64,000 bases of DNA, from positions 2,353 through 66,352 of the IMG/VR virus record IMGVR_UViG_3300036715_000227; one strand, given 5' to 3'. The translations under genes and the position numbers were made by a program. This DNA comes from a virus. How positions within the stretch are numbered: the first letter of the stretch is position 1; each line of letters starts with the position of its first letter. Below the pieces are notes generated by a model. That model did not search any database and was not told where the DNA came from. It saw nothing but the letters and a program-made list of their open reading frames with translations. Below are positions 1 through 64,000 of this stretch, one piece after another.

Positions 1-283
1 GTGCATAGTGACCGTGTACCATTACGCCGTCTGCATCAAGTTGCTCGCCCTCAAAGGGCCAGCGTTCTGTGATCTCGTCTGGGTCAAGCCAGGCACCTGC
101 ACCACGGTCCATCCAAACTTTGTCCTCGCAGTTGTTGTCCCATCCTTCGGGAGTTCCATTGTAGCCAGGCACCATAATGTTGTGCGTTACAATGACGCAG
201 CCAACCTTGAGTCGTTTGGCATAGGAGTTTTCAGCGAAACGTTTTGCAACGTCCATGTATGTTTTATTGAGTTTTGGATTCAT
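1..283 (-). CDS. dCMP deaminase (3' end beyond window start)
   Basis: Hand translation MNPKLNKTYMDVAKRFAENSYAKRLKVGCVIV..GYNGTPEGWDNNCED; typical dCMP deaminase N-terminus; missing from ORF track. Confidence 0.85.
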   Translation of the reverse strand, partial: MNPKLNKTYMDVAKRFAENSYAKRLKVGCVIVTHNIMVPGYNGTPEGWDNNCEDKVWMDRGAGAWLDPDEITERWPFEGEQLDADGVMVHGHYA

Positions 284-292
284 ATTTGAATT

Positions 293-367
293 TGGTCCCC
301 TCAAGAAGAATCGAACTTCTATTTACTCGTTAGGAGTGAGTCGTACTGTCCATTGTACTATAAAGGG
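293..367 (-). tRNA. tRNA-Arg(CCU)
   Basis: Cloverleaf, loop CT-CCT-AA, T loop TTCGATT, CCA. Confidence 0.85.
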
Positions 368-1086
368 TTATAATTTTTACATTCGGCCAATGTCTTTATT
401 ATTATAAGGTTTTTTATCTGTTTTGTCAAGCACTCAAGCTTCGCTTGCTGTGCCTTGATGGCATATGGATTCTTCGGATCTAAGTATAAATCATAATCTA
501 TCAAATAAAAATCTGGGAAATAATTATGGCTTACTCCTACATCGTCAATCCATTTAATTGCTGGTGGTCTGGTCCAATTGATTTTGATTTCATCTAATCT
601 TTTTGCTAAAGCTTCTTTCCAGGACGAATCCAATTTAACTATTGATCCATCTAACTTAGTGTAACTGCGAATTGACCTAACCAATCGCCTATGTGTAGAG
701 GCTAACGCTTTTTTCCGTAATATAGCTATGGTTTCATCCGAGTGTTTCCACCCGCCAAATTGAGAATGATCGACGTGCTCATATTTTCCATCAGCCCAGG
801 CTTGTTTAATTCCTGCGGCAGATTTTTCCCTCGAGTTTTTAGTTTGCATTTGCGATGCATTACTTGCCTCGACATACAATTCTCGCTTAGGATTTTCCAA
901 GCACCACCTAACATGATTTGCTCTATTTGCTTTTGCAAAAATATTTAATTGAAGAGCGCAGTACGGGCACGTATCTAATTTTACAAATTTTGGCTTCGGC
1001 CCTTGGCCAGTACATGATCTAATATGATTAGCATAACCTTGCGTTTTAATGTCGTAGTGACATTTACTGCATTTAGTAATTTTCAT
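358..1086 (-). CDS. Zn-finger/NUMOD3 + PD-(D/E)XK (TnsA-like) putative homing endonuclease
   Basis: CSKC..H, CPYC..H, YFPDFYL..LYLDPK; start moved to ATG 1086 because the longer ORF overlaps tRNA-Arg; stop lies inside the downstream tRNA. Confidence 0.7.
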   Translation of the reverse strand: MKITKCSKCHYDIKTQGYANHIRSCTGQGPKPKFVKLDTCPYCALQLNIFAKANRANHVRWCLENPKRELYVEASNASQMQTKNSREKSAAGIKQAWADGKYEHVDHSQFGGWKHSDETIAILRKKALASTHRRLVRSIRSYTKLDGSIVKLDSSWKEALAKRLDEIKINWTRPPAIKWIDDVGVSHNYFPDFYLIDYDLYLDPKNPYAIKAQQAKLECLTKQIKNLIIIKTLAECKNYNPL

Positions 1087-1101
1087 AAAGATAAAATAAA
1101 T

Positions 1102-1178
1102 TGGTGCGCCCGGAGGGATTCGAACCCCCAACTATTCGGGTAGAAGCCGAGTACTCTGATCCATTGAGTTACGGGCGC
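1102..1178 (-). tRNA. tRNA-Arg(UCU)
   Basis: Loop CT-TCT-AC, GGTTCGAATCC, CCA. Confidence 0.9.
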
Positions 1179-1276
1179 ATACTTTATTTATGCCAAACGT
1201 TTGTACTATCCATTATACGAACGCCAGATATTAACTGTAGTATACTATTTACTGATTTTGTCGTCAAACTATTTGA

Positions 1277-1351
1277 TGGTCCGCCCTAGTGGAATCGAAC
1301 CACTATCACAGCGTTCGGAACACTGTATCCTATCCATTGGACGAAGAGCAG
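1277..1351 (-). tRNA. tRNA-Arg(CCG)
   Basis: CAGTG-TTCCGAA-CGCTG, CCA. Confidence 0.88.
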
Positions 1352-1402
1352 TCGTGAAAAATCCTACGTAGCTCGCGCCTTGAACGTAGGATGTTGTTAA
1401 CC

Positions 1403-1478
1403 TGGAGCGGGAAAAGAGGCTCGAACTCTCGACCTCAACCTTGGCAAGGTTGCGCTCTACCAACTGAGCTATTCCCGC
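1403..1478 (-). tRNA. tRNA-Gly(GCC)
   Basis: Near-canonical GCGGGAATAGCTCAGTTGGTAGAGCG..TTGCCAA..TCCA. Confidence 0.95.
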
Positions 1479-1573
1479 ATTTAGTTTATGTTAGGCTCCC
1501 TCGTCTCCTGAGAATTTAACCCCATTCGATAGCCGTGTACTCCTGGGGATAAACAAACCCCGAGCATATGTAT

Positions 1574-1789
1574 TTATTCCGGCTGCGCCACAGCCGCGCC
1601 AAATTCTTTCTTCTCACGCTTGACCACTACGCTTGCAGCCACTTGCGCTTCGATCATGCAACGACGGTAGTGTGCACGATGCTCTGCATCACGGAAGGGA
1701 CGCAAAGCAAGAGCACGTTTTGCGGTCTTGCTTAGACGAAATGCCTTGCCGGTAATGCGAGGCTTACGGGGAATGTTTTCTGTTGCCAT
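1574..1789 (-). CDS. small basic hypothetical protein
   Basis: 71 aa ORF with AGGA RBS. Confidence 0.6.
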   Translation of the reverse strand: MATENIPRKPRITGKAFRLSKTAKRALALRPFRDAEHRAHYRRCMIEAQVAASVVVKREKKEFGAAVAQPE

Positions 1790-1818
1790 ATTTTCCTATA
1801 AAGGTTGTTGAAAGTTGT

Positions 1819-1908
1819 TGGCAGAGCGCTAGGGAGTCGAACCCTATGACCGTAGTAATACGGTCTACGGATTAGCAATCCGCTGCCTTACCGTCCGGCC
1901 CGCGCTCT
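1819..1908 (-). tRNA. tRNA-Ser(GCU)
   Basis: GCGGA-TTGCTAA-TCCGT, long variable arm, G73, CCA. Confidence 0.92.
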
Positions 1909-1954
1909 GTATATGTATTATAGCTTAGATTGCTTTCCCACGCAATAGTTTTGG

Positions 1955-2263
1955 TTAAACTACGGTAACAGGAGGTGCTTCGATCACTGAAGCTACTGCA
2001 TGATATGCAGATACTTCATAAGAAATAGGTAGAGGAACACCATATTTAGTCATAATTGCAACGGCGACAGCCTGAAATTCTGCTGCTGCTTCTTCGTTAA
2101 TCCATAACTTTTGCCATGTATTAGGGGCAATTTCATTGAAATGCATCGAATCTGTTTTTCCCGCAGCCAACATTTCTTCTAATTTTATATTCCGTTCATG
2201 TCTAGCGTCGACGTTGTCAACATCTTCTGCGTAAGCGGCCACTGATTGTATGGTCATTGTCAT
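1955..2263 (-). CDS. hypothetical protein
   Basis: 102 aa ORF, AAGGA RBS, TAAATA upstream. Confidence 0.6.
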   Translation of the reverse strand: MTMTIQSVAAYAEDVDNVDARHERNIKLEEMLAAGKTDSMHFNEIAPNTWQKLWINEEAAAEFQAVAVAIMTKYGVPLPISYEVSAYHAVASVIEAPPVTVV

Positions 2264-2340
2264 AATAAAATTCCTTTTCTATCATGTATTTATGCTGTAC
2301 AATTGTAGTTTAACTACGATGTAAGGTATTTTGACGATAA

Positions 2341-4512
2341 TTAGTACGGCAACACTTGTACACTATCATACACTCTGTTTCTGTATTCTGCGGGCGTGGC
2401 ACTCTCAGAAAACTCAACAATAGGGCTAACCAATTTAATAGTGTTCACATCAAATTTAGTGAACCTGTTGGACTTTTTATTGTAATCACTTATGAACGGA
2501 TTCGTAAAGTCCACGATCACAGTGGCATCATTGAACCAGAATCCAGCCTTAGGTTGCACTGACTCTCCCTTTTCTAAGTAGGTCAGTACACCATAATAGT
2601 ACGCAGGATCGTCGATTAAATCTATTTCATCAACTACGAATTTGTTAATGATAATATATTTGTCTTTAATAATGTTACCGTGCTCGTCAATAATTGTATC
2701 ATTGACATCTTTATTAAAGAATGATACCGTTAACTTATTCGTGTCCGCCTGTATCAAATCAGGCAAACTAATGGTGTGAGTGCCTTCTTCTAAGGTCGTG
2801 TTGTATATAATGTCGTCATTATATGTTATACGCAAACCAGGGAGATCACCTTTGCTGTGACTTACATTCACTGCTAACTCAACATTAATTGGTTTAGAAG
2901 CTGCTCCTACTTTTTCCATTACTAACCCAAGGAACTCGTCCCAGTGTTCATAGTAATACTCTGATACGTTGACAATGTCTTTGTTATATCCATACTTGGC
3001 AAATATCTCATCGTGCCATTCTTCTGCTTCTGCTGCCTTAGCTGGCACACTAAGGGAAAGAGACTTAGTGTAACCTTCAGACATAATAGGAAGTTTATAC
3101 TCGTGGCAAAGTCTATGAAAGATTGCCCATCTAATATATCTTTCTTTATATGTTAGTGATGGATTCTTGGGCGTCCACCAAATTGACTTTTCTTTCTTAA
3201 TGAGCTCTGACTTGCCTTCGCGGTCATCCCACGCAGGAGTACCTTCGCCTATTTCGAATGTTCGCCCGGGATTAATGGCGTTGAGTACACCTATACGAGC
3301 ATACTTCATTAAGTTGAACGCAAGCACACATGTCTCGATGAAGTTATCCCATTTCTCTGCCCAATGACCCACAATCATTAAAGGAATGAATTTAATTCCA
3401 TTCTTCTCGAAGTGTTCGGCATCCCAATACAATCCTTCAACTACTGTTTTCTTATTCATTGCAAGTAAGACTTCATTACTGCCTGTTTCGACACCAATGG
3501 ACACACTACTAAGTCCGGAACGTCCTAGTAATTCATACAATTCAGGCTTCATTTGCCCAGCTGGCCTACTAATCCATCCAGATGCTGACCAGCGAATCTT
3601 TTTGTCAGGATTGGCATCATTATATTCTGCTAATGCAGCGGCCATCGCTTTGAGGTTTTTAACACTACCGTTAGCCAAGCTGTCAAGGAAATTGAAATGT
3701 CGTATGTTATACTTCTCAGCAAGGAAAACTATTTCACGAACAATGTTATCACCTGTTCTAAACCTGTATTTAAATCCTTGTACCTTGTTTACATCGCAGT
3801 AGTCGCAATTACGAACACAACCCTTGCTACTAAACACAGGAAGTTGCACTGTCCCTTCGTAACCAAACGTAGCATAATCGGCTAAGCGAAAGTCATCGAA
3901 GTTTGAGAATGGGAATTCTTGTTTGTTATAATCAGCATAGAAAAACTTTTGAGATTCCACTGAGCCGTTCTTCAATAATTCAATTAACGGTTCTTCTCCG
4001 TCCCCTGAAATAACCACGTCAACTACTTTGCGTTTCTTCACAAACATATCATAGTTCAGCATCTTTTCAGCCGATGTAACTTTGAACATCTTTTGTGCTA
4101 ATTCAAGAATAGGAATAGGTGCACCGTTCCCGCCCACTACAATGTTAATTTCTGGATTTAATTTTTTGATTCTCTCTGCCAACAAGTAAGTGCCCACATG
4201 AGAGTAAAGCGAGAATACACTAAAGCCAACCCATCGTGGATTCATGTCCACTATGTTCCGGGCCCACAAGTCGAGAAAGTCTGATATTATTTTTGCATTA
4301 TCTTCGCTAATTGGATCTTCTTCGTAGAAGTAATGCTGGAGATCGTTAAACTTTGTTAGATTGTTGTCTACATGTTTATACAATTCCATTCCGACGTCGA
4401 AAGTCTTACATGTCAACCCTTCAGCCTGAATGGCACCTTTCAAAACGGCAAGTGCCAGTGGGGGGTTTTCCAGCTGCGTGAAAGGAACCGAAACCAGTAC
4501 TATGTCGAGCAT
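2341..4512 (-). CDS. cobalamin-binding radical SAM protein
   Basis: PPLALAVLKG..VGFS..IVVGG..GDGE B12-type domain; SKGCVRNCDYC CxxxCxxC. Confidence 0.9.
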   Translation of the reverse strand: MLDIVLVSVPFTQLENPPLALAVLKGAIQAEGLTCKTFDVGMELYKHVDNNLTKFNDLQHYFYEEDPISEDNAKIISDFLDLWARNIVDMNPRWVGFSVFSLYSHVGTYLLAERIKKLNPEINIVVGGNGAPIPILELAQKMFKVTSAEKMLNYDMFVKKRKVVDVVISGDGEEPLIELLKNGSVESQKFFYADYNKQEFPFSNFDDFRLADYATFGYEGTVQLPVFSSKGCVRNCDYCDVNKVQGFKYRFRTGDNIVREIVFLAEKYNIRHFNFLDSLANGSVKNLKAMAAALAEYNDANPDKKIRWSASGWISRPAGQMKPELYELLGRSGLSSVSIGVETGSNEVLLAMNKKTVVEGLYWDAEHFEKNGIKFIPLMIVGHWAEKWDNFIETCVLAFNLMKYARIGVLNAINPGRTFEIGEGTPAWDDREGKSELIKKEKSIWWTPKNPSLTYKERYIRWAIFHRLCHEYKLPIMSEGYTKSLSLSVPAKAAEAEEWHDEIFAKYGYNKDIVNVSEYYYEHWDEFLGLVMEKVGAASKPINVELAVNVSHSKGDLPGLRITYNDDIIYNTTLEEGTHTISLPDLIQADTNKLTVSFFNKDVNDTIIDEHGNIIKDKYIIINKFVVDEIDLIDDPAYYYGVLTYLEKGESVQPKAGFWFNDATVIVDFTNPFISDYNKKSNRFTKFDVNTIKLVSPIVEFSESATPAEYRNRVYDSVQVLPY

Positions 4513-4536
4513 ATTTGTTTAATTTTGTTTAAGGAT

Positions 4537-4610
4537 TGGTGCCCCACGAGAGAATCGAACTCCCGTCCTCGGATTACAAAACCGATGTACTACCATTGTA
4601 CTAGTAGGGC
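4537..4610 (-). tRNA. tRNA-Thr(UGU)
   Basis: Loop TT-TGT-AA, CCA. Confidence 0.9.
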
Positions 4611-4665
4611 AATGTTGCTGCTAAAGTATTTATACGCAGATAAAGAATATGAATATTTTGTCGTG

Positions 4666-4691
4666 GCAAAGGGCACCTAAGTGCCCTTTGC
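4666..4691 (-). terminator. hairpin after DUF2828 gene
   Basis: Perfect inverted repeat GCAAAGGGCAC-CTAA-GTGCCCTTTGC. Confidence 0.6.
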
Positions 4692-4703
4692 GTCGCCTAC
4701 GCC

Positions 4704-6125
4704 TTAGGCGTAATCGTAACGTGGCTTCATAATAGCAGACTTCATGATGCCTTCTGGTGTGAATTCATCCATATCTGCGCCTAGCAATGCTGCTACAATA
4801 GCTGGGCTAAAGCCGCTAACCAATGCTGCACCAGACTTGTCTGCCTTAACAGGTGTGTTGTCACTAGAATTTAAATTCCAAAAAATTACACTAGGCATAG
4901 TGTAACCAGCAGCTTCGTACTTACGTTCGATCATTTGCATGGCCGAGTCGTCGTGCGTTACGCATCGGTCGAATTGCATGTCCGACAAGATCAATACCAT
5001 TGCTGGCATATCAGCTTGTGGGACAGAACCCTTAACTGCAACATCAAGGATCTTTGCAAATGCCTTGTTGATGTCAGTGTTCATTGCCCACTTAGACTTA
5101 ACCATTTGTTCCATCTTTTGGATGACGTCGCCCTTTAGGGTCAACAGTTCTGGCGAACCAGAGAAGGTTAAGAATGTGTCCTTGAACGCACCCTTGTTCT
5201 TATCAGCCAAGTACAATCCAAGGCTAACTGCAACGTCCAGGCAGGTTGTAACACCTGAACCAGACTTGCCACCTGCTGCGCAGGTCATAGAACCAGATAC
5301 GTCAACTAGAGGCAGGATACTTGCGTCACCTACGTAGTTTGGCAATGCGTTCCATTGCGCGATGATGTGATCCTTTTCAGTCTTGTTGTAGGAAGCACCG
5401 TAGGTACCAATCCCCTTCAAGACGTCGTATGGGAAAACTGCTGCGGCGTTAACCTTAACAGTTGGATCACCCTTCACCAATGCTGCAACGTATTCTGCGA
5501 ACTTGGTTGTGTTACGGCTGAAAGCCTTCTTGTAACGAGCCGAAGCTACAGATGGAACGTGCGAGAAGTTGATGTTATCCCAGTCCTTAGCGCACATCGC
5601 GGTTTCAACGACGTTAGTCATTGTAACCAGAGACTTACGGTAGAACTTTGGAGACATACCAAAGTGTTCACGGATTTCACGTGCGACTTCACCCTTACGA
5701 GGAGTCCACTTTGCAGCCAGACCGTTCTTTGCACGAAGTGCATCGCCCAGCATGTTGTATGCTGCATCCTTCATTGGCTTGGTCTTGAATACGAACAAGT
5801 CGTCCCAACGTCCAAGTTCAGGGATCTTAGCCAACAGAGCCTTAGCTGCGTCGGTATCAGCGCCTTCCAGGTACGCCATGATGTCACGGAAGATTTGACG
5901 TTCACCTGCACCACCACGAGCATCCCTGCTCCAGAGAGCAATGCGTAGAGCCAAATCCTTATCTTCCGCAAATGCAGAGACAAACTGTGGCACGATATTC
6001 TTCCCGCGTGATGCTCCTACATTATAGAAGAAATCAACACAGGCAGATGCCGAACTCTTGCGTGCCTTCATCCCATTGGATGTGCGAGATTCTTGGTTGG
6101 CGATTGCCTTTACAAATGCGTTCAT
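4704..6125 (-). CDS. DUF2828-type TROVE-like/vWA protein (Ro60-like RNA-binding candidate)
   Basis: RDARGGAGER, GRWDDL, LAAKWTPR helical region; vWA MIDAS DVSGSM, SDMQFD, IFWNL, LVSGFS. Confidence 0.85.
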   Translation of the reverse strand: MNAFVKAIANQESRTSNGMKARKSSASACVDFFYNVGASRGKNIVPQFVSAFAEDKDLALRIALWSRDARGGAGERQIFRDIMAYLEGADTDAAKALLAKIPELGRWDDLFVFKTKPMKDAAYNMLGDALRAKNGLAAKWTPRKGEVAREIREHFGMSPKFYRKSLVTMTNVVETAMCAKDWDNINFSHVPSVASARYKKAFSRNTTKFAEYVAALVKGDPTVKVNAAAVFPYDVLKGIGTYGASYNKTEKDHIIAQWNALPNYVGDASILPLVDVSGSMTCAAGGKSGSGVTTCLDVAVSLGLYLADKNKGAFKDTFLTFSGSPELLTLKGDVIQKMEQMVKSKWAMNTDINKAFAKILDVAVKGSVPQADMPAMVLILSDMQFDRCVTHDDSAMQMIERKYEAAGYTMPSVIFWNLNSSDNTPVKADKSGAALVSGFSPAIVAALLGADMDEFTPEGIMKSAIMKPRYDYA

Positions 6126-6138
6126 TTTTGATTTCCTT

Positions 6139-6178
6139 CAGATTACTTTTAAAATATTGAAATTGCTGTTAATAACCT
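6139..6178 (-). promoter_or_regulatory. CAGCAA-stem module in the DUF2828 leader, abutting the RBS
   Basis: AGGTTAT-TAA-CAGCAA..GTAATCT followed by GAAGGA-N9-ATG. Confidence 0.6.
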
Positions 6179-6196
6179 ATTACTATAGAGTATTTG

Positions 6197-6392
6197 ATTT
6201 AGTGCCCCGGGCTTGATTCCGGATTGTAACACACTACCAGTTACCTGCGTTGGGATATGCGTCCACATTGCCCACTCCACTTTCTCTCGATACCTTCGCA
6301 GTCTGGTCCTCACACCACAAGTCGCTAAACAAGGGACCAAATCTTTGTATTTCTGCACCGTATCTATGGTTTCCTTCAACCACGCCACTAAA
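6197..6392 (-). ncRNA. candidate closed structured RNA (~195 nt)
   Basis: Terminal stem ATTTAGTG/CACTAAAT, internal hairpins TGGTCC/GGACCA and CCGG/CCGG. Confidence 0.4.
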
Positions 6393-6407
6393 TTAAACAC
6401 TCTATAT

Positions 6408-6667
6408 AACAGGATGAGCGAGACAGTAAGAGATTATCGACTAGCCCCATCCGCAGTATATCGCTTCAAGTCTCACCAGTCTATCTAAATTATTCTAACT
6501 TAGAAAACTATCTCATATTCTACGAGCACTATTGCATGTTCTACGCACACTATCTCTACGGAAATTGGGGTATACCACCGAAGCAGCCACTTGCGTGCGC
6601 CCAACCTTGAACTAAATCGTCCTTCAAGCAATTTTAAGTATAGTTTTATGGTTGCTGAATTCATCCT
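6408..6667 (-). ncRNA. CAGCAA-stem (Y-RNA-like) RNA, long form
   Basis: AGGATGA-ATT-CAGCAA..TCATCCT-GTT, GCAA/UUCG-capped hairpins. Confidence 0.65.
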
Positions 6668-6675
6668 ACGCAAAC

Positions 6676-6810
6676 AACGGGATAGTTGCCTACTTTTTTC
6701 TTTTATCGAGAGGAACTGTCGAAACCGCTCTATCTAATCGAGCCCAATGCAAGCACTGGGTTATCTTTTAGCATTCCATAGTGATTGTATGGGTTGCTGT
6801 ACCTATCCCT
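6676..6810 (-). ncRNA. CAGCAA-stem (Y-RNA-like) RNA
   Basis: GGGATAG-GTA-CAGCAA..CTATCCC-GTT. Confidence 0.65.
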
Positions 6811-6840
6811 TTAAAACTCTTTTAACTAACTTAAGTATCT

Positions 6841-6869
6841 ATTGTACAATAAAAAGATTTAAAGTACAA
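6841..6869 (-). promoter_or_regulatory. sigma70-type promoter upstream of the Y-like RNAs and DUF2828
   Basis: TTGTAC-N17-TACAAT. Confidence 0.6.
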
Positions 6870-6883
6870 TCATTTTGGTAAAC

Positions 6884-7147
6884 TTACTTTGCTGATGCAA
6901 GCTGTTTCTTTGCTTGCTCAGCAATCTTGTCACGGAGGTAGTCTGGACCAATCTCGCCATTTTGAATTTCAAGCAATGCTGTCACTTCAGAGTGAACATG
7001 CTCGCGACGATTGCTATTTCGATTTTTGATTCGAATCTCACGTGCCCTTGCGGATGCAATAATGACCATGTCATAACGGGAACCGATGTTGCTGACGCAC
7101 TTGTCAGTGTCAATATCTGGACCGCGGCTTAGTGTTACTGAACTCAT
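6884..7147 (-). CDS. rpoZ: RNA polymerase omega subunit homolog
   Basis: SRYDMVIIASARAREI..EVTALLEIQNGEIG resembles omega conserved blocks; TTGACT-N17-TATAAT upstream. Confidence 0.8.
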   Translation of the reverse strand: MSSVTLSRGPDIDTDKCVSNIGSRYDMVIIASARAREIRIKNRNSNRREHVHSEVTALLEIQNGEIGPDYLRDKIAEQAKKQLASAK

Positions 7148-7208
7148 TTTGTGACCTTTAAAGTTGTTGCAAACTTATTATACAGTAAGAACAATTAAAA
7201 GTCAACTG

Positions 7209-7601
7209 TTATTTCTGTCTTTTGGAAAACTCAACCCATTGCATGTCATAGAAGTCTATGTGGTCCAGGAAGGACCTTTCCCATATTCCGAGGGTATATC
7301 TTAACGACATATAGCGAAATCCTGTGATTGACTGGTTGTGTATATCTGTCAAATCAGACACCAATTTTTTGTGTGCTGCACTGTGCATCAGCATAAACGG
7401 GTAATGCGCATCTGTCATTAACCGTTCTTCTTCTTGCAAATCCTTGGTCAGTATCTCCACTGTTTTGCCTATTAGGGCAGAACTGAGATCTCTGTCGATT
7501 GCAACGCCCTCGGCAGTATTAAGATTATGGATGATACCCCAATGGGATTCATCCATTTCTTTTATGCCGAGTTTATAGTGTTCAAAAATTTCTGGGCTCA
7601 T
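7209..7601 (-). CDS. hemerythrin-like protein
   Basis: LGIKEMDESH..EERLM..YP..HSAAH..DHIDFYD; one His ligand appears replaced. Confidence 0.75.
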   Translation of the reverse strand: MSPEIFEHYKLGIKEMDESHWGIIHNLNTAEGVAIDRDLSSALIGKTVEILTKDLQEEERLMTDAHYPFMLMHSAAHKKLVSDLTDIHNQSITGFRYMSLRYTLGIWERSFLDHIDFYDMQWVEFSKRQK

Positions 7602-7678
7602 ATTTTATTGTTATTATAAAATACTTATCGCCCGCGACTAAGTAGAAATACTATGCGTTAAGTTTTCTACTGTTATAA

Positions 7679-7754
7679 TGGTACCTTGGACTGGACTCGA
7701 ACCAGTATCGCTCTCCGTGTAAAGGAGACGTATGACCTCTCTACGCACCAAGGC
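7679..7754 (-). tRNA. tRNA-Val(UAC)
   Basis: TCTCC-TTTACAC-GGAGA, CCA. Confidence 0.88.
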
Positions 7755-7895
7755 TTTTGTATGCTCTAAGATAACTATTTCGTTTAGTTAACTTTTTATA
7801 TCTGCTACCGTGTCCCTTGCTTCCGAAGTTTTCAGTTTGTGTATGACATTAGCTATATTTCTAAAACGGCACTCTACCAACTGAGCTATCAAGGC
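7741..7895 (-). pseudogene. tRNA 5' half fused to an HNH C-terminal remnant
   Basis: GCCTTGATAGCTCAGTTGGTAGAGTG then frame CHTQTENFGSKG..., ending at TAG inside tRNA-Val. Confidence 0.6.
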
Positions 7896-7898
7896 AAT

Positions 7899-8153
7899 TT
7901 AAAAAGAGGTTGACATCCAACCATCTTCATCATCTTCATATTCGGGAAACGATTCAGCATGTAACTTTTGTAACGCAAACAATGCGGTTGTTACTTCAGC
8001 TGGGAATCCCTGCCTGTCATTGCGGCCATCCACCAACAACTTATTAATGTAATCCGGAAACTCTTTGTTTCCCCAAAACAATTCAATTCCTTTAGCAATG
8101 CGAGGGAACGTTGCATTCAACGTAAGCAAATTCGTGATCAACTCTCCTGACAT
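7899..8153 (-). CDS. hypothetical protein (WG..EF..Y..LL..RQGFP type)
   Basis: Paralog of the adjacent ORF; AGGAG RBS region. Confidence 0.7.
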   Translation of the reverse strand: MSGELITNLLTLNATFPRIAKGIELFWGNKEFPDYINKLLVDGRNDRQGFPAEVTTALFALQKLHAESFPEYEDDEDGWMSTSF

Positions 8154-8154
8154 A

Positions 8155-8373
8155 CTAAATCCTAAATTCTTTTTGGTGTTCTTGACTCAATTCAATTAAT
8201 GCAAGTAATGCATCTGCGCCAAACTCTCTTGCTCTACCTGACACGGTCACGTTGAGCAAAGTATTCATGTACGGACGAAATTCTTTCTTGCCCCACATGA
8301 GGCATAAATGCTTACTTACTTCTGCATGTTCTTCATCAAGTAATGTAAAGTGTTCACTTTTCATAATTATCAT
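8155..8373 (-). CDS. hypothetical protein, paralog of 7899-8153
   Basis: LMWGKKEFRPYMNTLL..ALLALIEL. Confidence 0.65.
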   Translation of the reverse strand: MIIMKSEHFTLLDEEHAEVSKHLCLMWGKKEFRPYMNTLLNVTVSGRAREFGADALLALIELSQEHQKEFRI

Positions 8374-8618
8374 ACAGTATTTAGTTGTTGCGTCTTTAAT
8401 ATTTTGTCACGACGCTTATAAAGCGCAGCGTTAGAGATATTTAGCATTTTCTCTAGTTCACTTATGTTATAACTTGAGCAAGTCTATGATATCCCAATCT
8501 ACTTTTCTTTTATTTGTCTGCGCACATTTATGACTGCAAAATTTTTGCGAGGCAGGCTTCTTAATATTGCACACTGGGCAAGCATCATACTCTGCTGTTG
8601 CAGGTTAGATACTAATAA

Positions 8619-8696
8619 TGGCTCCGCACACTGGAATCGAACCAGTTTAAACAGGGATTAACAGTCCCGACCATGTCCTTACTCGGTTTCTGCGGA
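8619..8696 (-). tRNA. tRNA-Asn(GUU)
   Basis: Loop CT-GTT-AA, G73, CCA; near duplicate of 22274-22351. Confidence 0.88.
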
Positions 8697-8860
8697 ATAA
8701 ATTCTTGCGCTACGGTCCAATAACCCCGTTCAAGTCTGCGCCAACATATCAGCAGTATAGTTAAATTTCATCTGTGATACATCCCAGTTTACGCTGGTCC
8801 GGTAAAGTCCTATACGACTTATCACATTGGCATTCTCCTAAAACTACTGACTAACAATTC

Positions 8861-8936
8861 TGGTGCCCTCAGTCGGATTCGAACTGACCACATCCGCCTT
8901 ACAAGAGCGGCGCTCTACCAAATGAGCTATAAGGGC
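8861..8936 (-). tRNA. tRNA-Thr(UGU)
   Basis: CCGCT-CTTGTAA-GGCGG. Confidence 0.92.
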
Positions 8937-8942
8937 TTTATA

Positions 8943-9479
8943 CTAACTATTTATGGTGCGGGTGGACGGACTTGAACCGTCAAGCTGTGAGGCGGTTGAT
9001 TTTAAGTCAACTGAGTTTACCGATTTCTCCACACCCGCGTTATTCTTTTTCCTGCCACCTTTGTGGTTGGCTGCAATCTTTGCCTTGTGATCTTCGCTTA
9101 ATACGTTACCTTTATTGCCTCGACCGGCAGTATTTCCTACTGCTTTTCTACTATTAATTCTGCAAGCTTCTTCGTACCCGTATTTCTCTATCATTTTGTC
9201 CCAGGGACTTTTATGTCCTCCTGGTTGCTCTGCACGATCAATAGTCAAGTTATCTACATCAGTTCCCCAATACAAATGCTTCGGGTTGCTGCACTTACCA
9301 TTGTGGCATCCGTGGCACAAAGGATTCTACCCGACGGAATTGTCGTATCCAGATACTGTGCAAGCACGCCTTTATGGTTAAGTGGAATTTCCACCGCGCT
9401 CGCAACAAGGAGTAGTTAAGTCTAAATGACTTCTACGCTCGTCTCTTGACCGGGTAATAAACTCTTTGATTTCTATCAT
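8943..9479 (-). pseudogene. frameshifted HNH/NUMOD3 endonuclease
   Basis: MIEIKEF..CCERGGNST* / HKGVLAQYL.. / CHGCHNGKCSNPKHLYWGT..DN in different frames. Confidence 0.65.
8954..9038 (-). tRNA. tRNA-Leu(UAA)
   Basis: GTTGA-CTTAAAA-TCAAC, long variable arm. Confidence 0.92.
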
Positions 9480-9530
9480 CTTAAAACAATTATAATACAG
9501 TATTATTTATACTGCAAGGAAAACGGTAAT

Positions 9531-10091
9531 TTAATTTGGACCCAAAGCGGCTAATTCAGTACTGTACTCTTTGCCGTCTACTTCACGTGCATAGCTATCA
9601 CGGTCTGTATAAGCAGAGTCTGTCCATCCAGGGACTGAATCTTTGAAATCTCGTGCTATCTCGTGTATAGCCCGGACAGGACGAGTGGAAGGAATTTTGT
9701 GTTCTTTTTTGTTTTCAAACACATCCACTGTCTCATTAGCTTTCCAATACACACCATCGATTACGATGTTGTATGAGTTAAACGCAATCTTCTTTATCGT
9801 CTCTTCCATCTGAGAAAGCTTAACAGTCGAAGTGTGCTTACTCATTGCAAAGTGCTTGGTAGTCTCAATGGTTACAATGAAGTAGTGAGCACGTTCATCA
9901 AGTAGATGAACACGGTAGCGATACATGCCGTTGATAACTTCGTATGAAGCAAGAGCGTCATGCACTGCTTTCTTTACCATTTCCTCGCGCCATTGCTTTC
10001 TTTCAGTCAGCGTCATCTTTACAGGATCTACTGTAGTAGGCCCGAAGTCTGCTGGTTGTTTAATAAACTTTTTCTTAAAGAAGGAGAACAT
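9531..10091 (-). CDS. hypothetical protein
   Basis: 186 aa ORF, TAAATA upstream. Confidence 0.7.
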   Translation of the reverse strand: MFSFFKKKFIKQPADFGPTTVDPVKMTLTERKQWREEMVKKAVHDALASYEVINGMYRYRVHLLDERAHYFIVTIETTKHFAMSKHTSTVKLSQMEETIKKIAFNSYNIVIDGVYWKANETVDVFENKKEHKIPSTRPVRAIHEIARDFKDSVPGWTDSAYTDRDSYAREVDGKEYSTELAALGPN

Positions 10092-10152
10092 AGTATTGTA
10101 CTTTAGTACTATTTAGTGAATAGTTGCTTTATCATTTTACTATGCTATAACG

Positions 10153-10243
10153 TGGTACGAGCGTAGGGAATCAAACCCTATCAAAGCCGCTAATCTGGCG
10201 GAAAGAGTGTATAAGGCTCCTCGGACTATCAAGTCTCGCTCGC
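10153..10243 (-). tRNA. atypical tRNA(UAU), Ile anticodon with long variable arm
   Basis: GCGAGCG/CGCTCGT acceptor, 4-nt D loop, CT-TAT-AC, CCGC/GCGG arm, CCA. Confidence 0.7.
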
Positions 10244-10451
10244 ATGGGATTGGGAAGGCGTATGGAGTTTTACCCCAGGCGTTAATCGGCTTTTATAGTC
10301 CCCACCTCGTTGGACCACCGTGCCTCTGTACTTCTTGCAAGAAACCTTTTGTTGCATAGTGTTTTTATCAGTTTATTATTCACTACATCACGACGCTATG
10401 CCAACTAAATTGGCGCGCTGCTCGATACCTTCTACGGCGGGCAACAAATAT

Positions 10452-10567
10452 AACAGGATCACTTTAATTGGCGGCTGTGCTACCATTACACTAACAAGAC
10501 ACTCCGTGCCCTGCCCGGAATCGAACCGGACTCGCTGCTTGGATTTATTAAATGCTGGACTGATCCT
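10452..10567 (-). ncRNA. YrlA-like RNA: CAGCAA stem plus permuted tRNA domain
   Basis: AGGATCA-GTC-CAGCA; T arm CCGG-TTCGATT-CCGG, loop-closed acceptor, D arm GTGT-AATGGTA-GCAC; TGATCCT-GTT. Confidence 0.8.
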
Positions 10568-10572
10568 AAAAC

Positions 10573-10648
10573 TGGTTGCAGGTCTTGGATTTGAACCAAG
10601 GATGGCTAAGGCTTATGAGACCTCGCTGGTGACCAGACCCTACCTGCG
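10573..10648 (-). tRNA. tRNA(CAU), initiator-like (C1xA72)
   Basis: CGCAGGT/ACCTGCA, CT-CAT-AA; lacks the GGG/CCC anticodon stem. Confidence 0.75.
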
Positions 10649-10653
10649 TTAAA

Positions 10654-10833
10654 TTGTTTTAAGGCTGACGTCTTCTACTGTGTACAGGGATCGAACCTGC
10701 CTACCCGCCGCTCTGGACGGTGTCCGCACCTTGCCGACTTACACATCAATACTCTAAATGACGCGGTAACGCCAAGAACAGTAAAGGAAGATTACAGACC
10801 TACTGACGATTACCGTCATCAGCCTTAAAACAA
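10654..10833 (-). ncRNA. 180-nt RNA closed by a 15-bp stem, with tRNA-like core (copy 1)
   Basis: TTGTTTTAAGGCTGA..TCAGCCTTAAAACAA; internal GCAGG-TTCGATC-CCTGT. Confidence 0.65.
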
Positions 10834-10858
10834 CTATCAAACTATTTATGCTAAAAGG

Positions 10859-11003
10859 TTTACGTTCGTGCCACGTGCAATACATAACACTGCGCCAATG
10901 TTACTGCAATATCCGAGAAGGGCGGATAATTTATCGGGTGTCCCAGCAGTTACAATACATGACAAACGTAGCTTTTCTCTCTTGGCCGCTACTCGAACGT
11001 AAA
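10859..11003 (-). ncRNA. candidate closed structured RNA
   Basis: 10-bp terminal stem TTTACGTTCG/CGAACGTAAA, internal stems. Confidence 0.5.
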
Positions 11004-11005
11004 TT

Positions 11006-11114
11006 TGGTGGATTGTAAGGGACTTGAACCCTTGTCTGACCAAGAGTGCGTTGGCGCCCACTCGATAATGCTCCTACAGCTATTCACTGTGCATGTGACC
11101 ATCCTTGACAACCC
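11006..11114 (-). ncRNA. tRNA-Ala/tmRNA-like acceptor RNA without anticodon arm
   Basis: GGGTTGT/ACAATCC-A-CCA with G3.U70, GAC-AAGGG-TTCAAGT-CCCTT, no D stem. Confidence 0.6.
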
Positions 11115-11213
11115 AAAATTGATTGCAAGCTTCCTTGACTTGCAGCGCCGCTTTACCATGGTTTTTATTTTGTGACGGAAGCGTTTCTCACCATAAACCG
11201 TCAAAGGATTATT

Positions 11214-11288
11214 TGGTACTGCTACGGGGAGTCGAACCCCGCTTTACAGGATGAAAACCTGTTGACCTAACCGATAGTCGATAGCAGC
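11214..11288 (-). tRNA. tRNA-Glu(UUC)
   Basis: ACAGG-TTTTCAT-CCTGT. Confidence 0.9.
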
Positions 11289-11390
11289 GAAATATGTGGA
11301 CCTAGTTTTCTGTTATATGGCCCATCGAACATGGTGACTTGAAGTCCTGCTTGACATTGTGGTGCAGGGAACCTTGTCGTCTTCAAATTC

Positions 11391-11552
11391 TTACGAGATA
11401 TTATCTAGCGTAATATTTTCTGGCTTACTTGAATCGTAGCCAGTTACTAAGCCTGCTTTAATATCAGCAGCTACTTGTGCAAGCGCAGCTAATACTGATG
11501 TAGCAGTGATTGCTTTGTATAATTTACCTTGGATGTATGCGTTAAAGTTCAT
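11391..11552 (-). CDS. 53-aa hypothetical protein, paralog of the next ORF
   Basis: MNFNAYIQGKLYK..YDSSKPENITL, AAGGA RBS; below ORF-track cutoff. Confidence 0.7.
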   Translation of the reverse strand: MNFNAYIQGKLYKAITATSVLAALAQVAADIKAGLVTGYDSSKPENITLDNIS

Positions 11553-11561
11553 AATTTATCC

Positions 11562-11786
11562 TTAATCTGCGTCTGGTGTAGATTCACCCTTGACGTCTAC
11601 ATCGTAGTCTTCTGGTACTACTTTGATATGATCGGGCTTCTTGCTGTCATACCATGGAATTTCTGTGTGAACTGTAGCAGTTGCTAACAGGTTGGTCATC
11701 TCCCATACTAACGACATAGAATTGTCAGTTTCGAAAGTCTTGTAATACTTTCCTTGGACGTATACTTCGTATTGTTTTGCCATCAT
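11562..11786 (-). CDS. hypothetical protein
   Basis: YEVYVQGKYYK..YDSKKPDHIKV, AAGGAG RBS. Confidence 0.7.
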   Translation of the reverse strand: MMAKQYEVYVQGKYYKTFETDNSMSLVWEMTNLLATATVHTEIPWYDSKKPDHIKVVPEDYDVDVKGESTPDAD

Positions 11787-11834
11787 AACTCCTTGTTATT
11801 GTTATAATGTATTTACACGAAATCACGATTAAAA

Positions 11835-11908
11835 TGGTGGAGGATGCGAGAGTCGAACTCGCGAATGAGCCTTGCAAAGGCACCGGTTTCCCACTAGCCT
11901 AATCCCCC
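11835..11908 (-). tRNA. tRNA-Ala(UGC)
   Basis: Loop TT-TGC-AA, G3.U70. Confidence 0.88.
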
Positions 11909-11937
11909 ATAAAGTATTTAGCAATACTTAACTAACT

Positions 11938-12021
11938 TGGTGCCCTAGGCGAGACTCGAACTCGCAACCCTCTCGGGGACAGTTTCTAAGACTGCTGTGT
12001 AAACCATTCCACCACCAGGGC
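11938..12021 (-). tRNA. tRNA-Leu(UAG)
   Basis: GCAGT-CTTAGAA-ACTGT, long variable arm. Confidence 0.92.
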
Positions 12022-12214
12022 ATTATATACATGTATTTAGCTGCAATGAGCTACCTACTAAATTTTTTATTTTTGTTTTTGTTCTTATTTGGCCTTCTTA
12101 TGCACTGAAGACCAAGCATCTATTTCATCGTCACCTAACATATGACCAAACGCAGACGATTCAAACTCTGGCACAACTTATTATAACACAAATCTATGCA
12201 CTATAAATATTATT

Positions 12215-12727
12215 ATGCCCAAATATCACAATGAACTCGGCTGGCCAACGCTGCCAGCGGAACTCGAAAAACAAGTACTAGACCTCGTACACATTGCACC
12301 TAACATCTGGCCCACAAAGGCTAGAGAGGGTGATTACTTCCAATACGAAGTCCCTGAAAACATTAAGGAATGGTGCTATACTAATTTGCCCATTTCCCGC
12401 GAATACTGGATTCGTATACACCGCTTCACTAATCACGAAGCAGATGATATACATATCGACCAAAACAGAAGTGACGGATACAATTATCTCGTAACACCTG
12501 CTGGACCAACTACCGAATGGTACTCTGATCGTTTCGGAACAGAAGTACTCGAAAATACTGTGTGCAAACAAAGCACTTGGTACTGGTTTGATGTTTCGAC
12601 TATGCATACTGTACGCGGCATGACCGAAGATCGTATCGCAATAACAACTTTCTTGCCTAAACCTTGGCGTAACTATTCTAACAACGACTTTAGAGTCGAA
12701 GCTGGATTACCTAAGTGGGGCGAATAA
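12215..12727 (+). CDS. cupin/2OG-Fe(II) oxygenase-like protein
   Basis: HxD (IHID)..H (MHTV)..R pattern; T4-type late promoter TATAAATA at 12202. Confidence 0.6.
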   Translation: MPKYHNELGWPTLPAELEKQVLDLVHIAPNIWPTKAREGDYFQYEVPENIKEWCYTNLPISREYWIRIHRFTNHEADDIHIDQNRSDGYNYLVTPAGPTTEWYSDRFGTEVLENTVCKQSTWYWFDVSTMHTVRGMTEDRIAITTFLPKPWRNYSNNDFRVEAGLPKWGE

Positions 12728-12942
12728 GATTTCCGACGTCATAGACAGGGCTTCTACACATTATAGTCCAAGCTGCTTACTATCGTATTGCTTGCATCGG
12801 GAAATTGAATTTGTTTATCGCACATAGTATCCAAGCTATATGCCGATGCATTACTGCACTGCCACACGCATCAGTACGACAGACTGTGCCTTGGTCGACT
12901 AACCTGTCCAGTAGGTATCCGTGTGCTCACATAAACAAAACT

Positions 12943-13040
12943 TGGTGCAGTAATTGGGATTCGAACCCAACTCACATCTGTCATTTCTACAATGGGTAAC
13001 GTTACTTCCCATCGCTATATACCCCTCAGCTAATTACTGC
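12943..13040 (-). ncRNA. tRNA-like RNA with non-canonical anticodon region
   Basis: Perfect acceptor, T arm and CCA; 11-nt loop overlapping palindrome GTAACGTTAC. Confidence 0.6.
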
Positions 13041-13086
13041 CTACTCATATACAGACACAGACTCGTCGCCTAACTTACCGCAAAAC

Positions 13087-13187
13087 TGAATAGTGTGACA
13101 GGATTCTCACCTGCAAACATCCTAGGCGTTAGTTGCATACGCTGGCAACTGTTTCCGCCGGGGTTCTAAATGTTGAACTACACACTA
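13087..13187 (-). ncRNA. tRNA-like RNA with hairpin inserted in the anticodon arm
   Basis: TAGTGTG/CACACTA, GTTC/GAAC D stem, GCAGG-TGAGAAT-CCTGT. Confidence 0.5.
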
Positions 13188-13190
13188 ATA

Positions 13191-13264
13191 TGGAGGCCAG
13201 GGATGGAGTTAAACCACCCTCCCCAGGTTTGCAACCTGATACATAAACGATCTGCCACCTGGCC
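13191..13264 (-). tRNA. tRNA-Cys(GCA)
   Basis: TT-GCA-AA, U73. Confidence 0.85.
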
Positions 13265-13272
13265 ATAAAAAC

Positions 13273-13350
13273 TGGAACACACGATCAGATTTGAACTGAT
13301 GATTTTCTGGGTTTGCAATCCAGTGCGTTGGGCCGCTCCGCCACGTGTGC
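13273..13350 (-). tRNA. tRNA-Cys(GCA)
   Basis: TT-GCA-AA, U73. Confidence 0.88.
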
Positions 13351-13477
13351 ATAAAAATAATTTGTAGTAGGCTGAGACACAACTCAATTAGTTTGCGCTT
13401 CGATATTTAACGACTGCCCTAATACTAAGCATTCCGCAACGCCTTTTATCACCCACCAGGGGATTTACTACAAAACT

Positions 13478-13555
13478 TGGTCTCAGTATAAGGATTCGAA
13501 CCTTAGACCCCTGCGTCCCAAACGCAGTGCTCTAACCAGACTGAGCTACACTGAG
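13478..13555 (-). tRNA. tRNA-Pro(UGG)
   Basis: CTGCG-TTTGGGA-CGCAG. Confidence 0.93.
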
Positions 13556-13562
13556 AAAATAC

Positions 13563-13619
13563 AACAGGATTCGCTTTTTTCATAAACGTTGAAATTTTTG
13601 AATTTGCTGAAAGAATCCT
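13563..13619 (-). ncRNA. CAGCAA-stem RNA, minimal form
   Basis: AGGATTC-TTT-CAGCAA..GAATCCT-GTT. Confidence 0.7.
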
Positions 13620-13625
13620 AAAACT

Positions 13626-13700
13626 TGGCGGGCCGCCTAGGACTCGAACCCAGACCTAACGGATTTGGAATCCGCGATGCTGCCATTACACTAACGACCC
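13626..13700 (-). tRNA. tRNA-Trp(CCA)
   Basis: GCGGA-TTCCAAA-TCCGT. Confidence 0.9.
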
Positions 13701-13708
13701 ACTAAATT

Positions 13709-13783
13709 TGGTGCGACCGGGGAATTCCGACATCCCGACCAAGAGATTATGAGTCTCCTGCTCTTCCTCTGAGCTACAGTCGC
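13709..13783 (-). tRNA. tRNA(CAU), Met or Ile2
   Basis: GGAGA-CTCATAA-TCTCT; odd T loop. Confidence 0.8.
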
Positions 13784-13787
13784 GATA

Positions 13788-13897
13788 CCATATAGAAGTG
13801 CATTTGTTTCCTAGCTTTCGGTAGACATGCCTGTCCTTTCGGGTAGCCCCTGCGTCCAGTTGCTAGGTACCCCAACCGTAAATACACTTCTATATGG
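13788..13897 (-). ncRNA. candidate closed structured RNA (~110 nt)
   Basis: 18-bp terminal stem CCATATAGAAGTG../..CACTTCTATATGG, GAAA/GCAA tetraloops. Confidence 0.55.
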
Positions 13898-13908
13898 CCA
13901 CTGCAAAG

Positions 13909-13982
13909 TGGTAGGACGCCTCGGTACCGACCCGAGTTCTACAGGGTAAAAGCCTGTTGCTTCACTTTAAAGCTTGCATCCC
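13909..13982 (-). tRNA. atypical tRNA-Lys(UUU)
   Basis: ACAGG-CTTTTAC-CCTGT; T loop GTCGGTA; D loop lacks GG. Confidence 0.8.
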
Positions 13983-13987
13983 ATATT

Positions 13988-14063
13988 TGGTCCACTGCCT
14001 CAGAATCGAACTGAGTATCCTCCGGGTAAGAGCCGGCTGCTTCGCCACTAAAGCTTGCAGTGG
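13988..14063 (-). tRNA. tRNA-Lys(CUU)
   Basis: CCGG-CTCTTAC-CCGG, CCA. Confidence 0.85.
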
Positions 14064-14126
14064 TTGGTCACATTTTAATTTTCTTTTATGTGCCAACCAA
14101 GACCAAATATGGGATCTAAGTTGACA

Positions 14127-14153
14127 CTATAGTTTACGAGATTTTCGTTTCAT
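14127..14153 (-). CDS. Lys/Arg-rich leader peptide MKRKSRKL
   Basis: AAGAAGG RBS, ATG AAA CGA AAA TCT CGT AAA CTA TAG, then long hairpin. Confidence 0.6.
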   Translation of the reverse strand: MKRKSRKL

Positions 14154-14258
14154 ATAGTACCTTCTTTCATTAAATTTAAACTAACACATATGACAGGAAT
14201 CGAACCTATCCGCTTTCGGCTTCAAATCCGACTAGCAACACAGTCCAAGTTAATAACT

Positions 14259-14332
14259 TGGAGCGGGGTAGGAGAATCGAACTCCTTTGACTAGCTTGGA
14301 AGGCTAGGACACAACCAATATGCCAACTCCGC
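14259..14332 (-). tRNA. tRNA-Gly(UCC)
   Basis: CTAGC-CTTCCAA-GCTAG. Confidence 0.9.
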
Positions 14333-14339
14333 ATAATAA

Positions 14340-14520
14340 TTGTTTTAAGGCTGAAATCTTGTAACTGTATGTCAGGGTCGACCCTTTACACTTCCCCCGA
14401 AAATTAGGGGCTTGCTTCCATTACAATAATACAAACATCCTTACCACTTGTGCTGCAACACGCATGGACAAGAGCCAAGACTCAGTCTGCTTCAATTTGC
14501 AGATATCAGCCTTAAAACAA
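14340..14520 (-). ncRNA. 181-nt RNA closed by the same 15-bp stem (copy 2)
   Basis: Identical TTGTTTTAAGGCTGA/TCAGCCTTAAAACAA ends, divergent tRNA-like interior. Confidence 0.62.
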
Positions 14521-14527
14521 CTAACAA

Positions 14528-15189
14528 ATATGACCTGCCGCTACGTTGGGACTCTTACCCCAGTTTTTCTCAGCATCCAGTTTCCCTTAGCTGACGCTGT
14601 TTATGGCCTTTTCAGGAACATCACTGCAAAGAGCACTGCGGAAGGATGATGCCCTACTGTTTACTATCTCGGTTAATTACTCCGACTAATTAATTGGGAA
14701 TACACGGCGTTTGAATTGGACTTAACCAATCCCTACTTCTGTCCCTGGCAACATCACCGCCGACATCACTCTTCATACCCTACTGGACCGACTTTGCTCA
14801 TCGTTTGTCACATTGCTGTGAAGACCGGAACATTGTTCCGGTTCGGTTTCGCATCTACTCTCTTACTGGTTGATGTCTTAGTATTAGTCCCGGAGTATAT
14901 TCACATGCACAGAGGACCGGGCTCCATGTGCCGCTATACAACCACAATCACTAAACGCTTGCCGGCGTAAACGACCCCGGGGCGCTGATCGACTGTAAAT
15001 CATATTCAAACACATTAAAAGAAATCTAACACTGCTGTGGCTTAGTACGTCCAGCCAATGCTAAAAGGAATCCAATGCATTTGAATATGACCCCTTATGC
15101 TTCGCAGCATCTTCACGATGTAGCGGACTGTTAAAGCGTATTGCCGCAAACTTGGGCTCAGCACTGTCATCAGCTTAGGGAAATCATAT
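14528..15189 (-). ncRNA. large ornate ncRNA (~660 nt), GOLLD/ROOL-class candidate
   Basis: No credible ORF; long-range pairs ATATGA/TCATAT, TTTCCCTAAGCTGATG/CGTCAGCTAAGGGAAA, CCGCTAC/GTAGCGG; many AGUA motifs. Confidence 0.7.
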
Positions 15190-15339
15190 CTCATTAAATT
15201 TTTAATGAACAAAATGTGTTTCTCGCATTAGGTCATTTCTGCCGTCTGCTACCTTATTGCCCCATCTAGTGGTGTGCAATCAAACACTAAACTCTTGCAG
15301 TTAACTCGATCATTTACTGCTTTATTTAACTTATGTCTT

Positions 15340-15461
15340 ATTATACAATAAGAACAATTACTTAGCAAGTTCTTTTAACATTGTGTCTACCAACTTTCGT
15401 TGCCGTTTCCGTTAACTACTTACTAAGCTTCTATTATACATTAAGATGTATTATTGCGCAA
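15340..15461 (-). promoter_or_regulatory. two tandem sigma70-type promoters
   Basis: TTGCGC-N17-TATAAT and TTGCTA-N17-TATAAT, each with TCTTAWTG before the -10. Confidence 0.7.
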
Positions 15462-15723
15462 CCTTGTTTTGGTCTTTGTGCATCAATGCACCCCACTTTA
15501 GGGTAAACATAAATGTGCTGTCTGTTTCCACAGTGAACACAGCCCATGCCTTCTTAACCTTACCCCAGCGGTAATCATATTCTCGTTCGTATGTGAATGC
15601 GTAAAAATCCGCATCCAACTCTGTTTCCATTGCCCACATCAAGATCTCGTCAACGAATTCCTGGCGTGCATATTTGTGCTCGTCCCTTGTTAGGTAGACG
15701 GGCATTTCGATTCTAACTTTCAT
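15451..15723 (-). CDS. hypothetical protein
   Basis: 90 aa, AAGGAG RBS. Confidence 0.7.
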   Translation of the reverse strand: MKVRIEMPVYLTRDEHKYARQEFVDEILMWAMETELDADFYAFTYEREYDYRWGKVKKAWAVFTVETDSTFMFTLKWGALMHKDQNKVAQ

Positions 15724-15794
15724 TTTGCGCTCCTTTAGTTTGCACTAATGAGTCGCGGTGAAGTGTGGTTGGCAGAACATTTTTGATTCCTAAT

Positions 15795-15848
15795 TGGTGG
15801 TCGGCCCACAGAGTCATGACCTCTGAATGCGCCCGGGCAATACCGACC
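15795..15848 (-). ncRNA. 54-nt mini tRNA-like RNA
   Basis: GGTCGGT/GCCGACC-A-CCA, CAGAG-GTCATGA-CTCTG arm, no anticodon arm. Confidence 0.5.
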
Positions 15849-15854
15849 GTAAAA

Positions 15855-15945
15855 TGGCGGAAGAAGGAGGAATTGAACCCCGACCAGCGTAAGCCAGTCC
15901 CTTGTTTTCCAAACAAGTGCCGAGACCACTCGGTCAACATCTTCC
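15855..15945 (-). tRNA. tRNA-Ser(GGA), possible 8/4 fold
   Basis: CTTGT-TTGGAAA-ACAAG, CCGAG-TGGT-CTCGG D arm. Confidence 0.8.
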
Positions 15946-15951
15946 TAAATT

Positions 15952-16039
15952 TGGCGGGATGTGATGGAGTCGAACCATCACCGCTATTAACAGTGGAACG
16001 GTATTCAAAGCCGCTTAACCTCCAAGGTCTCCACATCCC
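15952..16039 (-). tRNA. tRNA-Ser(UGA), possible 8/4 fold
   Basis: TT-TGA-AT, GGGATGTG/CACATCCC. Confidence 0.82.
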
Positions 16040-16047
16040 ATATTCTT

Positions 16048-16134
16048 TGGCGGATCTTAAAAGAATCGAACTTTCACCGTTTTCACAGTGGGTCGGTATT
16101 CGAAGCCGATTAGCGCCCAGCGCACCTAAGATCC
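16048..16134 (-). tRNA. tRNA-Ser(CGA), possible 8/4 fold
   Basis: TT-CGA-AT, GGATCTTA/TAAGATCC. Confidence 0.82.
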
Positions 16135-16893
16135 TTAAAACTTACGTGCCAGTATATGTGCAGTTTGCAATATACGTGGCGGATATGCGACCTGATTCGG
16201 GGCCGCAAACCAACCAGGATTAAAATCCTGTGTTGTATTAAATTTCTCTATCTTCCATCCCATGTAGTATAACACCGATGTTAACCACGGAACGTTGGGC
16301 ATAGCAACTAATGTCACTGAATCGCCCATATTCTTACTGTTTGAGTTGCCCGAGAAGTTACTCGTTGCACTATTAAAGCGATATTCTAGTGATGGAACAC
16401 CGGTTACTGATGAAACAGTCTCTGTTAAAATCATCTGCTTTATGTCGCTGTTTGATATAACTTCCAACACTGAGATAGGATTTGCAATCTCTCCGAGAAA
16501 CTTGCAAAGCATAACAGTGTCAATACCATGACACTCGTTATACAAGTAATCTTGCTTTTCTGCATCACCAAGTAAAAACTTGTAATTCTTTACACTCAAT
16601 TGATCAAATGCATAGTCTGCTATTGCATTTGGCTCTGGCTTGATGTTTATGCCTGTTACTGATTGTGCACCACGTTGAGCTGCAATGAACGGCATGTATC
16701 CGTGATAAGAACCAACATCTAAAATGTTTTTGTCTTTGATGTAGCTATCATCACTAAACGCAAGCTCGTATCGTTGCCTGTCGGGAGTGATGTAATCTAC
16801 ATTGCGTTGTGGCACATACTCTGCATACGGCACAAGTCCGGTATGCGCGAGATGGTCAAAGTATTGTTTATAATAGTAACTTGGAATTAGCAT
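16135..16893 (-). CDS. class I SAM-dependent methyltransferase
   Basis: ILDVGSYHG..GAQSVTGI motif I/II. Confidence 0.8.
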   Translation of the reverse strand: MLIPSYYYKQYFDHLAHTGLVPYAEYVPQRNVDYITPDRQRYELAFSDDSYIKDKNILDVGSYHGYMPFIAAQRGAQSVTGINIKPEPNAIADYAFDQLSVKNYKFLLGDAEKQDYLYNECHGIDTVMLCKFLGEIANPISVLEVISNSDIKQMILTETVSSVTGVPSLEYRFNSATSNFSGNSNSKNMGDSVTLVAMPNVPWLTSVLYYMGWKIEKFNTTQDFNPGWFAAPNQVAYPPRILQTAHILARKF

Positions 16894-18401
16894 TTTATTA
16901 ACTCAAGTAATTTTGCTTTGTATTCTGCATGGTGATTTGGTTTCAACTCTTGCTGAATTTTACCGAACGGGAAATCATTAAATTTTACTTTACTGATCTC
17001 TTTGTAATCAAATCCATACGATGCCAATTGCATCGTAAAATATGGGTTCATTACTCGTTCAGTTGTTTTCCACATAGAGTCATTGTTGAATATGTCAGCA
17101 AGTTCAATTGCTTTGTCTCTATTCATATCAGCCGAATTCCAGTTAATACTAAATTCATCACTACCAGTACCAATGTCTGTGTAACCAAAGCTTGCGTAAT
17201 CTGCACTGAACTCACTGGTGTAAGTTAACGAGCCCGGTTGCTCGATTGTTAACGGATGCCAGTACCACGAGTCAAGCTTAATTTCATGCGCCACTAATCT
17301 ACGGCTAACTTCAGTGACTTGCTCCACGGATTCACCAGGTAATCCAACGATAAGACTTGCGTGTAATATCATGTCGGGATACTTATCCTTAATGAACGCA
17401 ATCATCTCGATCATCTTGTTGGTGTTATATCCTTTGCCAATAGACTTTGCAGCCGCAGGAGTAAAGGATTCTATACCAAAGTGCAGTCCTCTAATTCCCA
17501 TGTTATACAATATATCAAGGGTCTCGGGTTTAATGCAAATAAGGTCCAATCTATGGTAACCCCAAAGCACAGGCTTAAACGAAAGCTCACTTACAACTTT
17601 CTCGAATGAGCGTAATTTATCTATGTGATCGTTGAATGTGTCATCAACGATAATGTAATTCTTAATACCGAACTTGTCGTAGTTGTATTCAAACTCAGCT
17701 TTGATTAAGTCTGGTCGTTTAACAAAATCTAAATTTTGCTTTCCATTCAATGGGTATGAACAGAACTTACATTTAAAAATACAACCACGACCAACTTCAA
17801 TTGGGATGCACTTATGGTTTACGACATCTATGTCTAACCATTGCATATCTTCGTTAGCGAAATCGTATGACTTGGCATAGCGATCATCAATGATTACCCT
17901 GCCATATAAATTCTTCATTGCGTTTTCTAACTTAGATCCGTTAACCAGATGATTCATTAGATTAACGATACTAACTTCGCTGTAGCCCAACGACACATAG
18001 TCAATGTTTTTGTTGTTGTATTGTGCATTGACTTTAGATCCGCCGACCACGACTTTAACCTTGTCGCTTTTGCTTCTAATGTACTTAATGACAGATTTCT
18101 CAAACTCTTTTCCCTGAGGGAAAATCAGAGTAGTGTCAAGGTCTTTAATTCGCGCCGCCTGCTTATCCACTGCAACTTTGTCCATAACAAATGTAGTAGA
18201 GAACCCTACTAAAAAGGTTTCATCGGTTAGCGCAGTATCTATCAAATTAGTGAGTTCATCATACGACCATTCGGACAAGTGATTAACTACCAAACATGTA
18301 AATCCATTTTTCCGTAACGAATGCGCAAGTTTGTACGGACCAATGGAAGGAATACTTACCAAGTGGTCAGTGACGTCAGAGAAAATGATTGCATTATACA
18401 T
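16887..18401 (-). CDS. cobalamin-binding radical SAM protein
   Basis: VGFSTTF..VVVGG; EVGRGCIFKCKFC; DDTFN; FGIES; IVGLPGE. Confidence 0.9.
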   Translation of the reverse strand: MYNAIIFSDVTDHLVSIPSIGPYKLAHSLRKNGFTCLVVNHLSEWSYDELTNLIDTALTDETFLVGFSTTFVMDKVAVDKQAARIKDLDTTLIFPQGKEFEKSVIKYIRSKSDKVKVVVGGSKVNAQYNNKNIDYVSLGYSEVSIVNLMNHLVNGSKLENAMKNLYGRVIIDDRYAKSYDFANEDMQWLDIDVVNHKCIPIEVGRGCIFKCKFCSYPLNGKQNLDFVKRPDLIKAEFEYNYDKFGIKNYIIVDDTFNDHIDKLRSFEKVVSELSFKPVLWGYHRLDLICIKPETLDILYNMGIRGLHFGIESFTPAAAKSIGKGYNTNKMIEMIAFIKDKYPDMILHASLIVGLPGESVEQVTEVSRRLVAHEIKLDSWYWHPLTIEQPGSLTYTSEFSADYASFGYTDIGTGSDEFSINWNSADMNRDKAIELADIFNNDSMWKTTERVMNPYFTMQLASYGFDYKEISKVKFNDFPFGKIQQELKPNHHAEYKAKLLELIKC

Positions 18402-18442
18402 AATTTAATTATAGCAGATAAAACATTATTTATCAACTAACT

Positions 18443-18516
18443 TGGTGCGATGTAAAGGAATCGAACCTTTGTATCCGTCGAGTCAGGACGGCACTCTCCC
18501 ATTGAGTTAACAAAGC
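18443..18516 (-). tRNA. tRNA-Val(GAC), U37
   Basis: CCGTC-CTGACTC-GACGG; acceptor mismatches. Confidence 0.75.
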
Positions 18517-18521
18517 ATAAT

Positions 18522-18598
18522 TGGCATACCGGGAAGGATTCGAACCTTCATCACGCAATTTTGGAGACTGCTGTTCTGCCAATTGGAACTACCGATAT
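18522..18598 (-). tRNA. tRNA-Trp(CCA)
   Basis: GCAGT-CTCCAAA-ATTGC. Confidence 0.9.
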
Positions 18599-18604
18599 AT
18601 AATT

Positions 18605-18690
18605 TGGCGGATAGGAGAGGACTTGAACCTCCACGCCCTTTCGAACGACAGTTTAGCAAACTGTTGCGGCTACCATTTCGCCACCTATCC
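18605..18690 (-). tRNA. tRNA-Ser(GCU)
   Basis: ACAGT-TTGCTAA-ACTGT, long arm. Confidence 0.92.
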
Positions 18691-18697
18691 ATTAACT

Positions 18698-18772
18698 TGG
18701 AGCCTTCAGCTAGAATCAAACTAGCGATTACTGTTTACGAAACAGTCGTGTTCTCACTAACACTATGAAGGC
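18698..18772 (-). tRNA. tRNA-Thr(CGU)
   Basis: ACTGT-TTCGTAA-ACAGT. Confidence 0.85.
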
Positions 18773-18776
18773 ATAT

Positions 18777-18853
18777 TGGTGCACCCTCTCGGATTCGAAC
18801 CGAGAACATTTAGTTTCTAAGACTAACCTGACTACCAATTGCAGCAAGGGTGC
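18777..18853 (-). tRNA. tRNA-Leu(UAG), short variable loop
   Basis: TTAGT-CTTAGAA-ACTAA. Confidence 0.85.
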
Positions 18854-18952
18854 ATAATTCTGTGTGCTAGTTTACTCCTTACTAGCAAGTCCTATAAGTC
18901 GACTCTGCATTTAAGCCTGCAGAGCTTACTATGCCTATAGCAGTGGCTTAAA

Positions 18953-19027
18953 TGGTCGGTCCTGCCAGAATCGATCTGGCACTCACTGTTTCGAAGACAG
19001 TAGTGATATCCATTTCACTAAAGACCG
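18953..19027 (-). tRNA. tRNA-Arg(UCG)
   Basis: ACTGT-CTTCGAA-ACAGT. Confidence 0.87.
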
Positions 19028-19032
19028 ATAAT

Positions 19033-19108
19033 TGGTGGGTCGCACGGGAGTCGAACCCGCCTGGTACTGATTAAGAGTCAGCTGCATCTGCCGCTTTGCT
19101 AACAACCC
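19033..19108 (-). tRNA. tRNA-Lys(CUU)
   Basis: GCTGA-CTCTTAA-TCAGT. Confidence 0.9.
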
Positions 19109-19114
19109 AAATTT

Positions 19115-19191
19115 TGGTGCGGGTAGAGAGATTCGAACTCTCACTTTACAGGGTTTAAATCTGTCGACTCTACCAATTGGCCTATACCCGC
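19115..19191 (-). tRNA. tRNA-Leu(UAA), short variable loop
   Basis: ACAGA-TTTAAAC-CCTGT. Confidence 0.85.
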
Positions 19192-19200
19192 ATTTAACTG

Positions 19201-19279
19201 TGGTAGGGGGTCTAGGAATCGAACCTAGTTCTTCTACTCTTCAGGCAGACGCTGGAATCACCAGACTAGCTCACCCCCC
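19201..19279 (-). tRNA. tRNA-Phe(GAA)
   Basis: TCTGC-CTGAAGA-GTAGA. Confidence 0.87.
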
Positions 19280-19860
19280 AAAAACTTCTCGTATTGTGCT
19301 TTTTCCATAATGACAATCTTTTTGTCAGTATGTACTTGCATAACAATTCTCATCTTTTCTTTATCGTTGCCCCACCAATGCCCCTTAATCTCTAAGTAAA
19401 CATCATATGCAGGCAAGTAAAAATCCGGAGTATATGAACGAGTTTTTCCGTCCATCTCATACTCTAATATATCTTTATTCGTTTTAAGCTTAGTCCAGGC
19501 GATGCCCAGTTCCTCAAGCTTTAACGCAACATTTCTTTCCCAGGTGCCTTGGCATTTTTGGCCTGCAACCTCGAACCATTTACATCTGCCACCTTTGTTG
19601 TTAGTAGATGCTTTCTGGCTTAAAATTTTCTTAGTAGCATCACTATGCGTTTTACCTGCAAATATTCCGGGTAATCCTTTGTTCCACGGAACAGGCATCA
19701 CTGTGCCTTCTTGTTTAGCAAACACATACTGGTTGCTACCTTTCTTGCCGGTCATACCATTTTTGTACACTCTAGTAGCATTTAACGGGCAGCATCGTTC
19801 GTGATTGCGTAACGAGTTATCGTTTTTACATTCTTTTTGGCAAAATTTACAAATAAACAT
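19258..19860 (-). CDS. Zn-finger/NUMOD3 + PD-(D/E)XK putative homing endonuclease
   Basis: CKFC..H, PWNKG, YTPDFYL..YLEIKG; late promoter ATAAATA; stop inside tRNA-Phe. Confidence 0.75.
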   Translation of the reverse strand: MFICKFCQKECKNDNSLRNHERCCPLNATRVYKNGMTGKKGSNQYVFAKQEGTVMPVPWNKGLPGIFAGKTHSDATKKILSQKASTNNKGGRCKWFEVAGQKCQGTWERNVALKLEELGIAWTKLKTNKDILEYEMDGKTRSYTPDFYLPAYDVYLEIKGHWWGNDKEKMRIVMQVHTDKKIVIMEKAQYEKFLGGELVW

Positions 19861-19893
19861 AGTAACCTCTTATGTTTATTTATGCATACTAAC

Positions 19894-19924
19894 GCTAGTG
19901 CTCTACCAACTGAGCTACCGATGC
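19894..19924 (-). pseudogene. tRNA 5' half
   Basis: GCATCGGTAGCTCAGTTGGTAGAGCACTAG, then the endonuclease promoter. Confidence 0.65.
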
Positions 19925-19931
19925 ATAATAT

Positions 19932-19992
19932 AACAGGATCAACTTTTAGTTTTCGAACAAAGAAAATTTTTAAAGTTTGCTGAACTGATCCT
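19932..19992 (-). ncRNA. CAGCAA-stem RNA, minimal form
   Basis: AGGATCA-GTT-CAGCAA..TGATCCT-GTT. Confidence 0.7.
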
Positions 19993-19997
19993 AAAAC

Positions 19998-20030
19998 TGG
20001 TACCCTGTCTCAGATTCGAACTGACACGAT
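19998..20030 (-). pseudogene. tRNA 3' half
   Basis: TCAG-TTCGAAT-CTGA..ACCA with no 5' half. Confidence 0.6.
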
Positions 20031-20039
20031 GTAAAATTT

Positions 20040-20117
20040 TGGTACCCAAGATGGGATTCGAACCCACACTGTACAGATTTTGAATCTGCTGCCTCCTACC
20101 TATTGCGCTACTTGGGC
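20040..20117 (-). tRNA. tRNA-Leu(CAA), short variable loop
   Basis: GCAGA-TTCAAAA-TCTGT. Confidence 0.87.
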
Positions 20118-20294
20118 GTATAATGTTTCCCAGAATTTAATTCCGTATTTTTGTTTACAATAATTAAATTCTGCCTGGAGATTTTCTCCGAATTTGTATT
20201 CTACTAGATCTTTTGTTTGCTTAAATTTAGCATCGTCTCTGTCTTCAACGGCTCTTCGGACCGCCGCTATGACCCAATTAGCGTAACGGGGCAT
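20100..20294 (-). CDS. hypothetical protein
   Basis: 64 aa, translationally coupled to upstream gene; stop inside tRNA-Leu. Confidence 0.55.
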   Translation of the reverse strand: MPRYANWVIAAVRRAVEDRDDAKFKQTKDLVEYKFGENLQAEFNYCKQKYGIKFWETLYAQVAQ

Positions 20295-20944
20295 TAAATA
20301 TCTAACACAATAGGCGCATTAGCGTGCCTACTTTTTCTATCTGACATTGCCACATTGTAAATGTCGCAACCATCAACTTTAACGTGACCATACCCTTCGT
20401 GTATGTGTCCGTGTATCCATAACTCCGGTTTCTTATCTGCTAAGAAATTCGGATAAACGCGATTACCAACGCTTGTGCCTGTCCTACCTGACACGTCTAA
20501 GTATCCATACACTGGTGCATGGGATACGACAATGTCATACTTGCAGTCAGGCAGCTTGCTCAAGTAATCTGCAATTTCTGCTTCAGTGCTACTAAATGCC
20601 CACCTGGGCAAGTTAGTGACTTGCGGCAATCCAAGCAATCGCTTTCCATTGGGCAGCAAGCACGATGTATAATCGTTGTTACCAGGAAGGCCAACTACTG
20701 TTACCCCGGCACGTCGCATATCTTGCAATGCTGGGCCAGGATAAACTTGTAAGTGGAAATCGTGATTTCCGGGAACAAAAAGCTTCACCTTGTGTGGCAG
20801 TGCGGCAAGCCATTCGACTGCCCATCGCCATTCGTCTAAGTAACCTGTTGTCATAATGTCACCTGCATGTACAAACACATCCCCGTCCGGGATCTTCTTT
20901 GGGTCTACGGGTGAATGGGTGTCGCTGGTTGCTACGAGACGCAT
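20294..20944 (-). CDS. calcineurin-like metallophosphoesterase
   Basis: SDTH, HAGD, PGNHD, SHAP, HGHIH. Confidence 0.92.
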   Translation of the reverse strand: MRLVATSDTHSPVDPKKIPDGDVFVHAGDIMTTGYLDEWRWAVEWLAALPHKVKLFVPGNHDFHLQVYPGPALQDMRRAGVTVVGLPGNNDYTSCLLPNGKRLLGLPQVTNLPRWAFSSTEAEIADYLSKLPDCKYDIVVSHAPVYGYLDVSGRTGTSVGNRVYPNFLADKKPELWIHGHIHEGYGHVKVDGCDIYNVAMSDRKSRHANAPIVLDI

Positions 20945-20965
20945 GATATTCCTTGGTTAATGAGT

Positions 20966-21041
20966 TGGTGCAACATACAGGGATCGAACCTGTTTCATCG
21001 GCTTTTCAGACCGCTGCAATGACCACATTTGCTAAAGTTGC
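20966..21041 (-). tRNA. tRNA-Phe(GAA)
   Basis: CT-GAA-AA. Confidence 0.87.
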
Positions 21042-21050
21042 ATAAAAATA

Positions 21051-21127
21051 TGGGCGGACTCCTACGGATTTGAACCGTGTCTTCGATTTTCACAGAATCG
21101 AGTGCTTACCATTACACTAAGGGCCGC
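21051..21127 (-). tRNA. tRNA-His(GUG)
   Basis: CGATT-CTGTGAA-AATCG, G-1/C73. Confidence 0.88.
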
Positions 21128-21132
21128 ATAAT

Positions 21133-21219
21133 TGGCTGAGGAAGTACGACTTGAACGTACACGCCCTTTACAGGCACTGATTTCAAAGACCAGCGTGGCT
21201 ACCATTTCACCATTCCCCA
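21133..21219 (-). tRNA. tRNA(UUG), Gln anticodon with long variable arm
   Basis: CTGGT-CTTTGAA-ATCAG, GCCT-GTAAA-GGGC arm, U1-A72, G73. Confidence 0.8.
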
Positions 21220-21225
21220 ATATAT

Positions 21226-21291
21226 AACAGGCAAAGGTTGTCGACTAAGACACCAAAAGTTTAAGTCTGTATTGTTTGCAGAACTTTGCCT
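21226..21291 (-). ncRNA. CAGCAA-stem RNA variant
   Basis: AGGCAAA-GTT-CTGCAA..TTTGCCT-GTT. Confidence 0.65.
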
Positions 21292-21297
21292 AAAACT

Positions 21298-21372
21298 TGG
21301 TGCTCTCTGGCAGATTTGAACTGCCTTCTGTGGACTACAAAACCACTATTCTCCCGAGTGAACTAAGAGAGC
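21298..21372 (-). tRNA. tRNA-Thr(UGU)
   Basis: TT-TGT-AG. Confidence 0.85.
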
Positions 21373-21378
21373 AAATAT

Positions 21379-21493
21379 AACAGGATGCCTTAATAGACGG
21401 CATGAAGCCGTCGCTCTGCAGAGCGTACTACGCGATGTGCGTGGTGTTGGAATCGAACCAACTGATCTAAAAGATCGTTGCTGCAAGCATCCT
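21379..21493 (-). ncRNA. YrlA-like RNA with four-arm permuted tRNA domain
   Basis: AGGATGC-TTG-CAGCAA; GTTGG-TTCGATT-CCAAC; closed acceptor; GCTC/GAGC; GACGG-CTTCATG-CCGTC; GCATCCT-GTT. Confidence 0.75.
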
Positions 21494-21570
21494 TATAACC
21501 GATATCGTATGTGCTCTTTTATGGCATTTACTTCGCCATACACTAAGTCGATCTTAGTTTGCGCATAATA

Positions 21571-21647
21571 TGGTACCTCTGAAGAGATTCGAACTCCTGA
21601 CTCCTTCGTTCGTAGCGAAGTACTCTAATCCACTGAGTTACAGAGGC
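21571..21647 (-). tRNA. tRNA-Arg(ACG)
   Basis: CTTCG-CTACGAA-CGAAG. Confidence 0.93.
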
Positions 21648-21653
21648 ATAAAC

Positions 21654-21729
21654 TGGTGGGCTATCGAAGATTCAAACTTCGCAACACTCTCACATGTGAA
21701 GAGCAGGATTTCTAATCACTCTAAAGCCT
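21654..21729 (-). pseudogene. degenerate tRNA-like element
   Basis: T arm and CCA present; loop CACATGT, poor D arm. Confidence 0.5.
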
Positions 21730-21733
21730 ATGT

Positions 21734-21808
21734 TGGTGGACCATGGGGGAATCGAACCCCTCAAGACATGATCATTGCAAGTGATCACCGTAACCCATTA
21801 CTCAGCCC
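21734..21808 (-). tRNA. atypical tRNA-Ala(UGC)
   Basis: GATCA-CTTGCAA-TGATC, G3.U70, 4-nt D loop. Confidence 0.78.
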
Positions 21809-21817
21809 ATTGTAGGT

Positions 21818-21969
21818 TTTTGAGAGACCAACTATCTTTCTTAAGGACTCGCTGGGTTGTCTCGAATTAAGAGAGTTTAAACTACCTTGCACAATTCTAC
21901 TGGTGTGTCATGCTCAAGAAATAGGGCACTAGAATACAAGGGACTCAATCTCAATCGTCTATCTCAAAA
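21818..21969 (-). ncRNA. candidate closed structured RNA (~150 nt)
   Basis: TTTTGAGA/TCTCAAAA terminal stem, no ORF, between tRNAs. Confidence 0.45.
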
Positions 21970-21971
21970 TC

Positions 21972-22045
21972 TGGTGCTGAATGCGGGAATCGAACCCACG
22001 TAAGCTACGTACCAAGCAGCTAGGTTACCACTACATCAATTCAGC
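21972..22045 (-). tRNA. tRNA-Thr(GGU)
   Basis: GCTGC-TTGGTAC-GTAGC. Confidence 0.87.
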
Positions 22046-22052
22046 TTGTCTC

Positions 22053-22128
22053 TGGTGGTCAAGGCGATGCTCGAAATCGCACATTCATCCTTATGAGGGA
22101 TGCTCTCTTCCTCTTAAGATACTTGACC
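22053..22128 (-). tRNA. tRNA(CAU), Met or Ile2
   Basis: CATCC-CTCATAA-GGATG. Confidence 0.85.
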
Positions 22129-22194
22129 TAAACTAAAAGTATTACATTTAATACTTTTGATTTCTTTATCTTTTAACACACTGCAAAATAAACT

Positions 22195-22266
22195 TGGAGC
22201 GGGTGACAGGGTTCGAACCTGCATCTTTCGGCTTGGAAGGCCAAACGTATTCCACAAACCACACGC
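22195..22266 (-). tRNA. tRNA-Gly(UCC), degenerate D arm
   Basis: TTGGC-CTTCCAA-GCCGA. Confidence 0.75.
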
Positions 22267-22273
22267 ATAAAAT

Positions 22274-22351
22274 TGGCTCCGCACACTGGAATCGAACCAG
22301 TTTAAACAGTGATTAACAGTCACGTCCTTGTCCATACTTGGATTCTGCGGA
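22274..22351 (-). tRNA. tRNA-Asn(GUU)
   Basis: CT-GTT-AA. Confidence 0.88.
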
Positions 22352-22359
22352 ATATAAAC

Positions 22360-22447
22360 TGGTGTTGCATGTAGGATTCGAACCTACTACCCTTGGAAGG
22401 GCACGGGGTTACAGCCCGCTCTAGCACTCCAACTCTAGCGATACAAC
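22360..22447 (-). tRNA. tRNA-Tyr(GUA)
   Basis: CT-GTA-AC, long variable arm. Confidence 0.88.
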
Positions 22448-22454
22448 ATTAAAT

Positions 22455-22516
22455 AGCAGGATAGTTTTTACGGTTTTGATTAAAAGTCAAATGTAATTGT
22501 TTGCTGAACCTATCCT
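22455..22516 (-). ncRNA. CAGCAA-stem RNA carrying a tRNA-Lys(UUU) anticodon stem-loop
   Basis: AGGATAG-GTT-CAGCAA..TTTGA-CTTTTAA-TCAAA..CTATCCT. Confidence 0.72.
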
Positions 22517-22521
22517 ATAAC

Positions 22522-22596
22522 TGGCGCCGTAGACGAGACTCGAACTCGCCTGACTCACATCGACAGTGTGGTGCCCTCCCCGAGAGCTACTACGGC
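22522..22596 (-). tRNA. tRNA-Asp(GUC)
   Basis: CT-GTC-GA, G73. Confidence 0.87.
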
Positions 22597-22604
22597 ATAT
22601 AACT

Positions 22605-22678
22605 TGGTGCGGGCTAGGAGAATCGAACTCCTCACTAAACGTTGGCAACGTTTGATTTTACCAATAAACTAAGCACGC
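22605..22678 (-). tRNA. tRNA-Gly(GCC)
   Basis: AAACG-TTGCCAA-CGTTT. Confidence 0.87.
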
Positions 22679-22683
22679 CTAAC

Positions 22684-22757
22684 TGGTCAGGGTACAAGGA
22701 ATCGAACCTTGGCCACGACGTCCCAAACGTCGCATGATACCATTTCACCACACCCTG
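22684..22757 (-). tRNA. tRNA-Pro(UGG)
   Basis: CGACG-TTTGGGA-CGTCG. Confidence 0.9.
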
Positions 22758-22766
22758 AAAATACAT

Positions 22767-22843
22767 TGGTCTGCGCTCAAGGATTCGAACCTTGGACCCC
22801 TCGGTTCCAGGCCGAGAACTCTACCAGACTGAGCTAAACACAG
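22767..22843 (-). tRNA. tRNA-Pro(UGG)
   Basis: CTCGG-CCTGGAA-CCGAG (C33, A37). Confidence 0.85.
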
Positions 22844-22853
22844 ATTAAAAACT

Positions 22854-22927
22854 TGGTACATCGTTGGAGAATCGAACTCCCGTCTACGGTATGTAACACC
22901 GCGGTTCTACCATTAAACTACCGATGC
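22854..22927 (-). tRNA. tRNA-Val(UAC)
   Basis: GCGGT-GTTACAT-ACCGT. Confidence 0.87.
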
Positions 22928-22935
22928 AAACTAAC

Positions 22936-23010
22936 TGGAGTCGCGTACGGGGATCGAACCCGCCTGCACAGGATGAAAGCCTGTTGACCTCACCAAAAGT
23001 CAAACGCGAC
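22936..23010 (-). tRNA. tRNA-Glu(UUC)
   Basis: ACAGG-CTTTCAT-CCTGT. Confidence 0.88.
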
Positions 23011-23017
23011 ATAAACT

Positions 23018-23091
23018 TGGTAGCCAGAGCGAGAATCGAACTCACAAATACCGCTTATCAGGCGATTATTATACCATTTAATTATCCGGCC
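23018..23091 (-). tRNA. tRNA-Ile(GAU)
   Basis: ATCGC-CTGATAA-GCGGT. Confidence 0.88.
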
Positions 23092-23095
23092 ATTT

Positions 23096-23170
23096 TGGTA
23101 GGGGGTATGGGAGTCGAACCCATTCACTTGATTTCAAAGACCAATATCTGCTCCAATCGATTTACCCCCA
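23096..23170 (-). tRNA. tRNA-Gln(UUG)
   Basis: TTGGT-CTTTGAA-ATCAA. Confidence 0.85.
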
Positions 23171-23802
23171 ACAATCTCTTTTAAATCATTTTTCATTATG
23201 ATTTTAATTTTCACAGCAGGATTTTGTTCTATCACCCACTGCATTTTAACTTTGTCATTGTTCCACCAATGACCTTTGATTTCAATAATTTCCTGCGTAT
23301 CTATTAGATAAAAATCAGGCTTATACCAATGTACTCTGCCTATATTATCTTTATATCGCAGTGAGCTTGGTTTGCTCCACTTTATATCGTTTGCAATAAG
23401 ATAATTGTAAAATTCAATTTCCATCGACGACATAAGCATCATGTCGTTACCATTGCTGTCAATTACACGTAACCTCGCATAATTTTTATAGTGATGTCCG
23501 CGAGCATCAGCCGCAACGTCACTCTGTATGTAACAATCCCAACACATGCCATGCTTATTAGCCGGATGTACAACTTTACCGCAAATACAAAACTTTTGTG
23601 GCTTAGTTTTTCTATAACTAGTAATGCGTTTAGCAAGTATGCTTTTGCTTTGCTCTTCAGTTAACAATGCAATAGCTTTTTTGTTACTTTCGCTACGTTT
23701 CTTGTTAGTATCTGCTGTAAAAGATCTACTATTGGCGCAAGTCCTCGAACAAAACATTCCAGGCTTGCTGTGCTCCGCATTACATTTGGGGCATATCTTC
23801 AT
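23134..23802 (-). CDS. Zn-finger + PD-(D/E)XK putative homing endonuclease
   Basis: CPKC..FCSRTCANSR, YKPDFYL..IEIKGHWW; AGAGG RBS, ATAAATA promoter; stop inside tRNA-Gln. Confidence 0.75.
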   Translation of the reverse strand: MKICPKCNAEHSKPGMFCSRTCANSRSFTADTNKKRSESNKKAIALLTEEQSKSILAKRITSYRKTKPQKFCICGKVVHPANKHGMCWDCYIQSDVAADARGHHYKNYARLRVIDSNGNDMMLMSSMEIEFYNYLIANDIKWSKPSSLRYKDNIGRVHWYKPDFYLIDTQEIIEIKGHWWNNDKVKMQWVIEQNPAVKIKIIMKNDLKEIVGGKSIGADIGL

Positions 23803-24188
23803 AATCGAACCTCTATATAAAGTATTTATGTTACTCTGCAAATATAGGTACCATTACATAAATCCCGATCATAAATTGTCCTACCTATTGTTGCTACTCC
23901 CTAAGTAGCCACTAGATTCAGAGTCTATCGGCTTCGCAACATTGTTGCCGCCATATACGTCAATAGGTATTCAAAAGTGCACTGCAAGGTATCTGCATTA
24001 TTAATGCCCACAAGCTTGTGCACTTTTGAATACCTAGCATTGCTGCTAGATATGTTGGGGTCACTATGCCCCAACCAGGAGTCTTACTAATGCGTTCTCA
24101 CCGCAGTTTTCATGTTTCCTGTCCGCCTTTTTACAGCTTAATTTATAGTGTTCTGTTAGGTCTACGTTACCTATCCACACTGCGCATA

Positions 24189-24347
24189 TTAGCAAGCAAT
24201 TAAACTGCCTTTATGCGACTTTTTCTTGCACTGTAGCTGCGCATTGCGTTCCAACTTTCTAACGATCAGCTTTTGAAACTGCTCTTTAGTCATTGTATAC
24301 GTTGCAAGCCACTCTGCTTGTTGTTTACTCTTTTTATCTGTTTCCAT
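24189..24347 (-). CDS. 52-aa basic hypothetical protein, first gene after the attenuator
   Basis: AAAAGGA RBS; METDKKSKQQAEWLATY.. Confidence 0.55.
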   Translation of the reverse strand: METDKKSKQQAEWLATYTMTKEQFQKLIVRKLERNAQLQCKKKSHKGSLIAC

Positions 24348-24360
24348 TATTCCTTTTCAC

Positions 24361-24400
24361 AAAACAAAAAACCCTGAGGTCTTTCGATCCCAGGGTTCTT
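24361..24400 (-). terminator. intrinsic terminator (candidate attenuator)
   Basis: AACCCTGGGATC-GAAA-GACCTCAGGGTT then TTTTGTTTT. Confidence 0.85.
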
Positions 24401-24425
24401 GAAGTTTTTGTGTGTTACTTGCTGT

Positions 24426-24620
24426 TTAAGCGTAACCACTTCCTTCTCGAACCCTGAACGTAATCTCATTATCCCCGCGTGTCACAATAGTTTCTGTACC
24501 CGCATTATACGAGCCGTATGTAAAGCTATTGGACAAAGTCGCATCATGCCACATCGGTGCGCATACGGGCTGTTGCGCCTGGACCGCTAATGTTTGCAAT
24601 GATAAGAGACTATGTTTCAT
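24426..24620 (-). CDS. candidate leader peptide using all 20 amino acids
   Basis: 64 codons, 43 distinct sense codons by hand count; contains antiterminator TTCAGGGTTC; RBS weak. Confidence 0.6.
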   Translation of the reverse strand: MKHSLLSLQTLAVQAQQPVCAPMWHDATLSNSFTYGSYNAGTETIVTRGDNEITFRVREGSGYA

Positions 24621-24667
24621 TTTGTTTACCGTTTTAAGTTGCCTTGTTTAAATTTCTAACTTAAGCT

Positions 24668-24896
24668 ATTGTACATTAAGATTAATTAAAGTGCAACCGC
24701 TTTCTACATTTATTTATTCCATTTAGCACCACTGCTAAATTTTCTAACTTAAGCTATTGTACAATAAGATTAATTATTATGCAACCTGCTTGTTAAGTTA
24801 TTTATACCATTTCAAAAAACACTGCTATTAAACACGTTTTTTGAACTCTTTTTGCTTTCAAGTTCTAATTATGCATTAAGACGCATTGTTTGTCAA
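24668..24896 (-). promoter_or_regulatory. three tandem sigma70-type promoters heading the tRNA array
   Basis: TTGACA-N17-CATAAT, TTGCAT-N17-TACAAT, TTGCAC-N17-TACAAT, sharing TCTTAWTG. Confidence 0.8.
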
Positions 24897-24911
24897 GCCA
24901 CTTTGGATAAC

Positions 24912-25178
24912 CTACTTAAAAATTGTGGACCACTTCTTTAGCTTCTCTGCCTTGGCAACGCTTGCTTGGCTTAGTTCTTCTTTATTCAATACGCCACTAG
25001 AAACCAAAAGTCCAATCATGCATATAACATCACCAGCTTCTTGCGTTAGGTTTTGTTGGTTGGAACGATCTTGCCAAGTCGAGTCTAGGCCCCAACGTGT
25101 GCACTTGCTTGCCGCCACTACCAACTCACCGCACTCTTCTTTGAGTATATCCAAAATCTCTTTGATTTTGTCGTCCAT
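24912..25178 (-). CDS. MazG-like NTP pyrophosphohydrolase
   Basis: EECGEL..SK..R.G..EAGDV. Confidence 0.8.
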   Translation of the reverse strand: MDDKIKEILDILKEECGELVVAASKCTRWGLDSTWQDRSNQQNLTQEAGDVICMIGLLVSSGVLNKEELSQASVAKAEKLKKWSTIFK

Positions 25179-25180
25179 AA

Positions 25181-26770
25181 TTATCGGGTTTCACGACCCA
25201 TTTTTTCCCTAGTAGGTGCCGTGCTTGCTTTGTCTTTGATACGTGCAATGGCTGCTGACTTTTCTGCGCTAGGGCCTATCTCTGTGCGGCCGCCCGTCAT
25301 TACATTAGGTTTTGCCAATGGAGTTTCTTCGTCTGGAATGTCGTCAATGTCAAGCCCTGCACCAAAACCATCATCACCATCCGTGACTCTACCTAATTTA
25401 AAACTAAATCCCCCTGCTGTTGGGTCTACAGCACTACACTTATTAACTACACTTATCTCGCCATCTAATTTAGCAGGCCACTGAGTTGTAAACACTAATT
25501 CGCCTCCCTTAAATTCGGAATACTGCTGAATAAAATTCATCTCTAAAATTTGCAATATTGTAGATTGAAACTCCGGAATAGCATTATGCTCATTAATTGC
25601 TTCTGCTACATACTTCTTTAGATTATAAACTAACTTACCGGCATCGCATGTGCGTTTTTTAACATTCAACCCAGAGAATAAAGGGCTAAACTTTGCAGGC
25701 AACGTTGAATCCTTGCCTTGTTTAAAGTTAGCAAGGTCAGTAACACATTGTTGAACTAAATTTGGATGCTTTTCAGACAACGGTAAAAATTTTAGCCAGT
25801 GTTTCGGCAAAGATTCTGGTGCTATATTAAATATAAAATCAACTGCCGAAAATGCTTGTGTAATGGTGCTAGGTCCAACTGTCCTGTCGGATGCTTGGCA
25901 TAGTTCCACAAAACGCAGAGCATTTTTTAATTTGCGGTTTTCTTTTAACTCTGGACTAATTTTCAATCCGGAGATAGCAGGGGCGGCACCGCCGCCATTC
26001 CCTTTACTAGAAATATTGACACTATGTGAGGTTGTTTCGCTAGTAATACTAGCGAAACTATCAGCCAGGTTATTATTTGCTTTAAGCGGGAAGTTCAACG
26101 TTAACTCGCCAATATCCCCTCCTAGCCATTCTAAGAAAGCCTTACGCTTTGGGAATACAGTGCGATTATATAGCAACGCCAAAACTCCAAGGTATTCGCC
26201 CGCATAATCAACGATTGCGTTACGCACTTTTTCTTTATCTTTTTCCAAATACTCATCCGGAAATACTACCCGTTCAGAAGAAATGATATACCGAGCAAAT
26301 TGCTGTACCACTTTGCCGTAGTCAGTGCTACTCAATATATTGTTGTTCGCAATGATATCAAAAAAATCAGCAGCATCTATATTTTGATCGCATATATGAA
26401 TTTGAGATGGCTTAACCTTTAACGCTTCTTTTCCTGCGTCAGAAGGGTTTTCTCCCACGGCTGCAGTCATACCACCAAATTCTTTTGTTTTAGCAAGCTT
26501 ACTTAAAGGGATAGAATCAGGGCTATTCAATATCTTTGCCTTAATTCCCCCTTTAAATTGTCCTGTATCAAATAATTGTTGGAATCGACTTGCCTCTGTC
26601 GGATCTATCACTATTTCCGCCCCGTCTAAACTAGTAAAAGGCGATCCAGATGCAATTTTTTTAATAAAAAGAGGAAAACGAGCATCATGGCCAGCGCCAG
26701 TTAATTCTGATGGGGCCAGGGTAGGAGCTTCTGTTAAAAAGTAATCAATTTTATTTAATAAATCGCGCAT
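25181..26770 (-). CDS. hypothetical protein, possibly virion-associated
   Basis: 529 aa; MRDLLNKI..LTE N-terminus resembles processed head proteins. Confidence 0.55.
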   Translation of the reverse strand: MRDLLNKIDYFLTEAPTLAPSELTGAGHDARFPLFIKKIASGSPFTSLDGAEIVIDPTEASRFQQLFDTGQFKGGIKAKILNSPDSIPLSKLAKTKEFGGMTAAVGENPSDAGKEALKVKPSQIHICDQNIDAADFFDIIANNNILSSTDYGKVVQQFARYIISSERVVFPDEYLEKDKEKVRNAIVDYAGEYLGVLALLYNRTVFPKRKAFLEWLGGDIGELTLNFPLKANNNLADSFASITSETTSHSVNISSKGNGGGAAPAISGLKISPELKENRKLKNALRFVELCQASDRTVGPSTITQAFSAVDFIFNIAPESLPKHWLKFLPLSEKHPNLVQQCVTDLANFKQGKDSTLPAKFSPLFSGLNVKKRTCDAGKLVYNLKKYVAEAINEHNAIPEFQSTILQILEMNFIQQYSEFKGGELVFTTQWPAKLDGEISVVNKCSAVDPTAGGFSFKLGRVTDGDDGFGAGLDIDDIPDEETPLAKPNVMTGGRTEIGPSAEKSAAIARIKDKASTAPTREKMGRETR

Positions 26771-26790
26771 GTTGTGTCCTTATAAGCTAT

Positions 26791-27549
26791 TTATTCACGG
26801 ATACGATAAAAGCCTTTGTCCAACCAAGTAGTAAGGATGTCTTCCTGTCGTACATAGTTATTCTTATTAAGACTGTGCTTAATGCTGTCATTGATGAGGT
26901 CAGCGTCGGCAAGGTCGTGCCACGACGTTTTGCGCGGGTCCATAGGAGCGTGACCACTCTTGTACACTGCTGCATAAAGCCACGGATCGTTCATATTCTT
27001 GTAGAAATATGCGTCTTTACAGTCGAATCCGTTCACTGCAAGCATGTAAATCAGCGATGTGATGTTGTGGTTGTAGTATACCCCGCTTGGCGTATTATTG
27101 TGCATACGATTGTACAGATAGTGAATATTCTGTGGCATTGCCATCACGAGCATCCCGTTCTCTGACATTGCATTGCTCCAGTTTTTAAGAGTTTGCAACG
27201 GATTTACTGCATACTGGAACGCATCATGGCACCACATCAAATCTACTTTTCGGGGAAATAGATTGCTATCCTCAAAATTCTTTTGTATGGGCTTTACATT
27301 CTCTAGCGCAAGGATCTCTTTGTTGATTTTAGATAAGTCTTCGTCGACTGCATAAACTATGTAGTTATGTGGTTCAGGGGGGTCATCGCGTGTTTCCAAT
27401 GTTGCCCACCATTCTACGTCGAGACCAGCGCCACAGCCCATATCTGCGACTACAGTCAAACTGTCTAGAAAACTATCGTAGCCGTACAATAGTTCCAAAA
27501 TTTGCATACTGTGGTCATGCGAGTCATATGCGTTTCTGAATTGTGCCAT
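26791..27549 (-). CDS. SAM-dependent methyltransferase
   Basis: VADMGCGAG, VDLMWCHD. Confidence 0.85.
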   Translation of the reverse strand: MAQFRNAYDSHDHSMQILELLYGYDSFLDSLTVVADMGCGAGLDVEWWATLETRDDPPEPHNYIVYAVDEDLSKINKEILALENVKPIQKNFEDSNLFPRKVDLMWCHDAFQYAVNPLQTLKNWSNAMSENGMLVMAMPQNIHYLYNRMHNNTPSGVYYNHNITSLIYMLAVNGFDCKDAYFYKNMNDPWLYAAVYKSGHAPMDPRKTSWHDLADADLINDSIKHSLNKNNYVRQEDILTTWLDKGFYRIRE

Positions 27550-27790
27550 CTTTTAATACCTCGTATACTATCTGTTCTTTTAACTTTTTAAGAGCCGGAG
27601 CTAACTTCTCACAAGCTTTTCGTAACTCGTCGTCTGATGTCCCCCATGCATACTCTTGATCTACTACGTGCGCCAATGACGAACATCTGTCTTTTGCAAG
27701 TTGAAGATCAATAACGTTTTTAGGTACTTGTGCACGTTCACACAAGTACCATTCGTCTAATAATTCTCTTGCAAGTTGTTTATGGTCCAT
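27524..27790 (-). CDS. hypothetical protein
   Basis: 88 aa, coupled to neighbours. Confidence 0.6.
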   Translation of the reverse strand: MDHKQLARELLDEWYLCERAQVPKNVIDLQLAKDRCSSLAHVVDQEYAWGTSDDELRKACEKLAPALKKLKEQIVYEVLKDGTIQKRI

Positions 27791-28242
27791 TACACTGTTA
27801 CGTCTTCCATACCAGCAGTGCGTAAACGAACCACGTGCCCAGCCATATAAGACTTGGCCTCTAGTCCCTTCATCACTCCTAAGTACTTATTCCGCAGTAA
27901 AGCCACTTCATTTATTAATGTTTCATAATCAATGACTTCGTCCTCGCCGTCAACATACTTCTCAGCATCCCTACTAGTAAGTGCTCGAGCGTATCCTTCT
28001 AGATACTTTTGGAAATGTTTACGGCGTATCTTACGAAGCTGAATGTTCATGTGCCCCAGTACAGCTTCAATTTCTTGCAGCTGATGGAACCTATGCTCGG
28101 TTTGCCCTGGTAGCGCCGCAACGTTCTTCTCGACGTTTCCTTTAAGGGCTATCTCTCCACGGGCTCCAATAAGCTCAGACTCAAAGTACTGGATGAAGTT
28201 AGGTAGCGCGGATAAATCCGCGACTACTTTGTTGTACCACAT
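27790..28242 (-). CDS. uvsY: UvsY recombination mediator
   Basis: KYVDGEDEV..LRTAGMED; near uvsX. Confidence 0.8.
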   Translation of the reverse strand: MWYNKVVADLSALPNFIQYFESELIGARGEIALKGNVEKNVAALPGQTEHRFHQLQEIEAVLGHMNIQLRKIRRKHFQKYLEGYARALTSRDAEKYVDGEDEVIDYETLINEVALLRNKYLGVMKGLEAKSYMAGHVVRLRTAGMEDVTV

Positions 28243-28469
28243 TACTCGTCGTCTTCGTTGTAGTAATCGTCTTCGTCTTCAGCGGCATACTCGCGCATTG
28301 CCTTGGACAATGTCGGGTCACTACCGCCAAAGTCTTGCAACTCTTCGTCAGACAACATATCAACCATTACGCTCATTACGTTGTCTGCCGCCTCTTGACG
28401 GTCCTTGGCAGGGATGTACTGCTTAAGGATGGAGTATACTTCGTTCAATACTTCTACTTCGATGCTCAT
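28242..28469 (-). CDS. small acidic hypothetical protein
   Basis: MSIEVEVL.., AAGGA RBS. Confidence 0.6.
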   Translation of the reverse strand: MSIEVEVLNEVYSILKQYIPAKDRQEAADNVMSVMVDMLSDEELQDFGGSDPTLSKAMREYAAEDEDDYYNEDDE

Positions 28470-29173
28470 TTGATTTTCCTTATTACTAACCAACCTTTAC
28501 ATTTTCCGCTAGTTGGTATTTTATTGTATTTTAACACTTTTTCCATCGTTGACACAACCAAGTTGTTAGCCAAACAAAATTTTGCAAACTCTCCTACTAC
28601 ATTAAACATTTCCCCGGCCGGATTAACGAAAACAAATTCCTTGCTATTATTCTTATTCCCTGACATGCGTATAGAATGTGCCTCTTTCACTTCACTGGTA
28701 TGATGCTTTCCGTAGAAAGCATTTTCCTTGCCGTTTCTTCCTATCTTAGCCTTAGTTTGCTCGGAATGCTTTTTTCTGCCCACTGTGTTGCAAGTAGTAA
28801 CATAACTTGCAACTCTTTTTTCTATATGCAATTTAGATTGCTTTTTACCTAAATGAGAAGGAGGTCGGTTATCTATACATATGTTCGTTAAAATTCCATT
28901 TTCGTCAATGTTTTCTCTGCCGTATTGCTTAATAAATTTAGCTTCAAGTAAGTATGCATCATGTTCACTCTCAATATTGTCTACTAGAATTTTTACAGGT
29001 ACGTCAAATCCGTTATTAGTTAAGTATAGGATTTTAAATGTTTTATACCGATTACTTGTCGTATCTGCACGTTCTTTAAAATGGTCTAAATGCCTAGTGT
29101 TAGCTTTAAGCCCTTTACCGATATAAAACGGATCACCTGTTCGAATATCAATTAACGCATAGACATAATACAT
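28466..29173 (-). CDS. GIY-YIG/NUMOD3 homing endonuclease
   Basis: YYVYALID..PFYIGKG..R..E; FYGKHHT. Confidence 0.85.
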   Translation of the reverse strand: MYYVYALIDIRTGDPFYIGKGLKANTRHLDHFKERADTTSNRYKTFKILYLTNNGFDVPVKILVDNIESEHDAYLLEAKFIKQYGRENIDENGILTNICIDNRPPSHLGKKQSKLHIEKRVASYVTTCNTVGRKKHSEQTKAKIGRNGKENAFYGKHHTSEVKEAHSIRMSGNKNNSKEFVFVNPAGEMFNVVGEFAKFCLANNLVVSTMEKVLKYNKIPTSGKCKGWLVIRKIK

Positions 29174-29216
29174 AGCAGCCTTTATAGTTATTTAGCTAGA
29201 CTGCTATGTATCCATA

Positions 29217-30299
29217 TTACTCTTCCACCGGGTCAATCGAATCTACTGTTTCCGGGGTTCGGCCTGACATCAGATGAGGATTAGCCGTTATGTCAGCCAT
29301 AACACGAGTCAAACATTCGTCGTCATTACGTTCCCATCCTTTTCGAAATTTTTTAATAATTTCACCATCAGTTGTTGTATATACTAGGCTGTTACCTTCC
29401 TTCTTTAGAAGTGCCTTACCTTCAAACATATCCGTCAATCCAGACGTAGGACTCATTCCTTGCTCGTAAGGAATCTTAACTTGCACGGATTCAAACGGCT
29501 TTGCATAACGAGTCTTCATGATCTTACAAGCTGCACGAATACCAGCAACTTCTTTAGTCTTGTTTCCATCTTCATCTTCCTTTAGCTTAAGCTTGCGCAT
29601 AGCAACGACGATAGATGAGGCATAGATGAAGCCTTGTCCACCAGAGATCTTGTCGTCTGGATCAAACATGTCTTGCGATGCGTATGTGTGGTTAGTTGCA
29701 ACCAGGCCAATGCCCAACGAGCCAAACATGTTAACACAGTTGCGCACTAATGCAGTCAATGCCTTAGGCTTGCGACCCATGTCACCCTTCATGTCACCTG
29801 CATTGAACTGGTTAACGTCTGTAGGAGTCAACAACATACCCAGCGAGTCAAGTACAATCAGTACCTTAGGACGATCTGCTTCTGGTACATCTTTGTATTG
29901 TGCAACGAACTCGCTGATCATCTTTGCGACGTCATCGATCATTGCCATGTTGAGTTTCAGAAGCTTGTCTTCCGATGTGTCAACGTTAAGAGCATGTAAC
30001 CACTTTTCATCTAGTGCGTTTTCCGTATCGATTAGAATAGGAAATATGCCGGCCTTTTGTGCATTGGCAACAAGATTGCCAGAACAGATAAAGGACTTAC
30101 CCGCACCAGATTCTCCAGCAAACACCGTTACCTTGCCCAACGGAATACCGCGGTCAAAGGCGCCGGAGATTAGATAGTTGAGAGCGTAGTTATTAGTGCT
30201 TACCCAGTCAGTCGGGTCATTGAATCCTGTGCTAAGTCCTTCGATAGACTTAGTGATAGATTTGCGAAATTTGCTAACATCAAACGGGCGATTGGCCAT
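29217..30299 (-). CDS. uvsX: UvsX RecA-like recombinase
   Basis: AGESGAGKS Walker A, LIVLDSLG, ISGGQG. Confidence 0.95.
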   Translation of the reverse strand: MANRPFDVSKFRKSITKSIEGLSTGFNDPTDWVSTNNYALNYLISGAFDRGIPLGKVTVFAGESGAGKSFICSGNLVANAQKAGIFPILIDTENALDEKWLHALNVDTSEDKLLKLNMAMIDDVAKMISEFVAQYKDVPEADRPKVLIVLDSLGMLLTPTDVNQFNAGDMKGDMGRKPKALTALVRNCVNMFGSLGIGLVATNHTYASQDMFDPDDKISGGQGFIYASSIVVAMRKLKLKEDEDGNKTKEVAGIRAACKIMKTRYAKPFESVQVKIPYEQGMSPTSGLTDMFEGKALLKKEGNSLVYTTTDGEIIKKFRKGWERNDDECLTRVMADITANPHLMSGRTPETVDSIDPVEE

Positions 30300-30915
30300 T
30301 TTGTTTTCCTTTTAAATATGATTGTCTTCTAGCTTCGGACCAGGGCTTACCTTTTAATGATTCGCCTAATTTAGCAGCATGTTCGGGAGTACGCTTATAC
30401 TCTTTCATTTGTTGCTTAGTTGCATCCGAATGCTTATAATTCAACTGTTGTTGCGATTGACTCATTTTTTGCTTAGTTGCGTCTGAATGTTTCAATCCCA
30501 AATGACCGTTAGAATTAAATTTTCCTTTTTTAGTCGCTTGCATTTTTTGAATACGAGCTGCTTTAGCTTCAGCAGATTCACCGTAAGATGTTAAAACTCT
30601 AGAATTAGTTTCTTTATCTACATACGCTTTATTCAAACGTAACGGATCTGTTTTGCTTTCTTTAATCAATCTTTGTTCTTCCCAGAAACAATCTTCGTAC
30701 TTTTCATTTCTGAATAATATTTGAACTTCAAACGAATCTGCACCATACATCTCTATTAACTCTTTAACTTTCCTCGATGAAGAAAAATAATGAATCCATA
30801 AATCGTCCTCTGGAGAACGTTTTTGTCGTATATTGCTTGCTCTTGATCCTATATAAAATTGATTAGTTATCTTATTTTTTAAAAAGTACACATAGGCTTG
30901 AAATTTATTTTGCAT
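30280..30915 (-). CDS. GIY-YIG/NUMOD3 homing endonuclease
   Basis: AYVYFL..FYIGSR; KHSDATK repeats. Confidence 0.85.
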   Translation of the reverse strand: MQNKFQAYVYFLKNKITNQFYIGSRASNIRQKRSPEDDLWIHYFSSSRKVKELIEMYGADSFEVQILFRNEKYEDCFWEEQRLIKESKTDPLRLNKAYVDKETNSRVLTSYGESAEAKAARIQKMQATKKGKFNSNGHLGLKHSDATKQKMSQSQQQLNYKHSDATKQQMKEYKRTPEHAAKLGESLKGKPWSEARRQSYLKGKQNGQSPV

Positions 30916-30949
30916 ACATTATTTATGCTGTCAAATGGTTTTGCCATGA

Positions 30950-31663
30950 TTATTCCTTAATTAACTTTATAAATTCAGTTGTGCTTGTTGGATGACCAAC
31001 AAGCAATTTCATTGAACTGTGATCCTTTACCGCTCGACTAATTATCGAATGAATTATTCCTACTTCGAAAAAGTTTAAGTTCACAGTGTAGTGTATCCCT
31101 TGTATTACATCATATGCAATTTTAACACACCTGGCTATATTATCATAGTATTTTTGGTTACATTCAGCGACAAGTTTCGAAAATTCTAAAACTCTATCTT
31201 CATTCACTGCTAGTCCCATCTCGGTGAGCTTTGTTGAAAACATTTTTGGATTTTCCCAATACCATAATACATCAACCACATGGTCTGCTGATACGAACGC
31301 ATGTTGCCTATCAGACAGACACACAGATAAAATCTCTAATTGTTCACCATAATTGCCGCTAACTTTTTTATAGATAATGTCTCCGAATTCAGGAGTCCTT
31401 CCGTGCCACTTTTCAAAACTCATAAGCTGGATTAGTAATTTACCAAATTCAGTTGTCGAGGTAGACGCAATCACTGTACTGTCATGAGGCGGACGGGCAG
31501 GGTGGAAAATTTTATAAAATAATTCAAGAGGCTTGTAATGATGTAGATTTTTTCCCGGGACGAATGAAGGTAAAATATCACTTCCACCTTCATTCGTACA
31601 GTAATCCAACATTGCTGCCAAGGTGTTACCCATGGCACCATTTGGATATACAATGCTTAACAC
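30950..31663 (-). CDS. hypothetical protein
   Basis: 237 aa ORF. Confidence 0.65.
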   Translation of the reverse strand: MLSIVYPNGAMGNTLAAMLDYCTNEGGSDILPSFVPGKNLHHYKPLELFYKIFHPARPPHDSTVIASTSTTEFGKLLIQLMSFEKWHGRTPEFGDIIYKKVSGNYGEQLEILSVCLSDRQHAFVSADHVVDVLWYWENPKMFSTKLTEMGLAVNEDRVLEFSKLVAECNQKYYDNIARCVKIAYDVIQGIHYTVNLNFFEVGIIHSIISRAVKDHSSMKLLVGHPTSTTEFIKLIKE

Positions 31664-31664
31664 A

Positions 31665-32699
31665 TTAAGATTGCTTGCGGCTACGGATCATTGCCAAAAT
31701 GTCTTCGGCGGACTTGGTAGTTGCCTTAGCAGGAGTTACTACTGGTGCAGTAGCTTCTGGTGCAGCATCTTCTTCCCAAGGTTGAGCAGCGGCTTCTGCA
31801 ACTGGTGCAGCGGCTGGTGCAGGACGAGCGACTGGTGCGCTTGGCTTGACTGCAACGCCGGTACCTTCGTTGGCTGTATCTTCTGCACCCTTGGATTGGA
31901 ATCCACTTGGCTTGAAGTACTTTTCCCAACGTTCGCGGTCGTAAGGTTGTCCGTCAACGGATGCTTCGAACATTTCCTTCATGACCTGCAACTCAACTTC
32001 TCCTGGCTTCTTTGGCAAGAATGTAGACAAGTCAAACAGACCATGTGTTTCGATAGCAGTCGCTTCGTCTGCTGTCAATGCAGTTTCCTTACGGGACCAG
32101 CTGGATGTGCTGTAGTCAGCGTAACCACCTTTGGAGGTCTTCTTAACGGTGAAGTCAAGACCTGCAACGTAGTCAGTTGGCAAGTTTTCCAATTCTGGGT
32201 CCATCAACGCAGTCTTAACCAAGTTAAAGATTTGTGGGCTGATGATGAAACGACGGATTGGGTTGCCCTCTGGGCCCTTGTCGTCGGCGATTGGGTTTTC
32301 GTGCACGAAACCTTGGAACAAGTAAGACTTCTTCTTCCAGTACTTGCGACCAAGTTCTTCGAGGTTAGGGTCCTTGAACCATGGGCGAACTTCTGCCAAG
32401 ATTGGGCATTGCGAACCATCGTTGTACATTTCGACGCAAGGTACTTGCACACGTACTTGCTTAGAGTCTGCCTCGCCTTTGATACCAGCGAATGTCAAAT
32501 TGATCATTGCCTTCTCAACCCAGAAGTAAGAGTTTTTGGTGTTGCCGTCAGGCAGGAAACGAATGCGGGCTTGTGTGCCTTCGGCGATATTCCAGTGGGG
32601 GTAAATTACGTTGTCACCAGCAAATTTGCCTTTGCCGCCTTGACCGTTGTTGGATTGCGCTTGTAGTTTAGCGCGAATTTCTGCGAGAGTAAGTGCCAT
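31665..32699 (-). CDS. single-stranded DNA-binding protein (T4 gp32-like)
   Basis: RIRFLPD, CPI, YADYSTS, Ala/Pro tail. Confidence 0.9.
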   Translation of the reverse strand: MALTLAEIRAKLQAQSNNGQGGKGKFAGDNVIYPHWNIAEGTQARIRFLPDGNTKNSYFWVEKAMINLTFAGIKGEADSKQVRVQVPCVEMYNDGSQCPILAEVRPWFKDPNLEELGRKYWKKKSYLFQGFVHENPIADDKGPEGNPIRRFIISPQIFNLVKTALMDPELENLPTDYVAGLDFTVKKTSKGGYADYSTSSWSRKETALTADEATAIETHGLFDLSTFLPKKPGEVELQVMKEMFEASVDGQPYDRERWEKYFKPSGFQSKGAEDTANEGTGVAVKPSAPVARPAPAAAPVAEAAAQPWEEDAAPEATAPVVTPAKATTKSAEDILAMIRSRKQS

Positions 32700-32844
32700 G
32701 ATAAATATTTCCTTGTATGTTAAGTTTTAAGTTGGTCTTAGTTTTGCTTTGATGCAATAACGTCACGCTACTTGCGTAACGTAAATTTATTGTAACATTG
32801 TATTTATCCCTGAGCAAGGAAAACGACTATTTTTCTTTTACCAA

Positions 32845-34314
32845 TTATCGTTTTGTCATGCCAGCCAAATATCGGATTAGTGCAAGAGGGTCTGCACTTT
32901 CGGTTGGTTGTGCATTTGGATCCACTGGTGCATCTTGTGGCACTGCATTTGGATCTGGATTCGGAGCAGGTTCGGGCGCTGGCTCAGGTTGTGGATTCTG
33001 TTCTGCGGTTGCTAACTCTTCTTCGATGTCGTCTGCAATGTAGCCCATACCGTTACCACGCATCCAATCCAAAATTGTTTGGCGTGTGTCAACTTCTGGA
33101 CCTTGTGAGTTAGCCAATTCAGTAATCTGGTCAGTTAAACTCTCGTCGTTGAAAATTTGGGACAATGCCAAATTGGCATCCAGGCCCTCTACACCGGCTT
33201 GTAATGATGCAGCCATAATCTCTTTAAGTGCATCAACTTTTTCGTCATCAGATTCAAAAGCGTCTTCTGTTACATTAGATGCCCAATCCTCAAACTGTTC
33301 GCCCATTGGAGTTGCCATGCTTTCTTGTTGCTTCTTATACGCACGATACACATAAGGTAATGCGTCGGTAAACTTTTCGTTATACACTTTCTTTACAAAA
33401 CGTTCGCGCAATGCATCAACATCGATGTCGTCTTCTACATCTGAATCTGGTTGATACGACTCCTTGAACTCAGTATAACCCTTGTGACCTGCTAAGTGGT
33501 GTAGATGACTCTTTAATTCGCTGTAGCGCGATACTGCTGCATCCGCCATTTGTGCTGTTTCCGAATCTTCAAACTGGCGGCGCTTTGCTTCGCGAACAAA
33601 ATGGCGCATAGAGCCCATCTCTGTTACCATTCCTTCAATACTGCGACCAATGTCATCAGCTATATCCCCGCCCTGGCTACAGTGCATCGCCATCGCCCTT
33701 GCGCCGTGTAAGTTCGTAAACGGTAGGAGGCGACGTTCACCTAAATGATTGTCGAGATAGATTGCTTCAATGTTACGTGAACGAGCACCATGACGCTCTT
33801 CATCTACCGCTGCACTGTGCTTAACACGGATCTTCACTGGTCCGCATTCCTGGAAGGACATATTACGTGTCCCGTACATTTTGCTTTCAGTAGCAATAGT
33901 AGATGGGCCCGACACATCGTTGCCGGTAAACTTTGCATCAGCCTTAGACTGCTGTTGAATATCTCTTAGGTCTAAACCACTCTTGTTAATATCGCGAGCA
34001 TCAAAGCTTAGGAAGTTTTGTTTTGCAAACTGACGTATACTGCGTAAGAAAGTAAACCATTCATCTTGCTGTACGTTATCTAAGTTATCAGTAATGTTCT
34101 TAGAGAAGTAAACCTTAAGACCGTCACCGTCAATGATACTCATTGTTACATTGCCAAAGTTCTCCCCGTCTTTAGCTACATAATCGAAGTTAAAAAAGCG
34201 AGCTTTTTCAGGATCGCTTGTACGCTTGGACTTCTCGTCGCCCAGATTCACGTTCTCAAAGCGAGTACGGATCTTGTCAAATAAATTCTCTGCTACTTTA
34301 TCAAGCTCGCGCAT
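32845..34314 (-). CDS. putative virion/head protein
   Basis: 489 aa acidic protein next to terminase; ends LIRYLAG. Confidence 0.6.
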   Translation of the reverse strand: MRELDKVAENLFDKIRTRFENVNLGDEKSKRTSDPEKARFFNFDYVAKDGENFGNVTMSIIDGDGLKVYFSKNITDNLDNVQQDEWFTFLRSIRQFAKQNFLSFDARDINKSGLDLRDIQQQSKADAKFTGNDVSGPSTIATESKMYGTRNMSFQECGPVKIRVKHSAAVDEERHGARSRNIEAIYLDNHLGERRLLPFTNLHGARAMAMHCSQGGDIADDIGRSIEGMVTEMGSMRHFVREAKRRQFEDSETAQMADAAVSRYSELKSHLHHLAGHKGYTEFKESYQPDSDVEDDIDVDALRERFVKKVYNEKFTDALPYVYRAYKKQQESMATPMGEQFEDWASNVTEDAFESDDEKVDALKEIMAASLQAGVEGLDANLALSQIFNDESLTDQITELANSQGPEVDTRQTILDWMRGNGMGYIADDIEEELATAEQNPQPEPAPEPAPNPDPNAVPQDAPVDPNAQPTESADPLALIRYLAGMTKR

Positions 34315-34330
34315 AATATTCCTTGTTTAC

Positions 34331-34465
34331 TTATTTATTGCTACCGCTCAAACTGCGAGGAATAACGTGGTGTCTCTCGACATAAACACTGAGCGGTAGT
34401 TCCCGGTGGTTAGCTGATTCAATTATTGAATGATACCATTTAGAATACTTGTTTGTGATGAACAT
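34331..34465 (-). pseudogene. truncated HNH endonuclease
   Basis: MFITNKYSKWYHSII..ERHHVIPRSLSGSNK*. Confidence 0.65.
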
Positions 34466-34495
34466 AAAGTATTTATCTAAATGTACGGTATAGGA

Positions 34496-35581
34496 TCAAT
34501 AATGATTTGACGAAAATACTGCAATCCACGGCAAAGGGTCAATGTAATCAGATGCATCGTTCATTCGTTCATCAAGGTCAGCATCAAAGCTTTGCAATGC
34601 TTGCATCATACGTATGGCTAATATTAGAGACATAACCAAATCGTCCGTCTCACCTTCTTTTGCTTCAAATGAATTGCCCTGGGCCACGAATGTTTTAAAC
34701 TCAGAGATCAGCAACTTAGAGGCAATGTGCAACTTCTTCTGTTCAATCATACTCTTTAGCTTTGCACACGCTGCCAACTTGCTCTTGTGCGTTGTATTAA
34801 AGCCCTTTCGTGCACGTTTCTGCCCAGGCTTACTTGGTTCAGTTAAAAATATGCCTCTAAAGTTTTCTTCACCGACTTGAGCAATAGCCATAAGCGCAGC
34901 TTCGCCCAGTGTATTATTTTCTACGCTGTAATAAATCTGGTTCTCTGTATTTGTCGTTTCGTACAAGTATTCAATGATGTCTTTCATAATCTGTACTTGT
35001 CGTTGAATAGGTGTCTTATTGTGATTCCATTCTCCTATTTGCTTTAAGCTTGGTAGCTCGATAATCTGAATAGCAGATGGGTCGCCGCCCGTACCTAACG
35101 ATGGATCTAATGACACTACATAAGTAGAGTGAGCATCTGGCTTCCCGTACCAACGCACAGTGCCTTGTCTCGATACCGGATCAATACCAGCCATCTCAAT
35201 GAGAGTCATCGAATTGATTAGCGTTTCATCATAAATCAAGAACTCGCAATTTTTAATGAGAATCCCATTTGCGTAGAATCTATGATTCTTTTCTACTTCC
35301 AATAAGTCGTACACTGGTTCTATATCGGCGACAGTCACAGATACAATCGTTTCTATTCCGTCATTGACGAATATTTTAGATCGTGGCTTTAATGATTCTG
35401 CTGCAACAATCTCAAATGTAGGCTTGAAGAATTTATGGTCAGGCGTGCATATAATATGTCTTGACTGTGTTTTAAGTAGCAATGTTTGCTTACTTCCCCG
35501 GCGCAGTAGTCCAGCAAAAGTTGACCACCCAGTATCTGTCAATACTTGCAATCCTATATTATTTTTTAATAAATCGTCCAC
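34496..35581 (-). CDS. terminase large subunit C-part: C-intein plus RNase H-like nuclease
   Basis: TPDH block B, VYDL, YANGILIKN|CEF; LDPSLG, VENN, DDLVM; likely GTG start after AAGGA. Confidence 0.88.
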   Translation of the reverse strand: MDDLLKNNIGLQVLTDTGWSTFAGLLRRGSKQTLLLKTQSRHIICTPDHKFFKPTFEIVAAESLKPRSKIFVNDGIETIVSVTVADIEPVYDLLEVEKNHRFYANGILIKNCEFLIYDETLINSMTLIEMAGIDPVSRQGTVRWYGKPDAHSTYVVSLDPSLGTGGDPSAIQIIELPSLKQIGEWNHNKTPIQRQVQIMKDIIEYLYETTNTENQIYYSVENNTLGEAALMAIAQVGEENFRGIFLTEPSKPGQKRARKGFNTTHKSKLAACAKLKSMIEQKKLHIASKLLISEFKTFVAQGNSFEAKEGETDDLVMSLILAIRMMQALQSFDADLDERMNDASDYIDPLPWIAVFSSNHY

Positions 35582-37121
35582 GAACAAATCCTTCTTCTTG
35601 TGTATTTTCTTTAAACTGCTTATTCACTACGCCGTTATTGTACCAAACTAATCCGAGCTTACCAACCTGGTCTTTTTTCAATCTACCTTTATTAAATCCA
35701 ATCGGGCACTCACTAGCGTATGTTTCAATTTGACTATCATTAAACCAACTCAACAAAATTTCTAATTCTCCTATTGTTACCTCGCGTATTTCTCCACTGG
35801 GCCACTTTAGTGTCACTATCGAATTTGCGCCCACACAACCGTGTTCGCGGCGGAAGCGTTCTTCACCGATACGCCCAATTTCCTCTGCCTTCCACACTTC
35901 GTCGCGATCAGGATGTTCGTCCCAGCTTGAGCGATATGCGCGGAATCCATTAGTGCCCAATGGGGTAACATTTCCAAACTCATCAAACGTCTTATTAGCT
36001 TGTTTCCATATTGTCGCAAACTGGTCTTCGTCTGAGTTAGGAGTGGAAGTAATAATAGCTTTACCACCAGTAGACAATGTAGGCGATATGGAAGTCCAAA
36101 ATTCTTTAGCAATGCTTGGTCTAACGAACGCAAACTCGTCACAGTTATGAGTTACTATGTTTCCGTTGACATAAAACTTGTGTGATATATGATCTACTTC
36201 GATAAGGTCATACACTGCACACGCACCTGATTCCCTTATAGTTTCTATCTCTACAGGTCCATCACTGGTATCAATAAAATCACCCACCTTCAGATCTTCT
36301 ACAGATATTTTTTCGTTACGCACGAAGAAAAAGTGCCTATGAGTAGCTTTAACTGATTGTCCGTTAACCAACTTTAATTCATATGTTTGTTTATTTTCTG
36401 CTTTAGTAACACCACGGAATCCGCGCCAGCCGCTCGGAGTGTCAATCAAATAGTTATTGTTTTCAACATAAGCGTCTACAATTTGATCAGGGTTACGAAG
36501 ATTCCAGTATAGTTCTTCTAAGATTACTGTCGATTCCTCGCCTGTTTTTTTGTTCTGCAGTCTTACTGTAGATTCACCGTGTAGGCAATATAGGAGCGAG
36601 ATAGACATACCCCGTCCTGTTGTTTCCGTGGTCGTTTGGGATACAATGCGAGAGCCATTTTCAAAGTCTATCGAGCCTTTGTTGTACGATGTAGCGCCTG
36701 CTCTAATGTGGTCCGGACATAGCTCGTATGCATAGCGAACACGCTGCATAATTTCTTGGGCACCTGTGTACTTGTGAGCCGCAATCAAAATCGTACTATC
36801 TGGCACAAACATTGCGTACCATAATAAATACCCGGCCGCACTGGTAGATTTGCCAGTCTGGCGTGGCATTAGACTGATTGAGAAACGGTAACTGTTGTAC
36901 GTATCGATTAGCTTCTTCTGATAGTCATATGGATGGTACAGCATCTTACCCTTTGTCGGGTGTTGGATATAAAAGAAGTTATCCATAAAGTATTGTGGCC
37001 CTGTTACAGGATCGGAACACAAGGCGAACTCTTGAATCTGCTGAGGAGTCCATAGTACGGATTTGTACGGTGTTTTAACAATAGCTTGTGGGTCTATTGG
37101 TTTTTTGGGTATATTGCTCAT
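35559..37121 (-). CDS. terminase large subunit N-part (ATPase) with mini-intein and N-intein
   Basis: PRQTGKS Walker A; intein CLHG..THN (36587-36144) in Walker B; EHG|CVGANS N-intein. Confidence 0.92.
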   Translation of the reverse strand: MSNIPKKPIDPQAIVKTPYKSVLWTPQQIQEFALCSDPVTGPQYFMDNFFYIQHPTKGKMLYHPYDYQKKLIDTYNSYRFSISLMPRQTGKSTSAAGYLLWYAMFVPDSTILIAAHKYTGAQEIMQRVRYAYELCPDHIRAGATSYNKGSIDFENGSRIVSQTTTETTGRGMSISLLYCLHGESTVRLQNKKTGEESTVILEELYWNLRNPDQIVDAYVENNNYLIDTPSGWRGFRGVTKAENKQTYELKLVNGQSVKATHRHFFFVRNEKISVEDLKVGDFIDTSDGPVEIETIRESGACAVYDLIEVDHISHKFYVNGNIVTHNCDEFAFVRPSIAKEFWTSISPTLSTGGKAIITSTPNSDEDQFATIWKQANKTFDEFGNVTPLGTNGFRAYRSSWDEHPDRDEVWKAEEIGRIGEERFRREHGCVGANSIVTLKWPSGEIREVTIGELEILLSWFNDSQIETYASECPIGFNKGRLKKDQVGKLGLVWYNNGVVNKQFKENTQEEGFVRGRFIKK

Positions 37122-37208
37122 AACTGTATTTAACAGTTTTGAAAAATGGTTGACTCAATAATCAGTTTAATGTACAATACACAATGTAAACCTTAGAGTA
37201 CATCGAAA

Positions 37209-37748
37209 ATGGAACAAACTTTAATTCTGAACCGGGACTTTAACCCAATCTCAATCTTACCTTTGAGCGTAATCGACTGGCAGCACGCCATCAAGTTATT
37301 CTTCTTGGATCGTGTTGAAATTTTGGAAACATATCCAGGGCGAGTCATTCGCAGTGAAAAGCTTGAAATTGAAATTCCGTCCGTTGTAATGACTAAGGAA
37401 TACTTCAATTTCAAGAAGAGTGTAAAGTTCTCCAAGCACAACCTGTTCTTGCGTGACCTGTACACTTGCCAATACTGCGGTGAAATGTTCCGTGAAGCTG
37501 ACTTGACGAATGACCACGTTATTCCTCGGGTTGCTGGCGGCAAGACAACTTGGGAAAACTGCACAACGGCTTGCAAGGTTTGTAACTCCAAGAAGGGACA
37601 CAAGCTGCAAAAGCCAATGCGTATGCCATTCAAGCCAGACTACTACAGCCTGGTCAAGCAATGGAAGCAACGTGCACAACCGTTCCAAGTTTCACACGAA
37701 AGCTGGAACCGTTACTTGGGCTTAACTGCTAAGGTAGCGAACGGTTAA
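37209..37748 (+). CDS. HNH endonuclease (McrA-like)
   Basis: RDLYTCQYCG..DHVIPR..GG..WEN..ACKVCN; TTGACT-N17-TACAAT promoter. Confidence 0.9.
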   Translation: MEQTLILNRDFNPISILPLSVIDWQHAIKLFFLDRVEILETYPGRVIRSEKLEIEIPSVVMTKEYFNFKKSVKFSKHNLFLRDLYTCQYCGEMFREADLTNDHVIPRVAGGKTTWENCTTACKVCNSKKGHKLQKPMRMPFKPDYYSLVKQWKQRAQPFQVSHESWNRYLGLTAKVANG

Positions 37749-38518
37749 CGGAACGTATTGAGAGATGGGTTGTACTGTTTAATCAGTTCCATCTCTCTTG
37801 CGTGAGCAGGTCTCTTACCACGCACAACTTCAAGTAGCCCGTAAGTGAAAGCTTCCGGGCCATACTCACGAATGGACTTGCATAGTCCCCAATCCTTTTC
37901 CTCTACCCTTGCTCGCTGTGCATGTTTTTGCATACGCACCCACAGAGCTTTTTTCAAGTTAGGACGACCAGCGGTGATGCCTATGTATTGCTCACCTGTG
38001 ATTATGTTTGTTATGACGTATATTCCATGATTGCAATCATTTCTTTTCTTACGCTTCTTGATTGCCGCGACCAGGTCAGGATCAACTGCTTCATTTGTTG
38101 AGCCACCTGCGTCAGTGGGATCTGTTGGTTTGGACATTAGTGTATTGCGAATCTCGTCCATTCCCAGCTTTTCATTCTTCTCAAAATCATCTGCTGTTAG
38201 GTTGTCCTTTTGGGAGAACCATAAACGGAACCATTCGTCAGTTCCGGGAACTAAGTTCTTTTCTTTTTCAATTTTGCGTTTGTCGAGGTTGCCGCCTGTA
38301 GTGCCCATTGGTGACTTAATGCCCCACGGATTGTCTCCTGCGGGTGCCATTGGGTTTTGCTGCGATGAATTTTGCAGACCCATTTGCGAGTTAACATCTT
38401 CGCCTAACTGTGGTAAGCCGGCAAGTCGGCGCAAGTCTGCTAAGTCGCGTGGGTTCATAAACGCATCTGGATCTAGCGTCTCGCCAGGAGATACAAAATC
38501 AGCAGAGGTTAAACGCAT
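37745..38518 (-). CDS. head-protein-like domain fused to GIY-YIG nuclease
   Basis: LADLRRLAGL, PGTDEWF; C-terminal GIYVI..YIGIT..R..E..N. Confidence 0.7.
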   Translation of the reverse strand: MRLTSADFVSPGETLDPDAFMNPRDLADLRRLAGLPQLGEDVNSQMGLQNSSQQNPMAPAGDNPWGIKSPMGTTGGNLDKRKIEKEKNLVPGTDEWFRLWFSQKDNLTADDFEKNEKLGMDEIRNTLMSKPTDPTDAGGSTNEAVDPDLVAAIKKRKKRNDCNHGIYVITNIITGEQYIGITAGRPNLKKALWVRMQKHAQRARVEEKDWGLCKSIREYGPEAFTYGLLEVVRGKRPAHAREMELIKQYNPSLNTFR

Positions 38519-38901
38519 TAGACACCGTACTTGTTTTTCTTGCGAGGAGCGACGATACTCTGTTTATTAGTGCCGTCCATCTCTCTGGATTTGCGGTCAG
38601 ATGCAGTAGTTTGATACTCTGAGTCAATAGTCGCAAAGGCTGCATCCATCATGTTATGCTCTTCGTCTGTGTAAGGGCGGGCAACGTTATACTTCTCTAC
38701 CCACGATGCTTGATCCATGTCCACTGCTTTTTTAGACTTACCGTCTGCCATTGCAGTAGCCATCATAATACGGTGCAAGTGATATGTACGATCATACCCA
38801 CCTACGTCACGGAAGCGCACCTCCCCTTTACTAGCTGTTGCTGGTACTAGTGGCTGGGTGCCTTCGCGACCTTCGGAAACGATAATCTCGTTAATTTTCA
38901 T
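38518..38901 (-). CDS. putative internal head protein
   Basis: MKINEIIVSE leader. Confidence 0.55.
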   Translation of the reverse strand: MKINEIIVSEGREGTQPLVPATASKGEVRFRDVGGYDRTYHLHRIMMATAMADGKSKKAVDMDQASWVEKYNVARPYTDEEHNMMDAAFATIDSEYQTTASDRKSREMDGTNKQSIVAPRKKNKYGV

Positions 38902-38902
38902 A

Positions 38903-41266
38903 TTACTTCTTAATCTTCATTGCTTGATATTCAGCCATCAAGTCGCGGCCCATGGACTGCACTGGATCAGCTGATTCTTTGGCTACATTACGGTCCACAG
39001 AACGGTTAAATGTTTCAGCATCCTTTGCAGCATTTGGCAAATTGTTTGCGTTTGTAAAACGAGCTTGTGCTGCGTGACCGCGCATTAATCCGCCTTTGTT
39101 TGGACCGCCTGCGATCTTGCCGATTGCCTTCATAACACCAGTACCACGACGATCAGCTTTCATGTCATCCGGTTCGTGTGCACGTTGGTCATTTGCTTTC
39201 TTAGCATACGAGCCCAATGTGTTCTTGCTTAGTTCATTAACTTGCTCGTCACCAGCCATTGGGTTGTTCCCGGGCTGGCGCATTGGGAAGTTTTGTCTCT
39301 TCTGGCGATTCATATCGTCACCAGCAGAAGTAATCTTCTCTACGCTTTGATATTGCGGAGCAGGTTCGTTCTCGTATTCTTCTTCCATTTCCTCTGCACC
39401 GCTATCGCCCATGTTCTCGTCGCCTTGTGCAGCGATGATAACTTCTTGTTCTGCTGCTGCATCGCTACCGCCCATGCCAGCGTTCTTCAACATGTCAAGT
39501 AATGCAACCGCCGCTTCGCCGTCTGCTGTTACTGTAATGCTCTTTGTGCCATCGCTGCTTTGGTTAGTGGAGATGTTCATCTTGGAATCATCTTCACATT
39601 CTTCTGCACTCATGTCGCCACCGATAACGGAAACAGACTCGGTAGTGATGCCAGCTAAACGAGCTAGATCATCTAAATCTTTGGTACCGTTGTTACGTGC
39701 TAGATTCACAGGATCAGAGATGCTGTCTGCACGTGGTGCACGTACTTGGTCTAAGCTTAAAGGCGCTTGGCCCGCTGCTTTGCGCTGTACTGCTGGCACT
39801 GTTAATGGATCAACTGCTTCGTCCATTGCTGGGTGCTCTTGGTCAAAACGTTGGCATACCCATTCGTATGGATCACCAGTACGTGCTTTAGCAACACCGT
39901 ATGGCATTTCGCCTGCGTTCAAATAGTAATCAAACAATGCTTCGTATAAGTCGTTGTCCATATCGCCGCCAGCTTGGAACTGCTTTACTTCGTGCTTGAA
40001 ACGATTCAAGATATGCTCGAAAGCGTCTTGTCCGCCAGCAGCTTCAGTTAAGTAGCCTTTGAAGTTAGTTGGGCGAGCGCCCTCGCTAACTGCCGCTTTA
40101 CGGTTGATCTTGCTGTCACCCATGTTACGCTTGCCGCCAGTGCTTTGGTTGTACCAATCAGCTGGGCCAGTTGCTGCAGGGCCAGAAGGGCGCACTGCGC
40201 CAGGTGGCTTGCTGGATGGTGGCTTGATAGGCGCAGGACCTTGGCGCACTGTTGTGAAACGCGGGGTGCCATCTTTGTTCTTCATGTTACGTGCCATGTT
40301 AGCAAAATCATCACCTAGCCCTTCTTGCTTAACTGCTGCTACACGGCCCTTTTCTGTTCCTACATCAGCAATCTTGTGCTTAACACCTGGCTTGCCTGGT
40401 AGTTTAGTAGGTGCTGGTCCAAATAAGAAACGATGCAAGCCCAATGTGCCCTGTGGTGCACTGTTTTCTTCTCCGGCCGCTGGCTGTGCACGTGGACGAC
40501 CGCGACCACGTGGTGCATTAGGGTCAATACCCTTGGCTGCTAATTCTGCTGCTTTTTGTGCACGTAGCAATGCTGGTAATCCTTTTGGACGACCGCGACC
40601 ACGAGCCACTTGACCTGCTGGTAATGCTGAAGGGACATCATCATCATACTTGTTACCGTAGCCGCCTTTGCCTGCCTTGTGAACACGACCTGTATCTGTA
40701 TCTAATGTCTCTGGACCTTCGTCAGGACGGTCATACCATTGGATATCATCGCCAGCGCCTTCATCTAAATCACCGTCATCCCATTCGCTAGGAGTAGTGT
40801 CTGGGTCGCGCTTTGTTTCTTTAACTGGCTTCTTCTCATCCTTCTTACCGGACATGCTCTTACGCATATCAGCTTTAGACTTGACATACTTCTTCTTGAA
40901 GTCAGCGTCGGATACTTCTTTAGCCTTCAACTCATAGTCAAGGTCAGACATCTTGCCTTCTTTAACTTTTTTGTCCGACTTAAACTTCTCAGTAGTTTTT
41001 TTATCTTTATCTGCTTGCTTGACTGCTTTATCTTTGGCTGCGTCTTGCTTTCTGTAGTGGTCAAAGTCGATTTTACTTTTTTCGCTCTTGTGCTTTGCGA
41101 ATGCTTCGCTCAATTTCTTTTCAACGCCTTTAACACCGCCCATAATGCTACCCTTAGCTTCGACGCTCTCGTAGATTTTTTGTGCTTGCTGCTTAGGAGT
41201 TTCAACTTCGGCTGGTTTAGTAGCGTTGTTGAATGCTGCTAAGATGTTATATAGATTGTTGGACAT
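38903..41266 (-). CDS. putative internal head/core protein
   Basis: 787 aa low complexity, RGRGRP AT-hooks, many xxE sites, LARLAGI. Confidence 0.6.
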   Translation of the reverse strand: MSNNLYNILAAFNNATKPAEVETPKQQAQKIYESVEAKGSIMGGVKGVEKKLSEAFAKHKSEKSKIDFDHYRKQDAAKDKAVKQADKDKKTTEKFKSDKKVKEGKMSDLDYELKAKEVSDADFKKKYVKSKADMRKSMSGKKDEKKPVKETKRDPDTTPSEWDDGDLDEGAGDDIQWYDRPDEGPETLDTDTGRVHKAGKGGYGNKYDDDVPSALPAGQVARGRGRPKGLPALLRAQKAAELAAKGIDPNAPRGRGRPRAQPAAGEENSAPQGTLGLHRFLFGPAPTKLPGKPGVKHKIADVGTEKGRVAAVKQEGLGDDFANMARNMKNKDGTPRFTTVRQGPAPIKPPSSKPPGAVRPSGPAATGPADWYNQSTGGKRNMGDSKINRKAAVSEGARPTNFKGYLTEAAGGQDAFEHILNRFKHEVKQFQAGGDMDNDLYEALFDYYLNAGEMPYGVAKARTGDPYEWVCQRFDQEHPAMDEAVDPLTVPAVQRKAAGQAPLSLDQVRAPRADSISDPVNLARNNGTKDLDDLARLAGITTESVSVIGGDMSAEECEDDSKMNISTNQSSDGTKSITVTADGEAAVALLDMLKNAGMGGSDAAAEQEVIIAAQGDENMGDSGAEEMEEEYENEPAPQYQSVEKITSAGDDMNRQKRQNFPMRQPGNNPMAGDEQVNELSKNTLGSYAKKANDQRAHEPDDMKADRRGTGVMKAIGKIAGGPNKGGLMRGHAAQARFTNANNLPNAAKDAETFNRSVDRNVAKESADPVQSMGRDLMAEYQAMKIKK

Positions 41267-41853
41267 TATTTTGCTGCCTTTTTAACTGGGGAAGGGATTT
41301 TGTTTTGTGTTGAGCCAACTGGGCTCTTTGTGTCAGCTGGTGTTGCTGCTTTTTGTGCGGCTGGACGAGTTTCGATACCAGGGGCTTTGCCCTTAGTTAA
41401 TTCTTTTAACATGCTGTCAGTACGTGCTTGGCCAACTGCTTCTTGTCCGCCTGCTTCGGATTTTAATTCTGGGTCAGTTAAACGTGCGCCTTTAACATCT
41501 TTGCCAAGTGCTTCTGCACGTTCGTTAAGGTCATCTTCGTCCTTTGTGTATACGCATACGCACTCAGGGTTAACACCAGCACGTTCACGGATCATTTGGC
41601 GAAGCAAGTTAGTTGTCGTTGGATACTTAACAGTAACTTCAAATACCCAAGCTTCGCATGGGCCCATCTTAGGGAAGTCACGGTGTTCTTGAATTGGGAT
41701 GCTACGTGCTGTAGAGATTGTGTCTACTTCGTACACGTCAAGAGCATTCTTGATACGCTCCATCACTGCGCCTTTTGGGTTTACACCCGCAATCTTAACA
41801 CGATATTCATATGTCTTGTTAAGCTGAAAAATATATTCTTGGAGATTTTGCAT
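41266..41853 (-). CDS. putative structural protein
   Basis: 195 aa in late cluster. Confidence 0.55.
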   Translation of the reverse strand: MQNLQEYIFQLNKTYEYRVKIAGVNPKGAVMERIKNALDVYEVDTISTARSIPIQEHRDFPKMGPCEAWVFEVTVKYPTTTNLLRQMIRERAGVNPECVCVYTKDEDDLNERAEALGKDVKGARLTDPELKSEAGGQEAVGQARTDSMLKELTKGKAPGIETRPAAQKAATPADTKSPVGSTQNKIPSPVKKAAK

Positions 41854-41889
41854 ATTGGGTTCCTATTACATATTTAGTAATAAATCATC

Positions 41890-42420
41890 TTATTCAGTTT
41901 TAGGTTTGTTTTGTGCCAGGATGGATGCCAGTAATGCATTGCGGTCAAGCACCATGCCTTGACCGTCCATTGGCTCTTCTACATCTGCACCTTCTTTAAC
42001 TGCTTTAGCATCTTTGAGTATTTGGTGATCAAGCCTAGCCTTTTGTAGTTGCAAGCCAATCATTCGTAGCTTTTTATCCATCTTAGCTGTCTTGGCAGTT
42101 ATAGCGTGTCCAAGTAATACAGATGCAGTTTGGAAAATAGGACCAGCAAAGCGCGGGTCAACATTGAATGCTAGATCAATCATATCTGTCGCTTTTTCTT
42201 TTGCTAAAGTAGACAGCTCGTCTAAATCAACATCTGATTGATCAAGATCGTGAACAAATGGTAGTGCAGCATCTATCTTGTCAATACCAGCGTCCAACTG
42301 CACTAACGCCTCTTTATTAGTTGCCAGCATATCTTCCATGGCTTTTTGATCTTCTTTGGATACCGGGTCTACAAAATTTGAGTCTGGCAAGTTCAATAAA
42401 TCTGATAATTTTTTTGTCAT
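41890..42420 (-). CDS. putative terminase small subunit-like protein
   Basis: Helical, DRNALL C-terminus; position-based guess. Confidence 0.4.
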   Translation of the reverse strand: MTKKLSDLLNLPDSNFVDPVSKEDQKAMEDMLATNKEALVQLDAGIDKIDAALPFVHDLDQSDVDLDELSTLAKEKATDMIDLAFNVDPRFAGPIFQTASVLLGHAITAKTAKMDKKLRMIGLQLQKARLDHQILKDAKAVKEGADVEEPMDGQGMVLDRNALLASILAQNKPKTE

Positions 42421-42545
42421 GCTGTATTTAGTTTGCAGTTTTCACCGTGCCAACGATTAAAGTTAGATTGCCCTGCTACTATTCGTGCACAATGCTCATA
42501 AGCGTTAAAGTAGCCGTAGCCGCCAAGTTCGCGAGCTACGCTTAT

Positions 42546-42977
42546 TTATGCTCTGCCTTGATTGAAAATATCATGTTCAGTCACTACTCTAAAGCGAAGC
42601 CCATGTGCTGCACAGTACGCCTGAGCCGCTTGCCATTTAGCCATATTCAATATAGCCGCTGCTTTGTCTCTAGTAGACTTAGCATGTTCTAGTGTAGTCT
42701 CTTTAAGTGGTTTAACTTCTAGAATTTCACCATGATTTTTGCCTGCCTTATCAACGTACATGATAAAGAAGTCTGGCACATAGATAGTATTCTTACCAGT
42801 AAAAGGATTCCTATAGTTAATGTGAATTGCTTCGCTTGCCCACTGTAGTATAGCAGGATTGTTGTCAAAGAATGTCATCACTGTGAGTTCCCAGGATGAC
42901 CGGTAAGTAGGAGTCTTTTTGCCTACATACTTTGCTGTATTGCGTGGCTGAAACTGACCTTGTGCATATTTTGACAT
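42546..42977 (-). CDS. head completion nuclease (T4 gp4-like)
   Basis: YRSSWE..WASE..YVPDF..EVKP..KW. Confidence 0.9.
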   Translation of the reverse strand: MSKYAQGQFQPRNTAKYVGKKTPTYRSSWELTVMTFFDNNPAILQWASEAIHINYRNPFTGKNTIYVPDFFIMYVDKAGKNHGEILEVKPLKETTLEHAKSTRDKAAAILNMAKWQAAQAYCAAHGLRFRVVTEHDIFNQGRA

Positions 42978-43366
42978 TATGGTAGAATTGCTCGTGCAAC
43001 GTATTTGCTAGTTACTGGTTGCGTAGTAAGACCCAGTAAACTTGTGCCCACACGTTGTAAGTTCAGGAACATAGCAAGGTAAGAGTTAATCTCGCCTTTA
43101 GGTAACTTAGTAAACTCTGACAAAATTGACATAGGGTTAACACCGCGTGTCCGTGCAGTGTACATGACTGCACTAGCAAGTATTTTAGCTGATTCTTTAT
43201 TATCGGCCACAGTTTCGAAGTAACTAATCACTGCATCGTCTACATTAGGACTAACAGTAAACGTAGGACTAAAGAAATTATTGAAGTATTTGTTCGCGTC
43301 TGTATTAGCGTTAGATGTTAAATCTACCGGTTCTAGGTTGTAACTATTTTGACTTGTGCTGCTCAT
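42977..43366 (-). CDS. putative structural protein
   Basis: 129 aa, coupled. Confidence 0.55.
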   Translation of the reverse strand: MSSTSQNSYNLEPVDLTSNANTDANKYFNNFFSPTFTVSPNVDDAVISYFETVADNKESAKILASAVMYTARTRGVNPMSILSEFTKLPKGEINSYLAMFLNLQRVGTSLLGLTTQPVTSKYVARAILP

Positions 43367-44619
43367 TATGGTGCCGGTGGGGTGGATGTTTGAGATGGGG
43401 TTGTTACTTTATTGTATACCGTCTTGCCTGCCGCATATAGTAGACCTAGACCTGCCACTGTTTGAGGCGAGCCGGTTGCTAATAATGCAGTACCTGCAGT
43501 GAGTAATCCTGCGCTTATCTTGCTACTAGATCCATTACTAGATACATCACCTGCTGAGTTGGCGCTAGGTTGGTCAACACCGGTAATCACTGATTGTATT
43601 TTACCAGATAGGTCAGCAATACTAGGTACAGCGATACGGTTGATAGGGTTGTCACCTCGCAGTACATCCATACCAAATTGTGTTAGTTCGCTCAGTGCGG
43701 CTTTCTTTAGATCCATTGCATTTGCATTTTGCAAACCACGGAATGCCTTTAACGCTCCGCCGATAGGATCGCTAGGTATAGAATTTATAACTTCATCTAA
43801 TGTGTCTACCATACCACCAGGACCAATGATGCTGCGTGTACCATTGGCAGGTTTTAACGGCGATGGTGCAGTATCGTAATGCAGTGTCGAAAATCCTTTT
43901 ACTGTATTCTTGGTTACATTGCCTTCTGAGTATAATACAAATTCATATGCCACAGTCATATCGTGTTGCATGGGATCAGTCGAACTTGACGAATGTGTCC
44001 CGTGCTTAAAAGATGTAATGATAGGATTTACTAAAATGTATTCCGAAAAACGTTTTTGATGCAAACTGTATATTCGTATAGACTTAATAAAATGTCTAGG
44101 TTGGCCGTATGGCTTTAAGGGAGTAAACCCGTATAAGTTTTTACGATCATTGTCGTAACGGCCATCTTGTGCTAAGTATGCTGGCGCAACGGCACCGTCT
44201 TTAGCTACACCACTGTCCATGTCTCTAAAGTAATACGAATAATACTCCGCCCACAATGTGCGTATACGGTCAGCACTGTCATCGTGAAACGCAAAGTTTA
44301 CTGGATCATAGTGCACTTTATTTTGTATAATAGATGGTCTGCCGTAACTGTTAAGCGTTTTGTTGTCTATTGTGAACTTAGGCAAGTCTACACTCTTAAT
44401 AAGCATGCCTGCTTCAGACGCGCGGTCCGGGACCGAACCACCTTGCCTTAACTCATCGTCGATATCAAAAAATACATGGTATAGATACCCGAGCTTAGGA
44501 TATAAAGCATTACCGGTTACCTTCTGATCACCGTCGTGGAATAACTTCGAGGCGTGCTTGTAGTCTTTGACTTGGTCGCCTGTGCCCAACTGCGTTAAAA
44601 ATCCGTCTAGTAAACCCAA
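43366..44619 (-). CDS. tail tube-like/baseplate protein
   Basis: KSVDLP..YDPV..FHDD tube-fold pattern. Confidence 0.65.
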   Translation of the reverse strand: MGLLDGFLTQLGTGDQVKDYKHASKLFHDGDQKVTGNALYPKLGYLYHVFFDIDDELRQGGSVPDRASEAGMLIKSVDLPKFTIDNKTLNSYGRPSIIQNKVHYDPVNFAFHDDSADRIRTLWAEYYSYYFRDMDSGVAKDGAVAPAYLAQDGRYDNDRKNLYGFTPLKPYGQPRHFIKSIRIYSLHQKRFSEYILVNPIITSFKHGTHSSSSTDPMQHDMTVAYEFVLYSEGNVTKNTVKGFSTLHYDTAPSPLKPANGTRSIIGPGGMVDTLDEVINSIPSDPIGGALKAFRGLQNANAMDLKKAALSELTQFGMDVLRGDNPINRIAVPSIADLSGKIQSVITGVDQPSANSAGDVSSNGSSSKISAGLLTAGTALLATGSPQTVAGLGLLYAAGKTVYNKVTTPSQTSTPPAP

Positions 44620-44647
44620 AGTATTCTCCTATACAATATTTATGCCG

Positions 44648-44676
44648 TAAAAAAGCCGGGAACTTGCCCCGGCTTG
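44648..44676 (-). terminator. intrinsic terminator after the tail tube gene
   Basis: AAGCCGGG..CCCGGCTTTTTT. Confidence 0.75.
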
Positions 44677-44694
44677 TAAACGTTTCGTCTGGGA

Positions 44695-45312
44695 TTAGCC
44701 AGTGGTTAGGGAACCTAGTGTACGACCAACTGCTGTACCAACACCTTGTCCAATAGGAGTCTGGACTGCATTATCAAAGCGAATTGTTAATGCGATTGTA
44801 GATGCTTCTGCTGTGCCGTAAGCCATTTCGCCGTAGTCAACGCTAGATAATTGGCAACCATATAGTTCCCATGTTTCTAATACGTTAGGAGTGTAAGCAC
44901 CGTTACCGCCGTCTAGTACTTCGTAGCGTAGTAAGAACTTATAGTCAATACCAGATGCTGCACTGCTTTGTTCTGCAAAGTCGAATTGCTTCTGAATCTG
45001 TTCGCCGACTAGACGAGAAATATTGCCGCCTGCATCATCGCGCAGTGTGACACTTGTTTCTTGCCATTCTGGCTTGCCTTGTAACCATACCTTGCTGTTA
45101 TAAACGTCGATAGCAAATGGAGTAAACGACACGTTAGGACGCTTAATGTCTTGAACTTGTTTTGTTAACTCTTGTCTATCGCTGCTTACGCCGAAGTTTT
45201 CAAAAGTAGCGCGGAAGCGATACTTTAACTTAGGCATTAACAAGCCCTGTGTGCTAGAACTTTGGCTTGTTGCCAACGGAACTGTAATCTTTGTTAGTGA
45301 CGAAACTGCCAT
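44695..45312 (-). CDS. tail tube protein (gp19-like)
   Basis: GKPEWQ..LRDD..WELYGC; downstream of sheath. Confidence 0.85.
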   Translation of the reverse strand: MAVSSLTKITVPLATSQSSSTQGLLMPKLKYRFRATFENFGVSSDRQELTKQVQDIKRPNVSFTPFAIDVYNSKVWLQGKPEWQETSVTLRDDAGGNISRLVGEQIQKQFDFAEQSSAASGIDYKFLLRYEVLDGGNGAYTPNVLETWELYGCQLSSVDYGEMAYGTAEASTIALTIRFDNAVQTPIGQGVGTAVGRTLGSLTTG

Positions 45313-45389
45313 CTTAATCTCCTATATATGTATTTACTTAAATTATGGTGTTATAATGGGACCAGCAATGGTCCCATTATGTGTTCACT

Positions 45390-48300
45390 TTATAACTTAG
45401 CAATGTCTCCTGGATTGTACAAGCGAATTGGGATGTAGATAAATTCCACGTCCTTCATTGGCTCGATAGCAACGTCAACATACAACTCATTACGAGCAAT
45501 GCGTGTTGGTGTGTTGTTAGACTCGTCGCAAACAACTAGATAGTCGTATACGCCGCGTTTTGCAACTAGATCATTTACAGCACCAGAGATGATGTTCTTG
45601 ATTTGATCGCGAGTGATCTTGTCGTTTGGTTCAAACAAGAAGCCGTTACCAACAGTAGCAAGAATTGTACGGATATAGTTAACAAGACGAGCAACGTTAA
45701 CACGGTCCATGCTGCTTGCAACCGGGTTACGTGTCTTCTGACCCCAAACAACTAAACCAATACCCGGCAAGTTAGTGATAGGGTTGATCTTTGTTTCGTA
45801 CAATGTATCACGTAGACCTTGGTTTACGCCAATTGGATTGTATTCGCCAGACGCAGAGTCAATGTAACCAACGCTAGAAGCATTGTCTACTAGCCCACGA
45901 CGTGTACCAGCTGGTGCAAACCACATGTAGCTTAAGTTATCGCTGTGGATAAACGTGCGTAATGCAATGTGCGATGCTGGTTGAACAACTGTGTTGCCTT
46001 GAACGTCGTTTGTCTCTGCACAACCTGGGTAGTAAACACCAAGATATGGATCGTTGGTAGTTAAACCTGTTTCGTTGTCTGCGTTGTTAGACCAGTTAAC
46101 TAGATCAATGCCGTTAGGAGCAAGACGCATCGGGGTGTCACCAATAACGAACGCCGTATTAACGCGGTCATTGTTCAATGCAACCATGTTAGCAATAAGT
46201 TCTGGGTAACCAGGTGCAACGATCAAGTTGAACTGGAACTGTTCTTCGCGAATCTCAGTAGAACCATCAACTGCGCCCTTCATTGCAGCAACAATCATGT
46301 GACGTTGTGCTTGGTGGCCAGCATACATGGAGCCGTTATCCTTCAATCCGCTTGCTGTAACCCATGCGTCAGTGACAGCAGGTAGAACTGCGTCAGGGAA
46401 GCTTACATCATTGAAGTAGTTGTTTACAAAACGCTTCACGTTGAAGCCTGAACGGCGCATGTTGACCATAATCATACCGCGTGGGAATAAACGTGCGTCA
46501 GGAGCATCTGCATCCAAGTAATCGCTCGTAGATAAACCGCCTAAGCCAGCAATAGCAGGCATAGCACCGTTCACTACGTTAGCTGTTCCTGTTGTGTCCC
46601 AACGTGCATCGGCAAATAATACGCCGTTTTGACCGATTTGATCTGTATTGTCAATCTTTTCCCAGATGCTACCAGTGTAACGGGAGATTGCTGGCCAGTT
46701 TTCAAGATCGCTGGTGTCTAACCATAAGTCACCTGCCACTAAAGCTGTGCTGTCTGTTTGGGAAGTTGGCTTGCTTGCAGAAACAATAACACCTGTTGGG
46801 TCAGTTTCTGTTAAGTTGTAGCCACGTGCATCAGATGCTTCGTTTTGATAACCTTTCCATCCTGTCAATGTATTGATCATAACATCAATGTCAGTTGCAG
46901 AACCGTAGTACCACAATGTGCCATCAGTTGGGTTCTGTGTTGGTTCTGTCTTGCTGTATGTATACTGCATAGGTGTCCAAGCAGACAAGCTTAATGCTCC
47001 GCTAGGTGTGCCTGTTACACCGGCAACGCTTGTAGTGAAGCCTGCCGCTGCAACTGGTGCATCAGACAATAACATGACGCCACCGTATTTGTGTGTTAAA
47101 CTGATAGCACCTGTGGTTTCAACTGCCGAAACAACCTCAGGAATGCCTGCTGCAAACACTGCAGCCACAAAAGCTGCACGGCTTGTGCCGCCGATGGTCA
47201 CTGTATAGCTTGTCATTGCTGCTGTACCGATAGACGATGTTTGCAATGTAAATGTGCTACCTGCAGTGAATGGGTTTGCGCTTACTACATTAGCCACAAC
47301 CTTAGTTGCACCTGCTGTTGCCTTAACATAAGGCTTGTACGTCACTGTACCGTTAGCGTCAACATCATATGTTACAATAGATGCGCCTGCTGCAATACCA
47401 AATCCGCCACCAGCTGGATCTAAACCATATGTTGCTGTTGCTAAAGTGGAATACAACGGTGCCGCTTGTGCTGCCCATACGTTAGTGGAAGAATTATACT
47501 TCTTAATAACTATGTTTGCACCAGAACCTGTAGTAGTTGTCTTAACGAACACGCTACCGCTTGGGCGAGGCTGAGCATCTGTGCTTCTCCAGCTAGGAAT
47601 TTGAACGTAAGTGCCGTACTGTGCAATAGGACGGTAGTACGTACCTGCCGCAACACCCAATGCACGAATGTCTTGTGTGCCACCTGCAATGACTACAGCA
47701 CCGTTAAGAGCTGTAGTAGAGGCATAAATTTCTAAATGACCATCGACTGCGGCTGCTGATACACCTGCAATGCCTGCAGAAGTAATGTCAGATGCGGCCG
47801 TGTCCACTGTTGTTCCTGTCATTGTAACTGTTTGACCATTGACTGTGATGTCGCTTGCAATATTAATAGGATACAGAGAATTGTTTGGAACCGCACCCTT
47901 AACTGTCGGATGCGAGCTAGCCCATTGTGCGTCACCGACTACCGTCCAAATATTGGCTGCATTCTTGTAGTAAACCGTCCAGGAGCTACCATTGTATGCA
48001 CCGCCAGCAGCTGGTCTCAATGTAACTGCGTAGCTACCAATAGAACCAACGCTATCAACTGGATAGTTTGTACCCGCAACTAGTTCGGCAGAATCAGTAA
48101 TAACAGTTGGTTGAACTTTTGTGAATACTGCTGTTGTTGCATTCCATTCGTAAACACCAAAATCTGTTGTAGCTAAGTCTAACCAGTTAGTGCCGTTAGC
48201 AACTGTGCCTGTCGGGCGAACAGATGTTGCATCTAATTGCGCAATATCAATGTCAGCACGTAATACAAATGCCTTGTTAGCTAAACCTAATGTAGAGTAA

Positions 48301-48587
48301 GCTGTTAACAGTCCGTATTCGTTACGCTCGTCGCCGTGCAACGGTGTGCCAGTCGAAGATTGCTTGAATACAGGGTAACCTAAGTTGCTAACTAAGTCAC
48401 GTTGACCAGTAAACATTTGAAGTTTACCTGCGTTAGCCTTAATAGTACCGTTCGCTACTGCGCCGGATGGGTTTGTTTTATCTTGAGTAGTTGCTAAGAT
48501 GATAAGTGGAACCGAACCAACTGCGCCTGGTACATACTGGCTTTCGTCAGTGATTGTAATTTGTTGACCTGGGGAAACTAATGCCAT
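45390..48587 (-). CDS. tail sheath protein (gp18-like)
   Basis: LVSPG..DES; WFAPAGTRRG, WGQKT, DRVNVARL, CDESNNT. Confidence 0.95.
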   Translation of the reverse strand: MALVSPGQQITITDESQYVPGAVGSVPLIILATTQDKTNPSGAVANGTIKANAGKLQMFTGQRDLVSNLGYPVFKQSSTGTPLHGDERNEYGLLTAYSTLGLANKAFVLRADIDIAQLDATSVRPTGTVANGTNWLDLATTDFGVYEWNATTAVFTKVQPTVITDSAELVAGTNYPVDSVGSIGSYAVTLRPAAGGAYNGSSWTVYYKNAANIWTVVGDAQWASSHPTVKGAVPNNSLYPINIASDITVNGQTVTMTGTTVDTAASDITSAGIAGVSAAAVDGHLEIYASTTALNGAVVIAGGTQDIRALGVAAGTYYRPIAQYGTYVQIPSWRSTDAQPRPSGSVFVKTTTTGSGANIVIKKYNSSTNVWAAQAAPLYSTLATATYGLDPAGGGFGIAAGASIVTYDVDANGTVTYKPYVKATAGATKVVANVVSANPFTAGSTFTLQTSSIGTAAMTSYTVTIGGTSRAAFVAAVFAAGIPEVVSAVETTGAISLTHKYGGVMLLSDAPVAAAGFTTSVAGVTGTPSGALSLSAWTPMQYTYSKTEPTQNPTDGTLWYYGSATDIDVMINTLTGWKGYQNEASDARGYNLTETDPTGVIVSASKPTSQTDSTALVAGDLWLDTSDLENWPAISRYTGSIWEKIDNTDQIGQNGVLFADARWDTTGTANVVNGAMPAIAGLGGLSTSDYLDADAPDARLFPRGMIMVNMRRSGFNVKRFVNNYFNDVSFPDAVLPAVTDAWVTASGLKDNGSMYAGHQAQRHMIVAAMKGAVDGSTEIREEQFQFNLIVAPGYPELIANMVALNNDRVNTAFVIGDTPMRLAPNGIDLVNWSNNADNETGLTTNDPYLGVYYPGCAETNDVQGNTVVQPASHIALRTFIHSDNLSYMWFAPAGTRRGLVDNASSVGYIDSASGEYNPIGVNQGLRDTLYETKINPITNLPGIGLVVWGQKTRNPVASSMDRVNVARLVNYIRTILATVGNGFLFEPNDKITRDQIKNIISGAVNDLVAKRGVYDYLVVCDESNNTPTRIARNELYVDVAIEPMKDVEFIYIPIRLYNPGDIAKL

Positions 48588-48724
48588 GGTGTTTATCCTT
48601 TAAAGTACATTATCAATATTTATGTATTAACTCTTTACAGCACGGTGATGAGCAAGTATCAATAGTAGAATACTACCGATATTTTTAAAATTTAAAATTT
48701 TAAAGGTTTGACATAAATACTTAT

Positions 48725-49669
48725 ATGGATAACACAAAAAATACAATAATATATTGGATTAGGCTTCGTAGTCACACTGATTATACATCACAAGGATATA
48801 TAGGAGTGACAAAAAGAGGCACAAAAAGACTTTCAGACCATTTCACTGCGTTAGCTGCCGGGACACATAAAAACCCACATCTTACATCCGCTTTTAAAAA
48901 ATACGGGCTAGAGGCATTTGTGTCAGACACTTTATTCATAGGAGAAGAAAAATATTGTTACGAAATAGAGGCTCAATGGCGGGCATCACATAACGTAGGA
49001 TGGAACATTGCACCGGGCGGGCACCGAGGGCCCGGTTGGCCTAAAGGAAAATCCCACAGTGCAAAAACTTTAAGAAAAATAGCAGAAACTAAAGCTGCAA
49101 ATGCAGAATTTCGTAAAGAAGCTAGTTTGCAAAGAGAACACGCAAGAATAGAATCTAAAAAAATAGCAAAAGAAGCAAAGCTGGCCGAAAAGCAGAAAGA
49201 ACTAGAACAAGTTAAACTTGAAAAAATAAAAACAAAAGAAGCAAAGCTGGCTGAAAAGCAGAAAGAACTAGAACGAATTAAACTTGAAAAAATAAAAACA
49301 AAAGAAGAAAACAACTTTCGACGTTTGTGCCCTATATGCCACAAAACACCAGTCGCAATAAACTATATTAAAGGGACGAAAACATACTATCGCAAATGCT
49401 GTGATCAGTGTTCTTCGAAAAATGCTGGTACGCGGATTAAACCGCTTGCATGGGTTAAAGCAGGGTACAAAAAGAAACCGCATTGCGAGCATTGTGGTTT
49501 CATGGCAAGCAATATTAATATCCAATTAAATGTATTTCACCTTGACGGAAATCTTAAAAATACAGCATGGAGCAATTTAAAAACAATCTGCTTAAATTGC
49601 ACTCCGTTGATTTACAAGAGTAAGCTGCCCTGGAAGCCTAGTCAACCAGAAGCTCAGTTTTCTGTTTAA
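48725..49669 (+). CDS. GIY-YIG plus Zn/HNH fusion nuclease
   Basis: IIYW..GYIGVT; CPIC, CEHCGF, HLDGN..NL..CLNC. Confidence 0.75.
   Translation: MDNTKNTIIYWIRLRSHTDYTSQGYIGVTKRGTKRLSDHFTALAAGTHKNPHLTSAFKKYGLEAFVSDTLFIGEEKYCYEIEAQWRASHNVGWNIAPGGHRGPGWPKGKSHSAKTLRKIAETKAANAEFRKEASLQREHARIESKKIAKEAKLAEKQKELEQVKLEKIKTKEAKLAEKQKELERIKLEKIKTKEENNFRRLCPICHKTPVAINYIKGTKTYYRKCCDQCSSKNAGTRIKPLAWVKAGYKKKPHCEHCGFMASNINIQLNVFHLDGNLKNTAWSNLKTICLNCTPLIYKSKLPWKPSQPEAQFSV
49169..49306 (+). repeat. 66-bp tandem repeat (KEAKLAEKQKELE.. x2)
   Basis: Direct repeat visible in DNA and protein. Confidence 0.8.
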
Positions 49670-50279
49670 GCTCTTCCAGCGAGCCATTGTTTTCCAGTTC
49701 AAAATCAAACTTGGTGCCTACCCAACTTGTCTCTGAGAGATGTATTCCTAGCAATTCTAGTTGAGATGCTGCTTCTTTGTCTCCTCTGTTGGCCCAGCAA
49801 GCTGTAGTGTACCAATCAGGAAGCATACCACGCTTAACCCATCCCACTCTAGCACCGGCATTGCGCATAGATTCGATCTCGTTAGGGAAGCGGCAGTCAC
49901 TTATCACAATGTTGTCTTTAGTATTGCGCAGTTGATTCTCTACAGATGCCACCCAAATGTCAGTATGAAACCTTTTCCTGCACACCTCGGTTCCCCATAG
50001 CTGCAACATGATGCGTGGTGTTAAATCAGGCATACCCAATCGTTCTGCCCACCATGGGTCAACTGTTTCTCGCCACGCTCTACCCTCTTTGGTTTTGCCT
50101 TCGAGCAGCTCACGGTCCCAGCCAAACACTGCCGCCACTGCATCTTTAAGCGTACCAGCAAAGCTCATACGCTTATATCCGAAATCGTTGACCAAAAAGT
50201 CTGCTACTGTGTCTTTGCCAGAACCAATCAAGCCTACTAGAGCAACAACTTTATTTTGCGTGTTTACATTTATCCCCAT
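49638..50279 (-). CDS. deoxynucleoside monophosphate kinase (gp1-like)
   Basis: GLIGSGKDT, SFA..LK, TPR..LQ..GTE, SDCRFPNE. Confidence 0.92.
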   Translation of the reverse strand: MGINVNTQNKVVALVGLIGSGKDTVADFLVNDFGYKRMSFAGTLKDAVAAVFGWDRELLEGKTKEGRAWRETVDPWWAERLGMPDLTPRIMLQLWGTEVCRKRFHTDIWVASVENQLRNTKDNIVISDCRFPNEIESMRNAGARVGWVKRGMLPDWYTTACWANRGDKEAASQLELLGIHLSETSWVGTKFDFELENNGSLEELKQKTELLVD

Positions 50280-50530
50280 GCCATCTCCTAAAATTCATTG
50301 AATCAACTAACTTACTACAATGATAACACACTAGCTTAGGAGCCGCAAGTTTTTCGGCACGTTTTCTTTCTCGTTGCGCCGATGAATGTTTCTTACCAAA
50401 AACCCATTGGCTTCGCCTACTAAGCCTGGGCGCCGTTAATTTAACTATATTTTCTAGCTTATTATTGCCGCCAAAACTTTTCGGCACTATGTGATGCTTT
50501 TCGCTATATCCAATTACTACGGATAAGATA
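50251..50530 (-). pseudogene. HNH endonuclease remnant
   Basis: EKHHIVPKSFGGNN..ENIVKLT ... CYHC..RWHGDKCK. Confidence 0.6.
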
Positions 50531-50560
50531 CTTATACTAACCGCTGAGTTGAGTTACAGT

Positions 50561-51460
50561 TTAACCAGTTATCCAAGTCATCGGAGTTGACCCGTCCATA
50601 AAGCGTTTGATTTCTTCTTCGAGCTGTTCGATTTCTTCCTTAGCCTCTGCAATCAATGCCACCCCATTGAGCTGAACACCTCCATTGGGCCCGGCAATCG
50701 TTGAATATTTCGAACGTGCTTCTCCCAATAGTCTCTTAGCAAACGCATAAGCATACTCTTGCAGCCACGGGTAAACTTGGTAATCATTCAGTAGCATCCA
50801 ATCTGGTTTGTAGTTATAGCACCATAGCAAAACTGTCTCGGCATAGTCAATAGTGCTTTGGCCAGTGCCTTGGAACGGCATTTTACGCTCGATGATGAGC
50901 TTTTTGGAACTCTTGTTGTAAGTGAAGTTCATGAAACCGCCGAACATCTTCATAGCAAGCTTTTGATATTGTGCAAATAGTTCGTAGTTTACAAGTCCCC
51001 CAACACGACCAGCAACCAGCATGTATGTATTCAAGTAACCTGACGCAAACGGTTCAAACTGAGAGGATGTTGTACCAGTAACGCTACCGATACCACGACG
51101 ATAGATTTGGCGCACTTCCATAATCTCTTTAGGAAGGATGTATTCTTGCGTTTCAGGAAGAAGCTTCATTGATACATAGCTTTCCTCTACTGCATTGGAA
51201 CTGCGTTGACGATACTTGATGATAGCTTGCTTTATCGCCATCTCATAGTGCTCGTTCTCGAGTTCAACATCGACAATGCCGTCTGCTAAACGCATACGGA
51301 TGTAATCCGCTATCTCTGCTCGTTTCGCATCGTGCGATTCATACTTTGGATCAAACTCATCGTTGGCAATATGCCCGGCACCAGTGCCTGTATTCATATC
51401 ATACAGACTGTCTGTTGTTATATTATTGTTCGAGTCAAATAGTGGGTCTTTAGTAGCCAT
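50561..51460 (-). CDS. neck protein (gp13-like)
   Basis: VDVEL..WLQEYAYA..LGEARSKY..GGVQLNG. Confidence 0.85.
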   Translation of the reverse strand: MATKDPLFDSNNNITTDSLYDMNTGTGAGHIANDEFDPKYESHDAKRAEIADYIRMRLADGIVDVELENEHYEMAIKQAIIKYRQRSSNAVEESYVSMKLLPETQEYILPKEIMEVRQIYRRGIGSVTGTTSSQFEPFASGYLNTYMLVAGRVGGLVNYELFAQYQKLAMKMFGGFMNFTYNKSSKKLIIERKMPFQGTGQSTIDYAETVLLWCYNYKPDWMLLNDYQVYPWLQEYAYAFAKRLLGEARSKYSTIAGPNGGVQLNGVALIAEAKEEIEQLEEEIKRFMDGSTPMTWITG

Positions 51461-51520
51461 GAAAAAGTCCTAGTTAGTGTATTTAGCACTTTCTAGGACT
51501 AAAGAGTTAAAGGAGTATCG

Positions 51521-52699
51521 TTATTGTACTTTGAGCAGTATAATGTCTGCGCTCAAGCGCCCGTTAAGCAGGACCTCTGTTGCACGAATGTCCTTGATGA
51601 AGGTTCGAAGAGCAACCTTACCTGCTTTCGCAAACTCCTTAAGTTGATCAGCTGGCTTGCGCAGTGTCTTTGCCACACTCTTTGCTTCGTCATAGCCAGT
51701 AATACTTGTGCCTTTAACGCCAAGCGGTCCAGTCAAGCTGTCTGCAAGATAGCAACCCAACTTGCGAGTCTTTGTGTTGTAGACCCAAAGCTCCTTTGCA
51801 CCCGGAATAAGCGAGGGCGGGATAGATACAAGCTTCAGTGCCTTATCTTCCTTCATGTACTTCACTTTAGCCACTTGCTTCTCTTTGGAAACAACCTTGG
51901 GCTTACGTGCAGCCTTGGTAGCCTTCTTCACGCCGCGGTATTGTTCGACTGCATCCAGGATTTCTTGGATAAAGCCCAGCATACGCTTGAAGTCTGCAGA
52001 CTTCATGTGTGAATAGCCTTCAGTCAACTGCTTGTCTGTCTTAGCTTGCGCTTCCACTAGTTCTTCTTTGCGCTTGATATACAGTGCTTCGTACTTTCCG
52101 AGCTGCGATTGCGGGACGTTGTTCTTTGTCAGGAACTCGTAAATCTTAGTAGTTACCTTGTTCTTAAGGGACACTTCGTCATACAGTCCTTCCAGTTCAC
52201 CGATAACCTCAGCCGTCTTCTCATTGAGACGGTCTTGTATTGTGGGAACGCAGGGCTTAGGCGCTTTTGTATCTGCTACTACTGCGACCACTTCGGGTTC
52301 CAATGAGTCGATTGCTTTTTGGATGCAGTCCATCATAAACTCAACATGACGGCCACGGAAGGGCATACCCTCGCGGTGCGCCATTACAAGGCTACATACG
52401 GTCATGGGAATTGCGCGGTCAGGGGTGCGCAAAAATGCTTTGGCGTCTGCCTTTGTGAAGTTGCCCGACGATGTCATCCATTCCATGACATACTTCTTGC
52501 AATCTTTTTGATTGTAGTAATAATTGTAGTAGTAAAAACTTTGGCGCAGTTGGTGATCGAACACTTCGTCGTCCCAATCCTTTGCGCTTTCATCCCACGT
52601 CGGCTCTCCGCCGGTATACTTTTCGTCAGCAAAGATTGGGTTGCGTACTTTGAACGCCCTAACCTTGATCTTAATGCCTGCGCTCATGCGTGTTGCCAT
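51521..52699 (-). CDS. conserved-looking jumbo phage hypothetical protein
   Basis: 392 aa; LWVYNTKTRKL..KTLRKP..NGR. Confidence 0.7.
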   Translation of the reverse strand: MATRMSAGIKIKVRAFKVRNPIFADEKYTGGEPTWDESAKDWDDEVFDHQLRQSFYYYNYYYNQKDCKKYVMEWMTSSGNFTKADAKAFLRTPDRAIPMTVCSLVMAHREGMPFRGRHVEFMMDCIQKAIDSLEPEVVAVVADTKAPKPCVPTIQDRLNEKTAEVIGELEGLYDEVSLKNKVTTKIYEFLTKNNVPQSQLGKYEALYIKRKEELVEAQAKTDKQLTEGYSHMKSADFKRMLGFIQEILDAVEQYRGVKKATKAARKPKVVSKEKQVAKVKYMKEDKALKLVSIPPSLIPGAKELWVYNTKTRKLGCYLADSLTGPLGVKGTSITGYDEAKSVAKTLRKPADQLKEFAKAGKVALRTFIKDIRATEVLLNGRLSADIILLKVQ

Positions 52700-52702
52700 A
52701 AT

Positions 52703-52888
52703 TTATTCCTTGAGTTTAGTAGTTTCTACTACGATGCGTTGGGCGCAGCGGCCCAGGCCTTCGACAGTATTACTGCCCCATGACGTATTATAACGTCCTT
52801 CTTTGTTCTTTGTCAAGCTCAACATTTCGATTATCTGTTCGCCCACTTTGCGGGCTTGCTGTTCAGACAGCATTTCATACACTTGCAT
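52703..52888 (-). CDS. hypothetical protein
   Basis: Small coupled ORF. Confidence 0.55.
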   Translation of the reverse strand: MQVYEMLSEQQARKVGEQIIEMLSLTKNKEGRYNTSWGSNTVEGLGRCAQRIVVETTKLKE

Positions 52889-53106
52889 TATTTGGTCACT
52901 CCGAGTAGGCGGCTTTGCAGACCTTTTGCTGCATTCTTTGCATTCGTGTAAGCATAGTCGTCAGACATGCTGTTATAGCGGTAGACTGCATAAACCCACA
53001 CTCCGTCGTCACCAAGTTGGTCAACAAACACATCGTAGGCATTGTCCATTGGATTGCCATCGTAGCGCACACGGACATTGGAGCCGTAATTTTCAATTCG
53101 TGCCAT
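52888..53106 (-). CDS. hypothetical protein
   Basis: Small coupled ORF. Confidence 0.55.
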   Translation of the reverse strand: MARIENYGSNVRVRYDGNPMDNAYDVFVDQLGDDGVWVYAVYRYNSMSDDYAYTNAKNAAKGLQSRLLGVTK

Positions 53107-53107
53107 G

Positions 53108-53320
53108 TTAGCCTTCCACTTTCAGCCACTTACCGTTTTCTTGCTTGGCGTACTTCTGCCCGAAGCCAGGTCCCAGCTTGCCAGTGCCGTAACGTCTAAA
53201 GGATTGTTCCGACATGTTAGCCCAAGGGCCCATGCGTGTCATACCATCAATCATCACGCCTTCGTACGGGACGTCAAAATCGTCTTTCTCACTAAGGGAG
53301 CCTAACCAATACTTTGCCAT
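53108..53320 (-). CDS. hypothetical protein
   Basis: GGAG RBS. Confidence 0.6.
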   Translation of the reverse strand: MAKYWLGSLSEKDDFDVPYEGVMIDGMTRMGPWANMSEQSFRRYGTGKLGPGFGQKYAKQENGKWLKVEG

Positions 53321-53571
53321 TACAGTTCTCCAAAAATCAAAAATTCTGCGAGGTCACTGTCAAACAGTGTCCAAGGGGTGATGCAGGTAATGTCCACAAA
53401 GTGAATGTATTCGTTGCTGAAGGTAATCATTTGATTTCCCAGAAAAGTTTAGGATTAAATTGCTTGCGCTTTGTCCAGTATGGGATAGAGTAAGCGAGAT
53501 TGGATTCAACTACGATGGGCGTCAACTGGCCCATCAAGTTGCGAGTTTTGGAAGCGTAAACGTACATCATT

Positions 53572-53868
53572 TTACATAGACCAGTATGTTTCCGAACTGA
53601 CATCCAGGCAACGCGGGGTGTTCACACTTTGCACAGCGTCAGTACCTGTCATTAGGTTTTGCACGACCTCAGTCTTTTCGATCTTTGCGAAGTCAACATC
53701 TTCCATAACGCAATGGTCGTTCAGCACTAGCTTGCCAGCCTTTGCGAGGCGAGTAGCGCAAGCCTTTGCAGCGCCCTCAGAAGCAAACTTAGCGTCCTGC
53801 CAGTAACCGCTGCGCATGATACGGACAATCTTTGTGGACTCTACGTGGAACAGTACAAACATTTTCAA
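53572..53868 (-). CDS. hypothetical protein
   Basis: Ends NTP..SETYWSM; early promoter TTGACC-N17-TATAAT. Confidence 0.65.
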   Translation of the reverse strand: MKMFVLFHVESTKIVRIMRSGYWQDAKFASEGAAKACATRLAKAGKLVLNDHCVMEDVDFAKIEKTEVVQNLMTGTDAVQSVNTPRCLDVSSETYWSM

Positions 53869-53924
53869 CTCCGTTAACTACTTACTAAGCCACTATTATA
53901 CAATAAAACCATTTAATGGTCAAA

Positions 53925-54164
53925 TCAATTTGCTTCGTTGCCAACTGCTGCAAAGTTTTCCCAAGCAACAAAGTAGCCGTCGTACTCTACGTTATACTCG
54001 AGCTTGTCGCCACTGTCACCTGTGCCTTCGGGGACAAGGGTAACTTTCTTGATATGGGGTTTAACTTGATCCCGCATTGTGAGGATGTGCACCCAGCTTT
54101 CGCTAAGTTTAGCAGTGAACATAACACGAGTGTATTGATCAAGCACCTTAACTTCAATGTCCAT
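53925..54164 (-). CDS. hypothetical protein
   Basis: GGAG RBS; promoter TTGCAC-N17-TATAAT. Confidence 0.6.
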   Translation of the reverse strand: MDIEVKVLDQYTRVMFTAKLSESWVHILTMRDQVKPHIKKVTLVPEGTGDSGDKLEYNVEYDGYFVAWENFAAVGNEAN

Positions 54165-54224
54165 CTCTAACTCCGCTTTATTAACTTAAGCTTTATTATA
54201 CAATAAGATGAATTTTGGTGCAAA

Positions 54225-54485
54225 TCAAAGTAGCAGTGCAAAGGTTAGCCACTGTTCCAATTCACTAAATTGGGTGTTAAATTCCGTATCTAATGCAGTG
54301 AATGTAGCTGTAGGCGCGTGAATTCTGCGGCAATTTACTGCTTCTTTGCTAATTTTATCAGCTAACACCCGCATATTTCTGTGGATTTTAAGCATGTCAT
54401 TACGGTTTTTCCAGTCTTTTACATTGAGTATAAGCGGGGTTAGCGTGTCCAAACGTGCAGTATAATCCATAGTCTGAGTATACAT
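54225..54485 (-). CDS. hypothetical protein
   Basis: 86 aa. Confidence 0.55.
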   Translation of the reverse strand: MYTQTMDYTARLDTLTPLILNVKDWKNRNDMLKIHRNMRVLADKISKEAVNCRRIHAPTATFTALDTEFNTQFSELEQWLTFALLL

Positions 54486-54576
54486 TAAGGCGGTTTTCCA
54501 GTCAAATCAGCTAAATAAGTGTACATCGCGGGATTCCCGTCCCCATGTACTTTAACGCTTTCAAGGAGCATCAACA

Positions 54577-54675
54577 ATGTTATTTATAGATAACAAATAT
54601 ACCCATTGGTATTACGCAATCATTCGCGTCGCGCAAAACAGAACACTCGCTGGCACGGCCCAAACTGCAAACTAA
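54577..54675 (+). pseudogene. truncated HNH endonuclease start
   Basis: MLFIDNKYTHWYYAII.. matches the 57831 ORF. Confidence 0.6.
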
Positions 54676-54699
54676 ATACTAATACGTAAGGGGCATATT

Positions 54700-55815
54700 T
54701 TGAGTAGATTATCAATGTGGAAGGATGGATCGCATACGAACGATTACAAGTTTATCGACAGAATCATCAGCGAGCAATATACTGTCGGGGCCACCGGAAT
54801 TCTACTCCACAAATATCTCGGTCCTATTCAGCAGACTGGTAGCACAAACGCAACCATTCCTGACTACGCTACACAATCAGAGAAAAACATCGAAGACTTG
54901 CTATTCCTTGAGAATCGTGACCGCAAGTACGATACCAGCGTGTATGTTATGCGTGGACATTACACCGTTGCAGATACCAGCTTCGACTTATCACAGTTCG
55001 GTCTGTTCTTGCAAACAGGTACTCTGTTTATGACGTTCCACATTAACGACATGGTGCAGTTGTTGGGACGCAAGATTATGAACGGCGATGTGCTTGAGTT
55101 GCCTCACTTAAAAGATTACAATAGTCTAGACACAAGCACACCTGTTGCACTAAAGCGTTTCTTTGTTTGCTCTGATGCGCAGTTTGCAAGTGAAGGATTT
55201 AGTCCTACGTGGTACCCACATAGCTGGCGTGTAAAGATTAACCCGATGACAGACGGTCAAGAGTTTAAAGACATTCTCAATAATACAATGGCCGGCGACC
55301 CAGGTGATCCCGGTGATACTACACCTATAGGTCAAATTTTGTCTACGTTAGATTTATATCAAGGCATTAACGAAGCTGTGGTCACACAAGCAGAACGTGA
55401 TGTTCCTTTTTCGGGCTACGATACGTCTAACTTGTATATCAAGAGCGACCAAACTCCCGACGAAGATCCGCAAGTATCACCAACTAAAAAGGTTACCGGT
55501 TACTTGACCAGCGATGGCCTTCCGCCAAATGCAAACACCGTTGCGGCAGGTATTGCGTTCCCTGTTGGTCCGGCTGCTGGTGACTTCTTCTTGCGCACTG
55601 ACTATGTTCCGTCTCGCTTGTTTAGATACGATAGCAAGCGTTGGGTCAAGGTTGAAGATGCTATACGCACAGACATTACTAACGGCGCAGGCGATAATAA
55701 AACATTACGTGCAACGTTCGTTAACGATACTTCCACAATCAAAACTGCTGTGGGCGTTAAACCTACACTACAGAGTCTCGACTCTATTTTACGTCCTAAG
55801 GCGGATAATCAATAA
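54700..55815 (+). CDS. neck protein (gp14-like)
   Basis: DLLFLENRDRKY, LSQFGLF, GDVLELPHL. Confidence 0.75.
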   Translation: MSRLSMWKDGSHTNDYKFIDRIISEQYTVGATGILLHKYLGPIQQTGSTNATIPDYATQSEKNIEDLLFLENRDRKYDTSVYVMRGHYTVADTSFDLSQFGLFLQTGTLFMTFHINDMVQLLGRKIMNGDVLELPHLKDYNSLDTSTPVALKRFFVCSDAQFASEGFSPTWYPHSWRVKINPMTDGQEFKDILNNTMAGDPGDPGDTTPIGQILSTLDLYQGINEAVVTQAERDVPFSGYDTSNLYIKSDQTPDEDPQVSPTKKVTGYLTSDGLPPNANTVAAGIAFPVGPAAGDFFLRTDYVPSRLFRYDSKRWVKVEDAIRTDITNGAGDNKTLRATFVNDTSTIKTAVGVKPTLQSLDSILRPKADNQ

Positions 55816-57206
55816 TGGCAATACCAGCACAACAATTCTTCTATTCTGGCCAAGTACGCCGCTTTCTAGGGCAACTTATCCGTATGCTATCTGGATTTCA
55901 AGTTCAGTTCGGCAAAGATCGCTACGGCAATCAAGCACTGCAAACAGTACCCGTTATCTACGGTGATGCAAGCAGACAGGCCGCAACTATTCTAAAGAAC
56001 AATTCCGAGAGTATGCTTAGTTCGGTGCCGGCAATGGCTATCTATATCACTGGCATTCGCTATGATCAAAATCGTATGCAAGAGCCGTACCATGTATCTA
56101 AGATGCAGATTAGGCAGAAAAGCTACGATCCTGTTACGGGCGAATACGGATCTACTCAGGACAGTGCGTACACAGTAGAGCGTTTAATGCCTGTACCATA
56201 CACTATCACATTTAAGCTTGACATCTGGACTTCCAATCTCGAGCAAAAATTACAGCTACTAGAACAGTTGGGCGTATTGTTTAACCCAAGTATGGAAATT
56301 CAAAATACAGACAACTACATCGACTGGACATCGCTCACTGTCGTAAATCGTACCGACATGCAATGGACCGGGCGAAATGTGCCGGCAGGGAACGATGACT
56401 CGCAAATCGACATTATGACCTGGACTTTTGAAATCCCAATTTGGATAACAGGTCCTGCTAAGGTTAAGCAATTAGGTGTGGTGCAAAAGATTATCGCGTC
56501 TGTGTTTGATGAGACCGGTGCATTATCGCAGGATGCAATGATGGAAAGCAACCTGATGATGCGCAGATTGCTCACACCATTGGGTTACAATATGGTGTAT
56601 GCAGGCAATACGCTAACGTTATTCAAGAAGAGCGACATACTTGCAGAGGATGGCACTAAAATTGGCACACCAGACCAATGGCAATCACTAATAGATGTGT
56701 ATGGCAAAATGACCGACGGTGTATCGCAAGCACGTATGCAGCTATATGCTGGATACGATGAGCTTGCGGGTGAGACAACATACAACGAAGTCATCGGTAC
56801 TATTGCACAGAATCCGGCAGATCCTACTCAGTTATTGTTTAACCCCGACATTGATACATTACCAGCTAATACATTGCCGCCTATTAATTCTATTATTGAC
56901 CCGACGAAAGTTACCGTGGATGCATATATGTTGCACCCAACCATGGGCACACGCTATATGATCATCGACGATATAGGACAAGAAGGAAGTAGCTCGCAAA
57001 TATGGGGTACGTTAGTTGCTAAAACAAACGATATCATACAATATAATTACAGCGGGTGGGAAGTTGCGTTAAATAGTAGTGAGACTAATACTGTAGAGTA
57101 CGTAACTAACCTTAAGACAGGGACCCAGTACAAATGGCTGAACGGCCAATGGTCCAAAGCCGTAGAGGGACTCTATTCAGAGGGAGAGTGGTCTATCATT
57201 CTTTAA
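55815..57206 (+). CDS. tail sheath stabiliser/terminator (gp15-like)
   Basis: FFYSGQ, VPVIYG, PVPY..LQLLEQL..FNP. Confidence 0.85.
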   Translation: MAIPAQQFFYSGQVRRFLGQLIRMLSGFQVQFGKDRYGNQALQTVPVIYGDASRQAATILKNNSESMLSSVPAMAIYITGIRYDQNRMQEPYHVSKMQIRQKSYDPVTGEYGSTQDSAYTVERLMPVPYTITFKLDIWTSNLEQKLQLLEQLGVLFNPSMEIQNTDNYIDWTSLTVVNRTDMQWTGRNVPAGNDDSQIDIMTWTFEIPIWITGPAKVKQLGVVQKIIASVFDETGALSQDAMMESNLMMRRLLTPLGYNMVYAGNTLTLFKKSDILAEDGTKIGTPDQWQSLIDVYGKMTDGVSQARMQLYAGYDELAGETTYNEVIGTIAQNPADPTQLLFNPDIDTLPANTLPPINSIIDPTKVTVDAYMLHPTMGTRYMIIDDIGQEGSSSQIWGTLVAKTNDIIQYNYSGWEVALNSSETNTVEYVTNLKTGTQYKWLNGQWSKAVEGLYSEGEWSIIL

Positions 57207-57831
57207 CTTACATTTATCAAAATGCCATCTAAGCATATTTGATTTGCTTCCCTCTTTGCCGCATTGCGGCCAGTTAACTATTGGCTTTTTGACTCCTATC
57301 ATTCCACGAGACATATTGGCGCACCACTCTGCTGAATCTTTCCTTTATTTCCAGCAGAGTTATTAGCTTTGTGAGTAGCAGTTGCCGGAATCCCTTTATT
57401 CCACGGTATTATTATTTTCCCGATGTTTCCTTCTTTCCGTGATTTAGAAAGATTTGCCTTGTGTGCATCAGTCATTGGTCCACGCTTCATTCCGCGTGTT
57501 GCGTCAGAAAATTCTCGCCTAATCAATGAGTACTGGCCAGCAGTAAGGATATGGCGATGTTGGTTATTGCTAGTTCTCTTAAATGAATTCAACGCCCATT
57601 GCATTTTTCTTGTGCTGCGGGCACGTTCACCATTTTTATTAACAGATGCTGGCATATAAAATGCTCTTTAGCTGTTAAATTTACTAAATTTTCCTTGGTG
57701 TTTGTACCGCCCAAACTTTTCGGAATAATATGATTCTTTTTAGTATGTGTTCCTGCACTTATATTCCGTACTTTTGCTCGCGTAATGATATTATAATACC
57801 ACTGAGTGTATTTGCTATCTATAAATAACAT
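57205..57831 (-). pseudogene. frameshifted HNH/NUMOD3 homing endonuclease
   Basis: MLFIDSKY..HIIPKSLGG..ENLVNLTAKEHFI, split over frames. Confidence 0.7.
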
Positions 57832-57895
57832 AGCTGGTGCTCCTTTAAAGCATTAGGGTAGGTGGGAATTCGAGGTCCGCGGCCTACACTTATTT

Positions 57896-58315
57896 ATGCA
57901 TAATACATCAGCAGTCGGTGCGCTAATCTATAGCTGTTCCACAAAACGGTACTTGTTTTTACTTCGGAATGGTTTGAAAAACGGTAATACTTGGGCATTG
58001 CCTGGTGGTAAGATTGATGCTGGCGAGATACCTATCCAAGCACTTAAGCGCGAAATCTCAGAAGAGATAGGTGTAGTTACCTACGACAAGATTATCCCAT
58101 TAGAACATTTTACTAGCGACAATGCACGGTTCGAATATCATACTTACATCATACCAGTGGCAGATGAGTTTATCCCAACATTAAATCACGAACACAGAGG
58201 TTATGCATGGACGCATATAGAAGATCACCCGAGGCCATTGCACCCGGGTGTCTGGAGAAGTTTCAGTTTTGATAGCGTATTAAAGAAAATACGCACCGTA
58301 GAACATATTTTATAG
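57896..58315 (+). CDS. NUDIX hydrolase
   Basis: GGKIDAGE..ALKREISEEIG. Confidence 0.92.
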   Translation: MHNTSAVGALIYSCSTKRYLFLLRNGLKNGNTWALPGGKIDAGEIPIQALKREISEEIGVVTYDKIIPLEHFTSDNARFEYHTYIIPVADEFIPTLNHEHRGYAWTHIEDHPRPLHPGVWRSFSFDSVLKKIRTVEHIL

Positions 58316-59047
58316 GTCTACTTCAATAGCCATTTCGTGGAATGTAGCTTGACGAACGTTAGGCATAAACTTCCACGCTTCCGGTAAGCGGAATGTATCT
58401 GTAGGAGATACACGCACAAAGTCAACGTCGTTATATGTTGAAAAAATCTTGCACATAGCTTGAGTCATGAACTCTTCGTTGTAACCGTGCGATGGATCTG
58501 TGTATGCGTTTGTACCTTGATACAAGCAGTAACCAGAAGTAGCAGTATCCACACCGTCAAAGCCAAGTAAGAAAACTTGTTTGTGCCCATCGAAGCAAGC
58601 CAAGTAGGTAGCAATAGTGCCAGCGTTCCAGGCAGGGTCTTGGGGAATCAAATAGAACTTACTAGGATTGTCTTGAATAGCTGCCGCGCTTGCGTATGTG
58701 ATATACTGGTTAGGGTAATGAGAACTTGCAATTTCTTTAACAAATTCAGGGCCGTTAGCTACTAAGAAGTGTGGAGCAAAGTCACGGTACAAAGCGTTGC
58801 AACCGTAAGTTTGAACTGCACCAGCAGCAAGAAGGCCACCTTTATGGTTTTTCAACAATTGCAAGTCGAAATTTTTACGAGACCAACCGTTACCAATAAT
58901 TACAGCCTTGTTGCTGATTTGGTTGTTAGTGATCACGTTAGGGATGTGCTCTCTCACCGCTCTCCAGTAACCATCAACATAAGTTAATTCGGAAGTTACA
59001 TCTTCACCTGTGTATGTGGAACGGTATAGTTTTTTAATATCGCGCAT
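58310..59047 (-). CDS. glycosyltransferase-like (GT29/Maf-type Rossmann) protein
   Basis: AVIIGNG.SR, YGCNALYRD, FLLGFD. Confidence 0.55.
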   Translation of the reverse strand: MRDIKKLYRSTYTGEDVTSELTYVDGYWRAVREHIPNVITNNQISNKAVIIGNGWSRKNFDLQLLKNHKGGLLAAGAVQTYGCNALYRDFAPHFLVANGPEFVKEIASSHYPNQYITYASAAAIQDNPSKFYLIPQDPAWNAGTIATYLACFDGHKQVFLLGFDGVDTATSGYCLYQGTNAYTDPSHGYNEEFMTQAMCKIFSTYNDVDFVRVSPTDTFRLPEAWKFMPNVRQATFHEMAIEVDL

Positions 59048-59175
59048 AATTCTTCAGCCTTTATATTAGTTATTTATCAGATTTGCCCATAGGTAACAGT
59101 AGTGTATATACATTTTGCTACCTTAATAATGTATTTAACGATTTCTGCTAAATACTGCATTACAGTAGGGAAATC

Positions 59176-61488
59176 ATGGCATTAACACGGGTCAGACAAC
59201 AACAAATCAACACCACTGTCACAGGGTTTGACGATCCACTCGTCCCCATTAATGCTGCGCAAACTGGTGTTAACACGGGCGACATCGGCTTCATATTTAA
59301 TCGTGGCACGTTAGAAAATGCTGCTTTGATATGGGACGAGACAAACGATACTTTCAAAGTAGTATTAACAACCGACGACGGAGCAAACAACTTAGTAACT
59401 GGCAACGTAATCGCTGCTAACTTTAGCGCAGGTAACATTACTGCGAGCACAATCACAGCCACAGTAACTGGCAATGCAAGTACTGCTACCAAATTGGCAA
59501 CTGCACGTACTATCAACGGCGTGGCTTTTGACGGCACCGCCAATATCACAATTACTGCTGCGGCGGCTGCAAGTACCTTGTCCGGTAATACCATTGCATC
59601 CAATGTACTTTACTCTAGCTTAACTAGCGTGGGCACGTTGGGCAATTTGACAGTAGCTAATCTAAGCACACTGAATAATGTAATCATTAATGGAAACTTA
59701 ACCATTAACGGCTCGTCCACTGTAGTTAACTCCGCTATGTTAAATGTAGTTGATAAGAACATCACAGTGGCAAACGGTGCAACTAATTCTGCGTCTGCTG
59801 ACGGTGCAGGATTGACCGTAGCAGGCGCAAACGCTACTCTTTTATACGCTAGTAGCACTGATAGCTGGGGATTTAACAAGACATTGTATGCTACATCGTT
59901 TAGTGGTGCAGGCACTGGATTAACTGGCACGGCTGCCAGTTTAACTGCCGGCACAGCTACAGTAGCAAACGCACTGGCTGTTCCGCGATATATTAACGGT
60001 GTGGCATTTGATGGCACTGCTAGTATTACTGTTACGGCAAATGCAGCCACACTAAGCGGATCTGCGTTAAACTCAACAGTAACTGATTCTAGTTTAACTA
60101 GCGTGGGCACGTTGGGTAACTTAAATGTTACTGGCACGGCCACAGCAGGAACGTTCTCTGGTGTAGGTACTTCGATAACGGGCACTGCAACTACGCTGAA
60201 CATTGGCGGCAATGCAGGTACTGCAACTAAGTTAGCCACTGGTCGTTATATCAATGATTCATTATTTGACGGCTCCACAAATATTACGATTACTGCGGCT
60301 GCAAATACACTAACGGGTACCACATTAAATTCCGGGGTTATTACTTCCTCGTTAACATCTGTCGGTACATTGAACAATTTAACAGTCGGCAGTGCTGCTA
60401 CTTATAGTGCTGTTGGCTTGCTAGGAACGTTTGTGAGTAACATCGCGGGATACAACCAGTTAATTTTACAAAACAAGAGTGCCAATGTTAACGCAAGTTC
60501 TAGCTTCGTAGTAAGTAACGATATTGCCACTGATACCAGCTATTATGGCGAACTTGGCATTAATTCCAGCACACACTCTGGTGCTAGTTCGTTTAACTTA
60601 ACAAGTGCAGTATATGTAGCATCTGCTACGTCTGATTTAACTATTGGTACTTACGGTGCGAATAATATTCACTTCGTAAACAATACAAGCAGCGTAGACA
60701 CTGCAACATTCTTTGCAAACGGTGTAGCCAAATTTAATCAACCAATCATTGGTTCGTTAGTTGGCGGTACAGATCATGCAGACAAACTAACCACTGCCCG
60801 AAATATTAACAGTGTGCCGTTTGATGGCACTGCTGATATTACTATTACTGCCAATGCAAGCACGTTAAGCGGCACATTTCTAAACAGTAATGTAACTGCA
60901 TCAAGCTTGACTACTGTTGGCAACTTAACTGCGTTAAACGTAACTGGCAACATTACTACGCAAGCCATCACGGGACTTGTTAATACTAGTTTAACATCGT
61001 CATCGGCAGTGCCGTTATCTTACTTGCAGGCTAACTATACCTCAATGAGCAGAGTAGTGAAGTTGGTAGCCGCAGGGTACACCGCAGCTATGACAGCCAC
61101 AGGTACAATACCGTTTGACAATACTATCCCGTTAAGCACCGAAGGCACGCAAATTTGGACTACAACTTTTACACCAGCGAGTACGGCATCTAGATTCATA
61201 ATTGATCAGTCATTCGTTGTCGACGCTGCGACAAGCAACAGAAATATGACAATCGCACTGTTCCGTAACGGCACATGCATAAACGCAACCGTCACTAATG
61301 TTATATCGTCAGGACATCCGGAAGCAATTGCAATTCACGCATTTGACTCACCAGCAACTGCATCAGCAGTCACGTACATGCTACGTGTAGGTATAAGCAC
61401 TTCGGGTACTTGGTACTTAAATCAATCGATAATCGCAGTGTTCAGTACTGCTGCAACGTCGGACTACACTATTTTAGAGGTTTTATAA
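59176..61488 (+). CDS. tail fibre protein
   Basis: ATKLATARTINGVAFDGT and SSLTSVGTL repeats. Confidence 0.88.
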   Translation: MALTRVRQQQINTTVTGFDDPLVPINAAQTGVNTGDIGFIFNRGTLENAALIWDETNDTFKVVLTTDDGANNLVTGNVIAANFSAGNITASTITATVTGNASTATKLATARTINGVAFDGTANITITAAAAASTLSGNTIASNVLYSSLTSVGTLGNLTVANLSTLNNVIINGNLTINGSSTVVNSAMLNVVDKNITVANGATNSASADGAGLTVAGANATLLYASSTDSWGFNKTLYATSFSGAGTGLTGTAASLTAGTATVANALAVPRYINGVAFDGTASITVTANAATLSGSALNSTVTDSSLTSVGTLGNLNVTGTATAGTFSGVGTSITGTATTLNIGGNAGTATKLATGRYINDSLFDGSTNITITAAANTLTGTTLNSGVITSSLTSVGTLNNLTVGSAATYSAVGLLGTFVSNIAGYNQLILQNKSANVNASSSFVVSNDIATDTSYYGELGINSSTHSGASSFNLTSAVYVASATSDLTIGTYGANNIHFVNNTSSVDTATFFANGVAKFNQPIIGSLVGGTDHADKLTTARNINSVPFDGTADITITANASTLSGTFLNSNVTASSLTTVGNLTALNVTGNITTQAITGLVNTSLTSSSAVPLSYLQANYTSMSRVVKLVAAGYTAAMTATGTIPFDNTIPLSTEGTQIWTTTFTPASTASRFIIDQSFVVDAATSNRNMTIALFRNGTCINATVTNVISSGHPEAIAIHAFDSPATASAVTYMLRVGISTSGTWYLNQSIIAVFSTAATSDYTILEVL

Positions 61489-61489
61489 T

Positions 61490-61948
61490 ATGGCATATAC
61501 ATACATTCAAGCGATCGGGCATGGCTTTCCGGCTGTGCAGTGTCACGCATCTGGGGACGGATCAGTTTATACTGACATCGTTTGGGACAGTGGTGCTGCA
61601 ATGCCTACTCAACAAGAATTGGATAATTGGATTGCTGCTAACCCGGCGGCCGACACCACAAAACTTACTGTGCTCGCTTTTCGAAATAGATTTACTCAGG
61701 CAGAAAAGATAGCGATAGAGATGGCGTCGTTAGATAACCCATCAGCCTCAACACAGGCCCGCATGTTGGCTGCTTCTTTACGTGTCATGAATTCTGACTT
61801 ATCTGTGGCAACGTTCGTGGACATTAACCGCGCTGACACCATAGCTGGTGTACAGGCTCTCGAAACATACGGAATCATTGGCACTGGGCGGGCAAATATT
61901 ATTTTGAATACTCCTGCTACTGCATTAGAAATTAACCCATTGATTTAA
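61490..61948 (+). CDS. tail fibre assembly-like protein
   Basis: AFRNRFTQAE; follows the fibre gene. Confidence 0.55.
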   Translation: MAYTYIQAIGHGFPAVQCHASGDGSVYTDIVWDSGAAMPTQQELDNWIAANPAADTTKLTVLAFRNRFTQAEKIAIEMASLDNPSASTQARMLAASLRVMNSDLSVATFVDINRADTIAGVQALETYGIIGTGRANIILNTPATALEINPLI

Positions 61949-61952
61949 TACT

Positions 61953-62576
61953 ATGTTCGCAAAAATCGAAAACTTTATATCTACCATAATAGGTAAGATC
62001 AACTGGACTGTTCCAGTGTACGAGACTTTACGCCATCATGAAGTTGATGAGATACGCCAAAAGCTTAAAGATAACTACTACATTATTTTGTCCAGGCACA
62101 GTGGGCACCTTTCTACATATGCTATCGCGTTTGCGCATTTAGTATTGACAGGGAAATGGGGCTACTATGGCCACGCTTTCCTCAACGTAGAGAACGAAGT
62201 TAAGACAGATTCTGACTACAAGTTTATGGAAGCAACTGGCAAGGGTGTGCACTATTCAGACTGGGCCGAGGCGTTTGATTCTCAGACTGGTTCTGTTGCG
62301 TTACTCAAGCCTAAATCTATGTCTATTGAGCATTGGACTGCTGTAATGGATAAAGCTCGCACTGAGTTGGGCAAGCCGTACGATACATTGTTTGATTTGA
62401 CGAATGATCGTGCGTTAAGCTGCGTAGAATTAGTTCGTGCAGCATTACAGGCTGAACCTAACTATGCGTCAGATTTTGCTAATTTCGAGGCAATGATTGC
62501 AAAAAACCGCAATTTAGATCCACAAATGTTCATGGAATGCGCAGATTTTGAAGTGGTTTACGAAGTACGTCACTAA
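61953..62576 (+). CDS. permuted papain-like (YiiX/YebB, NlpC/P60) enzyme
   Basis: YGHA..EA..GV..LGKPYD..F..SCVELV. Confidence 0.78.
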   Translation: MFAKIENFISTIIGKINWTVPVYETLRHHEVDEIRQKLKDNYYIILSRHSGHLSTYAIAFAHLVLTGKWGYYGHAFLNVENEVKTDSDYKFMEATGKGVHYSDWAEAFDSQTGSVALLKPKSMSIEHWTAVMDKARTELGKPYDTLFDLTNDRALSCVELVRAALQAEPNYASDFANFEAMIAKNRNLDPQMFMECADFEVVYEVRH

Positions 62577-62602
62577 GTAGCTGGTTTACAAATAGAATCC
62601 AA

Positions 62603-62631
62603 AAGAAAAGGACTTTAAAAGTCCTTTTCTT
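62603..62631. terminator. bidirectional terminator between convergent genes
   Basis: AAGAAAAGGACTT-TAA-AAGTCCTTTTCTT. Confidence 0.7.
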
Positions 62632-62668
62632 ATGAGTGCACATAGTAGGGGCATTTAGCCCCTAACTA

Positions 62669-64000
62669 TTATACGCGACCTACTACAACTTCGATCATGC
62701 CCTTACCAGCGCCGTACGCTTGTAAAGCCTTACCAATGATTGTGCCAGCAGCCGCATTGTTGTCAGCCTTAGCATAACCAAAGCCAGCAGATACCATCAA
62801 GTCACCCTTAGTAACTGGGCCTACTACCTTACATGGTACACGACCTTGTAACGCAATAGCAGCAACACGAGCACCCGCCAAGCCACCGTTCATCAAGTGA
62901 GCTGGGTTAGTAGATACAACGCCCGCAACCTTCTTAGTGTCAGCATCAGCTAATGTAACTTCTTCCATACCACCAAACATAACAACTGTACCAGCTGCGT
63001 ATGTTGCATCTGCTTGATAGTTTTCTGCCAAGTCAGCGTATTTTGCTGTTGTCGCTAAACCGTTAAAGTTAGTAGCATATACTGTACCGAATACGTTTGC
63101 AACTTGACCAATATCACCTACACCTGTTGTACCAGACTTAGTAACGCTTGGTGTTGTGATACCAGCAACTGTATAGCTGTTGCCAGTGTTTAACGCATTG
63201 GCTGTTGTCGCTGTGGTCGCACTAGTTGCAGAAGCAACTGTACCAGTAACGTTAGCACCAGTTAAGCTTGTTAAGTTAGCGCCAGATACAGCACCGAATG
63301 CGCCGGACCATGTACCGGATGTAATTGTACCAACAGAAGTTAAGCTAGAAGCTGTTACACCTGCCGCTAAAGTAGCCCCAGTTAATGTACCTGCTGCTGC
63401 TGTTACAGTAATATCTGCAGAACCGTTAAACGAAACACCATTGATGTTACGTGCTGTTTGTAAAGTAGTTGCTGTACTTGCGTTGCCAGTCACTGCGCCA
63501 GTGATTGGTCCAGAGAAACTAGAAGCAGAAACTGCACCCGAGAATGTACCAGTAGTAGCAGCCAATGCACCCATTTTAACAGGGCTATATACTGCACTAG
63601 TAAAGTCAACTGTTGTAGTTGGCTCTGCTGCAACGCTGTCAAAGAACTTGAATGTACCGTCAGTTGCGTCACGAATCACACCAGCATGTTTTTCTGTACC
63701 GCTTGTATACGATGCAATTAAACCAAGGTCAACAATGTCACCAGTGTTACCTTCACCCAAATAAATCATAGGATCAGTAACAGTAAGACTGTTTGCACTA
63801 GTTGTTGTTACGTTACCTGCAACGTTTAAGTTACCAGTTAATGTAATGTCCTTAGCTGATATTGTATTTGTAACAGTTAAGCTGCCTAAAGTACCAACAG
63901 AAGTTAAGCTAGATGCTGTTACACCTGCTGCTAAAGTAGCCCCAGTTAATGTACCTGCTGCTGCTGTTACAGTAATATCTGCAGAACCGTTAAACGAAAC
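62669..64000 (-). CDS. tail fibre protein with C-terminal autocleaved chaperone (5' end beyond window)
   Basis: ARNINGVSFNGS repeats; YADLAENY..GVVSTNP..GRVPCKV. Confidence 0.88.
   Translation of the reverse strand, partial: VSFNGSADITVTAAAGTLTGATLAAGVTASSLTSVGTLGSLTVTNTISAKDITLTGNLNVAGNVTTTSANSLTVTDPMIYLGEGNTGDIVDLGLIASYTSGTEKHAGVIRDATDGTFKFFDSVAAEPTTTVDFTSAVYSPVKMGALAATTGTFSGAVSASSFSGPITGAVTGNASTATTLQTARNINGVSFNGSADITVTAAAGTLTGATLAAGVTASSLTSVGTITSGTWSGAFGAVSGANLTSLTGANVTGTVASATSATTATTANALNTGNSYTVAGITTPSVTKSGTTGVGDIGQVANVFGTVYATNFNGLATTAKYADLAENYQADATYAAGTVVMFGGMEEVTLADADTKKVAGVVSTNPAHLMNGGLAGARVAAIALQGRVPCKVVGPVTKGDLMVSAGFGYAKADNNAAAGTIIGKALQAYGAGKGMIEVVVGRV

What the first reader, a model, noticed from the sequence alone, without database searches (positions are those of the whole stretch)
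6123..6178. Copy of the RNA module on the DUF2828 gene's own RBS
Seen: AGGTTAT-TAA-CAGCAA..GTAATCT is followed immediately by GAAGGA-N9-ATG. Inference: translational autoregulation matching protein supply to the pool of partner RNAs. This is the best in-sequence link between the motif and this protein.
Basis: inference. Interest (0 to 1): 0.72.

Follow-up and report, generated by a model that had tools for sequence, protein, structure and literature searches.

The report
Y-RNA-like hairpin before phage Ro gene
A small conserved RNA hairpin sits right against the ribosome-binding site of a jumbo-phage gene for a Ro60-like RNA-binding protein; it belongs to a widespread, apparently undescribed family of small phage RNAs found in the same genomes as this protein, so it is probably the protein's partner RNA.

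Summary
On the minus strand, 6181-6136 forms a 9-bp hairpin whose loop opens with UAACAGCAA. Its last paired G is the first base of the Shine-Dalgarno GAAGGA, 8 nt before the ATG of a 473-aa DUF2828/DUF7788 gene. The predicted fold of that protein matches Ro60 (TROVE ring plus vWA). The hairpin belongs to an RNA family with strong stem covariation. A covariance model not trained on this copy finds it, and finds a copy ending within 30 nt of the ATG in 69 of 78 homologue loci. It also finds copies in all 11 other DUF2828 phage lineages examined: five beside the gene or within about 350 nt, one 6-7 kb away, three 9-170 kb away, mostly between tRNAs. Among 50 control tRNA-array contigs, the same three carry both protein and RNA. 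The motif-protein link is therefore strongly supported. Most likely these are Y-RNA-like partner RNAs co-transcribed with their Ro-like protein. Translational autoregulation through the RBS-adjacent copy is plausible but untested, and it cannot be the family's general role, since other lineages place copies downstream or far away. No Rfam family reaches threshold. The only recurrent sub-threshold match is Dictyostelium Class I RNA.

The parts
6136..6181 (-). Leader copy of the RNA module (minimal form, 46 nt, no inner hairpin)
   Evidence: R1 hit of 27.5 bits, E 1.4e-4; this copy was not in the training set. Fold.
6171..6179 (-). 5' arm of terminal stem P1 (UAGGUUAUU)
   Evidence: MFE pairing; covariation of the homologous stem
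6163..6171 (-). Conserved single-stranded loop motif UAACAGCAA
   Evidence: C14, G16, C17 and A18 are invariant in alignment A2. The same motif occurs in other lineages.
6139..6147 (-). 3' arm of P1 (AGUAAUCUG), ending in the family's conserved CUG
6134..6139 (-). Shine-Dalgarno-like GAAGGA; its first G is the last paired base of P1
   Evidence: Sequence. The SD is unpaired in the MFE.
4704..6125 (-). DUF2828/DUF7788 gene (473 aa), a Ro60-like TROVE ring plus vWA domain with a MIDAS motif
   Evidence: Pfam; invariant D275-x-S277-G278-S279; the 13 best PDB fold matches are all Ro60/Rsr/TROVE
6410..6668 (-). Upstream long copy of the module (UAGGAUGA ... UCAUCCUG closing a ~240-nt insert)
   Evidence: Pattern hit. 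The terminal stem is in the MFE, but the fold is no better than shuffles, z -0.52. Close relatives have ...CTCATCCTG directly before their leader copy.
6679..6809 (-). Upstream long copy of the module (GGGAUAG-GUACAGCAAC ... CUAUCCC)
   Evidence: Pattern hit; terminal stem in the MFE. Weaker case: R1 sees only the loop part (12 bits).
6839..6876 (-). Promoter-like repeated element (TTGTAC-17-TACAAT on the minus strand), a candidate start of the RNA-array/DUF2828 transcript
   Evidence: Repeat family D10/D11 with 5-6 copies. It fell below the threshold of the consensus scan, and no terminator-like site lies in 4400-7700.
19931..19995 (-). Trans copy of the module directly after a tRNA-like ...CCA end
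   Evidence: R1 62.2 bits (training member); context
13562..13622 (-). Trans copy between tRNA-Trp (13626-13700) and tRNA-Pro (13478-13555)
   Evidence: R1 54.2 bits (training member); tRNAs
22454..22519 (-). Trans copy between tRNA-Asp (22522-22596) and tRNA-Tyr (22360-22447)
   Evidence: R1 52.5 bits (training member); tRNAs
10451..10570 (-). Trans copy after tRNA-Met (10573-10648), with an 80-nt insert holding T-arm-like and D-arm-like hairpins
   Evidence: R1 32 bits, not in training; fold and T-loop motif; weak YrlA alignment, 12.8 bits
21225..21294 (-). Trans copy (UUCUGCAA variant) between tRNA-Thr (21298-21372) and tRNA-Gln (21133-21219)
   Evidence: R1 23.3 bits, not in training; tRNAs
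21382..21493 (-). Trans copy with a T-arm-like insert (AAGGAUGCU-UGCAGCAAC ... GGCAUCCUG)
   Evidence: Pattern hit; fold with terminal stem, -45 kcal/mol

Best explanation
The element at 6181-6136 is the last, promoter-distal member of a short array of small structured RNAs that lie upstream of a Ro60-like (DUF2828/DUF7788) gene and are probably transcribed with it. It belongs to a family of phage RNAs about 45-125 nt long. Members have a 7-9 bp terminal stem that usually opens (U/A)AG and closes CUG(U). An unpaired U(U/A)(A/C)CAGCAA follows the 5' arm. A variable interior follows, often a small hairpin and sometimes a tRNA-like T/D-arm module. I read these as Y-RNA-like ligands of the Ro-like ring. 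They would be released from polycistronic precursors by the enzymes that trim the flanking tRNAs, then bound through the stem and the single-stranded motif. Because the leader copy ends on the Shine-Dalgarno sequence, protein bound there would sit within the usual 30S footprint. That could add negative feedback when protein exceeds free partner RNA. Shown here: the structure and covariation, the conserved position, the Ro60 fold and the co-occurrence. Inferred: binding, processing and any feedback.
For: The RNA is real and acts on the sense strand. In 39 copies the P1 stem is 90.3% paired, with 75 doubly changed cells, and 0 of 500 shuffles reach that. Across other lineages, 20 distinct rows are 92.4% paired, 7 of 8 pairs have double changes, and 0 of 500 shuffles reach that; this alignment is fitted to the model. 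A U.G closing pair occurs in 34 of 39 copies. All 157 hits in the 80 homologue loci are on the gene strand.

The protein is Ro60-like. The 13 best PDB fold matches are all Ro60/Rsr/TROVE (E 1e-6 to 1e-4, TM up to 0.59), including the Ro60 of Thermus phage phiLo. The MIDAS motif DxSGS is invariant. Depositors of mycobacteriophage homologues call them 'Ro-like RNA binding protein'.

Protein and RNA are linked. An R1 hit ends within 30 nt of the ATG in 69 of 78 homologue loci (hand tally), which hold 47 distinct leader sequences. Of the 50 largest contigs carrying the module pattern, 33 hold DUF7788, including 5 of 5 that are at least 90% complete. Of 50 control tRNA-array contigs, 3 hold DUF7788 and 3 hold an R1 hit at E<=0.001, and they are the same three records. 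Full overlap by chance is 1 in 19,600 by hand calculation.

R1 copies occur in all 11 other DUF2828 lineages examined. Five lineages have them beside the gene or within about 350 nt (Alf5, Listeria cka17, Campylobacter F352, Bacillus Thrax2, Staphylococcus S-CoN_Ph11, mycobacteriophage Gabriela, G052 and G072 together cover this group and one more). Three whole genomes (DLP_6, R11Z, 7t3) hold them inside tRNA arrays 6-170 kb away. In G053 the copies lie 33-46 kb from the gene and their surroundings were not examined. T4 has neither protein nor RNA.

There is precedent. Y-like RNAs lie upstream of the phiLo Ro60 gene and bind it (PMC12135203, passages). In M. smegmatis, YrlA and YrlB are encoded upstream of rsr and are processed from one precursor (PMC4201824, passages). 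Listeria phage CKA15 has three highly transcribed non-coding regions within 2 kb upstream of its Rsr-like gene (PMC12282133, passages), and in its relative cka17 R1 places two copies there.

Some long copies carry T-arm-like hairpins.

Two arrangements favour feedback. The leader copy abuts or lies 11-25 nt from the ATG. In L064/L065 the SD and AUG lie inside the module loop.
Against: No binding, processing or expression data exist for this phage. No Rfam Y RNA or YrlA model matches the leader copy at E<=10. The best YrlA alignment on any window copy is 12.8 bits against a cut-off of 69. The protein has no sequence-level match to any solved Ro60 and no Pfam TROVE hit, so 'Ro-like' rests on a predicted fold with mean pLDDT 72.

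The leader hairpin is weak (-3.1 kcal/mol) and drops out of the MFE in a 126-nt context. The co-occurrence samples are not phylogenetically independent and many loci are near-duplicates. In one search only 106 of up to 502 first-look candidates per record were scored, so absence in the controls is not absolute. Seventeen of the 50 module-bearing contigs show no DUF7788, though all 17 are fragments estimated at 6-71% complete.

Against feedback as a general role: copies lie downstream of the gene or far from it in six of the other lineages.
Confidence: 0.6

Rival explanations
1. This is the first reader's view: a dedicated translational operator. The leader copy exists mainly as a mimic of the protein's RNA ligand. 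Surplus DUF2828 protein binds it and blocks the 30S subunit, matching protein supply to the pool of partner RNAs, as in autogenous control by ribosomal proteins or the MS2 coat protein. This view is compatible with the best explanation and differs only in what it takes as the primary role.
For: The P1 3' arm ends on the first base of GAAGGA. The stem end lies 11-25 nt from the ATG across homologue leaders. RBS-proximal copies recur in the 452-kb record G052, 22 nt before the ATG, and in Campylobacter phage F352, where the hit ends 18 nt before the annotated CDS. In L064/L065 the SD and AUG lie inside the loop. The window and its closest relatives keep only the stem and the CAGCAA motif (41-46 nt forms), as expected of a minimal operator, and these short forms still show compensatory stem changes.
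Against: This has not been tested. The SD is unpaired in the predicted fold, so the structure alone does not occlude it. In about half of the leaders 5-15 nt separate CUG from the SD. In the Staphylococcus, mycobacterial and Felixounavirus lineages the copies are downstream of the gene, and in three others they are far away, so the arrangement is not a family trait. The passages I read on Ro60/Y RNA systems describe no autoregulation.
Confidence: 0.25
2. The hairpins are processing or stability elements. They would be spacers that guide endonucleolytic maturation of tRNA and RNA arrays, or 5' hairpins that protect the downstream mRNA. The Ro-like protein would then be only indirectly linked to them, for example as a quality-control factor for the same precursor.
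For: Copies begin 3-5 nt after tRNA 3' ends, and the next tRNA begins 6-12 nt after CUGU, in the window and in four cultured phages. No terminator-like sites lie in 4400-7700, so long precursors are likely. A hairpin at the mRNA 5' end is a known stabiliser; this last point is my own knowledge and was not tested.
Against: A spacer role does not explain an invariant single-stranded CAGCA motif kept across phages of Proteobacteria, Firmicutes, Actinobacteria and Campylobacter. It also does not explain why 47 of 50 control tRNA-array contigs do without it, while the three that have it are exactly those with DUF7788. T4 matures its tRNA array without it.
Confidence: 0.13
3. The resemblance is a chance A/U-rich hairpin with no function.
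For: The literal 16-mer is not repeated above chance. The hairpin is thermodynamically weak.
Against: A model that never saw this copy detects it at E 1.4e-4. The same position is occupied in 69 of 78 homologue loci, with compensatory stem changes.
Confidence: 0.02

Closest known systems
Bacterial and phage Y RNAs (YrlA/YrlB, Rfam RF02553; Yrl1/Yrl2 of Thermus phage phiLo) with Ro60/Rsr
   Same: These are small RNAs whose 5' and 3' ends form a stem, with a conserved motif in the adjoining unpaired region. They are encoded next to a Ro60-fold protein on the same strand, often upstream and several in a row, and are processed from a precursor. Some carry tRNA-like T and D arms (PMC4201824 and PMC12135203, passages; window copies).
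   Different: No Rfam Y RNA or YrlA model reaches its threshold on any copy. The conserved motif is CAGCAA rather than the GNCGAA(N)G quoted for YrlA. Most copies are only 45-70 nt with no tRNA-like domain. The protein is the DUF2828/DUF7788 family, not Pfam TROVE, and has no sequence match to solved Ro60s. Many copies sit between tRNAs far from the gene.
Dictyostelium Class I RNAs (Rfam RF01414)
   Same: This is the only Rfam family that repeatedly aligns to the modules, on six copies from five lineages at 18.9-33.8 bits. The features reported for Class I RNAs match: length 42-65 nt; a short terminal stem kept by compensatory changes; a conserved motif next to the 5' arm (the Rfam consensus printed contains UUACAGCAA); conserved ends AAG and CUGU with a G-C closing pair; and low GC (PMC7919456, passages).
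   Different: All scores are below the gathering score of 41.5. Class I RNAs are eukaryotic genes with a DUSE promoter and are reported as unique to Dictyostelia. The one partner named in what I read is the RRM protein Rnp1A. I could not test whether dictyostelids encode DUF2828 proteins. Homology is not shown, and A/U-rich composition may inflate the scores.
Autogenous translational operators that mimic a protein's primary RNA ligand (ribosomal-protein leaders, MS2 coat protein, T4 RegA/gp32)
   Same: A copy of the ligand-like hairpin sits at the RBS of the gene for the presumed binding protein.
   Different: No repression is shown here, and the comparison rests on my own knowledge of those systems. 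The arrangement is absent from several lineages of the same protein-RNA pair.
Bas63 gp130 (E. coli Felixounavirus Ro60-like protein)
   Same: A preprint reports that gp130 resembles Ro60 in structure, lies directly upstream of the tRNA genes and counters the Ppl defence system. Its authors guessed that some annotated tRNAs are Y RNAs (10.1101/2024.10.10.617714, passages). In the Felixounavirus Alf5, the DUF2828 gene is followed by a tRNA array holding two module copies.
   Different: The candidate partner RNAs found here are not tRNAs but separate ~65-nt hairpins between them. I did not check Bas63 itself.

Membership tests
Y RNA / YrlA (Rfam RF00019, RF02553) | Encoded next to a Ro60-family gene on the same strand | tested here: met
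   The leader copy abuts the gene. 69 of 78 homologue loci have one there. Other lineages also have adjacent copies. Fold of the protein.
Y RNA / YrlA (Rfam RF00019, RF02553) | 5' and 3' ends form a conserved stem | tested here: met
   P1 covariation
Y RNA / YrlA (Rfam RF00019, RF02553) | Scores at or above the Rfam gathering threshold | tested here: not met
   No hit at gathering. Nothing for the leader copy at E<=10. The best YrlA scores are 12.8 bits (window 10450-10558) and 21.4-24.3 bits in other phages, against a cut-off of 69.
Y RNA / YrlA (Rfam RF00019, RF02553) | GNCGAA(N)G loop motif (as quoted in PMC4201824) | tested here: not met
   The conserved loop motif here is (U/A)(A/C)CAGCAA
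Y RNA / YrlA (Rfam RF00019, RF02553) | tRNA-like domain | tested here: inconclusive
   T-arm-like hairpins occur in the long copies 10572-10449 and 21496-21375. The leader copy and most ~60-nt copies have none.
Y RNA / YrlA (Rfam RF00019, RF02553) | Bound by the Ro60-family protein | not testable with these tools
   Needs EMSA, RIP or a structure
Ro60 / TROVE + vWA proteins | HEAT-repeat ring plus vWA fold | tested here: met
   AlphaFold2 model with pLDDT 72.2 and pTM 0.69. The 13 best Foldseek PDB hits are all Ro60/Rsr/TROVE.
Ro60 / TROVE + vWA proteins | MIDAS motif in the vWA domain | tested here: met
   D275, S277, G278 and S279 are invariant in 32 homologues
Ro60 / TROVE + vWA proteins | Sequence-level membership (Pfam TROVE, or similarity to solved Ro60) | tested here: not met
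   Pfam gives only DUF2828 and DUF7788. phmmer against PDB sequences gives 0 hits at E<=1.
Dictyostelium Class I RNA (RF01414) | Scores at or above the Rfam gathering threshold (41.5 bits) | tested here: not met
   18.9 bits for the leader copy; 33.8; 31.8, 22.8, 22.4 and 22.4
Dictyostelium Class I RNA (RF01414) | 42-65 nt, a short terminal stem with compensatory changes, a conserved motif beside the 5' arm, and a 3' CUGU | tested here: met
   The leader copy is 46 nt and most copies are 55-70 nt. Stem. Motif and CUG. Definition from PMC7919456.
Dictyostelium Class I RNA (RF01414) | Dictyostelid gene with an upstream DUSE promoter | tested here: not met
   The record is a virus contig. The copies lie inside phage tRNA arrays and leaders.
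Autogenous translational operator | Ligand-like element at the RBS of the binding protein's own gene, conserved in homologues | tested here: met
Autogenous translational operator | Repression of translation by the protein | not testable with these tools
   Needs a reporter or a toeprint assay

The most novel reading that the evidence does not exclude
The DUF2828/DUF7788 proteins and these ACAGCAA stem-loop RNAs may form a second, unrecognised Ro/Y-type ribonucleoprotein system that reaches beyond phages. DUF2828 proteins occur in plants and fungi. The phage RNAs share every RNA-intrinsic hallmark of the Class I RNAs of dictyostelid amoebae, whose function and full protein partners are unknown. 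On this reading, Class I-like RNAs would be the cognate ligands of DUF2828 proteins in eukaryotes as well. Phages would embed the RNAs in tRNA arrays so that tRNA-processing enzymes release them. The RBS-adjacent copy would titrate synthesis of the protein against the RNA pool.
Probability: 0.1. Interest if true: 0.85.

Novelty: new variant of a known kind. Interest (0 to 1): 0.68.

Why it matters
Phage Ro60-like proteins are widespread: 711 of 50,697 phage records hold a homologue. One of them is reported to counter a bacterial defence system (preprint). Their RNA partners, however, are known only for a Thermus phage and, by prediction, for YrlA-type loci. This work defines a compact, easily searched RNA family that is found in the same genomes as the DUF2828 branch of these proteins, in phages of Gram-negative, Gram-positive and actinobacterial hosts. 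Some of those phages are cultured E. coli phages, so binding, processing and feedback can be tested directly. It also explains recurrent unannotated gaps inside phage tRNA arrays and at least one probable false small ORF. It further raises a testable link to an orphan class of amoebal non-coding RNAs.

Tried and rejected
- **Literal repeat.** The 16-mer with up to 3 mismatches is not above chance. The family is defined by structure plus a short motif.
- **Megablast of 4000-9000 against named phages.** No match.
- **Rfam.** No family reaches threshold on any module. A GIR1 hit (11.6 bits) and similar low hits were dismissed as noise.
- **Terminator reading.** No terminator-like site lies in 4400-7700. 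The stem is A/U-rich and has no U tract.
- **GOLLD enclosed by a module stem in relative L002.** Not so.
- **T4 stable RNAs rnaC and rnaD as family members.** R1 finds nothing there. Its best T4 hit is 14.4 bits, E 0.81, inside a CDS.
- **Sequence search of the protein against PDB.** 0 hits.
- **ESM Atlas.** It returned only DUF2828 virus clusters and added nothing new.
- **Dictyostelium DUF2828.** I could not establish this. The 'longer' protein search named plants and fungi only, and literature searches for the family accessions found nothing relevant. The paper naming the other Class I-binding proteins is not held.
- **Earlier-findings tool.** Closed.
- **RNA-library contigs.** All are relatives' contigs at 90-99% likeness from metatranscriptome runs with small word shares. 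They mostly cover the ORF, and uncovered parts say nothing. One 399-nt contig of run X4 lies on 5823-5924 and 6057-6154, then runs on for 67 nt that read as a relative's module 5' half. That places ORF and module on one RNA-library contig. DNA carry-over cannot be excluded, so I give it no weight.
- **Fold of long copy 6668-6410.** No better than shuffles (z -0.52).
- **First hairpin finder.** It mis-assigned the arms in L022, L023, L025 and L061. I dropped those four rows before the counts and before building A2.
Full report
**What is there**

The finding lies on the minus strand. Read 5' to 3', positions 6181-6123 give AAUAGGUUAUUAACAGCAAUUUCAAUAUUUUAAAAGUAAUCUGAAGGAAAUCAAAAAUG.
- The ATG at 6125 opens a 473-aa ORF, 6125..4704.
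- Pfam assigns the ORF to DUF7788 (E 1.1e-46) and DUF2828 (E 1.2e-22).
With flanking bases they form a 9-bp stem, 6179-6171 with 6147-6139.
- The stem encloses a 23-nt loop that begins UAACAGCAA.
- The last paired G (6139) is the first base of GAAGGA. The spacer to the ATG is 8 nt, not 9.
- The hairpin is weak: -3.1 kcal/mol alone. It is present in the MFE of an 86-nt context but absent in a 126-nt context.
- The SD is unpaired in the fold.

**Is it more than chance?**

As a literal string it is not. The 16-mer with up to 3 mismatches matches twice against 0.93 expected.

As a structured motif it is.
- A pattern search found seven minus-strand sites of the form AGG...CAGCAA, three of them directly after tRNA CCA ends.
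- I collected 80 viral-contig loci encoding homologues of the protein at 58-91% identity and read their leaders.
- A simple stem-plus-motif finder saw the element within 130 nt of the ATG in 66 of 79 leaders, window included. Four of those 66 had mis-assigned arms and were dropped from later counts.
- An alignment of 36 leader copies and 3 window copies from tRNA arrays (A2) shows an 8-9 bp terminal stem. It is 90.3% paired, has 75 doubly changed cells, four pairs covary fully, and 0 of 500 shuffles reach the observed values. Sliding the partner by one column drops pairing to about 40%.
- A U.G closing pair occurs in 34 of 39 copies, which places the structure on the transcribed strand.

Covariance model R1 was built without the copy in question.
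- It finds that copy at 27.5 bits, E 1.4e-4.
- It finds five other minus-strand copies in the window.
- In the 80 loci it finds 157 hits at E<=0.01, all on the gene strand, nearly all upstream of the gene and often in tandem.

I tallied that table by hand against the 78 loci that contain the gene's 5' end.
- A hit ends within 30 nt of the ATG in 69 of the 78.
- Three misses have truncated upstream sequence: L005, L063 and L079.
- Three misses are visible variants that the model misses: L031, L071 and L075.
- In one miss (L048) the nearest copy is 288 nt away.
- In two (L064 and L065) the module spans the start. The 5' arm and UAACAGCAA come directly before AGGAG, and the 3' arm lies in codons 10-12.
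- Many loci are near-duplicates. The distinct leader sequences number 47.

**The protein**
- Thirty-two homologues share an invariant DxSGS.
- An AlphaFold2 model (pLDDT 72.2, pTM 0.69) was searched against the PDB. The 13 best matches are all Ro60, Rsr or TROVE entries, including the Ro60 of Thermus phage phiLo. Isolated vWA domains follow.
- Sequence search against PDB chains finds nothing, and Pfam gives no TROVE hit. This is therefore a separate family with a Ro60-like fold.
- Homologues occur in 711 of 50,697 phage records. Some are annotated 'Ro-like RNA binding protein' or 'RNA-binding protein'.
- The family is large, with 6003 representative clusters at E<=0.001.
- It has plant and fungal members.

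**How far protein and RNA go together**

*Whole-genome scans of four cultured phages with a homologue.* These were Stenotrophomonas DLP_6, Vibrio R11Z, Salmonella 7t3 and E. coli Alf5.
- All four have R1 hits.
- Most hits are sandwiched between tRNAs. They start 3-4 nt after one tRNA, and the next tRNA starts 6-12 nt after CUGU.
- In Alf5 the hits lie in the tRNA array just downstream of the gene.
- In R11Z they lie 6-7 kb from the gene. In DLP_6 and 7t3 they lie 9-170 kb from it.

*Five more lineages, scanned with filters off.*
- Listeria phage cka17: two copies 190-340 nt upstream of the gene.
- Campylobacter phage F352: a copy ending 18 nt before the CDS.
- Bacillus phage Thrax2: a copy about 95 nt upstream.
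- Staphylococcus phage S-CoN_Ph11: two copies just downstream.
- Mycobacteriophage Gabriela: two copies just downstream.
- All are on the gene strand and carry U(U/A)ACAGCAA.

*Cross-lineage structure.* The alignment has 20 distinct rows and is fitted to the model. It keeps the stem at 92.4% pairing, and 7 of 8 pairs have double changes.

*Co-occurrence test.*
- Of the 50 largest among the 80 listed, 33 hold DUF7788, including 5 of 5 that are at least 90% complete.
- The control was the 50 largest of 80 listed contigs holding two canonical T-loops a tRNA-length apart.
- Among those 50, DUF7788 is present in 3, and in 2 of the 17 that are at least 90% complete.
- An R1 hit at E<=0.001 is present in 3 of the 50, and these are the same three records.
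- In one of them, a 452-kb record, the copy ends 22 nt before the ATG.
- In the second the copy lies about 300 nt downstream of the gene.
- In the third the copies lie 33-46 kb from the gene.
- T4 has neither protein nor RNA.

*Caveats.* The samples are not phylogenetically independent. Contigs are often fragments. In one search only part of the first-look candidates were scored.

**What it most likely is**

Ro60-family proteins are known to bind small RNAs whose ends form a stem, and the genes for those RNAs lie beside the protein gene.
- Two Y-like RNAs lie upstream of the phiLo Ro60 gene and bind it (PMC12135203, passages).
- In M. smegmatis, YrlA and YrlB lie upstream of rsr and are cut from one precursor. 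YrlA-like RNAs were predicted near Ro60 in more than 250 bacteria and phages (PMC4201824, passages).
- In Listeria phage CKA15, three very abundant non-coding transcripts lie within 2 kb upstream of the Rsr-like gene, and the authors suggested they are Y RNAs (PMC12282133, passages).
- The modules found here fit that pattern. Some long copies contain T-arm-like hairpins.
- One long copy aligns, at an insignificant 12.8 bits, to Rfam YrlA in the order T-arm, stem-loop, D-arm.

I therefore read 6181-6136 as the last of a short array of partner-RNA genes.
- The array comprises 6809-6679, 6668-6410 and 6181-6136, with an unrelated 225-nt structured RNA inserted at 6408-6184.
- It lies between a promoter-like repeat at 6876-6839 and the gene.
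- No terminator-like site lies in 4400-7700.

Binding, processing and transcription are inferred, not shown.

**The autoregulation idea**

It remains open.

In its favour:
- The stem's 3' arm abuts the SD in the window.
- Its end lies 11-25 nt from the ATG across the clade, which is within a normal 30S footprint by my own knowledge.
- RBS-proximal copies recur in two distant lineages.
- In L064/L065 the loop encloses the SD and AUG.
- The window and its nearest relatives keep only the stem and motif.

Against it as a general role:
- The SD is not sequestered by the fold.
- In about half of the leaders a spacer separates CUG from the SD.
- Several lineages place the copies downstream of the gene or far from it.

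I give it about 0.25 as the primary role, and it is compatible with the partner-RNA reading.

**Comparison with known families**
- No Rfam family reaches its threshold on any copy.
- The only recurrent sub-threshold match is Dictyostelium Class I RNA, on six copies from five lineages: 18.9 bits on the leader copy, 33.8, and 31.8, 22.8, 22.4 and 22.4. The cut-off is 41.5.
- The published description of Class I RNAs matches point for point (PMC7919456, passages): 42-65 nt; a short terminal stem kept by compensatory changes; a conserved motif beside the 5' arm; conserved AAG and CUGU ends with a G-C closing pair; and GC of 32-41%.
- That paper reports them as unique to Dictyostelia. Their only named partner in what I read is an RRM protein.
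- I could not test whether dictyostelids encode DUF2828 proteins, so this stays a lead.
- No paper in the held library contains the motif words.
- No held paper gives a function for DUF2828 or DUF7788.
- Supplementary tables of PMC4201824 that list phage loci were not available to me.

**Verdict**

The mechanism is best read as a Y-RNA-like partner RNA encoded with its Ro-like protein. Feedback at the RBS is a reasonable but untested addition. This is a new variant of a known kind of system.

Noticed in passing
L002:876-1304 (+), the relative at 89% protein identity: A GOLLD RNA (RF02032, 196.6 bits, above the cut-off of 150) lies among tRNAs about 1.7 kb upstream of that relative's DUF2828 gene. 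The window itself gave no GOLLD hit at gathering. The GOLLD RNA is not enclosed by a module stem.
   Followed up: partly
L335:1470-2021 (+), Listeria phage cka17: A ROOL-like RNA (RF03087, 90.1 bits, E 5.7e-17, just under the cut-off of 99.1) lies about 1 kb upstream of the DUF2828 gene, ahead of the two module copies. Large ornate RNAs, tRNAs, module RNAs and the Ro-like gene seem to cluster.
   Followed up: no
window 6184-6408 (-): A 225-nt RNA-like element is closed by a ~21-bp terminal stem (MFE -71.9 kcal/mol, z -3.25). It sits between the long module and the leader copy. Close relatives lack it; in them the two modules are 5 nt apart. It has no Rfam match and may be an insertion.
   Followed up: partly
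window 6884-7147 (-): An 87-aa ORF matches RNA_pol_Rpb6 (the omega-like subunit), E 6.2e-9. It is preceded by a strong sigma-70-like promoter, TTGACT-17-TATAAT, at 7205-7177.
   Followed up: no
window 2341-4512 (-) and 4537-4610 (-): Directly downstream of the DUF2828 gene lie tRNA-Thr and a 723-aa protein with a B12-binding domain and a radical SAM domain. Both are on the same strand, and no terminator-like site lies between 4400 and the DUF2828 gene.
   Followed up: no
window 1-23200 (-): There are 48 tRNA genes, all on the minus strand. Rfam adds tRNAs at 13712-13783 and 13912-13982. Several tRNA-3'-half-like repeats are called by neither tool, for example the 87-nt pair 8613-8699 and 22268-22354 at 90% identity (family D18).
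   Followed up: no
L339:3519-3608, Staphylococcus phage S-CoN_Ph11: The annotated 29-aa CDS0055 coincides with a module copy at 3529-3598. It is probably not a protein-coding gene.
   Followed up: no
L336:3431-3800, mycobacteriophage Gabriela: The 370-nt gap downstream of the 'Ro-like RNA binding protein' gene holds two module copies (3469-3525 and 3668-3727). Between them is a weak YrlA-like T/D-arm hit (3578-3631, 21.4 bits). Module-type and YrlA-type RNAs may therefore coexist there.
   Followed up: no
window 6839-6876, 7175-7212, 15339-15468, 24666-24791 (-): A repeated ~38-nt element reads as a -35/-10 promoter on the minus strand and has 5-6 copies (families D10/D11). It is a likely phage early or middle promoter family.
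   Followed up: no

Follow-up and report, generated by a model that had tools for sequence, protein, structure and literature searches.

tRNA genes are generally viewed as being controlled by their promoters and by constitutive processing. A locus in virus record IMGVR_UViG_3300036715_000227, which derives from a giant uncultured phage, raises the question of what a minute reading frame, followed by leader RNA complementary to the tRNA genes behind it, could contribute to the supply of lysine tRNA. The window, by which we mean the whole 64-kb stretch of this record that was analysed, carries the cassette on its minus strand. A frame of 8 codons, ATG AAA CGA AAA TCT CGT AAA CTA TAG (MKRKSRKL*, 14127-14153), has its ATG at 14153-14151, its TAG at 14129-14127 and lysine AAA at codons 2, 4 and 7; as read from the sequence, an SD-like AAGAAGG (14160-14166) lies 6 nt upstream of the ATG. 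Behind this frame follow tRNA-Lys(CUU) (tRNA1, 13988-14063, called by ARAGORN) and tRNA-Lys(UUU) (tRNA2, 13909-13982, matched by Rfam). The original prediction had described a Shine-Dalgarno motif and a frame with three AAA codons upstream of tandem tRNA-Lys genes; all are present, at coordinates one base higher than those first given.

The stop codon was likewise said to overlap a hairpin, and the G of TAG is indeed the first paired base of a leader hairpin of 15 positions with one T-T mismatch. Its 5' strand (segment A, 14113-14127), which begins at that G, is backed by covariation and RNAalifold, its loop spans 14105-14112, and its 3' strand (segment C, 14090-14104) was assigned from pair counts, folds and a tree test. 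Segment C has an alternative partner in segment D (CCAACCA, 14061-14067), which comprises the 4 bases before tRNA1 and its first 3. The top of the hairpin together with the loop forms an anti-junction stretch (segment B, 14101-14115). This 15-mer (14115-14101) is, exactly as had been claimed, the reverse complement of 13992-13978 (segment E), which joins the last 5 nt of tRNA1 (GACCA), the spacer AATAT and the first 5 nt of tRNA2 (GGGAT). Only 2 matches to the 15-mer occur in the 64 kb, even with 2 mismatches allowed, against a chance expectation of 0.09, and 0 of 100 shuffles reached 2 matches; the B:E complementarity extends to 20 nt at 90%. A 281-nt RNA of the cassette folds at -92.0 kcal/mol, compared with -70.5 +/- 4.5 kcal/mol for shuffles (z -4.83; 0 of 200 as good), and the long-range duplex is present in its minimum-energy fold. 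That minimum-energy fold also pairs the start-codon region with strand A, giving a hairpin around the whole ORF. Strand A is invariant, so covariation is no test of this pairing, which the relative G003 breaks. Programmed frameshifting was considered for the mini-ORF and rejected, as no slippery heptamer precedes the hairpin. When the window was scanned for analogous SD and mini-ORF leaders before other tRNAs, 6 candidates emerged, and only the lysine leader has this layout.

Between segments C and D the folds place a small hairpin, H2 (14069-14092), composed of CACAT (14092-14088), an A-rich loop and ATGTG (14073-14069). It fits both of the conformations described below and, in the folds, extends C:D. 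A proposed pairing of the leader loop with the downstream AAATGTG is not conserved; AAATGTG is better explained as the 3' strand of H2. In the H2 region of relatives other complementary stems, CGTAAA/TTTACG and ATTAAA/TTTAAT, can be read by inspection from the alignment of the leaders (A1).

Both tRNAs had been called atypical, a description that suits the first across relatives and the second only in the window and a few relatives. tRNA-Lys(CUU) scores 27.6 bits with Rfam, below the cut-off of 29, and has a C1:G72 end pair and a GGACCA 3' end; the Rfam tRNA model gave no match to the homologous tRNA1 genes in two relatives, L082 and L101. Across 80 aligned sequences the GGACCA end and the CUU anticodon loop of tRNA1 are invariant, and all four of its stems covary strongly. 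tRNA1 bodies have been swapped among otherwise similar leaders in alignment A1. The tRNA-Lys(UUU) of the window, which decodes the AAA codons of the mini-ORF, received 38.0 bits from Rfam over 13912-13982 and no ARAGORN call, and its T loop is unusual; this odd form is a subtype. ARAGORN finds the order CUU then UUU in 81 of 108 unique relatives among the matches listed. Downstream, the window-specific trailer CTTTGCAGTGG (13898-13908) is complementary to the 5' strand of tRNA1 over 9 nt, in keeping with the original prediction for the window, whereas in 82 relatives the longest complementary run is 2-5 nt. Judged by its sequence, which resembles the 3' end of tRNA1 followed by CCATAT, the trailer may be a duplication remnant. 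It is probably not part of the switch discussed here.

Relatives were reached by two routes. The tail sheath gene, which is independent of the leader, led to 26 related phage records (5 + 21); 3 of these hold homologues of the cassette, and all 3 have the mini-ORF, as in the window. Three pattern scans of viral contigs returned at least 120, at least 116 and at least 120 loci, each scan forcing some part of the motif, so that divergent or ORF-less relatives may be missed. In the third scan nothing was forced upstream of the hairpin loop, and it is the sole basis for statements on the invariance of TAG. Altogether the viral contigs supplied at least 137 distinct sequence variants, namely at least 125 unique long-form leaders and at least 12 unique leaders of a short form. 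Among the matches listed for the third scan, the first tRNA is tRNA-Lys(CUU) in 114 of 120 and tRNA-Lys(UUU) in 2; 4 have none, and 3 of these 4 tRNA-less matches are chance matches.

The neighbours of the cassette are variable. A release-factor-like gene upstream (in G002 and G003) was considered as a functional link and dropped, since it occurs in only 2 of 30 cases with an upstream ORF, and the neighbouring radical-SAM protein, used as a query, retrieved no related loci. Exact strings of 18 and 19 nt from the junction and the tRNA1 anticodon arm had no match in viral contigs. With blastn, the window region (best 20 of 56 matching records) and three leader subtypes matched tRNA bodies only, among the matches listed, in 50,697 GenBank phage records; at this sensitivity no cultured phage with the cassette was found in those records. 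The sequencing runs that contain the stretch are mainly DNA. Four RNA-library runs, available as assembled contigs, cover only the tRNA-like parts and an element at 13806-13915 and no part of the leader, a coverage that speaks neither for nor against transcription.

The mini-ORF is constrained in its frame and in certain codons. Among the matches listed for the third scan, all 100 unique leaders have TAGTGTC at the hairpin base together with an in-frame ATG, and in 98 of the 100 an SD-type motif precedes that ATG by 4-15 nt (the consensus in alignment A1 is AAAGGAG). A scan in which ATG was not forced likewise found it in frame in 96 of 96 evaluable leaders among the matches listed. In a set of 124 matches the ORF is in frame in every one of those listed, the gap lengths being 10, 13, 16 or 19 only; the four ORF length classes thus differ by whole codons, and they encode at least 22 distinct peptides. 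As a control, chance matches in bacterial genomes were in frame in 0 of 8 cases, compared with 4 of 4 for true matches. The codon two before the stop is AAA in 98 of 98 leaders of the third scan; at codon 2, 95 of the 98 have AAA and 2 have AAG; and the peptide is 6-9 residues long in 97 of 98, all among the matches listed. The last sense codon takes 12 different forms among these matches, at least 30 distinct peptides occur in the scan, and the peptide is poorly conserved. The conservation of lysine codons that was to be looked for in relatives is thus found. Arginine accounts for 28% of codons among the matches listed, nearly as many as lysine, and AAA is a common second codon of well-initiated genes; lysine specificity is thus argued chiefly from the AAA at the second codon before the stop and from the association with tRNA-Lys genes. 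That codon is AAA in 125 of 125 long forms and AAG in 6 of 12 short forms among the matches listed, so that in the sequences compared the synonymous choice two codons before the stop tracks tRNA content.

We next consider whether the pairings themselves are maintained. The MAFFT alignment A1 is out of register at the loop and the junction, and pairs were counted instead in anchored, ungapped registers of 90 unique sequences. The hairpin A:C, whose stem RNAalifold also predicts, is 86% canonical over 16 positions, compared with 28-48% in slid registers, with compensatory pair types at k=6, 8 and 11-14. B:E is 84% canonical (44-49% when slid) and C:D 70% (28-42% when slid), positions j=-4 to +2 of C:D being canonical in 67-90 of the 90 sequences. 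All three helices show many compensatory pair types. The antisense covariation anticipated by the original prediction is hence present in relatives, the leader segment varying together with the tRNA junction. Cognate leader-junction duplexes average -26.6 kcal/mol and non-cognate ones -21.0 kcal/mol, with 0 of 2000 permutations as low; on the opposite strand the mean is -21.9 kcal/mol, and 131 G-U pairs occur on the RNA sense. In 71 distinct haplotype pairs the B:E complementarity is kept despite changes in spacer length and sequence: an ungapped run of at least 12 is present in 54 and absent in 17, and the duplex reaches -18 kcal/mol or lower in 67 and is weaker in 4.

On a tree, which was built from the same short, recombining region, joint change is seen in 7 of 7 independent pairs at A:C k=6, in 6.7 of 7 at C:D j=-1 and, for B:E, in 7.3 of 9 at k=2, 6.1 of 8 at k=3 and 7.8 of 10 at k=5, while changes in the opposite direction never exceed 1.2. 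The same test was not significant at C:D j=+2, at A:C k=8, 11 and 12, or at B:E k=4 and 7-10.

A:C cannot coexist with C:D and B:E, and all three covary. Folding of the alternative conformers, as the original prediction advised, yields two mutually exclusive states of near-equal energy: over 83 sequences the means are -70.9 kcal/mol for state 1 (A:C closed) and -71.9 kcal/mol for state 2 (C:D and B:E formed), in a model that omits tRNA tertiary structure and modifications. State 2 is the lower in 49 of the 83, with a scatter (sd) of 6.4 kcal/mol, and in L101 the constrained state 2 is worse than state 1 by 17.7 kcal/mol. When folding is carried out in stages, 82-90 of 90 sequences have A:C as their minimum-energy structure up to the point at which E has been made. 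Masking strand A, to mimic a ribosome on the stop codon, lets C:D form in 80 of 90 once D exists. The anatomy of the cassette, its conservation, the covariation of three helices, their mutual exclusion, their near-equal energies and the constraints on the frame are established computationally.

The short form extends this pattern to a different arrangement. It lacks tRNA-Lys(CUU), tRNA-Lys(UUU) follows directly after the leader, and the leader pairs with the 5' flank and first bases of that tRNA. In 12 such sequences among the matches listed, a leader's duplex with its own target averages -21.4 kcal/mol and with non-cognate targets -11.4 kcal/mol; 2 of the 12 pair weakly (-12.2 and -12.7 kcal/mol), and one of these 2 lacks the short ORF. 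In one further variant tRNA1 has shrunk to a mini-hairpin and the pairing is still kept.

How might such an RNA work? The cassette can be read as a self-contained unit of a strongly initiated frame of 6-9 codons, a bistable leader RNA and lysine tRNA genes. In state 1 both tRNAs would be free to form cloverleaves. In state 2, with A:C open, C would pair with the bases immediately upstream of tRNA-Lys(CUU) and with its first bases, and B with the 3' end of tRNA-Lys(CUU), the spacer and the first 5-6 bases of tRNA-Lys(UUU), such that neither acceptor stem could form and the RNase P sites would lie inside helices. Pairing in A:C begins with the G of the invariant TAG. To arrive at the stop, a ribosome would therefore have to unwind strand A, which would free C for the 5' end of tRNA1 and the loop for the junction and switch the RNA, while it is still being transcribed, to state 2. 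If the ribosome instead paused for want of Lys-tRNA, either at the AAA two codons before the stop or at the AAA of codon 2, it would stand just short of the hairpin and leave state 1 intact. The geometry agrees with this picture. Counted from the first P-site base, ribosomes unwind mRNA some 11-13 nt downstream. The hairpin base lies at +12 when AAA occupies the A site; when TAG occupies it, the six invariant pairs GTGTCA:TGGCAC are within the ribosome. Slow decoding of AAA would thus yield more mature tRNA-Lys and fast decoding less, a negative feedback by the product tRNA-Lys(UUU).

We put the probability of this reading, in which A:C is melted by a ribosome arriving at the stop and the tRNA ends become locked, while stalling at AAA leaves the tRNAs free to mature, at roughly 55%, on the strength of sequence comparison and folding models. 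It retains the original idea of translation-gated tRNA processing, which the comparative tests and the geometry favour, and drops two of its supports, the trailer complement and the AAATGTG pairing, neither of which is conserved. Translation of the mini-ORF, a block on maturation in state 2, and both the signal and the direction of the control are inferences within it; what is sensed would be lysine-tRNA supply rather than translation in general.

The same helices could serve without sensing anything. B:E and C:D may form a transient leader-trailer scaffold that, much as processing stems do around rRNAs, orders or assists the cleavage of two closely spaced tRNAs, or prevents the mispairing of these two similar molecules, as a constitutive aid to folding or processing for which the mini-ORF supplies a ribosome to open the hairpin. 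B:E does enclose tRNA1 as a processing stem would, other long closing stems start from tRNA CCA ends nearby and in relatives, and an atypical tRNA1 might need help in folding. We consider this unlikely, however, since B:E overlaps both mature tRNAs, tRNA1 by 5 nt and tRNA2 by 5-6 nt, and a cut within it would damage both, and since it removes both acceptor stems, which RNase P requires. A scaffold also leaves unexplained why AAA always stands one codon away from the stop (98 of 98 among the matches listed), why it shifts to AAG with tRNA content, and why there is a second covarying fold, A:C, that excludes the scaffold. Another candidate is a sensor of translation or termination in general: ribosome traffic, or the dwell time at an RF1-specific TAG, would set the ratio of state 1 to state 2 and tie tRNA-Lys output to ribosome or release-factor activity. 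TAG in 100 of 100 leaders among the matches listed, a very short and strongly initiated ORF whose last codon and most of whose peptide vary, and arginine codons nearly as frequent as lysine codons all suit such a sensor. Yet the G of TAG is also paired, so the invariance of TAG may be structural; among the matches listed the cassette occurs exclusively with tRNA-Lys genes, and the AAA two codons before the stop stays constant next to codons that vary; of 30 cases with an upstream ORF, only 2 have a release-factor-like gene there. On balance we find general sensing rather improbable.

Should the two folds instead decide whether RNA polymerase enters the tRNA genes, by Rho- or hairpin-dependent termination or pausing, the cassette would be a trp-like transcription attenuator. 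The classical logic of a leader peptide with cognate codons and competing hairpins matches, and an untranslated leader could expose Rho loading sites. What makes this highly improbable is the layout of the RNA: the RNA from the stop codon to tRNA1 contains no hairpin with a U tract, an A-rich stretch comes after A:C, C:D continues directly into the tRNA, and termination before tRNA1 would not explain why pairing is selected with a junction that lies another 80-110 nt downstream, or with the start of tRNA-Lys(UUU). Nor does the cassette look like an accident. Arrays of tRNA genes change fast and recombine, tRNA1 bodies have been swapped among similar leaders, and the trailer of the window looks like a duplication remnant, so the inverted repeat might have been left behind by a duplication, an inversion or a recombination event, or might be a repeat at the level of DNA, and the mini-ORF might have arisen by chance or be what remains of a decayed gene. 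Against such an absence of function stand complementarity maintained in 71 haplotype pairs through spacer changes, paired positions that change jointly on the tree, G-U pairs that strengthen the RNA-sense duplex (-26.6 compared with -21.9 kcal/mol), and a frame, SD, TAG and AAA that are invariant or nearly so over 100 unique variants among the matches listed, which at least 30 distinct peptides and the 71 haplotype pairs argue are not near-clonal copies. Comparative sequence data come close to refuting it, and we regard it as extremely improbable.

The preferred reading, a ribosome-operated lock on tRNA ends, has affinities with several known systems and coincides with none of them. Leader-peptide transcription attenuators such as trpL, hisL, leuL, thrL, pheL and pheM of pheST, for several of which Rfam models exist, share with the cassette a short, well-initiated frame with cognate codons, a ribosome whose position sets mutually exclusive helices, one of them overlapping the ORF end, and, as proposed here, negative feedback by the supply of charged tRNA. 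Unlike them, the cassette lacks a terminator hairpin with a U tract (no terminator-like site was found in 14064-14130 on the minus strand), has 2-3 control codons at fixed positions rather than a codon run, and yields tRNAs rather than proteins, its 'off' fold being a predicted cis-antisense lock on tRNA ends. Searches with cmscan, using E values up to 1 for 12500-16500 and gathering scores for the entire window, matched no Rfam leader model and gave only tRNA-type matches near the region, and likewise only tRNA-type matches in L082 and L101. As in the translational attenuation of ermC and cat, a ribosome on a short leader ORF would remodel a downstream hairpin without termination. In ermC and cat, however, the remodelling exposes the SD and start codon of a downstream ORF, and the ribosome stalls only with a drug and a particular nascent peptide, whereas the cassette has tRNA genes after its leader, no downstream ORF (none of at least 80 aa in 12727-15451 on the minus strand) and a poorly conserved peptide with at least 30 distinct versions.

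T-boxes (RF00230) are also cis leaders tied to one tRNA species, and their pairing of a UGGN-type stretch with NCCA may have a counterpart here in UGGUC:GACCA (k=-3 to 1), canonical in 85-90 of 90 sequences as part of the longer cis duplex with the precursor. In T-boxes the partner is a mature tRNA, bound in trans, whose anticodon is read with a specifier codon; they act without a ribosome and control synthetase or amino-acid genes; the pairing in the cassette is in cis with the precursor and reaches the spacer and the next tRNA. No Rfam match to a T-box, an RNA marked by a stem I with specifier loop and a conserved antiterminator sequence, was obtained in the window, L082 or L101, and the leader measures only about 62 nt from stop to tRNA1. 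Finally, leader-trailer stems cut by RNase III in rRNA and some tRNA precursors resemble B:E, with its 15 bp around tRNA1, in that a long duplex encloses a stable RNA, but B:E uses up the ends of the mature tRNAs, and its competitor is a covarying hairpin linked to a reading frame. To our knowledge, no translated leader has been described that decides whether a tRNA precursor can fold, and neither full-text literature searches nor Rfam 15 gave a precedent for a translated leader gating tRNA precursor folding.

Why would a phage keep lysine tRNA under such a lock? In the available excerpts of the respective reports, the tRNA-Lys of T5 counters PARIS (PMC11464382) and the tRNA-Lys-cleaving defence PrrC acts against T4 (PMC10264068). 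As in these cases, the phage described here supplies its own tRNA-Lys, and tRNA-Lys(UUU) is, in those excerpts, a recurrent target of defence (PMC11464382, PMC10264068). The tRNAs of T5 and T4 are described there as constitutive genes with resistant anticodon arms, with no mention of a sensing leader. Any defence link of our cassette is speculation by analogy, and the module may be an answer to anticodon nucleases. Tentatively, and at somewhat less than even odds, we propose a leader-peptide attenuator whose product is tRNA: the tRNA-Lys(UUU) gene would measure the decoding of AAA by its own product and would be freed, along with tRNA-Lys(CUU), from a cis-antisense lock only when lysine decoding fails, providing an inducible replacement supply triggered by damage of the PrrC or PARIS type.

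The cassette is small (about 250 nt) and self-contained and has variable neighbours, and is therefore directly testable in a laboratory strain or a cell-free system. If the proposed mechanism is true, ribosome-mediated attenuation would gain a new output, tRNA maturation, and the cassette would offer a compact, naturally occurring sensor for how one codon is decoded. It would then bear on how phage tRNA arrays are used and regulated in the contest with tRNA-targeting defences.

The cassette lies on the minus strand of the window. An SD-like AAGAAGG (14166-14160) precedes a mini-ORF that opens with ATG (14153-14151), continues AAA CGA AAA TCT CGT AAA CTA and ends in TAG (14129-14127), so that the original prediction of a ribosome-binding site and MKRKSRKL, with three AAA codons ahead of tandem tRNA-Lys genes, is borne out. 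The predicted overlap of stop codon and hairpin also holds, the G of TAG being the first paired base of a leader hairpin with 5' strand A (14127-14113), loop (14112-14105) and 3' strand C (14104-14090). A small hairpin, H2 (14092-14069), follows, and then tRNA-Lys(CUU), here tRNA1 (14063-13988; called by ARAGORN, Rfam 27.6 bits, under the cut-off of 29), a 5-nt spacer and tRNA-Lys(UUU), here tRNA2 (13982-13909; Rfam 38.0 bits, missed by ARAGORN). The proposed antisense to the tRNA junction is exact: the 15 bases at the hairpin top and loop (B, 14115-14101) are the reverse complement of 13992-13978 (E), a stretch that runs from the terminal five bases of tRNA1 through the spacer into the five opening bases of tRNA2. 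No other such pair occurs in the window with at most two mismatches, against a chance expectation of 0.09 (none of 100 shuffles gave two matches), and the complementarity reaches 20 nt at 90%. The 281-nt RNA folds far better than its shuffles (z -4.83; 0 of 200 equally good), and the long-range duplex is part of its minimum-energy fold.

Directly after tRNA2 lies a long closing stem (13788-13897, minus strand), with 18-nt arms that are 94% complementary and enclose 74 nt; it has no Rfam hit. The stem recurs at the relative loci L082 (1723-1850) and L081 and at many other cassette loci, with its 5' arm in relatives beginning at the tRNA-Lys(UUU) CCA end (CCATAT...ATATGG) and its interior highly variable, in some cases holding a T-arm-like hairpin. 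An RNA-library contig matches window 13806-13915 with 3 differences and then diverges into other sequence.

The source record spans 66,352 bases at an estimated completeness of 19%, of which the window covers 64 kb. The window's phage genes include a T4-type terminase and a tail sheath that is about 44% identical to those of the Pseudomonas PA5oct-like and Agrobacterium Atu_ph07 jumbo phages. Its first 23 kb form a tRNA array of 48 genes by ARAGORN, all on the minus strand; at gathering scores Rfam reports 43 tRNA hits in the whole window and matches no non-tRNA family there. A further tRNA with anticodon CAU and an unusual T loop (13712-13783, minus; Rfam 48.1 bits) is missed by ARAGORN. Between tRNA-Gly(UCC) and the Lys leader sits a tRNA-like remnant (about 14185-14250, minus) with a good T arm, GATAGG TTCGATT CCTGTC, which surfaced in the terminator scan and is called by neither ARAGORN nor Rfam. 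Embedded in the array are a methyltransferase and two radical-SAM proteins of 504 and 723 aa (16135-18401 and 2341-4512, minus), the 723-aa protein having a weak B12-binding match; these may be tRNA-modifying enzymes. Long inverted repeats near the cassette (23-nt arms around 141 nt, 14337-14523; 17-nt arms around 57 nt, 15000-15090) may be unknown structured RNAs inside the array; the roughly 1.1 kb that holds both, including 14530-15440, contains no tRNA, no Rfam hit and no ORF of at least 80 aa on either strand except 14716-14970 (plus). The large terminase subunit (Terminase_6N; 35559-37121, minus) may carry an intein, having a weak intein-splicing-domain match (25.9 bits, cut-off 35.8).

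The cassette is real and conserved. A pattern built from three relative versions, with the start of the frame forced, recovered at least 120 viral-contig loci. Among the matches listed, the distance from ATGAAACG to TAG is 10, 13, 16 or 19 nt in all 124 hits, so that the mini-ORF is open and in phase in 124/124, with 22 distinct peptides. The same pattern in bacterial genome contigs gave 12 hits: eight chance matches, none in frame, and four true cassettes on metagenome-bin contigs that are probably phage DNA. Because this pattern forced the start of the frame, two further scans were run, each still forcing some part of the motif. The second fixed nothing but TAG, the hairpin and the sequence that follows it; tRNA-Lys follows 97 of its 116 hits, with an in-frame ATG in 96 of the 96 evaluable, and the other 19 are mostly chance matches in coding sequence, two being truncated true loci. 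The third forced nothing upstream of the hairpin loop, and tRNA-Lys follows 116 of the 120 matches listed. All 100 unique true leaders that it yielded have TAGTGTC and an in-frame ATG, and 98 have an SD motif.

Within the leaders of this third scan, the mini-ORF is 6-9 codons long in 97 of 98, the lone exception being an artefact of choosing a more distant ATG. The lysine codons whose conservation in relatives was at issue are strongly kept: AAA stands two codons ahead of the stop in 98/98, codon 2 reads AAA in 95 leaders and AAG in two, and AAA outnumbers AAG by 199 to 3 overall. The final sense codon is one of 12, and 30 distinct peptides occur. Fixed length, fixed TAG and AAA positions and varied peptides suggest that the frame behaves like a translated unit that depends on its length, the place of its stop and two Lys codons, but not otherwise on its peptide.

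Relatives were also reached independently of the leader, through 79 loci with tail sheath homology, of which 26 records were searched with the DNA of the region. Two nearly complete genomes (320 and 354 kb) match with 78% identity over a stretch that begins just ahead of the stop codon and ends where tRNA2 starts, and a 62-kb fragment matches at 70%; the remaining 23 records, mostly short fragments, gave no cassette-region match. All three repeat the window layout, with mini-ORFs MKRSGKR, MKRSGKR and MKRGKR and a TAG abutting the hairpin, followed by tRNA-Lys(CUU) and tRNA-Lys(UUU). By eye, strand A has changed from CAAC to CATC together with GTTG to GATG in strand C, and the stretch before tRNA1 likewise from CAAC to CATC, matching strand C. 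The spacer is TAT or TAC instead of AATAT and the leader loop changes to suit, so the antisense is retained in these homologues, in step with the spacer.

Pairing was counted in 90 unique sequences, in ungapped registers anchored on invariant bases, with slid registers as control. Over its 18 positions B:E has canonical pairs in 84% of cells (44-49% slid), with up to six pair types at spacer positions; A:C has them in 86% (28-48% slid), and C:D, where strand C meets three bases at the start of tRNA1 and the four that precede them, in 70% (28-42% slid). Loop-junction duplexes have a mean of -26.6 kcal/mol when cognate and -21.0 when non-cognate, and the observed cognate mean was reached in 0 of 2000 permutations. 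On the opposite strand the duplexes are weaker (mean -21.9 kcal/mol) because 131 pairs are G-U, which suggests that selection acts on the tRNA-sense-strand RNA. Part of the family has an imperfect B:E: among 71 distinct leader-junction haplotype pairs, 54 have an ungapped run of at least 12 and 67 reach -18 kcal/mol. For phylogenetically independent sequence pairs on a maximum-likelihood tree of the region, both sides change together in A:C (k=6, 7/7), C:D (j=-1, 6.7/7) and B:E (k=2, 7.3/9; k=3, 6.1/8; k=5, 7.8/10; k=6, 5.1/8), with opposite-direction changes never above 1.2; variation at several other positions is too slight for significance. Since the tree was built from the same short, recombining region, these joint changes are supportive rather than decisive. 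From 80 sequences aligned with MAFFT, RNAalifold predicts A:C and the tRNA1 cloverleaf, with double changes in 17 of 32 pairs.

Strand C is unable to pair with A and D together, and the 15-bp loop duplex is impossible while A:C closes the loop; the RNA thus has two exclusive states. With pairs enforced in 83 sequences, under an energy model that omits tRNA tertiary structure, the alternative conformers are nearly balanced: state 1 (A:C and both acceptor stems) averages -70.9 and state 2 (B:E and C:D) -71.9 kcal/mol, state 2 being lower in 49/83 (sd of the difference 6.4 kcal/mol). In staged folds of 90 sequences that imitate the order of transcription, A:C is in the minimum-energy fold of 90/90 once C is made and of 82-84 up to the point at which most of tRNA1 has been transcribed; after synthesis of the junction, C:D, B:E or both appear in 87/90. 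Masking strand A, to mimic a ribosome whose A site holds TAG, gives C:D in 80/90 once D exists. A ribosome unwinds mRNA about 11-13 nt beyond the first P-site base. When the invariant AAA occupies the A site, the base of the hairpin would lie at +12, still intact; two translocations on, when TAG has reached the A site, the ribosome would have taken in the six invariant pairs (GTGTCA:TGGCAC). The single codon that always separates AAA from TAG (98/98) fits this geometry.

Twelve unique leaders lack tRNA-Lys(CUU) and lead directly into tRNA-Lys(UUU) (L105, L113, L143, L153 and L267 are examples). In this short form the hairpin top pairs with the 5' flank of tRNA-Lys(UUU) and its first 5-7 bases, own duplexes averaging -21.4 against -11.4 kcal/mol for non-cognate ones; pairing is weak in two of the 12, one of which has no short frame. 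One long-form variant has tRNA1 shrunk to a mini-hairpin and retains the leader pairing. Together these cases point to the 5' acceptor strand of the AAA-reading tRNA as the leader's constant partner. Two codons ahead of the stop, 125/125 long forms have AAA, whereas six of the 12 short forms, from at least three sequence types, have AAG; this synonymous choice tracks tRNA content and is hard to attribute to RNA structure alone.

The tRNA1 bodies behind the leader belong to several unrelated sequence types, all of which start with CC, finish with GGACCA and have the CUU anticodon loop; it is precisely these constant ends that pair with the leader. Both tRNAs had been described as atypical. The description stands family-wide for tRNA-Lys(CUU), with a C1:G72 end pair in 90/90 sequences, but for tRNA-Lys(UUU) only as a subtype, with a non-canonical T loop (GTCGGTA in the window) and a D loop without the usual GG, found in the window, L181, L197, L205 and L130; ARAGORN misses it in several relatives as well as in the window. 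U8 is nearly always present in tRNAs; bases 8-9 of the window's tRNA-Lys(CUU) are AA, and the Rfam tRNA model gives no hit to its homologues in L082 and L101. Upstream neighbours vary between other tRNAs (Cys, Gln, Arg, Ile, Phe and others) and unrelated ORFs. Two near-complete relatives (G002 and G003; L082, about 910-1473, and L081) have a release-factor-like gene immediately ahead of the leader, whose product has a GGQ motif (GAGGQHRNK) and a C-terminal region like that of class-I RFs; such a gene also stands at the end of L203. At only 2 of 30 upstream ORFs, it was rejected as a regular neighbour.

We infer, with a probability of about 0.55, that the cassette is a ribosome-gated lock on tRNA-Lys maturation, fed back by AAA decoding. 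A ribosome finishing the mini-ORF would open A:C and drive the precursor into state 2, in which both acceptor stems would be broken and the RNase P sites buried; with a ribosome stalled at AAA, or none, state 1 would stay and the tRNAs would mature. A point against this reading is that AAA at codon 2 and basic residues are also generic in well-translated short frames. The same helices could instead form a constitutive folding or processing scaffold, which we consider rather unlikely. That the leader senses translation or termination in general is unlikely. Transcription attenuation is very unlikely: the terminator scan of the window found no hairpin with a U tract between the stop codon and tRNA1, which makes intrinsic termination an improbable output. 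A relic without function is hardly credible.

A ribosome-gated lock would work in the same way as leader-peptide attenuators, but without their terminator or a protein-coding output; no Rfam leader model matches the cassette in the window, L082 or L101. Like ermC-type translational attenuation it would act on RNA folding rather than termination, although no ORF lies downstream. Any likeness to T-boxes is confined to a UGGN:NCCA-like pairing, here formed in cis, and that to rRNA processing stems to shape, since the cassette duplex consumes mature tRNA ends. In the portions of open-access papers and bioRxiv that our search reached, we found no leader peptide or mini-ORF controlling tRNA genes. 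Two papers name tRNA-Lys(UUU) as a target of PrrC and PARIS (PMC10264068, PMC11464382), and the latter describes phage T5 evading PARIS with its own tRNA-Lys. Tied to AAA decoding, tRNA-Lys output would rise when the lock is released by anything that destroys tRNA-Lys(UUU). The cassette is best filed under ribosome-mediated attenuation, and what would be new is tRNA maturation as the output.

Follow-up and report, generated by a model that had tools for sequence, protein, structure and literature searches.

The element at positions 22455-22521 of the analyzed DNA is one copy of a widespread and apparently undescribed family of small phage RNAs that sit among tRNA genes and next to a gene for a protein with a predicted Ro60-like fold, and that display look-alikes of tRNA parts. 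In this copy the displayed part resembles the anticodon arm of tRNA-Lys(UUU), which points to a role in the contest between phages and bacteria over tRNA. The window, that is the whole stretch of DNA that was analyzed, comprises 64,000 nucleotides of the IMG/VR virus record IMGVR_UViG_3300036715_000227 (positions 2,353 to 66,352 of that record). The element lies on the minus strand between tRNA-Asp and tRNA-Tyr of an array of more than 48 tRNA genes. An earlier note, made from the sequence alone, had described an RNA with a CAGCAA stem displaying an isolated tRNA-Lys(UUU) anticodon arm, had named two weaker parallels in the same window and had inferred that these RNAs are decoy substrates for defence nucleases such as PrrC that cut tRNA-Lys(UUU). 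In this study, the structure, relatives and genomic context of the element were analyzed computationally. The observation in the note was confirmed, whereas its interpretation was only partly supported.

Results

Structure of the element

The plus strand at 22475-22491 is TTTGATTAAAAGTCAAA, and the minus strand, on which all of the tRNA genes lie, reads UUUGA-CUUUUAA-UCAAA. Escherichia coli K-12 lysT carries GTTGA-CTTTTAA-TCAAT, the arm that the earlier note had given for enterobacterial tRNA-Lys, and 15 of the 17 bases agree (lysT was taken by coordinates; a blastn search of E. coli genomes with the tRNA-Lys of phage Alf5 gave no match). The CAGCAA stem described in the note is likewise a minus-strand reading. 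The module, termed F here (22455-22521, minus strand), runs from a 5' leader GUUAUA through the terminal stem P1, the motif UUCAGCAAAC, the cargo and the P1 3' strand to a UGCU tail. The P1 5' strand (A-GGAUAG, 22510-22516) pairs with the 3' strand (CUAUCC-U, 22458-22464), and the conserved single-stranded motif UUCAGCAAAC, the presumed protein-binding signature, occupies 22499-22508. In the cargo hairpin (22475-22491), 22487-22491 pairs with 22475-22479 around the loop 22480-22486. The hairpin is carried on an asymmetric internal loop by helix P2 (22468-22496), in which UUAC (22493-22496) pairs with GUAA (22468-22471). P2 is present in the minimum free-energy fold, but three of its four pairs are invariant in 20 relatives, and there is therefore no covariation evidence for it.

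The fold is not significant on its own (MFE −9.5 kcal/mol, z −1.23, with 24 of 200 shuffles folding at least as well); its significance comes from the relatives. In the 20 members of the subfamily of this copy, the 5 bp cargo stem is paired in 100% of cells, with two covarying pairs, and P1 is 100% paired, with three covarying pairs. The A-U pair of P1, which was not required by the scan, holds in 47 of 48 diverse members, the remaining one being G-U. In the 7 nt loop (alignment columns 38-44) only the third and fourth letters (tRNA positions 34 and 35) vary, whereas the other five letters and the first base 3' of the loop, U39 (column 45), are the same in all 20, giving a fixed C32-U33...U36-A37-A38-U39. 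The loop is CUUUUAA in 13 members, CUUCUAA in six and CUGCUAA in one.

Module F is not a tRNA: neither ARAGORN nor the Rfam tRNA model (RF00005) gives a hit at 22455-22521, and only the anticodon arm of the cloverleaf is present. It is flanked by tRNA-Asp(GUC) (22522-22596), the CCA end of which lies 6 nt upstream of the GG of the module, and by tRNA-Tyr(GUA) (22360-22447), which starts 11 nt after its CC; both are on the minus strand.

An RNA family in phages

The element belongs to a large RNA family, with 248 modules (223 unique) in 90 of 119 fetched IMG/VR fragments plus the window. Each copy has a covarying terminal stem, a UUCAGCAA(A) motif, a variable cargo and a 3' UGUU. However, the fragments were fetched with a pattern taken from the RNA itself, and the scan required GG...CC pairing and the motif, such that several motif positions were fixed by the scan and part of the apparent conservation is by construction. 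Variants with the motif (U/A)ACAGCAA occur in Felix-O1-like, Listeria, Mycobacterium and Campylobacter phages, and the motif UUCAGCAAAC is exact in three copies in the window.

The window holds eight clear copies and one weak copy, all on the minus strand. A covariance model, R1, finds the four short copies at E values of 1e-11 to 1e-17. Module F scores 66.1 bits over its full length (E 4.4e-16); module B (13563-13624; cargo UUUCA-ACGUUUA-UGAAA) scores 64.4 bits; module C (19932-19997; cargo UUUUC-UUUGUUC-GAAAA) scores 69 bits (E 6.8e-17); and module D (21226-21296; cargo of the GCUAAAC-UUUUGGU-GUCUAG-CGACAA type) scores 51.1 bits (E 8.5e-12). Module E (21382-21493) carries a circularly permuted tRNA-like body, comprising a GAUC-UUUUA-GAUC hairpin, a T-arm, a loop-closed acceptor-like stem, a D-arm-like hairpin and one further hairpin; its fold has a z-score of −5.44, with none of 200 shuffles as good. 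Module A (10454-10568) has the variant motif UCCAGCAU and a cargo with a T-arm, a closed acceptor-like hairpin and a D-arm, and R1 gives only a weak partial match of 16.3 bits. Module G (6404-6668) has the P1 stem GGAUGA/UCAUCC and a 233 nt cargo of unknown nature, and lies in tandem with module H (6679-6812; GGGAUAG-G-UACAGCAA...CUAUCCC-GUUG), for which R1 gives a weak match of 15.3 bits. The possible small module I (6137-6183; GGUUA..AACAGCAA..UAAUC-UG), which was read by eye, is weak (R1 12.9 bits, E 0.68).

The modules are closely tied to tRNA genes. Of 240 modules, 239 are co-oriented with the nearest tRNA; a tRNA 3' end lies within 10 nt upstream in 107 of 235 modules (mode 6 nt; modal spacing 6-7 nt), and a tRNA start lies within 15 nt downstream in 107 of 196 modules (mode 10-11 nt).

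An Rfam search of the element, at gathering scores and at E ≤ 5, gave no family, and the only recurrent sub-threshold hit among the modules was RF01414. A megablast search of the region against GenBank phages gave only one 83-base tRNA-like match. No description of this RNA family was found in Rfam 15 or in full-text literature searches, although the 22 phages with YrlA-like RNAs listed by Chen et al. (2014; PMC4201824) may overlap with the tRNA-like members. A search on DUF2828 found no paper on phage RNA, a search that did not extend to the RNA-repair paper of Burroughs and Aravind (2016).

Cargos resembling tRNA parts

Across the family, 75 of 222 unique cargos carry a stem plus a CUNNNAA loop, against 1-2 in reversed controls. 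Among 136 unique short cargos, 81 have a hairpin of at least 3 bp with a 7 nt loop (shuffles 6.8 ± 2.2), 60 fit Y32-U33-R37 (0.6 ± 0.8) and 50 fit CUNNNAA (0.1 ± 0.4). The earlier note had held that its reading would fail if the loops of homologs were no more anticodon-like than shuffled AT-rich sequence, and this is clearly not the case. However, single-linkage clustering at 70% identity merged 128 of the 136 short cargos, and the enrichment counts cannot therefore be treated as independent events. The commonest cargo triplets are UUU (22), UCU (12), UGU (11), UGA (8) and GUU (5).

Of 68 mid-size cargos, 42 carry a T-arm, against 0 and 1 in the controls; the D-arm pattern that was used was crude. 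ARAGORN recognized a tRNA across the permutation junction in five of these 68 cargos (six of 68 doubled cargos gave a call) and in one of 68 unpermuted cargos, against 0 in reversed and shuffled controls. 'Permuted tRNA' therefore holds strictly for a minority.

The two weaker parallels of the earlier note fare differently. In the type at 19932-19992, a 5 bp stem and a 7 nt loop with U at loop position 2 occur in 14 of 15 members, but only six of these 14 have a purine at position 6, and the window copy does not. In the type at 21226-21291 (16 members), the loops are of 7-9 nt with a shifting register (UUUGGAU, UUUUGGU, UUUUGGUU and others), and the resemblance to a Gln UUG loop proposed in the note is not a conserved feature and is not supported.

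A protein with a predicted Ro60-like fold

The window contains a gene at 4704-6125 (minus strand) encoding a 473-amino-acid protein with the Pfam domains DUF2828 (E 1.2e-22) and DUF7788 (E 1.1e-46) and assigned to PHROG 850, 'RNA-binding protein'. Modules H and G, and possibly I, which sits just upstream of the ribosome-binding site, lie upstream of this gene, whereas module F lies 16 kb from it. Of the 119 fragments, 30 hold a homolog of this protein; in 27 of these 30 a module ends within 130 nt upstream of the start codon on the same strand, and in 22 within 50 nt, often as tandem modules. The same pairing holds in four distant cultured lineages, namely Felixounavirus Alf5, Listeria phage List-36, Mycobacterium phage MkaliMitinis3 and Campylobacter phage CP8. 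However, Stenotrophomonas phage DLP_6, which carries the gene, showed no module near it in a simple scan.

By sequence the protein does not match Pfam TROVE, and a phmmer search of PDB sequences found nothing relevant. For the AlphaFold2 model, which is of moderate confidence (pLDDT 75), all 13 Foldseek PDB matches at E ≤ 0.001 are Ro60/TROVE entries. Eleven of these have E values of 1.3e-7 to 1.9e-5 and align over about 483-564 columns, with TM values of 0.37-0.59 (0.5-0.6 to Ro60), and the following hits are vWA/MIDAS domains. The predicted fold matches Ro60/TROVE over its full length; the HEAT-repeat ring plus von Willebrand A domain fold is thus matched at the level of prediction. The top hits include Thermus phage phiLo Ro60 (9kop and 9l5y, the best match), D. 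radiodurans Rsr, and Xenopus and human Ro60. GenBank annotators call the homologs 'Ro-like RNA binding protein'. A search of the ESM Atlas returned only DUF2828 clusters, mostly viral, and gave no information on amoebae.

Comparison with known RNAs

Bacterial Y RNAs of the YrlA/YrlB type, the partners of Ro60 (Rsr), are small RNAs closed by a stem between their ends, encoded beside and on the same strand as a Ro60-family gene, often in several copies, with a protein handle, an effector module that mimics tRNA (T-arm, D-arm and closed acceptor-like stem) and links with RNA-repair genes such as rtcB (Chen et al., 2014; PMC4201824). The present family shares these features; proximity to the gene holds for the family and not for copy F, which carries only the arm. 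However, the motif is UUCAGCAA(A) or ACAGCAA, the Ro-binding signature GNCGAAN0-1G or GGUCCGA is absent, and no Rfam Y-RNA family matched. In addition, the putative partner is Ro60-like only by predicted fold, and many members are embedded in tRNA arrays at fixed spacing. Many display only an anticodon arm, the one tRNA part that YrlA is described as lacking.

Thermus phage phiLo encodes a Ro60 that binds two RNAs, Yrl1 and Yrl2, encoded just upstream of its gene (PMC12135203). Those RNAs were picked by the CGAA motif and bind a canonical Ro60, and no tRNA-array context or anticodon-arm cargo was found in that description.

The Class I RNAs of dictyostelid amoebae (Rfam RF01414; Kjellin et al., 2021; PMC7919456) share a length of about 60 nt, a 5' G, a 6 bp covarying terminal stem, a conserved unstructured motif immediately after the 5' strand (CCUUACAGCAA, against UUCAGCAA or UUACAGCAA here), a variable remainder and a 3' end C-UGU in which the C pairs with the 5' G. 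The Rfam model aligns full-length, exactly on the module boundaries, in five of five modules tested, but the scores (31 bits for module B and 23.7-25.6 bits for four of four modules in the sequence L105) are below the gathering score of 41.5, and F was not listed at E ≤ 5. The dictyostelid RNAs are eukaryotic genes with their own upstream promoter element, their known binder is an RRM protein and the authors report no such RNA outside Dictyostelia. This is a likeness of architecture only, and common descent is not shown. In the literature searched, DDB_G0281243 occurs only in the Class I preprint, which calls its function unknown.

The stable RNAs C and D (species 1 and 2) of phage T4 are also small RNAs of unknown function encoded in a phage tRNA cluster and matured with the tRNAs, but their sequences lack the stem-plus-CAGCAA architecture. 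The nuclease-resistant tRNA-Lys, tRNA-Thr and tRNA-Asn of phage T5 (PMC12409363, PMC10264068, PMC11555353) are an RNA-level answer to the PARIS defence centred on the same anticodon arms. However, those are working tRNAs that escape cleavage, whereas the present element is not a tRNA and keeps the target-like sequence.

Discussion

The explanation favoured here, with moderate confidence, is that the element is a small noncoding RNA of a large phage family, termed CAGCAA-stem RNA, that works like a Y RNA. That the variable cargo displays tRNA parts, and that in this copy it is an anticodon stem-loop of the tRNA-Lys(UUU) type with a covarying stem and a loop that is held constant, was shown by comparative analysis; the remaining steps, including expression, processing, protein binding and any action on nucleases, are inferred. 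From the fixed spacing and co-orientation, the RNA would be transcribed with the tRNA array and cut out by the enzymes that trim the neighbouring tRNAs, leaving a hairpin-closed RNA of about 60 nt with short tails (GUUUUA at the 5' end and UGUU... at the 3' end). From the gene linkage and the predicted fold, the terminal stem plus the UUCAGCAA(A) motif would be the handle at which the DUF2828/DUF7788 protein binds and stabilizes the RNA, as Ro60 binds the stem of Y RNAs, which are encoded next to Ro60 genes and mimic tRNA (PMC4201824). As a best guess, the displayed arm would engage proteins that recognize the anticodon arm of ANN-reading tRNAs during infection, either as a competitor for host anticodon-arm nucleases or as a tether that brings tRNA-acting enzymes to the Ro-like particle. 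A context of tRNA damage and repair is suggested by RtcB, which lies 1.3 kb from the gene in the Listeria phage, and by cluster L1 phage LeBron, which has a Ro-like protein, an RNA ligase and a polynucleotide kinase (PMC13148394). That this is a real structured RNA family is almost certain and that the cargo is a selected anticodon-arm mimic is very likely, whereas partnership with the Ro-like protein is probable and a role specifically as a nuclease decoy is doubtful.

The earlier note was right in its modular view of a scaffold plus cargo and in its reading of an anticodon-arm look-alike, but it missed the link of the family to a Ro60-like protein gene, which makes a Y-RNA-like ribonucleoprotein the better-grounded frame. 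Its own reading, a stand-alone decoy bound or cut by nucleases of the PrrC, RloC or AriB type in place of tRNA-Lys(UUU), with the Ro-like protein irrelevant or merely protective, remains plausible as a hypothesis but is less likely. The arm keeps U36-A-A-U-C|A41, the context of cleavage by the PARIS nuclease AriB (PMC12409363), U36-A37-A38-U39 is invariant in all 20 subfamily members, and the commonest triplets include the three main AriB targets, Lys-UUU, Thr-UGU and Asn-GUU. Furthermore, the phage's own tRNA-Lys(UUU)-like gene (13912-13982, minus strand; Rfam tRNA 38 bits, not called by ARAGORN) has the arm ACAGG-CUUUUAC-CCUGU, which differs from the mimic at positions 38-41, and the tRNA-Lys(UUU) genes of related fragments have other, GC-richer stems, a pattern expected if working tRNAs escape while a bait stays target-like. 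However, the host and its defences are unknown, and AriB needs contacts beyond the anticodon arm, as grafting the E. coli arm into T5 tRNA-Lys did not restore cleavage (PMC12409363). The triplet bias may simply reflect drift at positions 34-35 in one lineage, because the cargos are related, and many members carry cargos that are not anticodon-like (the D type, the Felix-O1-like and Listeria-phage copies and the 130-300 nt cargos). The tight linkage to the Ro-like gene is also left unexplained.

Other readings are less likely still. The position of some modules near the start codon of the Ro-like gene would suit an operator through which the protein controls its own mRNA, with copies elsewhere as by-products, but this is improbable because most modules, F included, lie between tRNA genes far from the gene, and an operator needs neither cargo diversity nor tRNA mimicry. 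Punctuation of the tRNA-array transcript for RNases, with the released piece having no function of its own, would fit the spacing and co-orientation, and copies B, C, D and F are each flanked by tRNA genes; however, only five of the 47 junctions between the 48 ARAGORN-called tRNA genes in the window carry a module, modules also occur without flanking tRNAs, in tandem next to the Ro-like gene and downstream of it in a mycobacteriophage, and a cut signal would not need a covarying cargo stem with a fixed 7 nt loop, nor T-arms, making this very unlikely. A decayed tRNA-Lys gene is only a remote possibility: although some relatives carry complete tRNA-like bodies, the same short architecture is kept in 20 relatives with compensatory changes and invariant flanks (AUACAU..., ...AACCGUAAAA) rather than random decay, the non-tRNA motif UUCAGCAA is conserved across phage lineages, and the Rfam tRNA model finds nothing here. 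A CRISPR repeat or anti-CRISPR RNA, considered because the leader starts GUUUUAG, was rejected, as the motif occurs once per unit, pairing is long-range around a variable cargo and there is no repeat-spacer periodicity. A mobile element or homing site was rejected on the basis of the co-orientation with tRNAs and of covarying pairs that include G-U.

A more far-reaching reading, which is unlikely but not excluded, is that phages from many lineages carry an RNA-based counter-defence organelle, in which a Ro60-like protein holds interchangeable CAGCAA-stem RNAs whose cargos are baits shaped like the tRNA parts that host defence nucleases attack (anticodon arms of Lys, Thr, Arg, Asn, Ser and Tyr type, or whole permuted tRNA bodies). 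The particle would soak up or sense those nucleases while the phage's own altered tRNAs keep translation going. In this view, the same RNA design (5' G, short stem, ..ACAGCAA, variable loop, C-UGU end) survives in dictyostelid Class I RNAs, which would be relatives or convergent copies, and this would suggest looking to amoebae for a TROVE-family protein partner.

If the favoured explanation is right, it adds a large unannotated class of phage noncoding RNAs and gives a function to a very common phage protein of unknown role: DUF2828 has 711 hits among 50,697 GenBank phage records and at least 8000 relatives in the protein collection searched (only the 8000 best candidates were scored, of which 7999 passed). 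The likeness to dictyostelid Class I RNAs, the mechanism of which has been open since 2004, offers a concrete lead. The finding would bear directly on how phages cope with tRNA-cleaving immunity such as PARIS, PrrC and retrons, a question accessible in existing systems (Felix-O1-like coliphages in E. coli K-12 and cluster L phages in M. smegmatis). It would extend the Ro60-Y RNA principle to a second protein family and a different RNA handle, and would show that the displayed module can be swapped among tRNA parts, including the anticodon arm.

Genomic context and structure of the element

The window is part of a 66-kb fragment of an uncultivated virus, with a CheckV completeness estimate of 19%, and its replication and recombination genes are T4-like, comprising a RecA/UvsX-like gene, a gp32-like gene and GIY-YIG homing endonucleases. 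It carries an extraordinary tRNA array, in which 48 tRNA genes were called by ARAGORN, all on the minus strand, and a few more were added by Rfam. The element therefore has to be read on the minus strand, where it sits between tRNA-Asp (22522-22596) and tRNA-Tyr (22360-22447). The minus strand reads CCA-GUUAUA-GGAUAGG-UUCAGCAAAC-AAUUACA-UUUGA-CUUUUAA-UCAAA-ACCGUAAAAACU-AUCC-UGCU. The earlier note reported a perfect hairpin at 22475-22491, and this observation was confirmed, the hairpin being UUUGA-CUUUUAA-UCAAA at that position. The enterobacterial arm with which it had been compared was also correct, since Escherichia coli K-12 lysT has GTTGA-CTTTTAA-TCAAT, so that 15 of 17 bases agree. Although the single-sequence fold contains the hairpin, it is not unusual (z -1.23, with 24 of 200 shuffles folding as well), and significance had to come from relatives.

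The same architecture occurs several times in the window. The order is a tRNA CCA end, GUUUUA, a 7-8-bp terminal stem (P1) starting GG(A/U)U, U(U/A)CAGCAA(A), a variable cargo, the closing strand ending (A/U)(U/A)CC, UGUU..., and then the next tRNA. A covariance model (R1), built only from relatives in other contigs and with only P1 given as structure, found four short copies in the window at E 7e-17 to 9e-12, at 19932-19997 (copy C), 22455-22521 (copy F, the present element), 13563-13624 (copy B) and 21226-21296 (copy D). Longer-cargo copies lie at 10454-10568 (A), 21382-21493 (E), 6404-6668 (G) and 6679-6812 (H), and a doubtful one lies at 6137-6183 (I). In addition, a long hairpin at 14347-14513 (minus strand), closed by AAGGCUGA/UCAGCCUU, with UAUCUGCAAAU after the 5' strand and a 151-nt interior, resembles the module but lacks the UGUU tail and was not listed by R1. 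Between module G and the possible module I, about 220 nt of GC-richer, apparently structured sequence (6184-6403, minus strand), upstream of the Ro-like gene, gave no Rfam hit at E<=5.

A tRNA-Lys(UUU)-like gene at 13912-13982 (minus strand) was found by Rfam (38 bits) but not by ARAGORN, and has the loop CUUUUAC, a GC-rich anticodon stem and an unusual T-loop; two more tRNAs found only by Rfam lie at 13712-13783 (CAU) and 22939-23010 (UUC). Within 19201-19930 (minus strand), what looks like the 5' part of a tRNA gene (about 19862-19925; acceptor strand and D-arm) runs straight into a 200-aa ORF (19258-19860) with weak Phage_endo_I and zinc-finger matches, and an odd tRNA-Phe call by ARAGORN (19201-19279, anticodon at position 38) overlaps the end of this ORF; this may be a tRNA gene interrupted by an endonuclease insertion or intron. 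Two radical-SAM proteins (one with a weak B12-binding-domain match of 23.5 bits, below the Pfam cut-off of 32.1) and two class I methyltransferases are interspersed with the array (2341-4512, 16135-18401 and 26791-27549, minus strand); they have no PHROG match and may be RNA-modifying enzymes. A metallophosphoesterase (20294-20944) sits inside the array, and a protein annotated 'metallophoesterase' also lies near the Ro-like gene of Stenotrophomonas phage DLP_6.

Relatives of the module and conservation of the cargo

A 16-base pattern taken from the module itself (TTTTAGGNNNNNTTCAGCAAA) matched at least 119 IMG/VR contigs, although some matches are chance hits in coding sequence, and two protein-coding families account for many of them. 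A scan for GG...CC stems around the motif, which fixes some positions by construction, found 248 modules (223 unique) in 90 of the 119 fragments plus the window. These fragments are themselves tRNA arrays, with 1504 tRNA genes in all. Of 240 modules with a tRNA in the fragment, 239 point the same way as the nearest tRNA; the tRNA 3' end is typically 6-7 nt upstream of the stem, and the next tRNA starts 10-11 nt downstream. This is what would be expected of an RNA made as part of the tRNA precursor and released by tRNA-end processing, a step that is inferred. P1 covaries, with four of seven pairs changing on both sides in a 48-sequence alignment. Since the scan required pairing of the GG...CC heptamer, the 99.7% pairing there is by construction; however, the flanking A-U pair, which was not required, holds in 47 of 48 sequences, with one G-U.

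Twenty relatives share the cargo layout of copy F. The anticodon-like stem is paired in 100% of cells and two of its five pairs covary, one position showing U-A, A-U, C-G and G-C. In the 7-nt loop (columns 38-44), only the third and fourth letters (tRNA positions 34 and 35) vary, whereas the other five letters and the first base 3' of the loop, U39 (column 45), are identical in all 20. The loop is CUUUUAA in 13, CUUCUAA in 6 and CUGCUAA in 1, and one contig carries both a UUU and a UCU version. A second helix (UUAC/GUAA) under the arm is invariant and so has no covariation evidence.

Anticodon-likeness extends across the family. Among 136 unique short cargos, 81 fold into a hairpin with a 7-nt loop, 60 fit Y32-U33...R37 and 50 fit CUNNNAA, whereas dinucleotide shuffles give 6.8, 0.6 and 0.1, respectively. 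A scan of all 222 unique cargos for a 4-5-bp stem plus CUNNNAA gave 75 modules with 34 distinct stems, against 1 for reversed sequences and 2 for reverse complements. The short cargos are all related, and these are counts of sequences and not of independent events. The triplets at the anticodon position are UUU 22, UCU 12, UGU 11, UGA 8, GUU 5, GAA 4 and GUA 4, plus nine singletons. Real tRNAs of the same contigs use CUNNNAA loops for many anticodons (771 of 1504), and the cargo set is therefore skewed towards U36 types.

Mid-size cargos carry other tRNA parts. Of 68 such cargos, 42 have a 5-bp stem with a UUCRANY T-loop, against 0 and 1 in controls, and in 16 of them an anticodon-like arm precedes it. 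The order seen by eye in copies of the E type is arm, T-arm, loop-closed acceptor stem and D-arm, which is that of a tRNA body circularly permuted at the D/anticodon junction. However, only 5 of 68 were accepted by ARAGORN as a tRNA spanning the permutation junction (6 of 68 doubled cargos gave a call), so most are only tRNA-like. A recurrent long-cargo type, found in modules just upstream of the DUF2828 gene in several fragments (L040, L109, L086, L071, L011, L098 and others), ends in a T-arm-like hairpin GUGAG-UUUCGAAU-UCUCAC followed by UUGAAAGAAAAAGUAGAAA, of which module H has a degenerate version, and another long type shares ...GGAGGACCACCGUAAGGUGU...; the cargo families are evidently numerous.

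The earlier note had also pointed to two weaker parallels, which fared differently. The type of copy C keeps a 5-bp/7-nt hairpin with U at position 2 in 14 of 15 members, but it often lacks the purine at position 6, as does the window copy. The type of copy D, which had been described as Gln-like, has loops of 7-9 nt with a constant U-run plus GG but no fixed register, and this description is not supported.

The predicted Ro60-like protein and its gene

The ORF at 4704-6125 matches Pfam DUF2828 and DUF7788 and PHROG 850 'RNA-binding protein'. For an AlphaFold2 model (24-sequence alignment, pLDDT 75), all 13 Foldseek PDB matches at E<=0.001 are Ro60/TROVE proteins, including Thermus phage phiLo Ro60, Deinococcus Rsr, and Xenopus and human Ro60. 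The 11 listed align over about 483-564 columns with TM 0.37-0.59, and the next hits are vWA/MIDAS domains. A homolog is contained in 30 of the 119 fragments. In 27 of these a module ends within 130 nt upstream of the start codon on the same strand, in 22 within 50 nt, and two or three modules often stand in tandem; the three exceptions are one gene cut by the fragment end and two with the nearest module 0.5-0.8 kb away. In the window, modules H and G, and perhaps I, precede the gene.

The homolog occurs in 711 of 50,697 GenBank phage records, and is called 'Ro-like RNA binding protein' by mycobacteriophage annotators. Five lineages of cultured phages were examined. In Felixounavirus Alf5 the gene heads the tRNA array, which holds at least four modules (GAAGACCnn-UUACAGCAA...nnGGUCUGG). 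In Listeria phage List-36 three modules lie directly upstream of the gene, with RtcB, an RNA ligase gene, 1.3 kb downstream. In Mycobacterium phage MkaliMitinis3 three modules lie directly downstream, one with a permuted tRNA-like cargo and a CUGUUAA arm, and in Campylobacter phage CP8 two modules lie between the tRNA array and the gene. None was found by a simple scan in Stenotrophomonas phage DLP_6. The tRNA cluster of T4, which was read as a contrast, has other stable RNAs with a different architecture.

Discussion

The comparative data establish a conserved structured RNA family, its placement in tRNA arrays, its linkage across distant phages to the gene of a protein with a predicted Ro60 fold, and selection on tRNA-like cargos, including the present Lys-type anticodon arm. 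By contrast, release by tRNA-processing enzymes, binding of the stem plus CAGCAA motif by the Ro-like protein, and engagement by the cargo of proteins that recognize the anticodon arm are inferences, drawn without expression or binding data. The nearest precedent is the Ro60–Y RNA system, in which Y RNAs are encoded beside Ro60 genes and have a terminal stem as the protein handle and a second module that in bacteria mimics tRNA (PMC4201824). A phage Ro60 binds two RNAs encoded upstream of its gene and assembles with host PNPase (PMC12135203). Furthermore, jumbo-phage TROVE proteins have been placed among RNA-repair functions (PMC7824862), and the Ro-like protein of mycobacteriophage LeBron sits in a genome that also has an RNA ligase and a polynucleotide kinase, each of the three being toxic when overexpressed in M. 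smegmatis (PMC13148394). In this view the element would work like a Y RNA, but it fails one defining feature, the CGAA-type Ro-binding motif; no Rfam Y-RNA model matches it, and the protein belongs to a different Pfam family. It is therefore regarded as a variant on the Y-RNA theme rather than as a member. An earlier mention of some tRNA-like members cannot be excluded.

A likeness to dictyostelid Class I RNAs was also observed. The Rfam model of these RNAs (RF01414) aligned full-length, on exact module boundaries, in 5 of 5 modules tested (window 13563-13624, minus strand, and positions 3908-5855 of the sequence designated L105), at 23.7-31 bits, below the gathering score of 41.5. The published description is a 5' G, a 6-bp covarying stem, the motif CCUUACAGCAA, a variable rest and a 3' C-UGU (PMC7919456), which is the same architecture, and the Felix-O1-like and Listeria copies, which read (U/A)ACAGCAA, are closer still to its ..ACAGCAA motif. 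The likeness may reflect either descent or convergence. One of the four proteins pulled down with a Class I RNA is of unknown function (bioRxiv 10.1101/2020.04.05.026054).

The interpretation in the earlier note, that these RNAs are decoy substrates of tRNA-cleaving defence nucleases, is only partly supported. The nuclease AriB of PARIS cuts between positions 40 and 41, within a shared U36-A-A-U context (PMC12409363). Copy F has exactly U36-A-A-U-C-A41, and U36-A-A-U is invariant in its subfamily, whereas the tRNA-Lys(UUU)-like gene of the phage itself (13912-13982) reads CUUUUAC-CCUGU. This pattern fits a bait beside an escape tRNA. However, it is circumstantial; the host is unknown, AriB also needs contacts elsewhere in the tRNA, and many family members carry non-anticodon cargos. 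The decoy remains possible but unlikely, while the broader reading as an RNA of a Ro-like ribonucleoprotein is considered more likely than not.
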